A stretch of 63,864 nucleotides of DNA, counting the filler, from Cercozoa sp. M6MM (lineage: Eukaryota; Protista; Endomyxa: Ascetosporea), in assembly GCA_040357565.1 (NCBI GenBank). It is 9 parts of 9 records of this genome, joined end to end, with 100 filler letters (N's around TTAATTAATTAA, not from the genome) between each part and the next. Parts side by side here need not be neighbours in the genome. Positions count along the whole stretch, not along the records: positions 1 to 17,706 come from JBDODJ010000258.1; 8 more parts are not named here. One strand, written 5' to 3'. Under the pieces are notes generated by a model, which searched no databases, had not been told where the DNA came from, and saw only the letters and a program-made list of their open reading frames with translations. Made by a program: the position numbers and the translations under genes. This document shows, one piece after another, positions 1 through 63,864 of the stretch (position 1 is the first letter of the stretch; each line of letters begins with the position of its first letter).

Positions 1-13
1 CCCCCCCCCCCAG

Positions 14-1027
14 CTGCCGACGCTGTCGCTGCGTCTGTCGACATATGACACGGCCACGTTGGACGACATTGCCGACTACACGAGGCTGAGTGAAAAGGTA
101 CCCTCTCGACCCTGTCTGGTCACTCACTCAGTGGGAAGGCACCAGTGAGACACGTGTGTCTGTGTCTGTGTGTGTAGTTGGAATCGATCAGCAAGATCAA
201 TGAGACGCTGCTTGGCATGTGCACTGAGGTCGGTCTACTTACCCCTACCTTCCCCTACCTTTTACCCCTACCTTCTACCCCTTTATCCTCCTACCCCAGG
301 TCGAACTGGCCAACGGACGCTTCCGACGCGAGGTGCTCGGTCAGACCGACGGCGATGCCGACGGCGTGCCCGAACACGTGCGTCGCAAGCGCGTGCGTTT
401 CTTGTCTGGAGGGGAGGCTATACAGGGGCTATACAAAGGGGTGAAGCGAGGGGAGGGTAAAGTGCCGCTTGTGCAGGTGCTGTTCAGCAGTATCGACGAG
501 GATCTGCAACGCTGTCGTCGCGCGCAGCAGTCGCTCAATAGTCGCGTCACTCAGCTCCAGGGTAGAGACCCTTTACATCCCTACCCTTCTCCTGCCCTTT
601 ACCCTGCCCTTTACCCCCCTTTCCCCTTCCCCCTGCTCAGCCGACCAGCAGTACGTGCAGCGACTGGAGCGCGAAGTGAGCGATTTCGTCACGTCGCGTC
701 GCGCCGAGGCTGACTGTGAGTTTACCCCCCTCCCTCCCTTGACCCCTCATACCCGTCCTTGTAGCCCTGCGCGAGTACCTGCAGCAGCAGCAGCGGCAGC
801 ACCAGCAACACCAGCAGCAGTACCAGTCGCAGCAACCCTACGGAGGCGTGCCTGCATACGGCCAGCAAGCCAGTGCTCCGCCTTCCTCTGGTTACGGGAT
901 GCCTGGTGGCTACGGCATGCCATCCCAGCAACATCAGCAGCCGGGACAGCAACCGGGACAGCAGTACCCGCCGACCTCTGGTGGCTACAATCCGCCTCAT
1001 TATGGCAACCGTCCCTATGGCCAGTAG
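14..1027 (+). CDS. 3' part of ALIX/BRO1-like protein (end of V domain plus Gln/Pro/Gly/Tyr-rich tail), multi-exon, 5' truncated
   Basis: Hand-spliced GT-AG exons give ...YVQRLEREVSDFVTSRRAEADSLREYLQQQ followed by a Q/P/G/Y-rich tail ending TAG at 1025-1027. This resembles the ALIX V-domain end (SDIVFARKTERDELL) plus proline-rich region. Confidence 0.6.
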
Positions 1028-1351
1028 TATTTACTGAGTTGAATGTGAAGTTGCGTTGCTGTGTCTCGCTCGTGTTAACTAACGTGGGACTATCGTATAG
1101 CACCTACTTTACGCCGATACATCCGCCATTGTTTTCTTCGCTTCATGTCTATCCGTAACGTCACCAGCACGACGGACTCAACCCAGGACCATATTTCGTG
1201 CTGGTGGTACTATACGGTAACGAGCGTAGATAGTACTCCCGGCAATGCGCTAAACTATTTGCTCGGACTGTTTGCGAGTGTTGCTTCGCTCCAGTTAGCT
1301 TAGGTAGAAAAAGACATGACGTGAACTGAAAGCTGCAATTCATTGATGGGG

Positions 1352-3203
1352 TTAGAACAGGCCAGTCATGGGCACGGCCTCGCCATCGCTCTCGCTTTCG
1401 CTTTCGGCGGCTTGCGCTTGCTAAACGGAAAAAGCAGAGCCACTGAATTGGTTCAAAAGCAGAGCCACTGAATTGGTTCGAGCCAAACTTAGACGCGATA
1501 GGTACCTGAAGTCTCAGTTGCTCAAGCTGCTTGCGTCGCTCGGCGACGGGATCACGCGGTTTGCCTGTTGGACATGAACAGCCAAATATTGATTCCCAGA
1601 TCACACGATCACACATATCGGCAAGAGACAGAAAACACACCGCCAACGGCAGGCTTCTTGCTCTTACGCTCGGCTGCTCTGCGTCGGAGTTCTACAGTCA
1701 GACAGCCAATCAAGTCAGTTCGGTCGACCAGTCAATCAGTAAGCCAGTCAGTCAGTGAGTCGCTCAAGTGAGCCAGTCAGATAAGACAGTTGGCTTAAGC
1801 GTGCATACCCTCATCGCGCTGCTTGTTGCGCAGCACGCGCTGCTCCTCTTCCGTGAGTGTCTGGCGCGGCGACACGCGGTACAGGTCAAGCACTTCTTCC
1901 TCTAGCTGGTGCGTGTGCGGGCCAACCTATACTTGTCCATTTTAGACGAGTCTGGCTGGTGTGCAGGCGTGCCCTACCAGAACAAGCGAGTGCAACGGCG
2001 CGCCAAAGTCAATCTCGCGCAGTTCCGCCAGTGTGCCCTGTATGTTAGCTTGCCTTCAGGCACTTAGACATTACTCCCCTCGCAAGACAAGGTACAGCGC
2101 AGATCATCTGGTCGTGCTGGCCGACACGAGCCAAACCGACGGCCATAGCGTCCGGACCGCAAACGCCTATCAGAGTGGCGTACATATAGTTAAGCTTAGC
2201 TGTTCAAAAACAGGCAGCAGCACATACCGTCACCACGTCTTTCTTCGATCATGATCATCAGGTCACAGGCCTGCTGAACCGTCATGTAGCGCGGAGGTTC
2301 GTAGATCGGCAGGCCCTTGGCCATGTTGATGACCGACTGCTCCTTGACCTGCAGACACATGTGCGTATATATGTTGACAGGTATATCTCTAAGAAGAGTT
2401 CACCTTGATGTCCAGAAGAGCAAGTGTGTGCAGACCAATATCACGGTTGTTGCGAATCTTGTCGTACCTGTCATAGACAATATGGCACATCCAGGTACAC
2501 TACAGTGGACGTGCATACCACGAATCGACTTGGGTGTGTTCGTCCCAGAAACACAATGTAATGGTTTGGCCAAAGTTGTACAACTGGAGACCTACACAAG
2601 ACACACGTCAAGAAGAACTGTCTGCCAAGAGCAAACTCGTGTATACCACAGGCGGCGCAGGCGTTCATGATGGAGGCGTTGTGGATGACCTTGACTTCGA
2701 CGCCCTTGTCACGCGCCGCACGCAGCAGAAAGTCCGTGTGTGTTGTGGCACTGACAAACGCACACACACATGAGTAGGCAGGTAGAGCACAAACTCCCAA
2801 GTCACCTGGGCTGTACCAGAAGGGATCGCCGACAACGAGGAAGGAGACAGAGCCCTCTTTGGCGGGATCAATGATCTGGTCCGAGAACTGCTCCACCATC
2901 TCTCTGTCCGCGACCTGTGACACATACATTCGCAACAAACACACGCACACGCATTGTCCCAGCGCCAAAAGAATCCATCGCACCGTAACGTCCTTGCCAT
3001 AGAAGGCCGACAGGCGGTCAACGCCACAGCTCAGAATCGCCGTGTATGCTTCCAGAAAAACCTAAATGCAACCAACATTCCTCATAGGCTACGCACATTG
3101 TTTCCGGAAACGATGGTACCTTGTCACTGGACTGAACGGCCTTGAGACCCTTGACGGTGATGTCCTCCTCGTCACCCAGACCGAGACCGATGATGTACAA
3201 CAT
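1352..3203 (-). CDS. DPH5: Diphthine methyl ester synthase with spliced C-terminal extension
   Basis: MLYIIGLGLGDEEDITVKGL, VFLEAYTAIL, VADREMVE, FLVVGDPF, ATTHTD, IHNASIMNA, LQLYNFGQT, GLHTLALLDIK, YEPPRYMT, DFGAPLHSLVL. Introns checked are GT-AG and phase-compatible through TAA at 1354-1352. Confidence 0.95.
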
Positions 3204-3582
3204 CTCAACTATACTAATGTGCTCAAGTGCGTGTTGATGTACAGCGCAATCCAACACACGAGTCAGCGCTTGTATCGCCTCTTTTGACTGCTTCCTCGCT
3301 GCTTGGCGCAAAATGCAGAATCTGTTAAGGGGGCGTCCTTCTTTCTTCGCACTTTTTTCAATTTCAATTTTTGACCTAAGCAAACTTCATCCATTAACAA
3401 TTTGAGTCATTTTATGTAGAGAAAATTTGGTAAAAGCTGGAAAATGTACTTGTTTCACATTCCTCTTTTATATATTTTTCGGGTTTTTCGATAATCCCCT
3501 GACCTGGGCTGACATCACACTTTTTCTCTCTGTGGGCTTCGCGACTCGCAGTTTGGCCTCACAGGGCATTCTCTTGGGGGTC

Positions 3583-6500
3583 ATGTCGATTCGCTACAAG
3601 TTTAAGGTCCGTTTAGCAGCTTGGGTTGGGTCGGTCCAAAATTTGTGTGTCGTTTTTTGTCTCCGTGTCGGTGTTTTGTTTGCGAATAGTGTTTTGCTTT
3701 TTTGGTGCTGTTTTTGCGCGCATTGGGTGTATGAATGGTTTAAATTGAATTTTGGGTGGCTTAGAGTGAGCAAGCTTGGTCGAACATCGAGTTTGACGCC
3801 TTGTCGATGCCGGTCGGTGAAGTAAAGCGCGCCATATTGTCGCAACGAGGTCTTGAGGGCGCCACCGACTTTGACTTAGCCTGTAACGAAGCGCGTACCG
3901 GCAGATCACTGGTAAACTTTTCCTCCTGCATTCACACTCCCTGCACTTTTCCGCTCCTCCCATTCTTCCATCCATCCCATCCCATCCCATCCCATCCCAT
4001 CCCATCAAACTCTACTCAACCCCACACCACCCAACCTCTTCCTGGGAGCGGAAGAAAGTGGACGCAGCTCGACTAGTTTTCGTGTGTCTCTTGAGTTACT
4101 GCTTGCCACAACCGCTGTGCGGCGCGTTTGTTTGAGCAATTGTGGCTGAGTGAGAAAGAAAGAGTTAGATGTCTCATCGTTATGTTATTCGTATCCGTAG
4201 CGTAAGGACGAGATGGTCGAACGCGGCTCGTCGCTCATCGTGGTGAGGCAGCCGGTGGCGGCTCAGACCATTTTCGGTGGTGTGGAGGAGCGCGTGGCTT
4301 CGGCGTCGTCGACGGCCAGTGGCGAAAGTACCGACGGTGGTGGCTACGACATGAGCGACATGGTGGATTTCTTCGCCAGCGAGCAGAATCACAACCCGTT
4401 CAGCAACGCTGCCACTGGTACTTTGCGCTTAGATATGTATATGTGTGGTGTATATCTGTATTTTTGTGTCAGGTGTTAGCACTGGTGGTGGCGGTTTTGG
4501 CGGCGCGCGCGGCCAGTCGGTGGCGTCGTACGCTCCGCCGCCGCGCTCGAACCGCGACCGCGCGTCACAGCCTTTGCCACCGGGCTATGTGTGCAAGATC
4601 TGCGGTCTGCCGGGCCATTGGATCTATGTGTGTCCGCGCAAGCACCTGGTACTCTGCCCGTCTTCTTGCTGCCCTTGGTTGTTGTATGTGTCTGTCTTGT
4701 TGTAGCCACGAAGCGAGCAGCGTGTCGGCCTGCCGAACGGCGGCCTGACGCACGGCGTGCTGCCCGTGGTGCCAGGCAAGGTGACCTCGAAGGCGCCGCA
4801 CACTGGCGTGTCGCCCACGGCCGCTGCCACGCTGCAGCCGCCGGCGCTGGCGTCGACTGGCCGCGCCGCGTCACTCAAGGCCAAGCAACAACAGAAACAG
4901 CGCGCCGACGCTGCTGCCAAGAGCGATACCGATCACGTGTCGTCGGCGCCGCCGAGTGACACGAGCGACGTCGACGCCGACCACGCGCGCACCAGCAGCA
5001 CCAGCAAGGTAATAATTAAAACTCTGCGACGCTTTACGCCGATTGCGACACGCCCTCCTGGCATCGCTCCTGATACCCCATATCCCCACTTTGGTTCCGC
5101 TCGTGATAAGCTGCGCACGAGCTCAAACAACTTGAAGCACAAAAGAAACAAGCTGGTGCTATCAGTATGTCTTGTGCCCGCTCGCTTCGGGTCGGACAGC
5201 TGTGAGCCACTCGCATTAAAAGTAACAATGGCAGTCGCAGAGTCCGCAGTTGGCATGGGCCAGACACAAAAAAGCCGAGTGCTGTTTTTTTTTGCATTTT
5301 TCTCGTTTTTTGCGGGGCCAGTTTGACCGGTTTTGTTTTTAACGGGATCTGGAAGCGCTAGCGCGTGTGAGTTTTGGTTTTGGGGGCGTTAGAGCGACTA
5401 GGAGGGTGTTTGGGTGTGAGTGTGTTTCAGATATTTTGAGGTTTTTTGTTTCTTGAGCAGTCAGTGCCTGAGGGTCTGAAATGCCCGCTCACCAAGAGAC
5501 TACTGGAAGAACCAGTTGTGGTGCCATGCTGCTTCAAGACGTTCTCACGTGTGCCGCTGATGCAACGCTTGGTACAACAACATTTGTTTGATACTTTCTA
5601 TTTGGGTATAACATGGGGTTTGTGTAGTGGAAGAATAAGAAAGACGGACACACGAAGGAAACGCTGGTGGGCTTGTGCCCGGCGTGCGGCAATGAGGTGC
5701 ACGCCGCTCAGCTGCGTGCTAATACAGTGGTGGCCAAACAATGCGCCGATTTCGAGTACCTTCCTTCCGGTTCTGTGTCGTTCTCTTCTTGTATTCCCTC
5801 TCTCCTAAAGGACCAGTCAAGCCAACAAGAACATTGGCGTTGCAGCTGCCTCCGCGTGGGGCGTTGAAAAGCCTGCTCCCAGCGAACCAGTTTCTTCCAA
5901 GTCTTCCAGATCGGTATTGTTTGTTACATGTGTTGTGTGTCTGTGTGTCTGTGTGTCTGTGTGTAATTTGTTTGTGCGTGCAGCGGCGACGGACGCCTTC
6001 GAGAGAGCGCAGCAGACGCAAGCGGTCTCGAAGCTCGGTACTTTGTTCTCTTCAACTGTTGCTTTCTTGTTATTTTGTTGTTTGCACTTAGCGACGCTCG
6101 AAGCGTGGCGTCACCGGCAACGTTTCTCTGAGTGACGTTATGAACTTTGCTCAACCTGGTACATACACCTTTTTCTGCTTCTATATAAGGGGAGGGTAAG
6201 ATATATAATATGTATTGTGGCACAGGCACTGTGGCACATCGCGTTTCCGGCGGTGAACGTCGCTCGCGTGGTACGTTGTGCAACCCGCTCTCGGTTAACC
6301 ATTCGCCCCTAACTATTGTGTCTGTGCAGACCGACGCTCGCACAGTCGGCAGCACCGCAGCAATCGTCGCAGTCGCAGTCGCGATCGCGATCGCCGAGAG
6401 CCTGCTCGTGAGCGCCGTGAACGTGACCGTGAGTCGCGACACCGCGAGAGCGAAACTCGACACCGCGAGAGCGAAACTCGACAACGCGAGAGCGAAACTC

Positions 6501-6760
6501 GACGCCGCGAAAGCGAGCATCGGCCCCGTGAAAGCGAGCATCGGTCCCGTGAAAGCGAACATCGGCCCCGTGAAAGCGAAAAGCGACATCGCGAGAGCGA
6601 GCATCGACGTCGTGAGAGTTCGCACAAGTCGTCGCATGAGCGTTCGACTCGGCGCAGCGGCGACAAGTCGCACGAGCGCAGCAGTCGTCGCGAGAGCAGT
6701 CGCCGAGAACGCGGCCGATCCCGCGATCGCTCGCATCGCGAACGACACCACCGACATTGA
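3583..6760 (+). CDS. RBBP6: RBBP6/Mpe1-like E3 ligase and 3'-end processing factor (DWNN, zinc knuckle, RING/U-box-like, RS/RE-rich tail)
   Basis: MSIRYKFK|SEQAWSNIEFD...VGEVKRAI...TDFDL (DWNN); PPGYVCKICGLPGHWIYVCP (zinc knuckle); LKCPLTKRLLEEPVVVPCCFKTF...CPACG (RING-like); Arg/Ser/Glu-rich last exon ending TGA at 6758-6760. Confidence 0.88.
6435..6620 (+). repeat. 21-nt coding tandem repeat (RESETRH/RESEHRP heptads) in the RBBP6 tail
   Basis: About 8 units of cgcgagagcgaaactcgacac / cgtgaaagcgagcatcggccc. Confidence 0.9.
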
Positions 6761-7137
6761 CCGCACCCGCTCTGTTTCGAGCCGGTGATCTGAGTCTGGC
6801 TGGAGTGATCGGACACGACGCCTGTACATATCTGTCGTGTTTCCAACATGACGTCTTTTGCGTTTCCCATGCTCCGCTCCGTCGCGCGCGTCGCTGCTTT
6901 CTTTTCGTTTATTTATCTCTCGGTGATGTGATACGATACGATGCGATGCGATGGATTATGCGACTAATACGCGACAGATGGATGGGAAGGCCCACGCCAC
7001 ATCGCACGCATTCGCTTACGTTAATTATGGTTCAATATACGATAGACCGATCAATAAATATCTCGGTTCAGCTAAACTTAGTAGGGTAGCTGTCTCTTAA
7101 ATTTGTTAGCCTGAGTCGACCTGGCGACTTATGTTTG

Positions 7138-9259
7138 TCATCTCTGTTCCTCCTCGCGGTCTTCGGTGGGCCAGCGACGCCAGACCGTGGTGGTCTCCTC
7201 GCCCAGCTCGCTCAAAGGTCGGCCGTGATCACGACGCTCCTTTCGCGGTCGAGGCCTCGCATAGGCAACGCTTGCATCGTCGAAAGACCTAAAGGACACA
7301 CAAGACTTAGAAAAGTGGTATAGTGTTATTATCTAAATTTATCTACCTGTTGCAATCACGCCACTTGATTGAGGGGCGCAGTTGCGACCACTGCTCGCGT
7401 TTCTTTCTTCTCTCAATGGTTGAGTCAAACCGAGTGAGTGGAAGCTGCACCGTCGGAGGCAATGGAGCGAGGTGAGGCGAGAAAGTGCACTCTTTCATTT
7501 CTTCGATTTGGCGCCAACGGAGCTTTTTTAGATATTCTTGTTGACGCCATGCCGCTCTTCTTTGCCCTACGTACTATACTGTAGAAAAACGAAGCCCAAC
7601 ACTATCGAGCTTAATTCAATACCCTCCGCGTGCAATCGCTCAACGACGTCACTTTGCTTCGCCGGTCGTTTGCGATGCGAGTGTGCCTCGCTTTCGATTG
7701 AGCTTGCTCGCGGTGCTCCACGGGCAGCTGCAGTTTCAGCTTGACTTTGCTCTGCTTCCGACTTCAATCTTGAGCTTCCACTCGAAGTTGTCGAAACATC
7801 TCCGGCTTCTGCGTTGACCAGCTCAGACACCGGCACCGGTCCCAACTTTGATGTTGCTTCTGCTTCTCGCCGTGCCTTGGGTTTTTCTTGTTTGAGCACT
7901 TCGGTTTCTGGGCGGGCGTGACGCTCTTCCAAACGGGTAGACTTGGTCTCTTCGTTTTTCCTGTCGGGCGATGCTTCGTGCAGGCGCGGTGGCGGCTTTG
8001 GTTTCACGCGAGAGACCTTGGTCGACACGGAGGAACTCACAATGGAATCCAGCGGAACACCAACCTTCGTCGTTGTGTCTTCAGCTTCGGTATTTTGTTG
8101 AACCGATAGAGCAGTGTTTCTTGCTTGATCAGATCTAGATCCGTTACTTTTCGGGGATGCCGTTGTCCAACCACGCACAGCAGCGGCGTAGCTTTCTGGT
8201 GTCGAGGATCGTTTCGACTGCTTACGTTGTGCTAGCTTGGTGATGCTGCAACACAAGAATTGAATCCTTGGTGTCAATTTTATATTGAAGCGATCCAAAG
8301 ATCAAGTTGTACCTTGCACGTTTATGCCACCGACGACTGATTCGTTTGAGTGCTTTCTCTTCGAGCTCGTGCTTCTTCATGTCGCGGAGAGAAGTTTTGC
8401 GAGCGAGCACCGGCTTGGTGATCTGCTGTTTTGAGACTTGCCGTTGTTTCAAAGACTCTGTTGTCGACTGAAGGCGTGAGGTGTGACCGCTCAAACTCGC
8501 CTTCCTGTTCTTTGCGAGCCTTCGTTTCTCGAACGCTGTTGTTCTCGCCGACATTCGAGTTTGGGTTCCAAACAGTCGCGGTTTTGAACCTCGCTTTTGA
8601 CCATCCCACTGTCGCTTCGCTTCTAAAAGCGCCAGCTGGCGTCGCGATAAAGTCGGAGTTGGGCTTTCACCTTTCAAAACTTGCAAATAGGTGGGTTTAA
8701 CACTGTCTGAAGGTTTCTCAGGTTCGAATTCTGCCCGAGGTTCAAGGTTCACACCCTCCGAAACTGTCTCAAACAAGACCACCGGCGGTCTCAAGGCGTC
8801 TAGGGACATGCTTCGTCCCAGCGATCTTGCAGGCTGCGGCGATGTGTTCGTAAAGCCGTCTGCTACCGCAGTAGCAGTTGAGTGACGCCGTTTGTGCTTC
8901 AAACGTTCGCTCAGTCGACGTCGCCACCGAGATCGCGTTGGTCCCGACATGCTCTGCTTCCAGTTCAGGTCCGAGGTCGAAGCTTGAGACTGTGCCTGCT
9001 CCGGCTTTGACGAAGCTGACTGAGAGCGAGCTGACGATGAGTTTCTGCTGAAGCGCCGACGGATCTTGTCACCAAACTTACTGAGTGATCGGCGGGCGCG
9101 CTGGAACGAGGAGAGCGAAGATGCGCGTGACGAGACTGAGTTTGGCAAACTTCCTCCTCGTGACGTTGAAGTGGACTTTTCGGGTCCGCTAACTTCTCCC
9201 GCCTTTGAGGTGCTGGAGGAGTGCAGCACCATTGCGTCATGAGAACAGCCTGAAGACAT
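7138..9259 (-). CDS. Ser/Arg/Lys-rich hypothetical protein with an ERL...ECTFxP motif, possibly cytoskeletal
   Basis: Two long ORFs (8222-9283 and 7567-8298) join across a GT-AG intron near 8311-8247. A downstream exon gives VVERLHAEGQRRAAWRQQEYLKKLRWRQIEEMKECTFSPHL. The 3' exon structure is uncertain. Confidence 0.55.
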
Positions 9260-9991
9260 CGCGAATAGACCACTTTGACGCACAGTTTTCGACAGCGCTG
9301 AGGCTCAGCTTAGCTTTCAATTGATTTAGCCTACTCAACGCAGTCTACGGTGCCCATATACTTCGTGCAGCGAACAGACTGTCTTGCCAGGCTGCGGTCA
9401 GTCGGTCAGAGTTGACTTGTCACAGTGTGCACGTGACCCATTGCCGACTCGGAGTCGATGACCCAATATCACAAGCTATGCATCGCACAGTTTGACTGAT
9501 TCAGTCGTATAGCGCACTTTAGTCAGTTGTGTCGGATACGATCGACACCTTCTGGCTCGCGGCGAGCGTACAGTAGAATAAATCCGACTTAACTCCGCGC
9601 GGCAGGCGAATGAAACGCGAAGGAAGCTGTTGTTTTTGCGTAACACGCGACAGAACCAGTTCGAATAATTTAGTTTCTTACGCTATTGTATACAGAACGC
9701 AAGATACCGCACGATCGGATATACCCATACGCTTCGTAAATACGGACCCACTCCTGACTGGTGCAGGGGAACTAAGTTTACAGAGTTGGTTTCCGAAAGA
9801 CTCAACTAACTAACTCACCGTGACGCTATCGTATGAGCGCGCCGTCGCCGCCCGGCTAAAGGTGTGCGACGTCGGCGCCACGTTTGACGGCTTCGTGTCG
9901 CCAAGCTTCAACGTTCTTAGAAGACTGAACTAACGTAACTAACTATCGTATGAGCGGAGGCGCAACACTGGCAGGCAGGACTCTGCAAAGT

Positions 9992-11106
9992 TTAGCAGGT
10001 AGGCGCCGAAAGCACCGCACGTAGCAACGCTTGATATCTACTCTTGCCTAAAAGAGGAACACCACAGATAGATGAAAGAGAGAACACCACAGATAGATGC
10101 TTACGCTGCCCAAGATATCCTAAGTGCCAGAATACCAAAAAGTGGGTGCGGCATTTCAGCCAAAATCTCGGCACGCTCCATGGCGGCGCCTTGGGTGTCC
10201 TCTTTATTCTCCATCAGTGCCCACACCTGGCACAAAAACAAGAGGTTGCTTCGCAATTGCAAAGGCCGTTAGGACAAAGATACAGTGCGAGGGAGACTGG
10301 TCTCAACGGTAGGATCGAAGTGCTGCTGGGAGGCAGGATCTTCCATCGGGTCGGCGAAGCTTCCGAAGGCTTCTTCCGCACCTGATTTCGCGAATGAATA
10401 AAACCACAAGAGCACGGGGGAGGTGAGAGGAACGAAAAAGACAGTTAGAGCAGCAACACACAGCGACAGATGCCGAGTCGATTGGCCACCAGATCAGGCA
10501 CGTAGACGACGCCAGCTTGTGCCAGGAGGGGCGACACCTGCAGTGACGCAAGCTGGTTGTTGGCACCGCCGCACACGAGGCGCAGCTTGCCGCGACACTG
10601 CGACAACTCGTGTGCCAGTCGCTCCTGCAGATTCAGGTTACCACCATTCTCACAAATAAACCACCTGGTGCGATGAACTAACTTACAGTCAGGACGCCGC
10701 CGACAGCACACGGAACTGCCAAAAACAGAAACACTGACTCTGTCAAGAAAACACACCACAGCAGAACGGCTTACCAAACACATCAAACTGCGCAAGCTGC
10801 TCTGCCGTTGGAGCATCCGTCTGGATGCGCAGCGTCACATTCGGTCGCTTCAGCAGTTCTGCTCGCATAGTGCTACCCCGCACAACACAACATAGCAAGT
10901 GCAGTTTAGATATTACAACCACAGTGCCTTGTGTACCAACGAGCACTCGGGTCAGAGCGCGACAGGACAGTCACCTCGGCACCAGCACTGGACAGCACGT
11001 CCACACACTTCGCTCCGACGCCACCGAAACCTTGCAGAATGACTGAACTGCACGCACACACACATACGGTGATGTCACAACACTCAATACACTCAATGCA
11101 CAAACA

Positions 11107-11150
<44 letters not shown>

Positions 11151-11160
11151 NNNNNNNNNN

Positions 11161-11208
<48 letters not shown>

Positions 11209-11607
11209 GCACAGTAGACAAAATCACCGTTTCTCCAAAAGACGGCGTCGCTGCGCGAGATCGAAAAAGTCGAACGTGGCGGTTTCGTTGTCGATGCGGT
11301 GCAGTGCACTCAGCAGCGCACAGGCGACGCCAGTACCCGTGAATGCCGAGGGATCGCCAGAGCCGCCCTGCCACACCGGGAGACACGTCACGAAACGTGA
11401 CTGTCGCGACACTTGGTGCGCATCCTGCGACGTCATGCCGATGTCGGCCACGGCGGCATGGAACACTCCTCGCAAGCTGCGTCAGTTGTGGCAGCACAGT
11501 CAATACAGCCAACAAGCACTCCAACTGCAACACAAGCCTACCGAGAAACAAGAGCGCCGAACTGATGCAAACTTCGGTCGCACTCTTCTCTATATTCAGG
11601 GCGAGTC

Positions 11608-11660
<53 letters not shown>

Positions 11661-12252
11661 ATGAGGCTACTTGGTAGCACGGTTGGCAGTGCAGTCCACA
11701 ATTACTGCCTTGCCGCCTCCCCAGTTCTACGGCACATATAAATACTGAAAAAGACATGCGGAAGAAACAGAAAGCGTACGAGCCCGGCAAGTGCGTTCTT
11801 GCGCGACATGGCACGCGACAGCAGCAGCACATCGTTGAGACAGGCCGCCACGTTGGCGTACTGCACGCCGCGACGAACGCCGCCTGTCGCCGCTCCTGTG
11901 CGTAGGTGCATCATGAGTACAATAAAGAAGAGTACTGGGAATGAGGTACCCCGGCAGGTGCGATGGATGGCAACAATGGCAACATGAGTGTCACCACACT
12001 GAGCTAGCACGAGTGCCTCGTGACGGTGCCACTCCAAGTGCTCACTCGTCAGCAACGGCCGCAGCGACTCGTGTGACACCACGTAGTCGCTGTCACCGGC
12101 GCCTTTGCACGTGTCACGACGAACCCACGCAAACGAGTCACCCTGCAGCAGCTTCTGCACACCTGCGAGCGCGCAACACACGAGAATCAACAGAATCAAT
12201 GAAATGACGGTCTTCTTGTACCCTGCACCGGCCCCAGCAAAATATCGTTCAT
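9992..12252 (-). CDS. Glu/Leu/Phe/Val dehydrogenase family protein (leucine dehydrogenase-like)
   Basis: AIHRTCRGAATGGVR, LSRAMSRKNALAGLNWGGGKAVI (catalytic Lys), GGSGDPSAFTGTGV, ILQGFGGVG (Rossmann fold), VCGGANNQL, YVPDLVANRLG, HPLFG. Confidence 0.9.
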
Positions 12253-12461
12253 GGTGACGTTCAACACAACTGTTTGCACAAGCAAAGTGTTAAAAGCACA
12301 ACAAAATCGCGGTTTTCGCGCCCAGCGACAAAAACGACTGAGCTCGAGCCAGGATTCTCTGGAGCCGATGCACTCAGCACAGCCAGCGCGAGCCTCTACG
12401 CTACCTCGGCCGCGTGCTCTAGTCACATAATTAGTGGGACAACGGGGGCAGGAAACCAGAA

Positions 12462-13983
12462 ATGACGAACGTGCCTCAAAGAGTTCAAATCTCGGGCTCG
12501 GTAAGCTTCTTAGCAGCTTTTGTTGGGCCTGAAGCGCCCTACGCACAGTGTGCTGTGGCTGAACGCAATCGCTCTCAAGTATGAGATGCCAGCAGCGATT
12601 GAATTGTTTCCAATTTGTTTCGCTTGACGAAAACTTTTGCCTGTGTTCCTTTGTTCTGTATGTGTGTGTGTCCCTTTTTTGCTGTGTGTGCTAGCGTGCT
12701 TGTTGATCTTGTGTGTGTGTGTCGACAGGCTCTGCTGAGCATTGTCAAGTACGGCGACAAGAACGCCGGACGCGATGTGACGGTAGATACCGCTTGTGTC
12801 GAGTGTCTCAGTGGTCAGTGGATGTGGCTTATATTGCTTCTTTGGCGAGACACAGGGCATGCTGCTCGGCAGCAAGATCGGTGGCGACCGCTCGTGCGTG
12901 TCACCGTCGCAGGCACCGGCCACGCCGAGCGCGTCAGTCGAGTCGGTTCCGAGCGACACGCCCGTGTCAGAGGAGAGCATTGAGGTAGTCTGCTTTGCCT
13001 TGTAGCGACCCTGCCCTACTCTGTCCTATTATGTCCCCACTCCACCCCCTCCCCCACCCCTCAGGTGACTGCGGCAGTGCCGCAGCTGTCGTCGATGAGC
13101 GACGGTCACGTGCAGATCGCCAAGCAGCTGCGTGAGGCCAACGTCGAGCAGAAGTTCGTCGGCTGGTTCATCTCGGTGGCCCTCGGCGCCTTCATCTCGC
13201 GGCACACGGTGCTGTCGCACTACAACATGCAGAAGAAGGACCCGTCGGCGCTGTTGCTGGTGTACGACCCGTACAGCACGCGGCAGAACCGACTGGTGCT
13301 GCGTGCGTACCGTCTCAGTGACGAGGCCATGCGACTCATCGACGAGGTACCATCCCTTGCACCTCGAGCCCTGTGCATTCTATGTACACCCCCCCCCCCC
13401 AGGGTCGATTCACACACGCGGACTTTGCCAAACACGAGGTGCAGAGCGGCGAGCTCTTCACGCCGCTCGACGTGATCGTGCACAACAACCACCTGGCACA
13501 CGCCTTCCTGTTCGACGCCGCCGTCGGCGTGAGCGACAACAGCGACATGTGCGTCGACGTCGACTGCGACGCCGAGGCTCTCGGCTTTGCCGGCGCCAAC
13601 GACCTCATGCTTCGGAAACTCAAGTAGGCTTGTCCCTTCTGTCCCACACCCATACCTATCCTACCCCACCTCCTGTACCTGTACCTACCTGCATCCCTAC
13701 CTACCCTACCCCCCCCCCGTACCATAGCTACATGCGTCGCGGCCTCTCGTACGTACTGTCGGGCCAAGCCAAGCTCGAGGAGTACCAACGCCGCGTGCGC
13801 ATGAAGCAGGAGTGGGAGGCCAAGCACAAGAAGGAGGGCCGGCCGCTGCACGGACCGCACCGCCTGGACAGCAACATGGCCTCGTCGCAGGCACTTGCAC
13901 TCGTCGACGAGCTCTGCAAGATGACCACCGAGGAATACCGCAAGCTCGCCGTGGCGCAAGAGTTCTTCGCTGCCTCCGACTAA
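12462..13983 (+). CDS. EIF3H: Translation initiation factor 3 subunit h (MPN domain)
   Basis: VQISGS|ALLSIVKY...GMLLG...LREANVEQKFVGWF...LLLVYDPYSTRQNRLVLRAYRLS...VHNNHL...PHRLDS; stop TAA at 13981-13983. Confidence 0.85.
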
Positions 13984-14147
13984 TTCACCTGTCCCCCAGG
14001 CAGGACTTGGGCTCCCAACTCAGCAGTATACCTTGAGTGGAGTGATTTTGCTTTCGTCCTTTCAGTTTGACAACTTGACTAAAATCAATTGAAAGAACTA
14101 ATAATGATACGAGGTACGTCGGCTATTGATTGATTAACCACTAAGCG

Positions 14148-14373
14148 TCAGTCTGAGCTCGAGTCATGCTGCTGGCCGGCGGACAGAAAGCGCGTGCAGT
14201 GCGCACGCATCTGGTCAAAGGCGGCCAGTCGCAAGAGGCCATAACCGCGGTAGTCAAAGTCAATGGGCGAGAAGCGCGCCTGCACCAAGGCCCAGATCGA
14301 CCAGTGCAGATGCGAGGCCAGAATGAAGGGCTGCAGTTCCTTCACCAGGGTCTCGGCTTGCTCTAACAAAGAG

Positions 14374-14421
<48 letters not shown>

Positions 14422-14431
14422 NNNNNNNNNN

Positions 14432-14488
<57 letters not shown>

Positions 14489-15516
14489 ACACACACACAC
14501 AACTCCAGAGCCGTAACAGTCTGTGTCAAAGGGAGTTGATACCATCAGAGCATTCAGAGCCAAAGTAGTTTCGCGCAAACTGCAGTTGCGCCTCGTACGT
14601 GGGGAATTGCGACCTGCGTTTAAGAACAAAAGAGAAAGATCGCTTCCCTCTGTAAGAATCCACTCAAATAAACAGTAAAAACTAACCAGTCGCACTCGAA
14701 ACCGCAGCTCTCGCAGAAGAAGTTCGCAACATCGAAAGCACGCGCATTGATACCGCCGTACTCGAGGTCAATAAAGTTAACGCGGTCGCCTGCTCTCTGC
14801 CCAGAGAGAGACACCTCACATTAGTGAGTACCGTACACCCCAGTGGCAACACCAATGTGTACCAAGATGTTGCCGCTCAGGAGGTCGTTGTGCGCCAACA
14901 CAAGCGGCGAATTCACCGACGCACACATCTTCCTGTCAGTCGGGGGGGGGGGGGTAATCTCTGATTGTCAGGGGGGTGAACATACCGGGTATCCCGAAGT
15001 CGCTGAGCGATGGCAAGCGCATCGATTTCGGCATCAGATTCGACTTGCTTGAGCCACAATGTCATCGTGTCGAACACGTCTACACACACATCGTTGGAAC
15101 AGACCAGTCCCCTTGAACCCCCACCCCGACTTAGACTACCTCGGTGCTCGAGGCCCTGCGGCAGCGGGAGCGTGTGGAAGCGTCGCATGGCACGTGCCAC
15201 CAGAGGTGACACCTCGGCCGACATCATGTCCTCCGGCTTCAGAGGCGCTCCCTCAGTCCATGCCTCCAGTCGGCCACCTCCGAACAAACCCTGTTCAGAC
15301 GTGTATCATATATATATATATATATATATATGCCTCTCTGTACAGACATACCAGGATGGCCTTGCCAAAGCCATGTGCCGACAGGTACACTGACAGACGA
15401 AGCTCGCGCTCTCGGTCAATCACTCGGTGCGTGTCCGGGCCATACACTCGCAGTGCGCACTCCTGAAGTATATATACATACCTATCTCTATACACACATA
15501 TATATATAATATATAT

Positions 15517-15563
<47 letters not shown>

Positions 15564-16087
15564 ATATATATATATATGTGCATTTATAACACACACATAG
15601 ATGTGAGTACGCAAAGAGACAAACACACACAAATACAGTACAGTACAAACAATCCTAACATATACAAACCCATAAAAAAAGAAAAACTCGAAAACTCAGT
15701 CGAATACAAAATACAAAGTACCGTGTTGCTGCCGGTGACGTAGTACAGTGCATTCGTGATACCACCACTGACGACTTTCACCTGCCCCAACACAGCGTTA
15801 AAACTGCCTTTGCCTCACGAAGCAAACAGAAGACACAAACAGAAGCGAAACACACCGAGAGATCGCCGAGAACGTTGGGCAGCAAGGCGCGCACAATTGT
15901 GCCAATTTCGCGAGCCAACTCCGGACTCACCTCGCCTGGAAGAAACGCTGTGTCAGCCAGATCTAAACACATTGGAAAGACTGACACTACCATCCTCCGG
16001 TCGCAATGTCACAGTCAAGTCAGTCCGGCACGGCAACGACAGTTCTTGCGCCAGTTGCTGCACTTGCTCCGGTGACAGTTCCTTCAT
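14148..16087 (-). CDS. Ethanolamine/choline kinase
   Basis: VSGGITNALY, LRVYGPDTHRVIDRERE, FGGGRLEAW, AHNDLLSGNIL (Brenner motif), FIDLEYGGINARAFDVANFFCE, SHLHWSIWALVQARFSPIDFDY. Confidence 0.93.
15305..15580. repeat. Intronic (TA)n-rich arrays (also about 18140-18275, 19686-19740, 20350-20455, 21190-21275)
   Basis: Direct inspection. Confidence 0.9.
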
Positions 16088-16597
16088 CTGCACACACACC
16101 CACTCGACAGTTTCGCATGCGGGCGTTTCTCCAAAACAAAGCCAAAGTGAAGAAATACCAGATTTCAACTCGTTGGCTGGGGCGGATTTAGACTATCTCT
16201 CGTTCGAACGGAAATGCGCGGCTTGGACTGCTTTCGCGCGGAGGCACGTGTCACTCTCGAAGATCACACACGGCGCGACAATAAACTATACTACGTGGGA
16301 CGGCAGTCAAACACAAGCACTCAGTGCATGCACTCGCACACTCTCAAATCCGCGATTCTCTCGCGCGAAAGCGTGACAATTTCTGAGCCCAGCAGCCGGT
16401 TGCCCAATCAAATCGGCTAAATGTCCCCCTGGTCCACCGACGCCGACAGCCTGATTGTTGACCGAGACAAGAGAAGCAATCAAACAGCACGTGACTGCAC
16501 AGGTGCGTGTGGCACTCGTGTGAACGGGCTAATAGCGTCGTTTGTGACTGAGCTGAGCTTTGCCAACCCACATTGATCGTCTTTGTTGCACAGAGGA

Positions 16598-17706
16598 ATG
16601 GCGACGCAGCAGGCGCAGCAGTCGCTGGAGGACGGTCTCTATGCGCTGCAGCAGTCGCAGGTACCTCAACCTTTGAATCATAAGGTTTGTTTGCTGCTGC
16701 AGTACGAATGGGTGCACAGCAAGCGGTGCAGCAGCTGCTGGACTACTGCGCATCGTCGTACTCACAAAGCTGCGCCGATCCACACGGTACACACTTCAGC
16801 TTTTTGTTAAGGCTGTGTTTAGACATGTTAAGGGTGCATACTTGGACCAGGCCGACCGAGACAGGCCGTGGAAACGGCGCAGGAATTCGTGAGCGACACA
16901 GCGCGACAACTCACCGACAATGTGCTTCGGGTAAGGGGGTAGGGGTTAAGAGGGGTAGGGGATTAAGGGGGTTAAGGGGATTAAAGGGGTAACAGGGGAT
17001 AGAAGGATAAATACTGGGGGGAGGGTAAAGAGTGAATGGGGGGTAAGGAGGGGGGTAAAACACGACTGGTACGTGCAGTGCGCCGACTCGCTGACAACGA
17101 TTCTCGAGGCTCAACTGTCGCAACTGGACGACGTGGCGCTGCAGGTGCGCGGCGTGCACACCAGCGCACGTTACACGGTACGCATGTGTTCTCCACTGTG
17201 TGGTCACACTTCCGCGCGGACTTATATCTGCGCGAACGTATATATGACCCTTGGGGACAGGTCAACGCTTTCACTCGTGCCTACGTGTCACAACAAACGA
17301 GGTGTTTCTCTACACACGCCGTTTACCCCCCATTTTACCCCCCTGTTTACCCCCTGTTTGCCCCCCTGTGTACCCCCTGTTTACCCCCCTGTTTACCCCT
17401 GTTGATCCTTGAATCGACAGCGATCGACGGCGGTTCAAACGTCGTCCTGTTGCCGTTGCGGTGCCGTCGAAAATGGCGGTTTTACCCCCTACCCCCCTAC
17501 CCCCTCTTTGCGCCTTACCTCCCGTTTTATCCCCCCCTCTCTTTACCCCTTTACCCCCTCCTCCACTACTCCTCTCTTAACCCGTCCTCGCGATGGACAG
17601 GCCATGCGGCAGCTCACGCAGCAAGGTGCGCAAGTGGCACGTGTCAACCTGAATGTACAGTGAGCTGTCCAGTTGTACCGGAGTACACAGTGTCCGTTTG
17701 GACGGG
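16598..17706 (+). CDS. ABI (Abl-interactor, WAVE/SCAR complex)-like protein, 3' truncated
   Basis: Spliced LYALQQSQ|QAVQQLLDYCASSYSQS...AVETAQEFVSDTARQLTDNVLR|CADSLTTILEAQLSQLDDV matches the ABI N-terminal pattern (LERVADYCENNY...ALEETK...LDIQASQL). Confidence 0.65.
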
Positions 17707-17806
17707 NNNNNNNNNNNNNNNNNNNNNNNNNNNNNNNNNNNNNNNNNNNNTTAATTAATTAANNNNNNNNNNNNNNNNNNNNNNNNNNNNNNNNNNNNNN
17801 NNNNNN
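17707..17806. other. Artificial contig linker N44-TTAATTAATTAA-N44 (also at 23763-23862, 27582-27681, 52173-52272, 55580-55679, 58450-58549, 60674-60773, 62170-62269)
   Basis: Eight identical 100-nt spacers with stops in all six frames; genes are cut at them. Separate scaffold gaps occur at 11151-11160, 14422-14431, 31406-31415, 31774-31783 and 41123-41222, all inside microsatellites. Confidence 0.97.
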
Positions 17807-17834
17807 CCCCCCCCCCCCCCCGCAATCGAGACAG

Positions 17835-18135
17835 GACGTGGTGCAGGCGTTGGCGCGGCGCGTGTGTCACGGGCGGTATCACAGCTGGCCCTTCCCGTCG
17901 GTGGCGGCTGCTCTCAATGCTGACGTAGCCTATCCCCTATCCCCTACCTAAACTGACCCTGACTGACCGATCCTGACTGATTGACTGATGGGACTGGTTG
18001 ACTGATGGGACTGATTGACTGATGGGACTGATTGACTGATGGGACTGACTGACTGACTGACAGGGTGGTTCTGTAGTGTCCAGAGGAAGAACTGTACGAC
18101 ATGTTTCGCCTCGTGCTGCAAGAGTATCTTCCTCC

Positions 18136-18182
<47 letters not shown>

Positions 18183-18699
18183 TTGTATATGATTATTTAT
18201 ATTTATCTATTTATGTATTTTTCTATTTATATATTTATATATTTGTGCTTATATTTATTTGTTTATGTATATACGTATAGACAGCAGAACACTCTGTTGT
18301 GGCTGCCCGATTTGGCGGGTTTCTACCACGCTGCCACACCGGCCTTACAGACGATGCTGGTACCTCCCCCCTGTCCCAGTCTGGTCCAGTTCCTCGTTCC
18401 CAATCCGTGTCCCTGTCCAGTCCAGTCAGTCCAGTCAGTCCAGTCTCCCTGTGTGTGTGTGTGTGTGTGTGCAGACTGAGATGCTGCAGGACTGCTCGCA
18501 GCGCGCGGCGCCGCTGCTGGTCGCGTGCGATTGGAACGACGGCTCGGCGGCCTCCTTCTCCTCGGCGGCCTCGTCGTTTTCGTCCTTCGACTCGCTGCTC
18601 TTGCGTCTCGCCGTGCCTGTCGCCGTGCGACGACTCTTCTGCGATGCACGCCTCCTCTTGCAGAGCGCACGCCTTCTTGACGACACGAAAACTAACTGA
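17835..18699 (+). CDS. 3' end of a protein resembling the degenerate second AAA domain of ATAD2/Yta7
   Basis: Spliced ...LNAD|CPEEELYDMFRLVLQE|QQNTLLWLPDLAGFYHAATPALQTML|TEMLQDCSQRAAPLLVACD resembles the SPEEAC.QLF.EA...PSILY.P.ID.WW...LL..L....PILLLAT pattern. Confidence 0.45.
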
Positions 18700-18902
18700 C
18701 ACACGATGTAAATTCCGTCGAAACCTCAGATACACAGAGATGTTTTGTGAGCGTTGTCCAAAAGGAAAATTGGAAGTTTTTCCTGGAGGGGCCAATAGAG
18801 TTATTGTCGCGAGATCAGACTTATTATCCAAGTGCAAGGTACCTAGAGTGCACTACCGCTGTCAGTGTAATCTTATTATTCTCTTCCAGCCGAACAGAGA
18901 AT

Positions 18903-19686
18903 ATGGACGACCTGTCAAAGTGGATCGAACCGCTATGTGCTCTAGTCGGGCGTATCGGCGAGATACCCTGCCCGATGCCACTGCGGCGAAGGGGTGCCAG
19001 GCTAGTCTCGTTGCCCGACTTTCTCGCACACTGGAACCCACGTGCGCGTGATCGCTTCGGCGCGCTGTGTGAGCTGCTGCGTGAGGCGCATGCTTGCGAC
19101 GAGTTGTCGCTCGAGGCAGCGCAGCAGACCATGTCGGTGTCAAGCGGCGTTGTTGCAGCTCTACTGGCAACTGAGACGAATTATTCTTCCGATGCTGAGA
19201 TCGATCACGGCAAGCTAATTCGCGCTGTGGTTTTGCTTGCCGATCGACTGTCACAGCAGACTCCGAGTCGCTCTCGTCCGCGCGGATGGCACATTGTTCC
19301 GACGGTCGCGACGGTCACTTCTGCGAACAGTGAGCAGAGAAAATTCGTGTTTGATGATTTGTTCAGAGTTGAAGCCTTTGATTTCTCGGAGGTGTTTGCG
19401 CCGCCTCTGAACAGGTTGCTTCGTGTTGACTTCCTTCCTTTCTTGGACTTTGATCTCAGTTTGTGAAGAACTTGAGTGTCTACAGTGACGACGCGGCTGC
19501 CGATCGCGTGATGCAAGTGAACTTTGAGTTGAAACAACTGGCGCGGAAACCGACCGCCGAAATGAACGACAGCTTGTTGAGCACACTCGAGAAACTGGCG
19601 AACTGCGCGTGCGACATCATCTGCGCCCAGGAGATTCCTGCAGGTTTGTACTCGTATAAATGTGTCCTTTTGCACGCTTGATTTTC

Positions 19687-19720
<34 letters not shown>

Positions 19721-21738
19721 ATATATGTTATACATTTATACACAATATGCTTTAACTATTCTGCAGATAAAAACTAGCAAGCCAATTATCTGATACCGTT
19801 TAAAATGTTATGCTATCGCAGCCTTCTCTATCGCTGGAAACAAGTTCACCTCGACTGATGGCGAAGAATGGCACGTGCGTCTGTACGACATGGGTGCCTT
19901 CTTCTTTTTGTTCTTCTGTTTCTCTAGGGCAATGTCTTGTTGTTGACACAGGGTTCCACGGCAAGCGAGCAGGCCACCTAGCCGATGTGACTGACGATAA
20001 TGTGGTAGCTTACGGTTTCCCTATCCCAGCCTGCATTATACTCTCTCGTTTAGACTAAAGGTGGCGCCATCTATGAGCGCGCCTTGTGTGCCGTTCGCAC
20101 GTCGGCGTATTCCTTCCTCGACAGTGAGGAGGAAGAGTTGCGGAAGAACCCATCTGTGGCTCCACTGGCTGCTTTCTTGCCTGCCGAAAAGAGAGGTACC
20201 TTACGTGTACAGGGGAGGGGGGGTGATAGAATAACACATTTGATTGTAGGTGTGGCTGACGTTTTCCTGCGTCGCCGAAACAACTCTGTTTTACACTTTG
20301 GCATTATGCACGCACCTTCGGTAACATCTGATACCTAGAGATTCTATACCTATATTATATATCTGTATTTATGCATGTATAACGATAAAATGTACATATT
20401 ATAAAATATACATAACTATAAATAAACATATATATGTATATGTCTATATACATTAGAGCAACAACAAATGGCTCACGCAGCTCAAAACCATTGATGCAGT
20501 GCTGGGAGCCACTTCGTGGCACAGTGACTCTGGTACCTTCCGCGCGGAGCACACAAGATACGCTTATTGCTTGTGTTTTGACTAGCTTGGTCGGAACTGT
20601 GCTACGCCTTTATTGTCGGCGACTTGAACACCAAGCTCGGTCCGAACAATGAAAACGAAGGCACAATCGAGGACCGTCTGGCCAGCATGTCTCTCGGTTC
20701 CCTGACTTTGTCAACTGTCCTCCTGTTGTTCTTTGCATATGCTAGCGACAGACTCGACAGACTCGACTGGCGGAACACACCTGATCTCGTACTACTCGCA
20801 GTCTCACGCACGTGTCAAAAACACAGCAGCTGCCCGTGTCGGTGACTCTCCCAATGTAACACTATCGCCGCAAATTCTGTCTGAGGTGAGTTTTTGCGTC
20901 CTGGCCTCCTGATGTCAGCTTTCATCAGGGCGACTTCTACCTCGCCGAAGAGTTCGACGTGGACAACACGCTGCGTGCCACGGTGCCTTCCGTTTCTCCT
21001 CCAGGTTAGTCCTTGGGTACACCTCCCTCGTTGCAGAGACTGTGCAACCGGCGGATGGACTCGATGCAGACCAATCGCGGGGGCTTTATTGATCAGTTCG
21101 GCACTGGCAGGGTGCACTTACTTTATACATATATGCTGATTTGTTTTTATTATATACCCTATCATCTTTGCAGACTCTGTTAATTTGTACATATACATAT
21201 ATACATGTATATGTAGATATAAATATATATGTATCTGTATATGTATATGTAGATATATATATATATATATATACAGTACTTAGTGTTGCGTTATATCGTC
21301 AGCTTTATCATTTCGCTTATGAGGGAGCAGTGCTACGACCAAATGTTGGTGCCGCATTGGAGTCCCCGTGTAACACTGTGGATGCCACTGACTCAACTGA
21401 TCGACAGCGATCACCTGCCAGTGTGCTACACTGTGCCGATCGCACCGATCGGCTCTGTAGCCACTGACTCGGCGACCCGAATGACCAGTACCAGCCACAG
21501 TGACACGTGGCACAGTGCGACACCGTGTCACACCATCGACGACCGCACTGACACGCAAAAGCATCGCATTCTCGGCGAGACCAAGATCCTGCGCCACGTG
21601 CTGTCGCAACGGTACAGCGTTCCTCCCGAACTGCTCGACTTCCGTGACAAGGCGAGCACACCCGAGGTCGCACTAGCACATCTCCAAGGCATCGTTGATG
21701 GCATCGCCTTTCTGCAATCGCGATCGCTCTCGCTGTAG
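18903..21738 (+). CDS. Multi-exon hypothetical protein
   Basis: A chain of GC-rich open exons separated by GT-AG introns, some (TA)n-rich, from MDDLSKWIEPL to ...GIAFLQSRSLSL*. No motif recognised and the exon chain was not fully resolved. Confidence 0.5.
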
Positions 21739-22092
21739 TGTCACTGCATGGGCAGAAACTAAAACACAGTAAACTCTAGTTAGCGACGAAATTCCCGACT
21801 TGCGACTTGAAAAGAAAGCATGGAATCATACCCGCATGGAATCAAATTGATGTCTTGGGCCGGATGGTCGAGCCCCAGGCATCCAGGCTCGTGCGTATCG
21901 TCAGCCGCGTGCTCACATCGCAACACGCATCAAGGCAGTGTCAAAGCCGTGCGAGTTGCAAATTTCGTTCTTCGAAGAACCGGCTCAGGCGAAAAGTGAC
22001 CTGTGGTGCTGCCGTTGTGTCGCCGCGTGTGCCCAGTGCGCGTTGTTGCCCGTGTTGCCCAGCAGTTTAAGTTTGGTAGCAGAAATCAGGTG

Positions 22093-23762
22093 ATGAGACG
22101 GCCCCAGCCCAAGGTACTCTTTTTTGTGTGCCGTCTTGTGTGCTGTTGTGACGTGTTCATGTGCCCGACAGGTGATCACCGAGGCGCGTGTATACGCGCA
22201 CGTGTTAGAAGAGAAGCCGCGCGAGTACGTTGTCTTTGTATCGTGCGAAGAGAGTGCTTGGAAATGTGTTCCACTTGCGCAGATACTGGGACTACGTGAA
22301 CTTTGAGATCGAATGGAAGACGCCGGATGGCTACGAGATTGTGCGCAAGGTCGGTCGCGGCAAGTACTCGGAGGTGTTCGAGGGTACTTTGTTTTACCCC
22401 TGCGTTTTCTTCCCTCCATTACCCCCCCCCCCCCCCCCTGTTTCCTTAGGTGTCGACACGAAGCGCGGCAGTGACTCGTGCGTGATTAAGATTCTCAAGC
22501 CGGTATCCGAGACGTTGCGTGTTCTTACCCCTGCCCTGTTTACCCCTTTATCCTTCTTTATCCTTCTTTATTCTCCTTTATCCTCAGGTGCGAAAGAAGA
22601 AGATCAAGCGCGAGATCTGCATTCTCAAAAGTGTCACGGGCGGTCCCAACGTCATCACACTGCGCGACGTCGTGCGAGACCCGTACACGAAAACCTCGTC
22701 ACTGGTGCGTTTGTCTTGTGTCTTTATACCTCCCCATTCTGCCCCCCTTTAACCCCCTTACCTCCCATACCCCTTACCATTTACCCCCTTACCATTTACC
22801 TCCTTACCATTCACCCCCTTACCATTCACCCCCTTACCATTTACCCCGTACCCGTTTTCTTACAGGTGTTCGAACACGTCAAGAACCTCGATTTCAAGGT
22901 GCTGTACCCGACGTTCCAAGATCAAGATGTGCGCTACTATATCTACCAGGTGCTTTGCTGTCTCTTTACCCCCCCCTGGTATTCTCACCATTAACCCCTC
23001 TTACCCCCCGGGTAGTTGCTCAAGGCTCTTGACTACGTGCACTCGCGCGGCATCATGCACCGGTACTTTCGCCTTCCCATGACGCCCCTGTTAGTCCTTG
23101 CCCTCATTATTACCTCCCCACTCCTGGTGCAGCGACGTGAAGCCGCACAACATCATGATCGATCACGAGGCGCGCAAGCTGCGACTGATCGACTGGGGCC
23201 TCGCCGAGTTCTACCATGCCAAACAAGAGTAGGCTTGTCCCCACCCCCGTCTTACCCTTTACCCCTTCCTCTTACCCTTACCCCTCCCTCTTACCCTTAC
23301 CCCTCCCTCTTACCCTTACCTCTCCCCCAGGTACAATGTGCGCGTTGCGAGTCGTTTCTACAAGGGTCCGGAACTGCTCGTGAACTACCGGTACTATGAC
23401 TACTCGCTCGACATCTGGTCGCTCGGCTGCACGCTGGCTGGTAGTCTCCGCCTCTTACTCTTACCCCCCACCTCATTACTCTTACACCCCCAGGCATGAT
23501 CTTCCGTCGCGATCCGTTCTTCCGCGGCAGCGACAACAACGACCAGCTTGGCAAGATCGTCAACGTTTTGGGCACGGACGATCTGCATCGCTACCTGCGC
23601 AAGTACGGCATCAAGCTGGTAGCCTCCATTTAGCTTTCTGGACTACCCTTGCTACCCTAGCTTACCCTTAACCCCCCCCCCCCGTAGGACCCGATCTTTG
23701 ACCGCATCCTGCCGCAACACGCGGAGCGCAAGCCGTGGAGCGATTTCATCAACGAGAACAAC
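22093..23762 (+). CDS. CSNK2A1: Casein kinase II catalytic subunit alpha, 3' truncated
   Basis: [96 protein letters not shown]. Confidence 0.98.
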
Positions 23763-23879
23763 NNNNNNNNNNNNNNNNNNNNNNNNNNNNNNNNNNNNNN
23801 NNNNNNTTAATTAATTAANNNNNNNNNNNNNNNNNNNNNNNNNNNNNNNNNNNNNNNNNNNNTTACCCTCCCCCTATAG

Positions 23880-24041
23880 CGCATGGCCAAGGGAGTGCAG
23901 CAGGCCTTTGCCGACATCTTCGATCGGTACGACTACCGCGTCGGCGACGAGGACGACGACGGCAAACTGAGCGGCGGCACAGCGACGGTGATGCGTCTGA
24001 TGCGCGAGGGACGCTTCGTGCAGGACATCTGGTCCGGCTAG
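23880..24041 (+). CDS. Last exon of a diflavin (FAD/NADPH) oxidoreductase, methionine synthase reductase/P450 reductase family
   Basis: RMAKGVQQAFADIF...MRLMREGRFVQDIWSG* matches the conserved MAKDV...RY..D(I/V)WS C-terminus. Confidence 0.75.
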   Translation, partial: RMAKGVQQAFADIFDRYDYRVGDEDDDGKLSGGTATVMRLMREGRFVQDIWSG

Positions 24042-24296
24042 ACAGAGCTAGGGACCTCGGACTTCTGTCTAGCGTTAGTACAGTTGCAGCACTACCAGTG
24101 TGTACCATCCTACATTGCTGCGAGATTGCATCGCATCGCATACAAGCCTTCCGTTCTCGTTTCTTTTTAAGTTTTAACTAACATCTCGATTTAGTCCGAG
24201 TCATCATTGTCGTCGCCCCGGCGCCGTCGCCGTCGGGCAAAGAGGTCCATTGCCTTCCCTATCGTCAGCCAGCATAGGTTGTCACAACAACTCAAG

Positions 24297-24758
24297 TTAT
24301 CCAAAAACAGCTTTACAAGCCAACGCGCCAACGGCAAGTATTAGGGCAACCTGAACGGCAGCATCCCCCAACGCACTGAGGCCTAAATTTCAAGACGGGT
24401 GTTGTTTTGACAGCCGAGAGTCACGGAATTCAAACCGACCTTTTTCAATTCCAGTGTCGAAGTTGCGCAGGCCTGCACAGACACAGACAGTGACCAAAAG
24501 ACAGATTGAGACTGCTCCTCTCAGATGTAAATCACACCTCGTTCAACTCCAGTTTCAAAGTTACTCAAGCCTGCACAGACACAGTGGCGCAAATTGGGAC
24601 TGCCCTCAGATGTAAACCCCACCTTTTTCAAGGCCCGTGCCGCGCACAGGAGCGGACTGGATGAGAGCGGAGCCGACATCGCTGCCAGCGGCCCTCAGCC
24701 CATTCTCCGCGAATGTGGCCGCAAACGTCGCGGCCGGCTTTGGCGGTGCAGATACCAT
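24297..24758 (-). CDS. Small 95-aa protein with 11-mer repeats and a C-terminal hydrophobic anchor (4 exons, two of them 33-nt microexons)
   Basis: Exons 24758-24623, 24570-24538, 24472-24440 and 24382-24297 with three phase-1 GT-AG introns. Product: MVSAPPKPAATFAATFAENGLRAAGSDVGSALIQSAPVRGTGLEKGLSNFETGVERGLRNFDTGIEKGLSALGDAAVQVALILAVGALACKAVFG*. Confidence 0.75.
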
Positions 24759-25274
24759 CGCTGTTTCGCGGGAAACACGAGAAAATGAAATGGATTCAGC
24801 GCTGTTCGGACTGCGAGCCAAGGTCCAGAGACACTTCTGAGAGATTTTTACCGTTCTGAGTGCCGATTCACTGCCGACGCGGCCGAAAGGATCGAAAAAA
24901 GTGAAGCGGGTGCTGTGACGCGTGAGAGCCGAAGTGTCGTACAAACACGAACAAAATCAACTACATCGGTGCTTCTAACTGACAGCACAGTATCAGTATC
25001 ACCACGGGCTTAGAGGTTTTGCGTTGACCCTTTTTAACGGAGAGTGAATTATCTAAATTTCGGATGCCGTGCGATGCGCTTAGTCTGTCTACGCCTGTCC
25101 TCATGTGAACTAGGGCTCGACACGATCGATCACGCCAAGTCATTCCGTCTGAGTCTCTTGCGCAGCCGGCACCAAGTCGTGCTGTACACCAATCAGAAAC
25201 ACTCAACATGTAGCGCTGTATTTATCTTTACATGCCTATATGTACACATATATATATATATATTTGAATTCCTG

Positions 25275-26089
25275 TCAAATTACTACCTCTTGCAGCAGGT
25301 CCTGCAGCTCGCCCTCGCGGTACATCTCGGTCACAATGTCGCAGCCGCCTACACACACCCTCAGCCTGTGTTGACTGACACAACAAACACGAAGGAAGCA
25401 ACGGACCGACGAACTCGCCCTTGACGTAGAGCTGCGGGAACGTGGGCCACTCACTGCGCACATGCACTAATAAAGAGACACCGTCTTTAAAAGGAATCTC
25501 TCGTGTAACTCACGTGACAGTCTTCAGCGTTTCTCGCAGTTCAACATCCTTTCAACACACAAACACATCAGTTTGATCAACGATACTTTCCATCAATCAG
25601 CGCTACATGCAGATATTAGAAACGAAAAACCTCGAGAACGTTGCGCGCCGAGAAACTGACACCGCAGTTCTTCAAAATTGTGACCACCTGTATACAAATA
25701 TCGATATAAATATACATATATATATATATATATATAGACATGCACATGTATGTCTAAAGTGCCTGTCGCGAGAAACCGCACATGGGCATGTCGGGCGTGC
25801 CCTTCATGTACACGAAAATGTCGTGCGACGACACGTCGTTCTGGAACATGGTCCGGATCGCCTGCTGCACGTCCTCCGGCTGCCCGGCACCAACACACGG
25901 TTTGAGCACACAAGAAACGTACAAGAACACACTGCTGTTGGCTACCTCCTTAACGAAACGGCGCGGCTTGAAATCGTCGTCGCTTTCATCGCTCACGGGC
26001 GGCGTCGTCGAGAAAACGCGCAGCGCGAGCTGCTTCCGCGCGGACGCAACGGCCAAGTGCGCGCCTCGCTGACAGAATCTGCGCATCAT
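25275..26089 (-). CDS. GLRX5: Mitochondrial monothiol glutaredoxin (CGFS)
   Basis: Arg-rich presequence, VYMKGTPDMPMCGFSRQ, WPTFPQLYVKGEFVG, GCDIVTEMYREGEL. Confidence 0.95.
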
Positions 26090-26378
26090 TGTGTGTCAGC
26101 GTGTGTCTGTTGCGAGTAATACAACCTAGAAAGTGCTAGGTCAAGCAACGCGCGCGGTTTGCCGGGATTCTCTTGTTTTGTTTTCAGGCGCAAAAATAAA
26201 AGAAATTCCCAACATCTTGATTCCAGAGTGCCCCAGCAGTGTCGCAGCCGTAACGTGGATTGTTCAGAGTACTGTGGCACACGTGTGCGCTGTTTAACGT
26301 AGCAGACCAGGAGTGAGGTATGTGATGTGGTGTCGTTGTCGTGTGTTTGTGTATTGTGATTGTGATGTGCGTGTAGGC

Positions 26379-26549
26379 ATGCCCCCTGCACGTCGCGTCG
26401 TGGTGGACTTTGGACCGGCGCCACCCGTAGTTCTTTTGTGTGTTGTAGTGCCCTGTGTGTGAGCGTGTTGACTGCAGGGCTACGTGCCAGGTGCCGGTCG
26501 TGGTGCTGTGGGTTTCACCACGCGAACTGATATCGGTACCTCTCTCTCG

Positions 26550-26582
<33 letters not shown>

Positions 26583-27581
26583 TGTTAAGGGGACGTTTTA
26601 ACGGACAGGTCCGGCACGTGCGCCACGTGGTCCGCCGGGAGCGCCAGACGGAGACTCGGCCAGTGCGGCCGCTCGCGCACTCGAGGGCGCCGAGGCCGCG
26701 CAGCTCAACGAGGCCAACTACGACAAGTTCAGTGGCTACGGCGGTGCTCTATTCGCTGCCACGGTAGCCACTTGTGTAGCCACTTGTGTAGCCACTGTGT
26801 AGCCACTGTGTAGCCGGTCATATAGCTATAGCCACCTTGCTGTATAACCTTGCTGTATAGGGTGTCACCGAGGCCGACATGGACGCCGAGGTGAAGTACG
26901 AGAAAGTGCAGCAGCACATCGATGGTATGTCCAACGGTGGGGGGGGGGGTAAACAGGGGGGTAGGGGTAAACAGGGGGGCCAGGGAACACGGGGGGGTAA
27001 ACAGGGGGGTAAACGCTGGCTACAGGCCGGCGCCGGCGACACCGCGAGCGCGCAGCGCAGAAGGAGTGGCGCGAGCAGTCGCAAAAGGCTCCGACGGTAC
27101 AAGTGACCACGTGATCGCCTGAGTGACCACCTGAGTGATCGCCTGAGTGATCGCCTGGGTGACCACGTGACTGACTGGTCCACTTGGCACGTGTGTGTGC
27201 GCAGGTGGACGAACTCTTCTTGGACGAGAAGAAGGAACTCGAGAAAGTGAGTGCCGACGAATGGCTCGCACTGCCGGTACAACAATGTCCCGTCCAGATG
27301 GACCAGTCCATATGCAAGGAGTGGGTCCATATGTACCGGTACATGTGGACAGGAGGCGGGCGATCGCACCGGTGCCAACAAGGAGTACCGACGCGAGTTG
27401 GAGCGGCAGCGCGAGAAGTTCACGCCCATCACGGACTCGCTGATCCGCATGCAGATGACGCAACTCGCCGGCAGTCGCGTCGCCTCCATCGACGCCAACA
27501 CCAAGACGCCCGGTGTGTCCCTTTACCCCCCTGTTTACCCCCCTCTTTACCCCCCTCTTTACCCCCCTCTTTACCCCCCTG
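26379..27581 (+). CDS. PRPF6: Pre-mRNA splicing factor PRP6, N-terminal part, 3' truncated
   Basis: APP|GYVPGAGRGAVGFTTRTDIG, NEANYDKFSGYGGALF, EWLALPEAGD, FTPITDSL (PRP1_N domain). Confidence 0.93.
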
Positions 27582-27681
27582 NNNNNNNNNNNNNNNNNNN
27601 NNNNNNNNNNNNNNNNNNNNNNNNNTTAATTAATTAANNNNNNNNNNNNNNNNNNNNNNNNNNNNNNNNNNNNNNNNNNNN

Positions 27682-29166
27682 GCAGAGGGGTAAAGAGGGC
27701 AAAGGGGCGAGTGAAAAGGGGGAGGGGCAAAGGTGTCAGTACGCAGTCGGCCAGCACTTGCCGCAGCTCGCTCAGTCGGTCAGCTGCCGCCGCGTTCACT
27801 CTGCTGACTGCGTGCCAATCGGGGGGGGGGTAAGGTAGGGGTAAAGGTAGAAGGGACTGACGTGACTGACGTACCTCGCTCTTCAATTCGTTCGTCAGCG
27901 TGCGCGAGTTGTCGCAGTCGCTCACGGGCTCTTTCACATTCAGTCTGTCCATATACGAGTTCAATTGTACCGCCTTCCATGTGGACACTGACACGGACAG
28001 ACAGAGGTACCCTTAAAGAAAGCGAGCGCGAGGCGTACACGTCACCGAGTCGTTGCACGGTGTGTTTGTGCTCCTCGTTGGATCTGTACAATTGCACTGT
28101 ACGTCTGAACAGGCACAGTACAGTGTGGATACGCACGTGTGGTACCCGGAGAACATGGCGCAGTCGGCGCACAGTGAGGTTTCGCACGGCTCACAGTAGT
28201 ACCTGTCCCGGGGAGACACACACATACACACACACACATACACACACACATACATACATACATACAAAGAAGAAAGGAAAGAGACAGGGGGCAACACAGG
28301 ATACCGCAGGGGCAAATTGTGCCGCGCGCAGATGTCGAGGTCGTTGTGCGCACCTGTGCAAGGAAAGTGAAAGCAAGGCCATAGCAAGGTGAGGGCAAGT
28401 ACACACACCTGCGTGCGAGGAGGCGTGCGAAGTGGCCGCAGTATGACTGTTGGCAGAGTGCGCGCGCACGTGCTGCAGTGCCTGCGACAACTCCTGCGCA
28501 CACACGGCAAAGACAACCCGTGCAGAGCACTTTCAAAAGGGAAGGTCACAGACACATATACAGATACCTCGACCATGCGCATGGGCACCAGACGATCGCG
28601 CGATAGTGCTGCACGACAGTGCGGACACTGCTGCCGCCGTTGTAGCCACCTGTACAATTGTACAACACAGGTACACACGGAAAAAACTGTACACCTACAC
28701 ACAGGTGCTACGTTTCCATGCAGGAGCGGCACGCCATCTGCACAAGGCGTGTGTGTCATACAGTACCGCAGTCTCAACAAGATTTAAGGCCAAAGGGCGA
28801 GTGCGCGCATGTACCTTGCCGCAGGAGGGACACAGCACGGGTGACTGTACTCGAGAGTGGCACACCAGGCAGAGCAGCAGATCCTCTAGCTCGTCCTCCT
28901 CTGTGCCAGCATACACACGTAATATACCATCAGTCATTCAAGACGGAAGGGGAGATTGGGTGGATACCACTGGTGTGCCCAATGTCTCGCGCGTTCGCAC
29001 TGACACTGCCGCCGCCGTGGTGCAGGCCGTGGTGACTGTGACTGTGACTGCGGGTTTGACTGTGAGTGCGACTGCGGTGGCCCTGACCAGTGTGACTGCT
29101 GTGAGTGCCACTACTGCTGCTCGGGTTCACATGCAGACGCAGCAGACGCGGCTGGTTGTCCCACAT
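27682..29166 (-). CDS. TRIM37: TRIM37-like RING/B-box/coiled-coil protein, 3' truncated
   Basis: CLVCHSRVQSPVLCPSCGK|MACRSC...WLQRRQQCPHCRAAL (RING) and CARHNLPLRYYCEPCETSLCADCAMF...H..H (B-box), with TRIM37-like spacing. Confidence 0.75.
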
Positions 29167-29483
29167 CGCTGTCAGCACACAAAGACAAACGAAATGAAGA
29201 TGTTTGCGGAACACTCACGCTGCAAGAAGCAAATGGGAACGTTTTTTTAATCGGTCTTGTATTGAATGAAACCTGGACAAGAGGAGGCCAGCAGGCACCG
29301 TTGATTGCGACCCTAATGCGCGTTTAGTGGACTGAACGTTCTGGAAACGTTCTCTGAGGACGACCAAGGAGGGAAAACGAGGCAATCCAGCACCGGCTCA
29401 CCAAAGTTAGTTTCCGGCTCAGCCTCTGGGGGAGAGATCGTCTTATCTGGTGACCCGTGTGTGCGAGCGAGTGTGTGTCGCTC

Positions 29484-31355
29484 ATGCGTTTCGATTATCG
29501 GTTCCGCAACCTGTGCGGCGGCGTGTATGGTGGCGGCGCGGTTCTCTTCCATGGCGATGTGCTTCTCTCGCCGGTCGGCAACCGGTGCCATGTGTCCATT
29601 TTTGTGTCGGGGTGTCCACTCAAGTGTTACGTGTGTGTGTGTACGCAGAGTGACGGTGTTTGACTTGAAGAAGCACTTCTCTCTGACGCTGCCGTTTGAG
29701 GCACGCAAGGATATTAGGTATCTTGGTGTATGCGTGTGTGTATGTATGTGGATATCCTGTTTCTATGTGCATGTACTTCTACAGGAGTATGGCACTGTCG
29801 CCAGACGGACGAGCTCTCATTGTGGTCGACGTCGACGGATACGCCGTTCTAGTCAACATGCTCAAGCGCGGTACTACACTGTATCCGTGCCTCACCCTAT
29901 GAGGGTTGGATGTCTCGGTGTGCAGTTGTGGTGGCGCGTCACAACTTCGGCGGCCGTGTCGGCGCGATCAAGTACTCGCCGGACGGCGAGATCCTCGCCG
30001 TTGCCGTCGATCGACGCGTGGAACTGTAGCTTACCCCCCCCCCCCGGTCTGCACGTGCATAATCACTTGGGTCTTGGTAGTTGGAAAGCGCCGCCACTCG
30101 TGGCGTGTTTCTCTCCCTTCGAACAGGTAGCACTGCTTTGTGCATGTGCTTACCTAGTCATGCGTTTCTTGAGTGAGTGTAGTTGCGAGTGATGGGTGGC
30201 CACTCTGCCCGTGTCACGTGTCTCGACTGGTCGCCGTGTGGACAGGTAGTGTCAGTCCCTGCCACCGCCAACGTGTGTCACACTAAATCGTGTCTGTGTG
30301 GGCAGTGGCTACTAACTGGCGCCAAGGACATGACGGTGCGCGTGCTGTCGCGAACAAGACTCGGCAAGGACGCCTACTCGCCCATCGTGCTGCAGGCGCA
30401 CCGTGACGTTATCAGAGGTGCCTTGCTTTCTCGCGTGGGGACTCTGTGTGCGTGTGTGTATGTACAACTATACCCTCCCCTTCTTCCTTGCCTGAGGTAG
30501 GAGCCTACTGGTCGCACGATGGACAGGCCATTTTCACAGTGACGTTCGATGGCGTCGTGACGCACTGGCGCCTCGTGCCTGACCGTCGCATCCAGCATGC
30601 CGACGGTACCTGTGCCATCTCTTGTGGGCATTATATATATGTATGTATATGTATGTTGTATATGTACACATGTATGTGCAGAGGGCAAGCTGACCCCGCA
30701 GACGGCCTATGTCAAGCTGCACCAGAAGTACTACTGTCGTCAGTCGGGTGCACGTGTCGTATCGACCAACTTTGCACGTCAACTGGGTAGAGTCACTCCT
30801 GACCGCCCCCCCCCCCCTGATACACAGTGTGGTGTATTGCAAGTGTATGTCCTAGGCCTACTCATCGTGGGCTTTTCCAACGGCGTCTTTGGTCTTTGGC
30901 GCCTGCCCGAGTTCGAGGCACTGCACACACTGTCGATTTCGAACCGGCAGGTGTGTTTGCCGCACTCTGTTCGTGTACAGTGTACTACCCGTTTTGTTCT
31001 AGATCACGACATGTGCTGTCAACGACACTGGCGACTGGCTGGCCCTGGGCGTACCTGACTTGACTTGAGCATGGCCACAGCTGTAGACGATGCATAGACA
31101 TGTGTGTATGTTTGACAGAGCGCGCGTCAGGGGCAGTTGCTCGTGTGGGAGTGGCAGTCCGAGACGCACGTGCTCAAGCAGCAGGCGCACCTGGCCGACG
31201 TCAACACTATCGCCTTCTCCCCCAGGTGAGTTTTCTTCCGTGTGTCTGTGGGTTGACTTTGCTATGCCCCTCCTCCTCCGACCTGTGCAGTGGCTCGCTC
31301 ATCGCGACCGGTGGCGATGACGGCAAGGTCAAGCTCTGGAATGCACAGACGGTAC

Positions 31356-31405
<50 letters not shown>

Positions 31406-31415
31406 NNNNNNNNNN

Positions 31416-31466
<51 letters not shown>

Positions 31467-31722
31467 CTCTGTGTCTGCTGTGTCTGCTGTGCATTCCCAG
31501 TGTTGCTGTAGGGTTTCTGCTTCGTGACCTTCTCAGAGCACAAGAGTGCCGTCACCTCGGTTGTCTTCTCTCCGAGGTAATGTTGTTGTTGTTGTGCTCA
31601 ACAAAGCGGACACTGCCTTGGTTCTGTCGTAGCGGCAATGTCGTTCTGTCGGCCAGTTTGGACGGCACAGTGCGTGCCTTTGACTTGGTACCTGTCATGT
31701 CCTTGTGCCCATCCTACGGTAC

Positions 31723-31773
<51 letters not shown>

Positions 31774-31783
31774 NNNNNNNNNN

Positions 31784-31831
<48 letters not shown>

Positions 31832-31838
31832 CTATGTA

Positions 31839-31917
<79 letters not shown>

Positions 31918-34538
31918 GTAGGTGCGATACCGCCACTTCCGCACGCTGGCGGCTCCTGTGCCGACGCAGCTGACGAGTGTCACGGTGGACCCGGCCGGCG
32001 ACGTCGTCGTGGCCGCCGGCAGAGACCCGTTCGAGGCGTATGTGTGGTCTCTCCGCACGGGCCGACTGCTCGAGGTGCTCAAGGGACACAGTGCGCCACT
32101 CACGAGCGTGCATTTCAGCAGCACGAGTGCTCTCGAAGGCGGCGGCGGCTCCGACAATCGCGTATGCACTCCCTCGTATATTGGGTGCCTTGGGTGGCTT
32201 GCATGCTACGAGCACGAGGTGTGTGTGTGTGTGACTGCAGGTTCCGCTGGTGTGCACGGCCTCGTGGGACAAGAGCGTGCGTCTGTACAATGTGTTCCAG
32301 TCGACGGCGCCGCCCGAGCCGCTGCTGCACCGCAGCGAGGTGCTCGATGCTCAGTTCTCGCCCGACGGCGCCACGCTGGCCACGGCGTGCCGCGATGGCT
32401 CGCTCAACTTCTGGAAGGTGACCCTGTTCATGTCTCCTGACTGCTGTACTGTCATGCACTGCACACGCAGGTTGCTGACGGCACGATGCTCTTCTCGATC
32501 GACGGCAGGAGGGACGCTCGCGGTGGCCGCGTTAAAAACAGTGCGCGCAGTGCGGCCAATGCTACTGACACGGTAAGTGTGTGCCCTGTGCAAAGGCTCC
32601 TATTCCCGACATATGTGTGTATGACTGTCGAAACTGACAGGCCTTCTTCGAGTCCGTGTGCTGGAGTGCCGATGGACAGTGCGTGCTGGCCGGTGGTCGG
32701 TACCAACTCGTCCTCTCTCTTTCTCTCTCTCTTCCCCCCTCAACTACTCTGTCCGTGTACCTGTGTATGTGTATGTGTATGTGTCCACACAGTTCGAGGT
32801 GGCTCTGCGTCTATGCCGTGGGCGACCTGTCGCGTCGCGGACAGCTGCTGCAGCGCGTGGCCGTGACCTCTCACCGCTCCATCCAGGGCGTGCAGGAGGA
32901 ACTCAACTCGCGCAACATGACGGTACCAAACATCTTCCTCGCAGTGGGGTCAGTGTACTGAGTGTACTAAATATACCCTCCTCCTCCCGCCTCCCTCTTA
33001 GGACATGGGCACGGCCTTTGACTCAGACGACGAACGCGAACTCGACGCCGAGTTGCACGACGAGGAACAGATCCGTGTGCGTGCTGGTGACACGGAGAGC
33101 GACAGCTGGAAGTCGCTGCCCGGTGCCTCGCGTGGCGTCGACCTCTCGAAGCGCAAGCACGAGCGTCCCGTGCGCAGTCGGTCGGTGCGTTTCTCACCGA
33201 CGGGCCGGCACTTTGCGGCGGCAACGTCGGCGGGCCTGCTGGTGTACTCGCTGGACACGGAGCTCTCCTTCGACCCGCACGACCTGTCCGAGGAGGTGAC
33301 GCCGCAGACAGTGCACAAGCTGCTGCGCAAGGGCGAGACGGCCAAGGCGCTGCTGGTACCGACGATTCTGCCCGCGCTGCATTGTTCATGTGTCTGTGTG
33401 TGTCTGTGTCTGTGTCTGTGTCTGTGTCTGTGTCTGTGTCTGTGTCTTTATGGCTGTGTGACTGTGTGACTGTGTGACTGTGTGCGGCAGGTGGCCTGTC
33501 GTCTGGGCGAGCGGCCGCTGATGGCGCAGTGCGTGGAACACGTGTCACGTGACGACATTGCGCTGGTGGCACGCTCGGTTCCCACGGTCTACCTGGGCAA
33601 GGTGCTCGACACGGTAAGCGATGCACTCGGTGCCAACAGCGCCTCGCTCACTAGCAGCGACGACGATGACCTCACCAACGGCAACAGCAACAACAGCAAC
33701 AGCATCAGCGAGGACGGCGAGGGCGAAGGCGAAGGCGAAGGCGACGACAGCAAGAGCCGACAGAAGCCGCGACGACTCGAGTTTTACCTGCGCTGGCTCA
33801 AGGCGCTCTTTGTGGTACACATGACCAAACTGGCGCAGTGACTCATTAGCGATTGGACTGCTGTGTGCGTGTGTGTGTGTGTGTGTGTGTATGTGTGTGT
33901 GTGTGTGTGCATTTGTTTGTTTGTTTGTTTTTTTGTTTTCGGTAGGCACACGGTCGCTTCCTGGACGACAACCGTGCCAAGATGCAGACACACGTGCGCA
34001 CTGCGCTCAAGCAAGTGCGTCAGCACCATGCCGATCTGGCTCGTGTCGCTCAAAGGTCAGTCAAAGCATATACACGCACCGTAGAAACTATCTGTTAGTG
34101 TATGTACATACGGTGTGTGCTGTCTGCAGGAACATGTTCACGATGCAGCACCTGTTGGAAGCCAGCAAGCACTCCGCCTTGGTCGTTCGTGACCCCGAGA
34201 TGGTATGGCCGGTGTCTCGTCTATATTACTGATTAAACGGGTGTGTGTGTATGTGTGTATGTGTTGCGCAGGAGGAAGAGGAGCAGCGCAAGCGACAGCA
34301 GCAGCGACTGTTGGAGGAACGCGACGAACATTCGCCCATGCAGAGTGATGAGCCTCTCTCGCACGCACTGGTATGTCCTTCCTGTCCTGCTTTATCCTGT
34401 CTGTCTGTCGGTGTACTTCTTCTCTGTGCACAGAACGAGGAAGGTGAGGTGCTGCAGCACGCCAATCAGCGGGTGCGTGAGCGAAAACGCCGCATGCGGC
34501 CCGACCAAGCCGTCAGTTTCCGCTTCCGACGCGATTGA
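29484..34538 (+). CDS. PWP2: Periodic tryptophan protein 2 (Utp1), WD40 SSU processome subunit
   Basis: MRFDYRFRNLCGGVY, LLSPVGNRVTVFDL, GQLLVWEWQSETHVLKQQ, IATGGDDGKVKLWN, LSASLDGTVRAFDL, RYRHFRT, FSPTGRHFAAAT...FDPHDL. Confidence 0.97.
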
Positions 34539-35000
34539 TTTCGTTCATTAAGTTAGAGCAAGTCAATAATGCGTGCTTTGTCTTCGATCCCAACTGCTCG
34601 GTACTCGCGATTTCGAATAAAACACGCGATGATTCCGAATTACACGAAGCTTCACCTTCTTAGACCCCGTCGACACTTAACGTGATTGGTTTTACTTTCT
34701 CTGCGATGAGCATTCCAAGAAGTGAAACCACAGTATCGCGGTGCCAATCCTCGCCTGTTCGCAAGTGCCGTGAATCTAAAATTTTTCGTCGGACGCAGAG
34801 AGTGTGCGTGTAGCCCCGATTGCATGGTTTCGGGCTTTCGCAAAGCGATGGATGCTAGTGCAAATTCCGCCTGTTTCGGGTCTAGGACGCACAGTAATAT
34901 GACTTATGTCAGTAAATTGCGATATTCTGACCAACTGCAACACATGCATCAGTAAGCTTGTGTCTTGGAGTTGACTTAGAGTGCTCACCTTTTTACGAAA

Positions 35001-36209
35001 ACATGTCCCCTGCGCAGCCAGTGGTTGTGTTTGGTGTGCCGAAGCGCCGTCAGCCAACAGTCCACAATGTCAGTCAGCTTCGCCTCTTGGGTACACTCGA
35101 AAACCCCTGTTACCCGCAGTTGAAAGTTCGTGACTGTGTTGCTTCAGACGCGCGATCGGAGCCATTGGAAGTAGCAAGTCGACTTGCGTGAGAGCAAAGG
35201 TACTGTAAAACTCGACTTGGCCATGCGAGCATCATTGTGCGGCACAGTTGACACTGGACAGTCTATAAACGACGTGTCGGGCTGTCCGACATGCGGTACA
35301 GTCACGCGCAATGACGCCAAGGTGAAGCGAGTCGAATCTGGCACCCTGTCGGGTGTCATGCTAGACGACACAAAGGCACGGCAGAAGCGTGCGGCGCTGG
35401 CCAGCGAGGGCACAAACACTTGCAGCAGTCTGGCCCCGGGTGGATCGTGTGAATGGTCTTGCAACAGCGGTCTCTACGTCGACAAGTGTATATTTCCGTG
35501 TGAATGGTCTTGTGATTACCGTACGAGTGTTTTTAAATGGTCCTGCAACAGCGGTAAAATACTGTAAGTTATCGAGACTGTAAATGTAGTACGGGGTGGC
35601 AGCGCCAAGACCGAATGCACAGCACGTACCATTGATACATAGGCGGTGTATTCTCAATGGAGAGCACCGGAATGTGTGTCTGCAGAGCGAACGCTCGTCG
35701 GCGGGAATGCTGTTTGTACGAAGTTGCCAGTGACGTGGATTGTGATAGCGGCATCATCGTGCTGTATCGTCACCGTTTTGATGTGCTGCTTGTGTGCGTG
35801 GGTCGGTAGCGTGAAGAAGAGGCGCGCTGGTCGAGTTGCCGAGAAAGAGAACAAGCTGCAGGGGCAGGAAGCGCCGAAACAGGAGAAACAGCTGACGCAA
35901 GCGCAGCAGATGCCGACAAAGCTACCATCTCAGCCAAAATTGCAGTACCCGCCTCAACCACAGTACCCACAGCGAAAGCTACCGCAACAAAAGCTATCTC
36001 AACACTACGGAGGAGGCCATATGACTGACGCTACCGAAACGAACCTGAGCCAGGAGACTGGCAGTGGAAACAGTGCAGCCAGTGCCTCAGAGTCAAGCTC
36101 GGACTCCCTCAGTCGTGACAGCGAAGACACTGGCACCAGCAGTGCCTCAGCTTGGACTAGTTCAGGTTCGAGGCTGAATTTACGTCGGTTGCGCGTACGT
36201 CGTCGCTAG
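35001..36209 (+). pseudogene. Cys-rich (PSI/sushi-like) single-pass membrane protein gene with in-frame stops; pseudogene or unresolved splicing
   Basis: CAASGCVWC; CSSLAPGGSCEWSCNSG...GSAKTECT...WRAPECV; TM segment WIVIAASSCCIVTVLMCCLCAWV; PQ/S-rich tail. In-frame TAA at 35565-35567 and TAG at 35640-35642. Confidence 0.45.
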
Positions 36210-36287
36210 TTTTAGTTTCCTTTCAGTTTGCTTCAGACTACAAAGTTTTAAAAAAAAAATCTCGAGCCATCATGCTTTAATTCTGCA

Positions 36288-37623
36288 TCACTGCATTTCC
36301 TCAACAAGGGCTCCACGTAGGTGCTGCTTGTTGTATCGAGGCGACTGCAACAAGCGACGAAGCATGAGACGTTTAATGGGATTCACTTCATCTTCGCGAG
36401 CTCGAGCAGCATATTGGTACTCTATATGTTTCACTTGTGAAGGACAGTCTTCAAAAAACAATGAGAGGTGAATAGAGGTGAATCTATCAGTACCACTACT
36501 GGAGGAGAATGAGATGTCGGAATTCGAGGTACGCGAACTGCACGATGACATCGGTGATGAGGAGGAAGACGAGCTGACTTGCTTTTGCTCGCCTTCGCTG
36601 AGTTCTTCTACATCTTCATCCAACGCCATGCTCGCTGCTTCTGCAGGTGCAACGGCGCTTTCGCCCACCCAGGAAACGATGTCGTTAACATATTGGCCAT
36701 GCGCAGTACAGCTGAGATTCTGCTTTTGGTGCCAAGCGACCGCGAGTTTCTGCTCATCGTCAAAAATCGGCCGATCGTCGAGATAGCGGAGATTTGGAAG
36801 GTGTGCGATCATGAGACGCCGGTAGTGAGGCATTCGCTTGAGGATGGGGTTTCCTTTCAAATAAAGAACGCGGAGATTGGATAGGAGTCTCAACACTGCC
36901 AGCAGGGCTTCGGGGTCGCCATCCAACGCGTTGTTTTGCAGATCGAGCGTACTGTATGGGGAAAGAGCCAAAGGCATTCAGTTCACGCAACATTTGCGAA
37001 TAGGAGAGGAGGGGGGAACACACGAAATGTTGGACACAGATTCCAAGGCAGCTAGCGAGTCGCAGGAGGTGATGTTGTTGTTGGCGAGCAACAAAGTGTC
37101 GAGATGCGTGCATTTGAAACTCGGAACCGACGTCAGATTGTTGTGACACAAATCGAGCTGCTTTAGTGTTGGAGGCAGTTCGTCGGCGTCAACGGAGCAG
37201 AGCTTGTTGCGACTTAGAAACAGCGACCGCAGCTGCGAACACCCTTTGATACCGCTCACGGAAGTCAGTTCATTGCTCTCACTGTTTATTCACAACCCGA
37301 ACATAAACAACAACTGCGACTAGAAGTAAACGCACGACATTTTAATTGCAAAAGTCCGACGTACAGGTGCAAGGTTTTCACTCCAATGTATGGTTCCAGG
37401 TTCGAAATTTGCGTGAAGTTTCGATAATGCAGATAAAGCACCTCTATTCAATGTCAGAAAAGATGAAGGACTGGTTTAGTCAGTATCAGTTACCATTCAG
37501 TTCTGGTCGGGCCACGTATTGCTTGTTTTCGGCACAAATGAGCTCTATCTGCTCAGGTGACATTAGCAAACCACTTGCTGCCTCAGTTTCCACGCAGTCA
37601 TTCTTCATTCGGGCGCATTTCAT
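36288..37623 (-). CDS. DNAAF1: Dynein axonemal assembly factor 1 (ODA7/LRRC50)-like LRR protein
   Basis: QYVARPELNEVLYLHYRNFTQISNLEPYIGVKTLHLESN, several LRRs, and LYLKGNPILKRMPHYRRLMIAHLPNLRYLDDRPIF...AVAW (LRRcap). Confidence 0.8.
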
Positions 37624-38406
37624 GGCTGAACTGGCGGGTTACTGTTTTTCAGTTTTTCTGACGGGAAGATGAGAGAACTCGCGGAGTCGAGAAAATCGCA
37701 GGCAGTTGCGACCTTTGGGGCTTAGGAGTCGACGGGCACCTACTAGGCACAGCGAACTACGGCGGTTATTCAGCTTTTGTGTGAAGCACTTCGAGTAAAC
37801 CCAACCAAACACAGCAGTCAACCGCGCGGGCATCAAAATACAATCTGAAGGTTTCCGAGTAGCCGAATAGTCACCAGCCGGGCAAAAATATCAAAAATAA
37901 CAGACTCATTCGTAACCCTGGCTCTGTATCAAGGCCTCAGGGTGTGCTCAGGAATTGAGCAACGGCTGGCTTATTATGGTGTTAGTTCACGTTCACGTCA
38001 GGGGAGCACCAAACCCGCAAAATCAGCTGCCAGCGCTCGTTAAACTGAAATTTCGGCACGTGCTTGCGTGAGGTCGAAACTCCGAAACACCTTGCGCAAG
38101 CGTGAGGCGAAAGTGCTTCTCTATCCTACTGCAATCCAAGCGGTTTTGTAGCGAGCGATACTCTTCTTTGCGCTTAACTGTCGTGCTGATAGGTATTTCG
38201 CTGACTGGGCGCTTTCTACGGGGCGGATGGGATGCGCATTTCCTTTTTGACTTTGAGACTCGGCCTCTGTTGGTTTGTGTCTCGGCGCAATCTCTTTAAT
38301 CTCCGAGTTAAGTCTGTCAGTGGGTCTTGTTAGTTTATGTTGACTATCTTGTGATAGCAAAAGACAACAAGCCCCTGTGAATTCGAGTCTCAAAGTCTGA
38401 CTCGAG

Positions 38407-41087
38407 ATGAAACTGTTGCTCGGTGCATTACTGACCGGCGCTGTTGCCGTGTTGGGAGGGGCGACTCCAACGCCAGGCTGCGCCGGTCCCCAAGGCTGCG
38501 CCATGACCACCTTGCTAGCCTCTAATCGCTTCGACTTGAGCAAGCACGAGTACCCTCGTAGCTTCCACGACGCGAAGGCGGCTCGCGCCGGTGCTGCTTT
38601 GCGCAAGCACCTCGGCGACAGTGACGAGGAGCGTGCGGCCTACGCGAGCGGCCTTGTTGGAGGCGCTGTCGACATGCTCGGTCAGTTCCTCAACAAGCCG
38701 CATATGACGATCGGTGATCACAATCGGGCTTCCACTCGCGGCCAAAAGAACGCAGTCAGCATGACCGAGTCTGTCGCGAGTTCAAATTCCCTCAAACCCG
38801 CGTTCGAGTACAACGTCGGTACACTCTTCTTTCTTTGCCACTCGGTATCCTTTTTGGAGTTGGCGCCACACAGAGTTCGACCGGCGCGACCTCAACGCGG
38901 TCAGAGAAGAACTGCGAGGCACGCATGGCTACGTGCGCAACACCAGTATGCGACTGCAGGAAGGCACGCCCGGTTGGGCGAACAGTGACGACACCGACTT
39001 GCCGCCTGCGTCCAACGATGCCGAAGGCAGTATTGCCGCCAAATTGGTGCAAGGATCGACTCAGCAGACTCCGAAGGGCAGCGGCCGGGACTGGTGGCTT
39101 CAGCAGATGCGCGACGAGGAGGTACTGTCTTTATAGTGCGCGCGTGTGCGTGTGTGTTTGTTCTGTGTGTGAGTATATGTATGTGTGATATATATATATG
39201 TTTGTGCGCATGTGTGCGTGTGTTCTCAGCCGGTGTCGCTGCACCCGTTGCTGGGCGGCGGCGAGATCAGCAAGGCGCTCAAGTTCGGCGCCTTTGGCGG
39301 CAGCAGCTTCCCGAGCGCCGACCAGTGCAAGCAGATCGTGCAGAAGCACATGATGACGCAGCTGCGGCGCCGTCGCTACCGAGGTTTCGGTTTGCCGCCT
39401 CTCGACCAACAGGACAAGCTGATCAAGGAAGAGCGCTCGTTTCTGCAAACCCTCGTGCGGAACTTTGTGAGCGACGTCAAGGGAACCAAGGACCTCGCCA
39501 AGATGGACGACACCAGCGACGCCAAGGCCGCCGCCGCTGGCCGCGCTGTGCGCAAGTCGATCAGTGAGAAGAAGTACAAGCTCGCCTCGCAGCTCTTCCT
39601 GCACAAGCTGCAGCGACACCTGGACGCGCTGGAGGTGATGCTGTGCACGGGCGGCGCTCCGATCCAGATCAACCTTGTCCGAGAGGTGCGCGGCAAGGAC
39701 AAGAAGTGGACCAACAAGCAGGAGAAGCACTACATGTTCTTCCCGTCGACCATGATGCGACTCAAGCGTCCTGGCGGCGGTGAGCGGGTGACGCGCCCGT
39801 CGCTCACCGGCGCTCCTGGTTGGGTCAAAGACTTCACCTACGTCATCCACAAGGACAAGCCCGTGTGCAACAACTGTCATCTCGCTTCGAGGTAATGCGT
39901 TTCCTCCTTTGTGGTCACTTTGCGTGTTTTTCATCTGCCTGCTGCGTACAGCGGAGCCACACGCACAGGCCAAGTCTTTGCCGACTTGCTGAAAGACGTA
40001 AATGACTGGGCAGTGCAGCCGATGAGTGCTGAGGACGCGCAGAAGGGCAAGAAGCGCGAGGACGTCGATCGCTGGCTGGCCGTGTTCGACAACCCAGGCA
40101 AGCTGAACGGCGAGCTTAAGATGTCACTCAAGCTGTACGGCCACGCCCTTCACAAGAGCGAGCAGATTGACTTGGCTCGCGTGCGCGACACCGTCGTCAA
40201 CGTGGCCAAGGCCGTGGACACCAACGTTCCGTACCTCAAGGTGGTCGAGGTGCTAGCCGCCGGCATTGCCTTCCTGCGCAACAACGCCGACGACGAGAAG
40301 CAGCAGGAGCGCTTCAACAAGTTGATTGTCGATCCGCAGGTCACGTTCGGAGCCATGCGAGCTCTGACTGAGGTAACGTTTTACTACCCCCCCCCCCCCC
40401 TGCCGTACCCATTTTCCTTTTGCACCTCTGGGTACTGTAGGAGGTGCCCGATGTGACGCCCAGCGTGCTGAATGCAATGCACGATCTGGCCTGGGGTTAC
40501 AACGCTGTTGGTGTGCGTGCCTTCAACAACTACAGTCAATTGCTCCAACACCTCGACGGCGCTGTCTCCTCCCTCCAGGGAGATCTCTCGGGAGACGACA
40601 ACAAGGACGCCATCAAGAGCATCGACGCCGGCTGCAAGTCGTACGCCAAGTTCGACGCTGCGGCTTTCCACGACCCGAAGCCGCCCAAGAACGTGACGCC
40701 TGGCACACACTGCTCTGGCCTCTACGATCAGCTTCTGCCCTTCGTGCACGGTGTGACGTACCACCCCGCTGCCATTCTCATGCAGCGCGCCATCATCGCC
40801 ACCAGCACGCACCTCTTGGCGGTAAAACACTGAGTCAAACTGGGCACGGCCTTTGTTCCTTTTCTTTTTTGTGACTCATCGGGTCGTCTCGTGTGGTGAG
40901 ACAGGACAAGGACACGGACAGCTTCCTGAGCGACCGCTCGTGGGACGACCACATGAGCGACGCTCTGGACAGCCGCAGCTCCTTTGCTGGCAGCAGCGGC
41001 GCCGCAGCACGTGCAGCTCTCTCTGGCCAGCTTCAGACCGTGGTGCAGGCCATCAAGGCCCGCAAGGTACACGCATTGCCCAGTTTA

Positions 41088-41122
<35 letters not shown>

Positions 41123-41222
41123 NNNNNNNNNNNNNNNNNNNNNNNNNNNNNNNNNNNNNNNNNNNNNNNNNNNNNNNNNNNNNNNNNNNNNNNNNNNNNN
41201 NNNNNNNNNNNNNNNNNNNNNN

Positions 41223-41264
<42 letters not shown>

Positions 41265-41465
41265 CCTACCCATGAGAGGATTGACATTGTTTTTTCTTTG
41301 CAGGATGACGAGAGTCTGAAGGTTGCCGAGGCGATCGACAGCTACCGCGGCTGGCTGAGCAGTGGCCGCCAGGCTCCGACCAAGCCGAGCGCCGCTTCGA
41401 ACAACTTCGTACTCGGCATCACCGCCGCTCTCACTGTCGTCGCGTCAGCTCTGATGCTCGCCTAA
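38407..41465 (+). CDS. Large secreted, probably GPI-anchored surface protein of unknown family
   Basis: Signal peptide MKLLLGALLTGAVAVLGG; 7 exons joined in frame; C-terminal small residues, spacer and hydrophobic tail (SSGRQAPTKPSAASNNFVLGITAALTVVASALMLA*); strong C/G-ending codon bias. Confidence 0.75.
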
Positions 41466-41745
41466 TGACGGCTTGAAGAGTGAAAAACTCAGCGCCCCCG
41501 TCTTCAACGCCGGCAAGTTGAATTGGGCCGAACTAGAAACACAGAACCGGAGGCGAGGTGGCGTGGGGAGTTAAGTAATTAAGAAAATTAGAATTTGACG
41601 GTTAGAAACTCTACGTAGGTATCCACGTAACCCCTCTACGGATATATCAGTCTATGCATCATGCATTCCAACCGCGGGTTGGACCGGGGTATCACCCACG
41701 CACTTCATTTGTGCTACTAGTCGAATCTAGCGCCTCAACGGAAGA

Positions 41746-44053
41746 CTAGGCGCTGACATGCTGCTCCTGCGGCGTTTCCTCAGACTCGGCTTGGACAGGC
41801 TTTTCCTGCTCGTCTTCCTCCTCCGGTTCCTTCTCTACGCACACACGGAGAAGACGTAATATGCCTGGTACGTGTGCTGAGACACAGGGAGGCGTACCAT
41901 CCTCGTGTTCGGCGGGACCGGTGGTCTCGACGCGAACGCGCTGCTTCTCAGCGGCGGCGACCTCGGCATCATCATCGGCGAGCTGCGCGCGCACCTCGAG
42001 GTTGACGCCGGCGTCGCCCTGCCTCTGCTCGAAGAGGAAGCCGCCGTCCACCATGGGCGACTTGAGGAACTTGATCAACAGACTGACACCGCGGACCCAC
42101 TGCAGCGAGAAAGACAGAGACATACGAAACACACACACAAACACATTGATCGATCAATCAGGGCAGGCAGGAGTGCAAGTGCATAGCGCTATGGGTCGTG
42201 CAAGCGGTACCGTGTCACGCTCCTCCTTGGAGCGAGCCTGCAGGTCGAGCGTGCGTCGACGCGACACGATGGAGAAGCAGAGGTCGCGCGACACCTTGCC
42301 GGCCTTGCTGTTGACCTTGAAGGCCGTCGTGCGCTTGCCCGAGCACACCGAGTGCACCTGTGCCAAGGGGTCGAGGTATAATGCACACACACACACATGC
42401 GAATGGACAGACAGGGGAAGACGCACCTCGTCGAGCTTGAGTTGCTTCCAGGCCTTGCTGCCCGAGCGCCAGCAGATGCGGTCGTTCTCGACCTTGACGA
42501 CGCGCTGCTGCGGCTTGCCTCGCAGCGAGTAGTTGAACTTGAGGAAGACCTGGCCCTTGAGCGACACCTTGAGGAACTGGTCCACCTCCTTGCGCTCCTC
42601 GCGTTCCGTGGCGATACGCTCCTGTCCACACAGACACATACATCAGATACCCCCGGTCGAGGACTATCAGCATGGTACCTGACGGCGACGCTCATCAGCA
42701 TCGAGCACACCGCGCACGCGAGCACGCTCGGCCGCCAGACGCTCCTCCTGCGAACACATTCACACACATACACATAAACATACACATACACATACACATA
42801 CACATTCACACACACACACACAGGATGGAGGTACCTCAAGACGCTGTCGTTCCTCCTCCTCGAGACGCAGACGCTCCTGCAGGCGCTCCTGCTCCTCGCG
42901 TCTTCTGCGTTCCTCCTCGAGTCGCAGGCGTTCCTCTTCCTCGCGGCGCAGTCGTTCCTCCTCCTCGCGACGACGACGCTCCTCCTCCTCGCGGCGCATA
43001 CGCGCGGCCTGTGCACCAAAAGAGGGTTGCCACATAGGACCACACAGACACAGACACACAGACACAGACACACATTGGCAGGAAGAAGCTACCTCGCGTG
43101 CGACGGCCTCGTCTAGTGCAGCGGCAGCAGCACGACAGGCCTGTAACAATGCACACATAGACAGGGATCATGGTGCAGGTTACATATAAGAAGAGGACTA
43201 CCTCGACCGATGACTCAAGCTGCGGCACATTCTCGCAGGGCGGCACCATGTCCACCAGCTGCTTGCCTGTAGGGGGTAAAGATTACAGGTACAGGTACAA
43301 AAACACAGAGAAACCAAGCAAGGCTACCAGCGGCCAGCACAGCATCGGCGTGCGAGAGCTCGTCCTCGATGCGCTCGGGATCGACGGCGCGCTCCTTGAT
43401 AACCGAGGCGCGGTACTTGTCCATGGCGTTCTCGACGTGGATCACCGAGCGGTACAGTCGCAAGGAGTCGTCACCGTCCTTGTTGGACAGTGCGCGCTCC
43501 GAACAGACCTCCTCGTCGTCCAGCACACCGCGCGCCTCGACCAGCTGGTTCTCGAGTTCGTCGGCCGCCTCCTGCGGGTATCGGCCGGCCTCGCTGCCGA
43601 TCTCGGTGCTCGACAGGAGTTCCTCGGCACGTTGCACCTATGCAGGGGGGTATAACAGGATGCAAACACAACAAAACTAAACATGGCGAAGGTACGGCGT
43701 CGCGCAGCAAGTCGGCGCCCTTGCCGCGCACCACCGACGACAGCAGGTGATCCATGGAGTCGGCCAGTGTCTCGTAGACCTCGATAATGCGGTCGTTAAC
43801 GGCGTCGGGGTCCTCCGTGCCGCGGCCGCCAAAGAACGGGTCCTTCAGCGAGCGGTCCGCCTCGGCCGTGGCGTCGATGAGCGCGCCCTTGGCGTTCTCC
43901 GGGAACTGGCCGGGCTCGGAGCCCACGACAGCGCGCTCCAGCAGACCGACTGCATCCTGCACGGCTCCGTTCAGCAGCGACAGACCGCCGCCGTACACGC
44001 GCAGCTTGCCGAACATGTCGATCGTCTCCTGTGTGCATGTGCGTGTGCATGTG

Positions 44054-44098
<45 letters not shown>

Positions 44099-46438
44099 AC
44101 CAATCTGGGGGCTGAGGGGAGGGGATGGAGGTAGTAAGCGGTACCTGCAGCTCCTTGCCAAGCTTGGCGGCAGCGGCACGCACGCGCGCCTCGTCGACGC
44201 TCGCACTGCTGGAGGTGGAGGCAGCCGCCGGTGCCTCGTCGACCTCGGCCTCCTTCTCGTCCTGCTCCTCAACGGCATCCTCCTGCTCCAGGTCCTCCTC
44301 TTCCTCGTCGTCATGCAGCAGTTCCTCGTCGTCGTCGCTCGTGAGTGCCTCGAATTCCTCGGCCTCATCCTCTTCCTCCTCCTCGTCCTCGTCGACGTGC
44401 GAGGCGTCCTCGTCGTCGGCAGCGAGGTCCTCCTCGGCCAGCGAGGCCGACGTCGTTGGCTTGGCCAGGAACTTCTCGACCTGAGACATCACGCGCGCCA
44501 GCATGGCCTTGGCGCCGAAAACGTACTGGCCCTCCTCGAAGCCCTCGACGGCGCGCGCGTGCGCCAGACGCGCCTCGGCCAGCTTGCCGGCCAGCGCGGC
44601 CAGGAAGTCACCCGTCACCGAGCTGGCAAACGCCTCGACGGCCTGGCACAGACTATCCGTGGCCTCGAGCAGCTCATCCAGCGACACCTGCGACACTGAC
44701 GCGTCCACAATCAACTGGGCCTGCGTACATGCACACACACACATGAGATGCATCAAAAATACAGATACACGGACTGCACAGCACAGAGGAAGCAGGACGC
44801 ACCTCGGCAATGGCGGCCATCAGTTCGTCCTTGGCCTCCTGCGTGTAGAGACCAAAGCCGGCCGCTTGCTCGGCCGTCTGCGCCTCGTCGTGCATCGCCA
44901 GAGCGGCTTCGATGGCCTGTGCACATCACATCGAATTAAATAAAGACATGACACAGGTACGGGACTGCGAGCAGTACCTGGTGCAGTGCCTGTCGCGCAG
45001 CCTCCAGACGAAGCAGCTCGATGCTGTCGTCCTGGTCGGTGGCACGTGCAATGCTGTCCTGCGCACAGCCCCCATACACACATACACAAATCCACAGACC
45101 GAAAGACATAAGGAAGAGAAGGCAAGCTGGGGCACCTGCAGGTCGCTGATGGCGTGCTGCAGCAGTCTGCGCAACTCGAGCAGTCGCTCGGCACGCTGAC
45201 GCTCCTCGCGCAGGCGGATGAGTTCCTGCAGAAACACACAAACACACACAGATTCAATGTACATACCTATGGGATGGGGCGGATAGAAACTGAGGCACCT
45301 GCAGGCGCTTGAGACGACGCTTCTCGGCCTCGGTACGCAGGTGCTCGGGCTTGGCCATGATGCGTGCCAGTTCCTCCTGTGGGCGAAGGGGATGAGGAAG
45401 GTAGGACAGTGTAAGGCAGCGCCAGGGACGAGACTACCTCCTGATCCATCGTGATGACGTCGTCGATGGCGCGCATCCAGCGGCGGCGCTCCTCCTCGGA
45501 GTTGGCGATAAGGAAGAGCTTGTGGTCCTCGGTCGTGAGCGTGAACTCGTACGGCGGAATGTTGTCCGTCTCGCGCTCGGCCGTCTCCTCGGGCGACAGC
45601 ATCACCACATCCAGCACGGCGTCGTGCAGCGGAATCACACTGCGGTAACAACACACACACACATACACACATACACACACACACACACATGCATGTAAGG
45701 TGCAGGTATTGAGAGGGTAGAGGGGTTACCCCTTGACATGCTGCTTGAACTTCTCGCGGAAGACGCGCGAGTGCACCGACGTGGTGCCGACGATGCCCTT
45801 GAAGTCCTGCCAGTCCTTGAGCACCGAGAAGTAGAAGATGCAGCCCAGCAGCGGCACCGACTCGTCGCTCTTCTTGAACGGGTTCAGCTGCTGCTGGTTC
45901 GGAATGCGGTCCAGACAGAAGTAGCTGCAGACACAAAGATATATAGATATAGACACAAAGATATATAGATATAGACATATATATAGACGCACACATACAA
46001 GTATAGACATTACCGCTTCAGACAAAAGCCCTCGGTGCTGCCCTCGCCGCGCTTGAGCAGGTAGCCGTCGCACGTCACGTTGAGCTGGTGCTGACCATCG
46101 GCACCGGCGGCCTCGTCGATGCGCGTGCCCTGCAGACGCTCGTCGACGTCCTCGATGGCGGCGGCCCACTGCGCGGCCAGCGCCGCCTTCTTGTCGACGT
46201 CGACGGCGCGGTGCAGCTTGTTCTTCTTGACCTTGCCCTTGCGGCGCTCCTTGCGGGCCTTCTTCAGGAACTTGGCGGCCAGAGCCTTGACGCCGCCCTT
46301 GTCGCCATTATCGGTGGCGGGCTGCTCTCCGGACTGAGTTCACAGAAGCAGAGATTACACAAAATGTGCACAACAACAGTCCCAAAACACCCCCGGGCAA
46401 GCCATCCAGAGTGATCCGACAAAGGAGAAAACTACCAT
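41746..46438 (-). CDS. Dual-PH-domain protein with central FIVAR-like helical repeats and an ER/K single alpha-helix
   Basis: PH1: CDGYLLKRG...KRYFCL...GVIPL...FLIANSEEERRRWMRAI. PH2 (PLC/Num1-type): LKGQVFLKF...GKPQQR...CFSIVSRRRTLDLQARSKEERDTWVRGV. EEERRRR tract at about 42835-43005. Confidence 0.85.
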
Positions 46439-46918
46439 GACTATGGTTTCCGATCACCAAACACCCAAACACACTAACACTGCCAAGCACGGCACACGCA
46501 CACAAGCACGGGCACAGCGGCTAAGACAGTTTCCCTCTCGAAAAGGAACAATGCCAAACGGTAACGACACTGCTCGAGCACGCCCAGTTTGACCACTAAG
46601 CAGGTGCTCGCACTGTGTCGAAGCACGCTATTCACTCCCTGGTTGTACAGTGCAAGCAAAGGCGTCTGGTGTTCGGGCACCGGCTGGGCCAGGTCCCGTT
46701 GGACTCAGTCTGTACCCGTCGATTGGAATCAATAAAATATCGATCAATCAGCAATGATACGAAGAAAAAAAGCTGAACATCGTCAAAACAGCGTTTAAAC
46801 CCAAACGCGTCTTGTACAGTAGTGCATAGTACATGTACTTTAACAACTGCGGCTGCTCATATGCAAGTGGTCCAGCGAAGTTGGTTTTTGCTGCAGCTGG
46901 TTCGCTTGTGCCAAAAAA

Positions 46919-47275
46919 ATGTCACAGCACGATCTTCTCCAGGTGCAGGGTTTGTAAACGGCTGTTCACTGAGCATGCAAACGGATGTCTTGGGTTTTTA
47001 GATACTTCTGTCGTCTCTCAACGAGCGACAGCTCGAAGCTGTGAAGCACTCCGTCCCTTCTGCCTCGGTAATTAAACCCTCGGTGATGGCACGTTCTGAA
47101 TGTCAGTGTCGAAAGATAAATTTATTGGTTCTTGATGCTGAAAATCTGTGAAGCTCGTCTTGGCGGGTCCCGGCACAGGAAAGACGCGTGTCATTGTAGC
47201 ACGCATTGTCTATCTTCTGACGCAAAGGTATGAATTTTAGAATCTTCTAGCAGCCCCGGCGGCCTTGTCCCCTGC

Positions 47276-47349
<74 letters not shown>

Positions 47350-50300
47350 GAATGTAGTGAGTGCTGCTCGATGGACGAGGCGGCGAAACAAATCGTCGCG
47401 CTGACGTTCACAAACAAGGTACACACTCACTTGTGATTCGGCTTTAATGTGTGCTTTGAACTCAATAACCAAACTGAAGGCTGCACGCGAGATGAGAGAT
47501 CGGGTGCGACGTGTAGTCGGCGATGCAGCGAACTGCCTGTAAATGACTGTTGCTTCGCGAAGCAAGCACCAGACTGCGCAGCTTTTATCTCAGTCTGTGA
47601 ATGCACGAGCAGCAAAGTGACAACCTTTCACTCCTTCTGTGCCGAGCTGTTGCGAAAGTTCGGTCCGTTCATCTTGCTATGTCATCCTGTCCAGATGCGT
47701 GTGTCTGTAGGTGACGCAATTAACATCCCTCGCGACTATCGCATCATTGACTCCAAACAAACTGTATCACAAACACTGTCAACCTCAGAAGAACTTGCAA
47801 CAACCTAAGATGACGTTGCTGGCACTGTGTTCAGTTGTCACTGATCGAAGAGGTGAACCTGCCAGCAAAGCTACGACGCGGCGAGGCAGTATTTCCGCCT
47901 TCCACCAAGTTACAGAAAAGCGCGCTATCTTTTATGTTCTCGCTGTGGTTTAGGGCAAATTGGCAGACGAAATCGCCAAGCTCAAGCGTCGGCGCATTAG
48001 TCCTGACGACTACAAGACGACCGTGCTGTCTAACTCTGCCAACACAAAGAGTATAGTTTAAACTTGCAAGGTGTTTGTTTTCATTGCCACTGTAGTACGT
48101 CTGTTGCACGAGACGTACGATCGATACCAGAGACGACTGGAAGTATATTCTTCTCGACTAGTATGCACATGATTGAGCTGTCGAATTGCTGATCAGGGGT
48201 TACTCGCACTTGACTTCTCGGATCTGCTTTGGCGCGTCCACCAACTGCTCGTACAGTTTAGATGGGGCTGCTTGCACAACACTCTTTGTACTGCGCAAAC
48301 TGCAGGAATGCGAACACGTCGAAATCAGCGACATTCGGCACTTACTAATCGATGAGTTCCAGTACCAAATACTTTCCAGCTTTATGGTTCCATCTTTGTT
48401 GAAAAACAAGTTTCTTCCTAGAGACACGAATGAGACGCAGTTCTTGATTGCCGCGAAACTGGCTCAGACGCACGCAAGGCCGTCAATTTTTGCTGTTGGT
48501 AACAAAATCAAAATCAACAACAACCACACAATTTGAGGTGCGTCACAGGCGATGCAGATCAATCGATCTACTCGTGGCGCGGCGCTGCAGCTCATGCAAA
48601 TTTCGACGCCTTTCGACGCACATTTTTGAATGGTGAAAACAGATTCGCACTTCTTCGCTCTTCCGCCGTTTGTTGATTCAGTTTCAGTTTTGTGCAGACA
48701 CGTTCAAGCAAGTGATTCTCGATGTGGTTGCTTTCCTTTTGTGTTTGTGTTTTGAAGGAATGCCGATGTGGTTAGAATTATCGATCGACTACTGCAATCT
48801 TGAACTGTTCAAACCACGTCATTCGCGCCTCTGTTTGCAAGCGGTGCGACACAGTTCAAGCAATGTTCACTGTCAAGAGTGTGTATATTCATAATGTGTC
48901 TAACATACTGTTGCAGCGAGGAAAAGACCATGCAAGCACATCAGCCGACGCAATGTGCGCCAGTTCAAGTCGTACGAAAACCTGTGTACTTAAACTTACA
49001 TTTGACTATTAGAGGTAAAGTTCATTCTGTCTTCCAGGCGAAACTGAGTGATTCATCGCACGAGGCGAACCACATTGCCGAGTTCCTCTGCTCGTCCGAT
49101 GGTACTGATTCGTTCTACCTCGCAAGTGTCTAACTGAGGCCTGTGATTTAGTGCAAGGTATGTCATGCGCCGTGCTGTGCCGCCTTAACAACCAGATGAA
49201 TCGCATCGAAGCGGCTCTTCGTCGTCGCAACATCGCCTTTCGGCGAATCGGCGCGACGGCGTTCTTTGAACTCGAGGAGATCAAGAATGCTCTTGCTTAC
49301 CTTCGTGTGGTGATCGATCCTGCCGACGATCTGTCCTTCCTTCGCATTGCGAACAAGCCGCTGCGTCGCGTGGGTCCAAAGGCTCTGGAACACATCGCCA
49401 ATGTGGCCTCGCTGGCACAGGTAGCTTTCTTTCCTTGCCTTCCGTTCCTTGAGTACTTGTACACTTTGTACACTGCCCAGGTGTCGCGTTTCCAAGCTGC
49501 GTGTCTGCTGTTGGACCCGCAACTCGCGCCGACGCAGCAACTGCACGATAGCATTGCTGCAATCAAACTGCAATCCGGGACACGCAAGGGTCTTGCATCG
49601 CTCATGTCAGCAGTGCGTGACACGCGACTGGCACTGAAGCAGGGCCAGTCTGTGAAAGATGCACTGCAGCATTTGGTAAATTGAGGCCATACCTGCTGCT
49701 GCTGTCCTCTTTGGTGTAAGTTTATTGTGCGCCACTGTAGCTGCAGCGCATCAACTATGAGTCGTATCTCCAACGTGACAGTATTTTCTGCTTTCTTTTC
49801 GTACGGACTGAGTGACTTAAATGTCATTCGGTGATACTTTTGATATGCAGAGAACAACGGCGACATCAAAGTTCAGAATTTACGACGATTGCTTGACTTT
49901 TTTGCAGAGGTAAATTTATTTCTGCCTCTAGTTTTGTTGTACGTTGGCGCGCTTTCATGTGTGCGTGTCGACAGAAGGACAATCCAGTGCTAACAGAAGC
50001 CACATGTGCCGGTCTGTTTCCTTATTCGTGTGTGTTGTGTCTTCTCAACCTATCAACATTCGTACCTTTGTTTTCTGCAGAGGGGGTACTGCGCACTTGG
50101 CTCGAAGAGGTGTGCCTACAACCTCCGGAGGTCGAAATCATCGGCGATGCTGCCGACTGTGCTGGTACTACGTTAAACTGTTTCTACTGTTTAACTTAAA
50201 GGGAACGTGCATGTTGCCTGTGTTCTTTCGTAGTGACGCTGTGCACAATCCACGCGGCAAAGGGTCTCGAGTGGGACATTGTTGTGCTCGCAGGAGCGAA

Positions 50301-50703
50301 CGAGGGCACACTGCCGTTCGCCACCACCATCAAGAAAGGGTAAATATATTTAACAAGTATATTTGCCGTCAGCGAGTTTCGTTCCTTTCTTAATTTATCC
50401 AGTACTGATGAGGTGATGGATGAGGAGCGACGACTGTGCTACGTCGCCATGACACGTGCCAAGGGTACGCGCTTGGGCAACGGACTTGTACATTATGGGT
50501 AAGTTTAACTTATGTTTACTCTGGACTCTGTGCGACATCAGAACGCTTGCTGGTGACGCACCCTCTCCGGTACCCGAGTTTTGGTGGCACTCTCGAGATC
50601 CCAAATGCTGTTCTTTTATTGGAGGGTGGAATGTAGCAAAAGTCGCTTCCTGGCACCTCTTGATTCGCTACCTTCCGCCGAGGTATTACTCGGTGTAGTG
50701 TGA
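46919..50703 (+). CDS. UvrD/PcrA/Srs2-like superfamily 1A DNA helicase
   Basis: LNERQLEAV (Q motif), AGPGTGKT, LTFTNKAAREM, TFHSFC, LIDEFQDTN, VGDADQSIYSWRGA, NYRST, TIHAAKGLEW, EERRLCYVAMTRAK, SRFL. All intron junctions checked are GT-AG. Confidence 0.95.
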
Positions 50704-51318
50704 TTGATGCCAGTCAGTCATTGTGAAACCACACAGTTAAATTCTCACTCTATTTAGGTCGAGTTTGTGGATTATACGACACCCAAGTCGGTAAATTACC
50801 TTCCTCTCTCAGCGCAGCATACTCGTTAGTCTCACTTCTGCTAGAGTTGTAACGAAAGCGCGAGAGACGCGAATTGAAGCAGCGCAAGTCTTGGATTGGT
50901 TTGATTTTCCCGACGGCGACGATTGGGCTGTACAGGACAGGTCCGCCATGCATCGCTTGCGTAATAGATAGATAAAATAGTAGGGTCCGTCAAGGAAACT
51001 TGGGAACGAAGCCCACAACGCCTAACGGTTGGATTTTGCAAAAAACGCCCCGCCGATCCGGCATATCCGAAATTGGGAATGGAATAATAAATCATGATGA
51101 ACGTCGACTGAAACTGGCGGTGAATGTGTGAAGTGGCGATTGAAACTACTCGATTATCCAGTCGAGTCAAGTCAAGTCGTAAAGTCAGTCTCACGGTCAG
51201 TGCCTTGTGTTGTTTGGGTTTCCCTGACGGCGCTGCGTTAAAGACCTTTACCAACGGACAAAATCGCACAATTGGTGCTATGGTACCAGGAAGGGCAGGC
51301 CAGGTCACTGGTTACTGA

Positions 51319-51662
51319 TTACATTGACGAGATTGGATCCTCGTGCAGTGCACAAACCAGGCGATTCACGCTGTGCCGCCGTTCCTTCTCGCGCAACCAG
51401 GGACATCCGTACTCGCGCAACCACGACGGCAGGTACAGCTGCGGAAACACACACACACATCGACCTCAAAACCCTGCGAAACACTGTCCATGGTCAGTAG
51501 ACAGGGTACAACAGCAACAGAGATGCCAATTCCCGTCAAACCCCCGTACAAGCTCCCTTCCAGTAGGCCGCGGAGGTGAAATCTTCCTAAATGGGTTTTC
51601 GACCGCAAACCGAGAGTCTGTTGTGATAAACTTCTCCCCGTCCCAAACACCCTTGCGATCAT
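51319..51662 (-). CDS. Small hypothetical protein with a basic N-terminus and one hydrophobic segment (possibly mitochondrial)
   Basis: ATG at 51662, one GT-AG intron: MIARVFG...YGGLTGIGISVAVVPCLL...GFE|LYLPSWLREYGCPW...ISSM*. Confidence 0.35.
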
Positions 51663-51711
51663 CGCAAAACAGTCGCTCGCTGCAATGTGGGCACTGTGAC
51701 GAGCGACCGGA

Positions 51712-52072
51712 TTAAGGCCCAGTGCAATCTAACTGCGAACCAGTTGGCACCACTACTTGGCTCGATCGATCAGCTGGCTTGGCTACAGTGCAGCACAAAA
51801 AAAAAACGTTGTTTGTCGACCGACACAATGCAATGTTTTTAATGTTGTGTTTGTTTTTTTTGTTTGTCAACCGACGCAATGCAATGTTTTGGCTGTTAAA
51901 GCTACTTGTAAAGCACTTGTTACTAAAACTTGCGCTTGAGCCGTCGCAGGAAGGAAGCCTGTTCCTCCGGCGTCCCGACACCGGGCGACCTGGGTGTGTC
52001 GCCGCCGTTCTCGGACTGCGTGCCGCTGTCGACGCGTTGCAGAGTGGCGAATTCGTGCACCAACTCGAGCAA
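51712..52072 (-). CDS. 3' exons of an unidentified gene, 5' truncated
   Basis: Acceptor after a (TC)n intron, then LLELVHEFATLQRVDSG...FLRRLKRKF, with a possible further exon ending TAA at 51714-51712. Confidence 0.4.
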
Positions 52073-52089
52073 CTGTGTCGCACAGATCA

Positions 52090-52172
<83 letters not shown>

Positions 52173-52277
52173 NNNNNNNNNNNNNNNNNNNNNNNNNNNN
52201 NNNNNNNNNNNNNNNNTTAATTAATTAANNNNNNNNNNNNNNNNNNNNNNNNNNNNNNNNNNNNNNNNNNNNGTTAT

Positions 52278-52329
<52 letters not shown>

Positions 52330-52339
52330 GAGAGAGATT

Positions 52340-52635
52340 ACGCTTCTTCAGCGCCTTTTCTTCGTCCATGATCTTCGTGTATGGCGCTGAATTCAGCGTG
52401 AGGGAATCGGTTGCTACCGAGGCCCTCACAAACCGAGACTGAAAGCAGCGATGCTCCTTTTTTGTCGCCTCGGATGAGACGGGTAGCCCCTGCTCGCGCA
52501 GTGCACAAGGCAATGCAGGGTGCAGTTGCACACAGGGCCAAGGTTGCACCTACTAGACTGTAGTGTACGCACAGATCGTCCTCGTTTTTGCCGACAACAT
52601 CCGCATGATCTGTGATCATCTTCTGGCTGTTTCAT
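52340..52635 (-). CDS. 5' exons of an unidentified gene, 3' truncated
   Basis: ATG at 52635, an open exon ending IMDEEKALKK, then a GT donor and a (TG)n intron running into the linker. Confidence 0.35.
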
Positions 52636-52941
52636 AATTTGTGTGTCTGAAGACGGCTTTATTGTATAAACAGCTACCCCACGTTTGATGTATGAACTAC
52701 AAGTACTTCATCAACGGAAAAGAAGGCGGAACACATGAAATCTGACGATCTGATCGCGAGGTTCATGCTGGCAATGCACGGCAATATCGACACGGTTGGT
52801 GCACTTAGTTGGGTCGAATTTCGTTTGTAGCTGTTTTGTAGACCGCCAAACAGTGTCCCAAACACAGATCCGGCGAGCAGGTTTTTTGGTGGGACCGTCG
52901 AAATTCGGGTGCTGAAGGAGAAGAGCAGGACGTGGCTGTAG

Positions 52942-55456
52942 ATGCCGCCACGGCGTCCATACGGCAGGCAACGCAGCTTACCGCTAAAGCGTGAAAAAAT
53001 TGAGAAGAAGCCTGCGAGAAGCGCGAGAAGCAGCATTGCGCAGAGCGACTACAGTTTTGAGCAGTGGGATCTCGAGGATATCGAGGAACTCGAGGAGCCG
53101 CCGCGCAAGCGATTGCGAGGTCCGCTTTGATGTCTTTAAAAGTGATGTCTTCTCTTCCTTTTTGTCTCTTCTCTCCTTGGTGAGACTCCAGCTTTTCTCC
53201 TTCTCTGTGCAGTGAGTTCGCCCAAGCAGTTGCCGAAGACGGTGCGTGTGTCGTCGCGCGTGTCGCCAGTCGCCAGCCAGACCAGGGCGACGCAAACACG
53301 GCCGACTTTTGTGCATGTGAAGCAAGAAATCAACATCACCAGACTTGTGGAAGGAGCAGGTGGAACAGCTGGAGCTGGAGGAGGTTCCTCAGTGGCAGGC
53401 AGGTCGGACAACCACAAGAGTACCAAGAGGAGCACCTCATCGTCAGCAGCAGTACAGGCGACACAGCCTCAGCAGCAACAGCCGCCGTTGATGACTCAGC
53501 AGCTGCCAATGACGCAGTTTCCAATGACGCAGTTGGCTATGCCGATGACGCAGATCTCAGAGACACAGCTCAACATCGACCCGGGCAGTCTGTCGGCGCC
53601 GGCGCGCAGCTTTGTCGTCAAGGTCAAGCAGCAGAACGCCCTGCTGCGCAAGCGTCTGCGCCAGCAGGTGCCTTCTCCTCTCTCTTCTCTCTCTTCTTTC
53701 TCTCCTCGCTCTTCTCTCTCTCCTCTCTCCTCGCTCTTCTCTCTCCTCTCCCTTGACTGCACGTACTGTGCATGTGTGGCTGTGTGTACATTGTGCAGCT
53801 GTTGCAAGAGGAGCGAGAAAAGGTGCTGCGACGACAGATGCAGCAGCAGCAGAAACGAGCACACGAACGCTACGTCAAAGTCAAGAAGCAAAATCGACAG
53901 CTGCGTCAGCACACTGTACTGCTGTAGATATGCAGATACGTTCTAACGCTTTTTTGTACATTTTCTGTGCACATGTACACGTGTATGTTGGCAGGACAAG
54001 ATGCAGAAGGCACTGCAGGAGGCCAAGGCCAAGGAGACGGAGCAGCAAAAGTCCGAGCACGAGGCGCTTTGTCGTCTGCACGTGGCGGCCAGAGTGGCAT
54101 CGGCTCTCATGATGCCACGTGCCACCGACTCGATGGAACCCGTATCGGCACTGTGTACGGCCATACACAACGCATTGCAGTCGCGGCGGGCCGATCAGGA
54201 CGCGTGCGGCTGTCTGCCGGTCGCCACGCTGCAGAGTGCCGCGCGTCGACTGCGTGCCGCCACCTCGGCTCTGTCGACACTGCAGCACTCTGTAGGCCAA
54301 GCTGTCTCAGAGTTTACTTGAGTACCCTGCATCCTCCGTGTATGTGTAGGGTGTCTGCGAGACTGTCTCGACAATGCCAGTCCCTGGTCTGAGTGCACTC
54401 GTGTCTCTACTGGACGCCTTAATGAGTAGCCATTGCTGTAACAGCTGCGCACAGTTAGTGCACTGGTGTGTGTGTGTGTGTATAGCCCTGATGGACAGTC
54501 GAAACGAAGCTGTTCTGCAGAGCACTTTGGCCGTGCTGTCTGCTGCTATTGCGGCGAGGTAATTCTGGTCTTTGTTTTGTGTTGCCATCCGAGCTGTGAC
54601 TGACCAAAATGGAGATGCATGCTTTGCTGCAGTGGAGGGGTGGTCCGCGACCTGCTGCTTTTGCAGCCGAACACGCATCCGTCGGATGCGCAGCGACTGC
54701 GCTCTCTGAGTGTGTATCATTGTTGTTGTTGTCCCTCTGTTTGTGTGTTGATACAGGTGTCTCGCAGAGAAGAGATGCCGCCTGACTCGACTGTAGTGAG
54801 ACTTCCGGACAACCAGGCTCTGCTCTGGCCCGACGACTTTGCTGTCGCCGGTGATATCACCGTCCCCAACATCACCGACCGCAGCTCCGACAGCTGCAAC
54901 GTTGCAACGACCGAGGACACGGTCCATCCCAAAACACAGAAGGTCGAGTTGCGACTGCATGATCCGGAGCGAGGTCAGGTGCTGCTGCAGCTCGGCACGT
55001 GCGCCACACTCGGTCCGCGCATCTTCCTGGACCAGGAGGCGCTGCAGCACCTCTCGGCAGCAGGGTAGTTTCCTCCCAGTCTATGTATGTATATATATAT
55101 ATATATTTATTATATTTGTTTATTGATTATAGATGTATGCTTGAACTACCATAGGAGCGAGAGTGTCGACGAGACCAGAGACGATCAGTCGGACCGAGAG
55201 AAGGTGCTGCAGGAGTGGCACCGGAGTGCTCGGGTGCGACGTCGTTCCTTGCTGTACCTGGTGCTGCAACTGCTGCGACGCGTCCTGCAGCCGCTGCCCT
55301 ACTCGCTGGCGGGTCAGAGTCTCGCACGTGCCGACTGGCCTCGTAGAGGCAGGTGGTTACAACGCTCGGCGCGGCCGTTGTTGGACCCGTCCGAGGAGGA
55401 CATCGAACGACGCAAGCGCGTTGCTTCTATCGTGAGAGAGTTGCCGCCTGACGATG
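52942..55456 (+). CDS. Protein with acidic N-terminal motif, S/TQ cluster, coiled coil and helical C-region; ATRIP-like candidate, 3' truncated
   Basis: FEQWDLEDIEELEE, eight S/TQ sites including MTQ x4, coiled coil VKQQNALLRKRLRQQ...KALQEAKAKETE, then Leu/Ala-rich helical exons. Confidence 0.5.
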
Positions 55457-55515
55457 GTAAACACACAACTTTCTCGACCCGTATCTGTATTTATTTATTT
55501 TATGTATGTATACTA

Positions 55516-55579
<64 letters not shown>

Positions 55580-55737
55580 NNNNNNNNNNNNNNNNNNNNN
55601 NNNNNNNNNNNNNNNNNNNNNNNTTAATTAATTAANNNNNNNNNNNNNNNNNNNNNNNNNNNNNNNNNNNNNNNNNNNNCACACACACACACACCGCTCT
55701 TCTCTCACTTTGGCACCGTGGTTTGTGTGTTGCTTAG

Positions 55738-56744
55738 ATGCTGGAGAACTGGGTGTTTGAAGCCGACGTGCTGCGCAAACTCTCAAGTCACTGGGAGAAT
55801 CGTATTTCTGCTTCCTCGATTTTGAACACTTATGCAGCAGCAAACAGTGTTTGACTCGCAGAGGAACCGCTGCCGGAGACTCTGTGCCAGCAATTGGGTA
55901 TTTTGAGGCATACGTTTTCTTAACTGGACTGTCATTTACTGCCTGTGTGACAGGTCGCAGCCGTCAAGTCAATGTCGGCATTACCTTCGCGCGCCAGATG
56001 GCGATGGTAGTCTTCCGATCTGCCTTTCGGGGTGTCTGCACCTATGAGTGTGTTCAGAGCGGCATGGACAGAGCGCTGCACAGTGAGACGCCGGCCACAG
56101 ATCTTGAACTTTTGGGTGCCTCTTTATTGTGTACAGTACTGCGTCATTTGATTTGTATCCTTTTGGTCTTTTAGGCAACGAAAAGTTGATGCAGATTATG
56201 AAGGTAGCAGCTTGCCACTAGCATTGTAGAGGTGTCCTCCATGTGTTGTGGTTTAGATCAAACCGGCGGATGGTGCAACGACATTGTCGCACTTTGGACA
56301 CATGTGCGGTGGTTACGACTCACGCTACTACAGCTACGCCTACTCTGAAGGTACTTTGCGTGCGTCAGTGTGTCCAGTGTCTATGTGCACATGCCATTGA
56401 CTATGTTTTAATGCTCAGTCTTCGCCTTCGATCTGTTCGAGCAGTTCGCGCAGAAGCAGGGCGGCGTGTTTGACTCCGAACTTGGTGCGACTCCTTTTAG
56501 TCCTACCCTCCTTTTACTCCTACCCATGAAGCTTTCTGATGAGAACAAATTGCTTTTTGGACCTAGGTGCCAAATACCGTGATGTCGTGCTGGCGCCGAT
56601 GGGATCACGCTCGGTACGCTGAGAGAGTGGTCTTGTCATCACCCAAATGACATGTTGTTGCAGGGCGGTGATCTCCTGCGCGGTTTCCTGGGACGTGCTG
56701 CACGCAGCGACGCCTTCTTTCGCCTCAAGCTTGGCATTGAGTAA
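55738..56744 (+). CDS. C-terminal part of an M3A oligopeptidase (thimet oligopeptidase/neurolysin-like)
   Basis: MLENWVFEADVLRKLSSHW, EPLPETL, FGHMCGGYDSRYYSYAYSEVFAFDLF, GAKYRDVVLAPMGS, LLRGFLGR...AF; stop TAA at 56742-56744. Confidence 0.92.
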
Positions 56745-57437
56745 ATTCGCTGGTCGTGACTTCGCCTGAAGACCCATGTGCCGTGCATCCTGCAATACCT
56801 CCGCTCGTAATCGCACGATCTAATTGCAATTGATTCAGTGCAACGCAACGCAACTGTTACGGTATGGAAACCAGTAACTAAGGTATTGAAGACGACTAAA
56901 TACGATAAAGGAAGTAACGTAAAACGTCAGTTAGAATGGCGTGGATGCGGAGGATTAGAAAAGGTCGTCGAAAGCTCGAAGGCTTGTTGATGACAATTAA
57001 AAAAAAACAACAGCCCAAGCACTGCAGTCAAAGTGCGTGAGCTGTAGAAAGCTTGACCCAAGCTAAGAAGTCAGGTCTAGCTAAACAAATCCTTCACTAT
57101 TAACCATACGGGTTCAGATTTGATCGTCCGCGCTGACGAGTAGTCAGATGACAACTTGACTGGTTGAGAAACGCTATGCCGTAACACAACTGTAGGTTCG
57201 GCACAGCTCCAACGAATAATAAGCGGGGACGTTGCCGCGTTCAAGTCATCTGCGGCACGGATTTCGTTCGGAGAATCCTGGCACGTGGCAGCATGCAGCG
57301 TGCCTGTACCGTAGCTTTGTTGGGCGTCTAATTTGAAAGTTTAAGTGAAGCACTCCGCTCGTGCGCATTCAGTCTGCTAGTATGCTTGCAAGCCGGGAGC
57401 TCGACCGCTGGCAAAAGAGCTGGATCGAAGTTTCATT

Positions 57438-58340
57438 GTGGGGTTCGTTCAACTGAGTGAGATTGAAGAGTGGCGTTCATGCTTCGATTTGTTGAGTGTA
57501 GCGTTCGCGATCTCACTCAGTGTTCCGCTGGCTGGCGTCGGATTAAAGATTCTTACGCGCGGCTGGTTGATCAAACGCATTCACTACATCGCTCTCCTAT
57601 CCATTATATGTGCTCTGGCAGTGGTATCGATACGTCCTTCACGATCCATTGCTCGCTTGTGCAAGAATATACTAATTTAGGCCTGGGTCGCCTTTGCAGT
57701 CCTTCGGGGGAGCAATTTTTCCAAACCTCGGCTCTTCTTCGCTGAAAGAACCCCGACGCTGTTGCGCATGCTGCTGCTTCCCATCGGCACACTCGTGTTT
57801 GTGGTGACGTTTTACCTCACAATGGGATCACAGATTCTGTACCAAGAGAATGTGACACCAATGTACTTCATGTGCTGGCTGCTTGTTGTCGGCGACTTCG
57901 CCCTTCTTTTGAGCTCGTGGGCTTCCTTCCTTTCACTGTCAATTCAGTTTGAGTGCAATCATGTTGTTTGCCCTTTGGGCTCTATAGTTTGGTCCTTCTC
58001 TTGAGGGAGATGCGCTCAAACAGTCTTGGTTACTCTCGCGGGGAATGCGCTGGCGTCGTGCTCTTCGACATGGTGCGTATTGCATTGACTGCGCGCGTGC
58101 TGCTCCCATTTGAGTACATGCTCGCAAACGCTCACCATCGGTGGCGCAAGCTACGTCTTCTCGTCGTGTGGATGCTCGTCTTTGTGTTCGTATTCCAAAA
58201 TCTGCTTGACTCGCAACTGTAGGTATGCGCGATTATTACCCCGCGTACAGGCACTGACGGCCCTGCTGGTGTACCCTCTGTCTGAGCGCGAAGACCTCCT
58301 CCACAGTCGCTGGCCGGCGCGGACTGCAACTGCTTTTATG
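57438..58340 (+). CDS. Multi-pass membrane protein of unknown function, 3' truncated
   Basis: Several hydrophobic segments across spliced exons (LLSVAFAISLSVPLAGV; IALLSIICALAV|AWVAFAV; LLLPIGTLVFVVTFYL; MCWLLVVGDFALLL). Start codon uncertain. Confidence 0.5.
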
Positions 58341-58360
58341 CATGCGAATGACAGCCACTT

Positions 58361-58732
<372 letters not shown>

Positions 58733-58740
58733 ATGGATAG

Positions 58741-59638
58741 ATTCAAGACATTGCAGAGCAAGCAACCTCCATTATCGGCGACTCTCCGACGCCTGAAACG
58801 ATGCAAAATCTTCTTGGTTTCGCTCGGGCTGCTCGCGCAGACCTGCGTCGCGTGATTCAGAATCCGGCTGCCAACGACGCGTACAAGAAGGCCGTGCGCG
58901 CTCTGCAGATCATTCGTGCACCGTCGATTGAGGCTGCGTGTCACAGGGAGGCGGACGATGACACAAAGCAGGCGATCTGGCTAGAAGTGGTACAGTTACA
59001 TGCGCACTACCGCTGTTTCTTTTTTAAATCTGTGTATCAACAGATTTTCTTCCTGGCAAGTCCGGATCACGTCGCCACTGAGGACCTTCAGTCGGAGGGA
59101 TTGCTGTTCGAGCTTAACGCGGCCCTGGCCCGGAATCACAATCGTCTGTCGGCGGCCACTGTAGCAAAATATCCAACCAAGTGCAGCAACACACAGTTTA
59201 CTTTGTATCACATTCTAAGTTTAGGCCCAACATGACAAGCTGGAATGCATTCGCAATCGAAAGAAGTTGCTTACTGCAGCGGTACTAGTTAGACGTTGCG
59301 CCCACACTTGCGCTTGGGAATTTGTTTTTTTTTCGCAGGCTCCTGTCTGGCGCCGCTTCGCAGACCAGCTTACTGAACAGCTCTCGGACCAGCCGACGGA
59401 CTGTGAATCAATGCGGTCCACGGTTCTGGGAATGCTGGATTTCCTTAATATCTGTCGGACGCTGCCTTGGAACGACTTCGATAGCCAAGGCAGAGACGGA
59501 CCTAGAGTGAACGATGTGAATGCAGTGCTCGCACTGCTTAACCTCGTGCACATTAAACGTAGCCAAGCCCTGCGGCGGCCTGATGACGAGCTTCTGCAGC
59601 TGATTTGGCAGCAGACACAGCGCGGGATCTTTCGTTGA
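58741..59638 (+). CDS. 3' exons of an unidentified helical protein, possibly continuing the preceding membrane protein
   Basis: Open exons ...MQNLLGFARAARADLRRV...IWQQTQRGIFR*. Both sides of the 58450 linker carry (TG)n in the same orientation. Confidence 0.5.
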
Positions 59639-60632
59639 CTGGCATTTTTCGTGCTTCACTAAAAACGAGTAATGTGAAGCAGTCTGCACACGGTTTTAGC
59701 TGTTTTTCGTATGATACTGCTGAGACGAGAAATATCAATCTCTTCCTTGGCGATTCGGGTGGAATTTCAGTGCAAAATACGCAGTCAAAGTTTGATTTTG
59801 CCAGTTCCTCTGGGGTGGAAGGATCCCGTCGCGCAGCGTGGCGAACATGGGTTCTAAAGATCTCGACGCAGGTATCCGCGCGGATGCGAATACAAAAAAG
59901 AAATAGCGCATCCGTATTCCACCGGCCGCTTAAGTTTAGGTGCCAATTCCCATGTGGGCCAACTGGTGAAGCTCGGCAAGCCGGGCAATCTGGTGAACTA
60001 CTAAGTTTACCTGAACCACATGGACACGCACTTGAGCGACTCTGCAGTTCCGTTGCCATGAGTCGTAGCTAACTGATAACTGATAGCTGTTATTGACAGC
60101 GCGGTTGTTTCTGCATTTTCCCAGGTACCCGCGCAGTCGGGGCACTAGCTTACTTCGCGTTTTTGTAGTCGTTGTTTGCATCCCTTGCAGTTGGGAGTCC
60201 TTAGTTGTCTCTGGCATTGCATTCATTGCACTTTCGCGGTATTTGGGCATAGTTGTAAATTTAGTACTTGAAGCTTCCAAGTCTGGTGCAGAGGAATCTT
60301 GAAAGTGTGCGGATGTCTGCGATGGTGAGTTTGCGCTCTTTGGCTATTCTGAGGAGTTTGTTTGAGTTCCTGATATGTTTCCTGGGGTTTCTGACGTGTG
60401 TCTTCTGTAGAGCTCTGACTCTGGCTCTTCTGAGAGTCACATATTGTATTATAGGATGTCTATCTTCAAGGCTTTTGGCGCAGGAACTTCCGAAGTTCGG
60501 AAACCGTTGAACACTGTGACATCATGACATGACACTGTGACACAGCATCACCTCTTCAAGTCGCCAAAGAGTCAATATGGCATGTGTATCATAGATTGTC
60601 ATTGTCCGGTGTGTCACAGTGTGTATGTATGT

Positions 60633-60673
<41 letters not shown>

Positions 60674-60773
60674 NNNNNNNNNNNNNNNNNNNNNNNNNNN
60701 NNNNNNNNNNNNNNNNNTTAATTAATTAANNNNNNNNNNNNNNNNNNNNNNNNNNNNNNNNNNNNNNNNNNNN

Positions 60774-62067
60774 ACCCGCGAACAGGCGCACTCGATGCGC
60801 ACAACACGTTCCAGGATATCCTCGAGTCGCTGCAGCCTGGTACACTTGGATCCCAGTTTGGACTGTTCCTGGGTGGTCTGTTTGGACGGTTGATTTGGAC
60901 ACGTGTGTGTGTGTGTGGTTAAAGGTGCGATAAATCTGTCGTTTTTCCCGGACCGACGTGGCTCGGTGTGGCGGCGACTGCGGCGACTCTGGCGTCGCGG
61001 ACACTTCATGAACGTCGACGTGCTGCGCGACTGCTTGTGCGTGGCCGCTTTACCCCCTGTTTACCCCCTGTTTACCCCCTGTTTACCTCCCTGTTTACCC
61101 CCTGTTTACCTCCCTGTTTACCCCCTGTTTACCCCCCTGTTTACCCCCCTGTTTACCCCCCCTGTTTACCCCCCCCCCCTGTTTACCCTGTATGTCGCAG
61201 GAGAGACAACATCGGCGATCAGACCTTTGCCGAGGCCTACCAACGCACCGGACGCATCCTCAATATCACTGTACCTACCGTCTCTATCTGGGGGTGTACC
61301 TAGGGGAGTAAACAGGGGGTATACAGGGGAGTATAATGGGAGTATATTGAGGTATAATGAGGGGGTAAACAGGGGGGTATACAGGGGACTAAAAGCGCAG
61401 GTGAGCACCTGCGACCGCACGCGGCACGGACAGCCGCGTCTACTGAATTTCCTGACGGTACTGTCCATATGTACCTGTCCATATGGACCTGTCCATATGT
61501 ACCTATCCCGTGTGTATGGTCCATTGTACCTGTCCATGTGTACGGTCCATGTGTGTATGGTCCATATGTACCTGTCCATGTGTCCAGGCACCGGACGTGG
61601 TGATCTGGTCGGCCGCACTGGCCAGCTGTGCCGTGCCGCTCGTGTATCCGCCGGTGGCGCTGCAGTGCCGCCGCCGCGACGGTCGCATTCGGCCCTTCCT
61701 CGACGCTGGCACGCAGTTCGGTTTTACCCCCCTGTTTACCCCCTGTTTACCCCCTGTTTACCCTGTTTAGCACCTGTTTACCACCTGTTTAGCACCTGTT
61801 TACCTCCCTGTTTGCCACCTGTTTCCACCTGTTTAGCTTCCTGTTTGCCCCAGTTTACCTCCCTGTTTATTTCAGTTTACCTCCTGTTTTACCCTCAGTT
61901 TACCTCCCTGTTTGGCCTCCTGTTTATCCCCCTATTTACCCCTGCTTACCCCTGTTTACTCCCCTGTTTACCTTTCCCCCGGACAGCGGACGGCAGCGTG
62001 GAGCATGACCTGCCGATGACGCGACTGAGCGAACTTTTCAACGTCAATCACTTCTTGGTGTCGCAGG
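60774..62067 (+). CDS. Internal part of a patatin-domain triacylglycerol lipase (SDP1/TGL3-5 family)
   Basis: LRDNIGDQTFAEAYQRTGRILNIT, PRLLNFLTAPDVVIWSAALASCAVP, DGSVEHDLPMTRLSELFNVNHFLVSQV. Confidence 0.95.
61048..61190 (+). repeat. Intronic C-rich minisatellite (TTTACCCCCCTG)n; the family recurs at about 17320-17400, 27520-27581 and 61720-61980, and inverted at 26938-27012 and 61300-61390
   Basis: Direct inspection of tandem ccccctgttta units. Confidence 0.92.
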
Positions 62068-62318
62068 TGGGGTCACTCTACCCCCCTTCTTACCCCTATC
62101 CTTCTTACCCTCTCCTTCTTACCCCCCTCCTTCTTACTCCCCTCCTTCTTACCCCCTTTACCCCCTTAANNNNNNNNNNNNNNNNNNNNNNNNNNNNNNN
62201 NNNNNNNNNNNNNTTAATTAATTAANNNNNNNNNNNNNNNNNNNNNNNNNNNNNNNNNNNNNNNNNNNNGGGGGGGGGGGGGCAACAGAGGGTAGCGGGG
62301 GAGGGGTAACAGGGGTAC

Positions 62319-62620
62319 CCGTGCCAGCAGCAACGGCAACGACGTGATCAAACTCCGACATGCGTTCGTCGTACCGCAGCACACTGTTCCTGAAGGGGGG
62401 TAAAGGGGATACTCAAGGAGTGGAGTGAAACTTACCTCAGGTGCACAGGGAAGGACACTAATATGGTCTGCTTGCGCGGCAAATCACAGATGTAACGAGC
62501 CACTCTGCCCTCTGCGAATGACACATCTGGAGGGGGTAGAGGGACATATACATGGGTACTGTTGGGATACGTCTTGACCAGCAGGTTAATAAAGCCCTAC
62601 AGTATGTAGGTCGCATCAGC

Positions 62621-62668
<48 letters not shown>

Positions 62669-63502
62669 CAAAGAACACAGAGTGAGTCTACATCGCCCAA
62701 GGTGACTGGCGTGAAGGGCGCACTCAACGAGCCACAGTGCACGCGCACGTGCCAACCCGGCGGCAAGCACAGTCGGTTGTCCTCTACAGATGCACGGTCC
62801 AACTGGACAGTCTAACTGGACGGTACAGCCCTGCGTACCAATGAGTCCGTGTTGTTGCCATTCCTCCAGTTCCGGACCTCTCTGAGGCAGCTGCACAAAG
62901 CCAACTCCTCTATCCCAAATAAATACTGCTGCCTACACCAAAGTCGTACCTTGAACTTGATCAGCATCGTGTCATCGGACACCTGCGAGTGCACACTGCG
63001 CCGCAGTCGCAAACAGGACAGTTTCTTGAAGTGTCGTTTCTGGCCTGCGGACGCACTGCTCTGCTCGAGAAATTGCACAGTTCCTGGCGTACACTTTACC
63101 CCGCATATGTCCTCCTATCGATACCTGTATGGTGCCAACGCGCAGAGTGCTCAAGATTCGTTCGGCTCGTTGCGAGTGCCGCAGCGCCGCAAAATCCGCG
63201 CTCGCGTCGGCGCCGGCGTTTTTCAGAAGAAACTGCGCGCCGCCTATTGCGCAGCATTTCCAATAGACACCGAAAACAATGTACTTTCTAGCTGCTGGGC
63301 TGTGTATACTTGCTGTGTATATTTACCAGGGTGCTGCCTCATATACTGTGTCACATCGTAAACGCCGTCCCGCACGATGACCCAACAGTCCGTGGGCAGG
63401 CAGTGCTTGGCCACCTAGGACAAAAAAGCCTCGAAAAAAAAAAAACAATTCGTCGCTGGCGACAGAAAATCACTACACCTCACTGCGCTCATAGTGCTGC
63501 AT
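62319..63502 (-). CDS. Cytochrome b5 / NADH-cytochrome b5 reductase-like fusion protein, 3' truncated
   Basis: MQHYERSE|VAKHCLPTDCWVIVRDGVYDVTQYMRQHPG|GAQFLLKNAGADASADFAALRHS (heme domain); VSDDTMLIKFK|LP, LPPGWHV, PFTPVT, GFINLLVKTYP (FAD domain); VAVAAGTG (NAD-binding start). Confidence 0.88.
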
Positions 63503-63661
63503 GCACCCTGTACAACACCTTTATAAGAATTAAGCTCAATTAAGTTGTTGGAATTTAAGATTCTGGCGCTGCTTCTCGGCGGGCTTGCTGCTTGACTAAC
63601 GTAAAGTTGTTGGTGTCAAGAACGAAGACCAAGCGTAAAAAATCAACAACTTTAGTTGAGG

Positions 63662-63829
63662 TTATTCCGGCTGCTGCACGGGCGTCTGCCGCTGCGACGA
63701 CGACTCCTCCTGCCGCGACAACTCAAAACTCAGTCGGAACCGTGAGTCGTCGACTCTCTTCGTCTCTGCCTCAGTCTCAGTCTCGGTAGTCTCGATTACA
63801 GTCTCGGCCTCGTCGTACTTGCTCTTATC
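63662..63829 (-). CDS. Last exon of an unidentified gene (acidic/Thr-rich)
   Basis: CAG acceptor then DKSKYDEAETVIETTETETEAE...QQPE*. Confidence 0.4.
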   Translation of the reverse strand, partial: DKSKYDEAETVIETTETETEAETKRVDDSRFRLSFELSRQEESSSQRQTPVQQPE

Positions 63830-63864
63830 CTGCAGTACTCATATCTAGTCAGATAGGGGGGGGG

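Follow-up and report, generated by a model that had tools for sequence, protein, structure and literature searches.

The window analyzed here, a 63,864-nt stretch of DNA from Cercozoa sp. M6MM, carries a gene for diphthine synthase (DPH5) on its minus strand. The whole predicted coding span (positions 1352 to 3203) comprises 13 exons with 349 codons and a stop. Exons 1 to 5 of the model lie at 3203-3120, 3061-2984, 2914-2817, 2750-2647, and 2591-2519; exons 6 to 10 at 2467-2404, 2348-2228, 2166-2096, 2037-1978, and 1926-1809; and exons 11 to 13 at 1691-1641, 1564-1506, and 1420-1352. All of the introns begin with GT and end with AG, and the spliced model has 1050 nt, encodes 349 aa, and closes with a TAA stop at 1354-1352.

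The identity of the gene was examined with family profiles, local blastp, and motifs. In the profile searches, the open stretch in the exon 2-4 region that includes exons 3-4 matched TIGR00522 (dph5; E=1.4e-18), and exon 1 matched PF00590 at E=6.6e-7, exceeding the cut-off; the family profiles were run exon by exon, and single exons cannot attain whole-protein cut-offs. Local blastp showed that residues 1-271 of the model are colinear with the DPH5 proteins of Rhizopus, Lichtheimia, Saitoella, and Plasmodiophora, with 60-63% identity (for the catalytic domain, 60-63% to the fungal proteins and 61% to that of Plasmodiophora). The hallmark DPH5 motifs, read against the invariant positions of the alignment, are all in the translation: VVGDPF, ATTHTD, HNAS, GLQLYNFGQT, GLHTL..LLDIKVKEQ, YEPPRYM, and PLHSL. 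Judged from its translation, the gene is an ordinary diphthine synthase, and the catalytic domain is the part that it has in common with the DPH5 proteins of solved structure, those of Entamoeba histolytica (3i4t) and Pyrococcus horikoshii (1vce and 2z6r).

DPH5 carries out the SAM-dependent methylation of the ACP-histidine on domain IV of eEF2, and in dph1-4 mutants Dph5 is seen in association with eEF2. The gene for this substrate is present in the same genome (G000:C736), with its His loop (SLHTDAVHRGAGQIMP), and the catalytic domain encoded by exons 1-10 would perform the usual DPH5 methylation of eEF2. What sets the gene apart is a predicted extension of about 80 aa past the domain, encoded by three extra small predicted exons.

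Predicted 3' exons and introns of DPH5

Exon 10 (minus strand, 1809-1926) encodes the end of the domain (VGPHTHQLEEEVLDLY) and the start of a charged extension (RVSPRQTLTEEEQRVLRNKQRDE), which is contiguous with conserved residues. The conserved DPH5 end PLHSLVLVGPHTHQLEEEVLDLY falls within this exon, and so do about 20 residues (TEEEQRVLRNKQRDE) of the charged extension, independent of any splicing assumption. Downstream of exon 10, the sequence-only reading had placed three GT-AG introns at 1808-1692, 1640-1565, and 1505-1421, and our scripted assembly of the exons on the minus strand returned exactly these positions with the phase kept.

Predicted intron 10 (minus strand, 1692-1808; 117 nt) runs from GTATGCAC to CTGACTGTAG. 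If it is retained, the protein ends in NKQRDEGMHA, the same end (RDEGMHA followed by a stop) that had been given earlier for a transcript keeping the 1808 intron. Predicted exon 11 (minus strand, 1641-1691) encodes ELRRRAAERKSKKPAVGG and is followed by predicted intron 11 (minus strand, 1565-1640; 76 nt, GTGTGT...CAACAG), where read-through meets a stop after 13 codons (ORF 1609-1713). Predicted exon 12 (minus strand, 1506-1564) encodes KPRDPVAERRKQLEQLRLQ, and predicted intron 12 (minus strand, 1421-1505; 85 nt, GTACCT...CGTTTAG) would, if read through, give a long junk-like ORF reaching as far as 1161. Predicted exon 13 (minus strand, 1352-1420) encodes QAQAAESESESDGEAVPMTGLF and the TAA stop; because an in-frame TAG lies directly upstream, this exon is reachable by splicing only. 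The predicted product ends RDE, then ELRRRAAERKSKKPAVGG, KPRDPVAERRKQLEQLRLQ, and QAQAAESESESDGEAVPMTGLF, so that the addition of about 80 aa proposed past the usual Dph5 end is reproduced, as a prediction, by the spliced model of 349 aa.

The predicted tail has two parts of different composition. Its first 58 aa hold 18 K+R against 10 D+E and make up a net-basic, K/R/E-rich segment. This segment had been described as a charged helical linker. The last 22 aa contain five D+E and no K or R. Read from the sequence, they include an acidic Ser cluster, ESESESDGE (minus strand, 1379-1405), and end in a hydrophobic tip, VPMTGLF (minus strand, 1355-1375), in agreement with the acidic run and hydrophobic GLF end of the sequence-only reading. 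The CK2 site pattern is S-x-x-[DE], and all three Ser residues of the cluster fit it.

The tail could instead be an artifact of the gene model. The mRNA may end soon after exon 10, by retention of intron 10 or by polyadenylation (giving NKQRDEGMHA as the end), or may use other 3' splice sites, in which case the tail would be a path that happens to fit the frame, of the kind that can usually be found 3' of any gene. We consider this possible rather than probable. To measure how readily such a path arises, we shuffled the sequence that follows exon 10, with its dinucleotide counts preserved, 200 times. Of these shuffles, 48% permitted 59 or more further codons with no more than three GT[AG]..YAG introns, so the frame continuity and matching phases would arise by chance in about one case out of two. 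The real downstream sequence permits alternative chains as well, the longest with 172 codons. Further, at 117, 76, and 85 nt, the tail introns exceed the nine upstream introns (51-69 nt) in length, which also favors an artifact.

Other features of the region argue against an artifact. Two tail introns repeat the donor motifs of proven introns in the same gene: the octamer GTATGCAC is common to introns 10 and 5, and the hexamer GTACCT is common to introns 12 and 8. The acceptors are all YAG. Simple repeats are restricted to the predicted introns: intron 10 has TGACTG-like repeats, and in intron 12 a stretch of 25 nt is duplicated in tandem (about 1479-1430).

Codon scores bear on both sides of the question. 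The codon table was trained on the eEF2 and stalk genes of this genome only, and the null consisted of stop-free stretches of 19 codons from other parts of the window, which is conservative in that it includes real genes. Against this null, the three tail exons fell at the 86th to 88th percentile (exon 11 at the 87.5th and exon 12 at the 86th), with a combined P of about 0.024. All three exons are coding-like by this measure, which speaks against an artifact. For the bona fide DPH5 exons, in comparison, the median was the 98th percentile and the minimum the 63rd; the signal in the tail exons is thus weakly coding-like and lies below that of most true DPH5 exons, as an artifact would have it.

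DPH5 tails in other lineages

We compared the predicted tail with those in a sample of 320 full-length DPH5 proteins (four-digit P labels, such as P0098, denote DPH5 sequences). Across this sample, the extension past the domain had a median length of 13.5 aa; it reached at least 30 aa in 14% of the proteins and 60 aa or more in 7%. The long-tailed examples, which are metagenomic or transcriptomic (the P0098 and P0297 clades, P0129, P0237, P0420, P0475, P0027, and P0082), resemble the tail described here in the order of their elements, with a K/R/E stretch leading into an acidic Ser-rich run and a short hydrophobic motif. K/R/E-rich coils come straight after the domain in P0129, P0237, P0420, P0475, and P0082. 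Acidic Ser-rich ends are found in P0129 (SDSEESDSDSD at the C terminus), P0029 (DSESEEEEA), and the yeast-like P0026 (PPEDENLSD).

Two metagenomic clades each conserve a motif of their own while the remaining tail varies. The clade of P0098, P0275, P0280, and P0287 has EE(V/M)(P/T)M(T/Q/N)I.(A/P)L(I/V/M) and then an acidic Ser end, so that its hydrophobic motif, M-x-I-x-x-L-hydrophobic, sits within the acidic run. The clade of P0297, P0029, and P0379 has D(I/L)F(G/D/P)..P.GG..DSE.E. The tails of both clades are contiguous ORFs and therefore need no splicing assumption. In an AlphaFold2 model of P0098, the domain had a pLDDT around 90, and the tail, at 49-59, did not dock back on it; from these values the P0098 tail would behave as disordered. 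We also considered whether the tail motif docks on the catalytic domain of its own molecule; no such docking was seen in the P0098 model, where the tail is a low-confidence coil. The tail described here fits this informal class (charged segment, acidic Ser run, hydrophobic motif), for which disorder was modeled in P0098 only.

The tail ending ESDGEAVPMTGLF of this DPH5 resembles ESDVEEMPMTIVPL of P0098, and VPM(T/Q) in its tip is common to the metagenomic tails of P0098 and P0287. A profile hidden Markov model (HMM) of the P0098-clade tails gave exon 13 the top score (E=0.16) among the 654 six-frame segments into which the window was divided, a weak and partly post hoc match, since the clade was chosen for the HMM after the resemblance had been noticed. 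With the P0129 tail as the query, the three tail-exon frames ranked 4th, 6th, and 7th of 654, a similarity of composition only, and phmmer searches of the window with the tails of P0129, P0237, and P0082 gave no significant match. The two clades also differ from this DPH5 in layout: here the motif is at the extreme C terminus (GLF), whereas the P0098 and P0297 clades have it at an internal position, with another acidic run behind it. Their homology to this tail is weak, as the E value of 0.16 indicates, and they are not its closest kin in a quick tree.

In that tree, this DPH5 grouped with Plasmodiophora and a second sequence (P0157 and P0167) at an SH-aLRT of 94, with no starred support. Both of these neighbors stop right past the domain. 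Conservation of the tail in relatives, to which the sequence-only reading had looked for confirmation, was thus absent from the nearest DPH5 relatives in the sample, and the tail is therefore lineage specific or independently gained. A listing of sequencing runs contained no RNA run, and the assembly had no second allele of DPH5. No close relative was found in 90% protein clusters, searched with the exon 2-4 stretch, P0098, and P0167 (top identity, ∼63%), or among metagenome contigs (best identity, 64%).

For the gene model, the tail-less relatives are a further point in favor of an artifact. Set against them, the predicted peptide has an architecture that is found in contiguous, intron-free DPH5 ORFs of other lineages, and no segment of the window matches one such tail family better than exon 13 does. 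We grade the support for the 3' gene model as moderate and, from the sequence features described above, consider the modeled splicing of the three introns likely.

A tail that is real could still be neutral, that is, a low-complexity disordered extension that arose by gain of 3' exons or by drift and whose GLF end is a coincidence. DPH5 tails differ greatly from one another in both length and sequence, and many lineages have none; it follows that the tail is dispensable for catalysis. The archaeal and Entamoeba DPH5 structures are of a complete enzyme without a tail, the codon bias of the tail exons is weak, and the tail of P0098 is predicted to be disordered, all of which neutrality would accommodate. 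It would account less well for the short hydrophobic motifs that are kept within the acidic tails of two clades while their flanks vary, or for the recurrence of the three-part architecture across distant lineages. We regard a neutral tail as rather unlikely. The literature searched gave no function for a tail of DPH5, and this recurrent, lineage-variable class of tails is apparently undescribed there.

Comparison with the ribosomal stalk proteins

When PF00428 was searched over the whole genome, only three loci were found (L001-L003), the P0, P1, and P2 stalk genes. The three stalk proteins of this organism all end in EEEEEEEESEEEMGFGGLF (...EEEMGFGGLF) directly before the stop, without a final Asp, and their C-terminal peptide is EEESEEEMGFGGLF; the canonical stalk C terminus is EESEESDDDMGFGLFD, with a terminal Asp (PMC11624264). 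The terminal GLF is common to these stalk proteins and the DPH5 tail, with a spacing of F-G-G-L-F in the former versus M-T-G-L-F in the latter. It is important to note that this match at the tip is small and consists of three identical residues.

The spacing also invites comparison with archaea, where aP1 touches aEF-2 through G102, L103, L106, and F107, the contact residues forming L-x-x-L-F (PMC5887453); the M-T-G-L-F of the DPH5 tip agrees with this spacing. A second likeness to the stalk proteins uL10(P0), P1, and P2 is the succession of an acidic run with CK2-type Ser and a hydrophobic tip, and in the stalk, CK2 phosphorylates the SEESDDD motif (PMC11624264).

From these likenesses, one may propose that the acidic GLF tail imitates the organism's own Asp-less stalk tip and docks in the stalk-binding groove of the eEF2 G/G' region, tethering DPH5 to its substrate, so that the groove would serve as an exosite for substrate capture. 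An extended form of the proposal is that acidic and hydrophobic motifs in protist and fungal DPH5 tails are eEF2-docking motifs. We consider both forms improbable. The shared GLF end, with a hydrophobic residue preceding it in x-G-L-F spacing, the archaeal contact residues, and the CK2-type Ser in both tails all speak for stalk imitation. The Protein Data Bank copy that we searched contained no solved DPH5-eEF2 complex, which also leaves room for such docking.

Motifs in other DPH5 tails lend the proposal some further backing. Acidic residues together with LFG occur in P0027 (DGALQSLFGDL at the C terminus), P0293 (FQPLFGD), and P0297 (EADLFGN). An acidic-plus-LF motif, with G, D, or the end of the protein after LF, was present in the DPH5 tails of 2 of 31 clusters, whereas shuffles gave an expectation of 0.06 (P=0.002). 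This enrichment is no more than suggestive, as the motif was defined post hoc and the tail described here fails its acidic-count rule.

Direct comparisons, on the other hand, gave no significant similarity to the organism's own stalk tails. PF00428 had no match in the window, the DPH5 tail included, and an HMM of the own stalk tails placed exon 13 17th of the 654 six-frame segments of the window (E=49). A genome-wide search with the stalk tails at E<=10 recovered the three stalk genes only, and the DPH5 tail was absent from the results. Capture of the last exon from a stalk gene was considered and rejected, as neither protein nor DNA similarity extends beyond the GLF codons.

The composition of the tail also departs from that of the stalk. 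The last 22 residues include five acidic residues in the DPH5 tail versus about 15 in a stalk protein. Compared with the stalk C-terminal domain, the DPH5 tail is without the MGFG core, has fewer acidic residues, and has a Pro in its tip, and its GLF end is joined to an enzyme, whereas that of the stalk proteins is joined to the stalk dimerization domain. As far as sequence comparison goes, the DPH5 tail is not a recognizable copy of the ribosomal stalk C-terminal domain.

The other DPH5 proteins weigh against stalk imitation too. In the clades with the closest motif, the hydrophobic patch is internal and is followed by 10-14 acidic residues. Yeast-like and animal DPH5 proteins are without such a tip, and the nearest relatives are without a tail altogether. 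A co-fold of the 22-aa last exon with the G/G' exons of eEF2 (L007:2181-2729 and 2797-3456) gave an ipSAE of 0.01, which counts neither for nor against docking, from a tool that is uncalibrated for peptides of <30 residues. On eukaryotic eEF2, the site at which the stalk binds is a predicted one (PMC5887453, PMC11624264).

A possible role for the tail

On balance, we favor, by a modest degree of confidence, a tail that is probably real, disordered, and lineage specific and that belongs to the recurrent class described above, with a docking or regulatory role. The gene most likely encodes a C-terminal extension of about 80 residues that is intrinsically disordered. Along this extension, a net-basic segment of 58 residues would lead into the CK2-type acidic Ser cluster and then into VPMTGLF. 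Such a tail may act as a flexible docking or regulatory tether that carries a short linear motif. With such a tether, the enzyme would be locally enriched on a partner, for which eEF2 is the obvious candidate.

The current finding consists of a predicted gene model and a resemblance of three residues. If DPH5 tails are docking motifs, they would offer a means to study how the substrate is captured and released during diphthamide synthesis, and if the motifs dock on eEF2, they would explain how eEF2 is recognized by DPH5. Should the stalk mimicry that we consider improbable be true after all, this DPH5 would be a rare case of a modifying enzyme borrowing the peptide with which the ribosome recruits its factors.

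Repeats and neighbouring genes around DPH5

Two of the predicted introns in the tail model of the DPH5 gene contain repeats. Repeated TGACTG/CTGACTGG motifs occur in predicted intron 10 (window 1700-1790), and a 25-nt tandem duplication (GAACCAATTCAGTGGCTCTGCTTTT, two copies) lies on the minus strand inside predicted intron 12 (window 1430-1479). Convergent with the DPH5 3' end is the end of a Q/G/P/Y-rich ORF on the plus strand (window 848-1027; ...GYGMPGGYGMPSQQHQQPGQQ...YGQ, then stop); if the predicted tail model is right, only about 325 bp would separate the two stop codons.

In the product of a neighbouring plus-strand gene (window about 4200-5810), a zinc knuckle of the zf-CCHC_2 type (E=3e-8) precedes a U-box-like stretch whose match is weak (E=4e-3, below the Pfam cut-off), the same domain order as in RBBP6/Mpe1-type proteins. 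A choline/ethanolamine kinase gene has exons on the minus strand at about 14150-15290 (PF01633, E=1e-10 and 2e-9), and a (TG)n microsatellite masked with N's interrupts it. At about 11090 and about 14430 lie long (TG)n/(CA)n microsatellites whose cores are masked with N's.

Tandem DPH5 domains in crustaceans

Among the DPH5 proteins P0276-P0290 and P0001, the "Dph5" of decapod and other malacostracan crustaceans comprises two complete DPH5 domains in tandem, with a length of about 560-590 aa. In P0290, the second of these complete domains makes up the "tail".

eEF2 and the ribosomal stalk tip

The eEF2 gene of this genome (L007, G000:C736, about 2181-5053, plus strand) has at least five exons, and TG/CA repeats are common in its introns too. 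The usual eEF2 diphthamide loop is HRGGGQIIP; in contrast, the loop encoded here, SLHTDAVHRGAGQIMP, has an Ala within the run of Gly residues and a Met in place of Ile. The protein ends in DYYDKF.

The genome has three ribosomal stalk genes (L001, G000:C182; L002, G000:C64; L003, G000:C324), and each encodes the identical terminal peptide, EEEEEEEESEEEMGFGGLF, followed by the stop codon. As predicted from these genes, the stalk tip is unusual, because it has an extra Gly and lacks the terminal Asp of the canonical end, ...DDDMGFGLFD.
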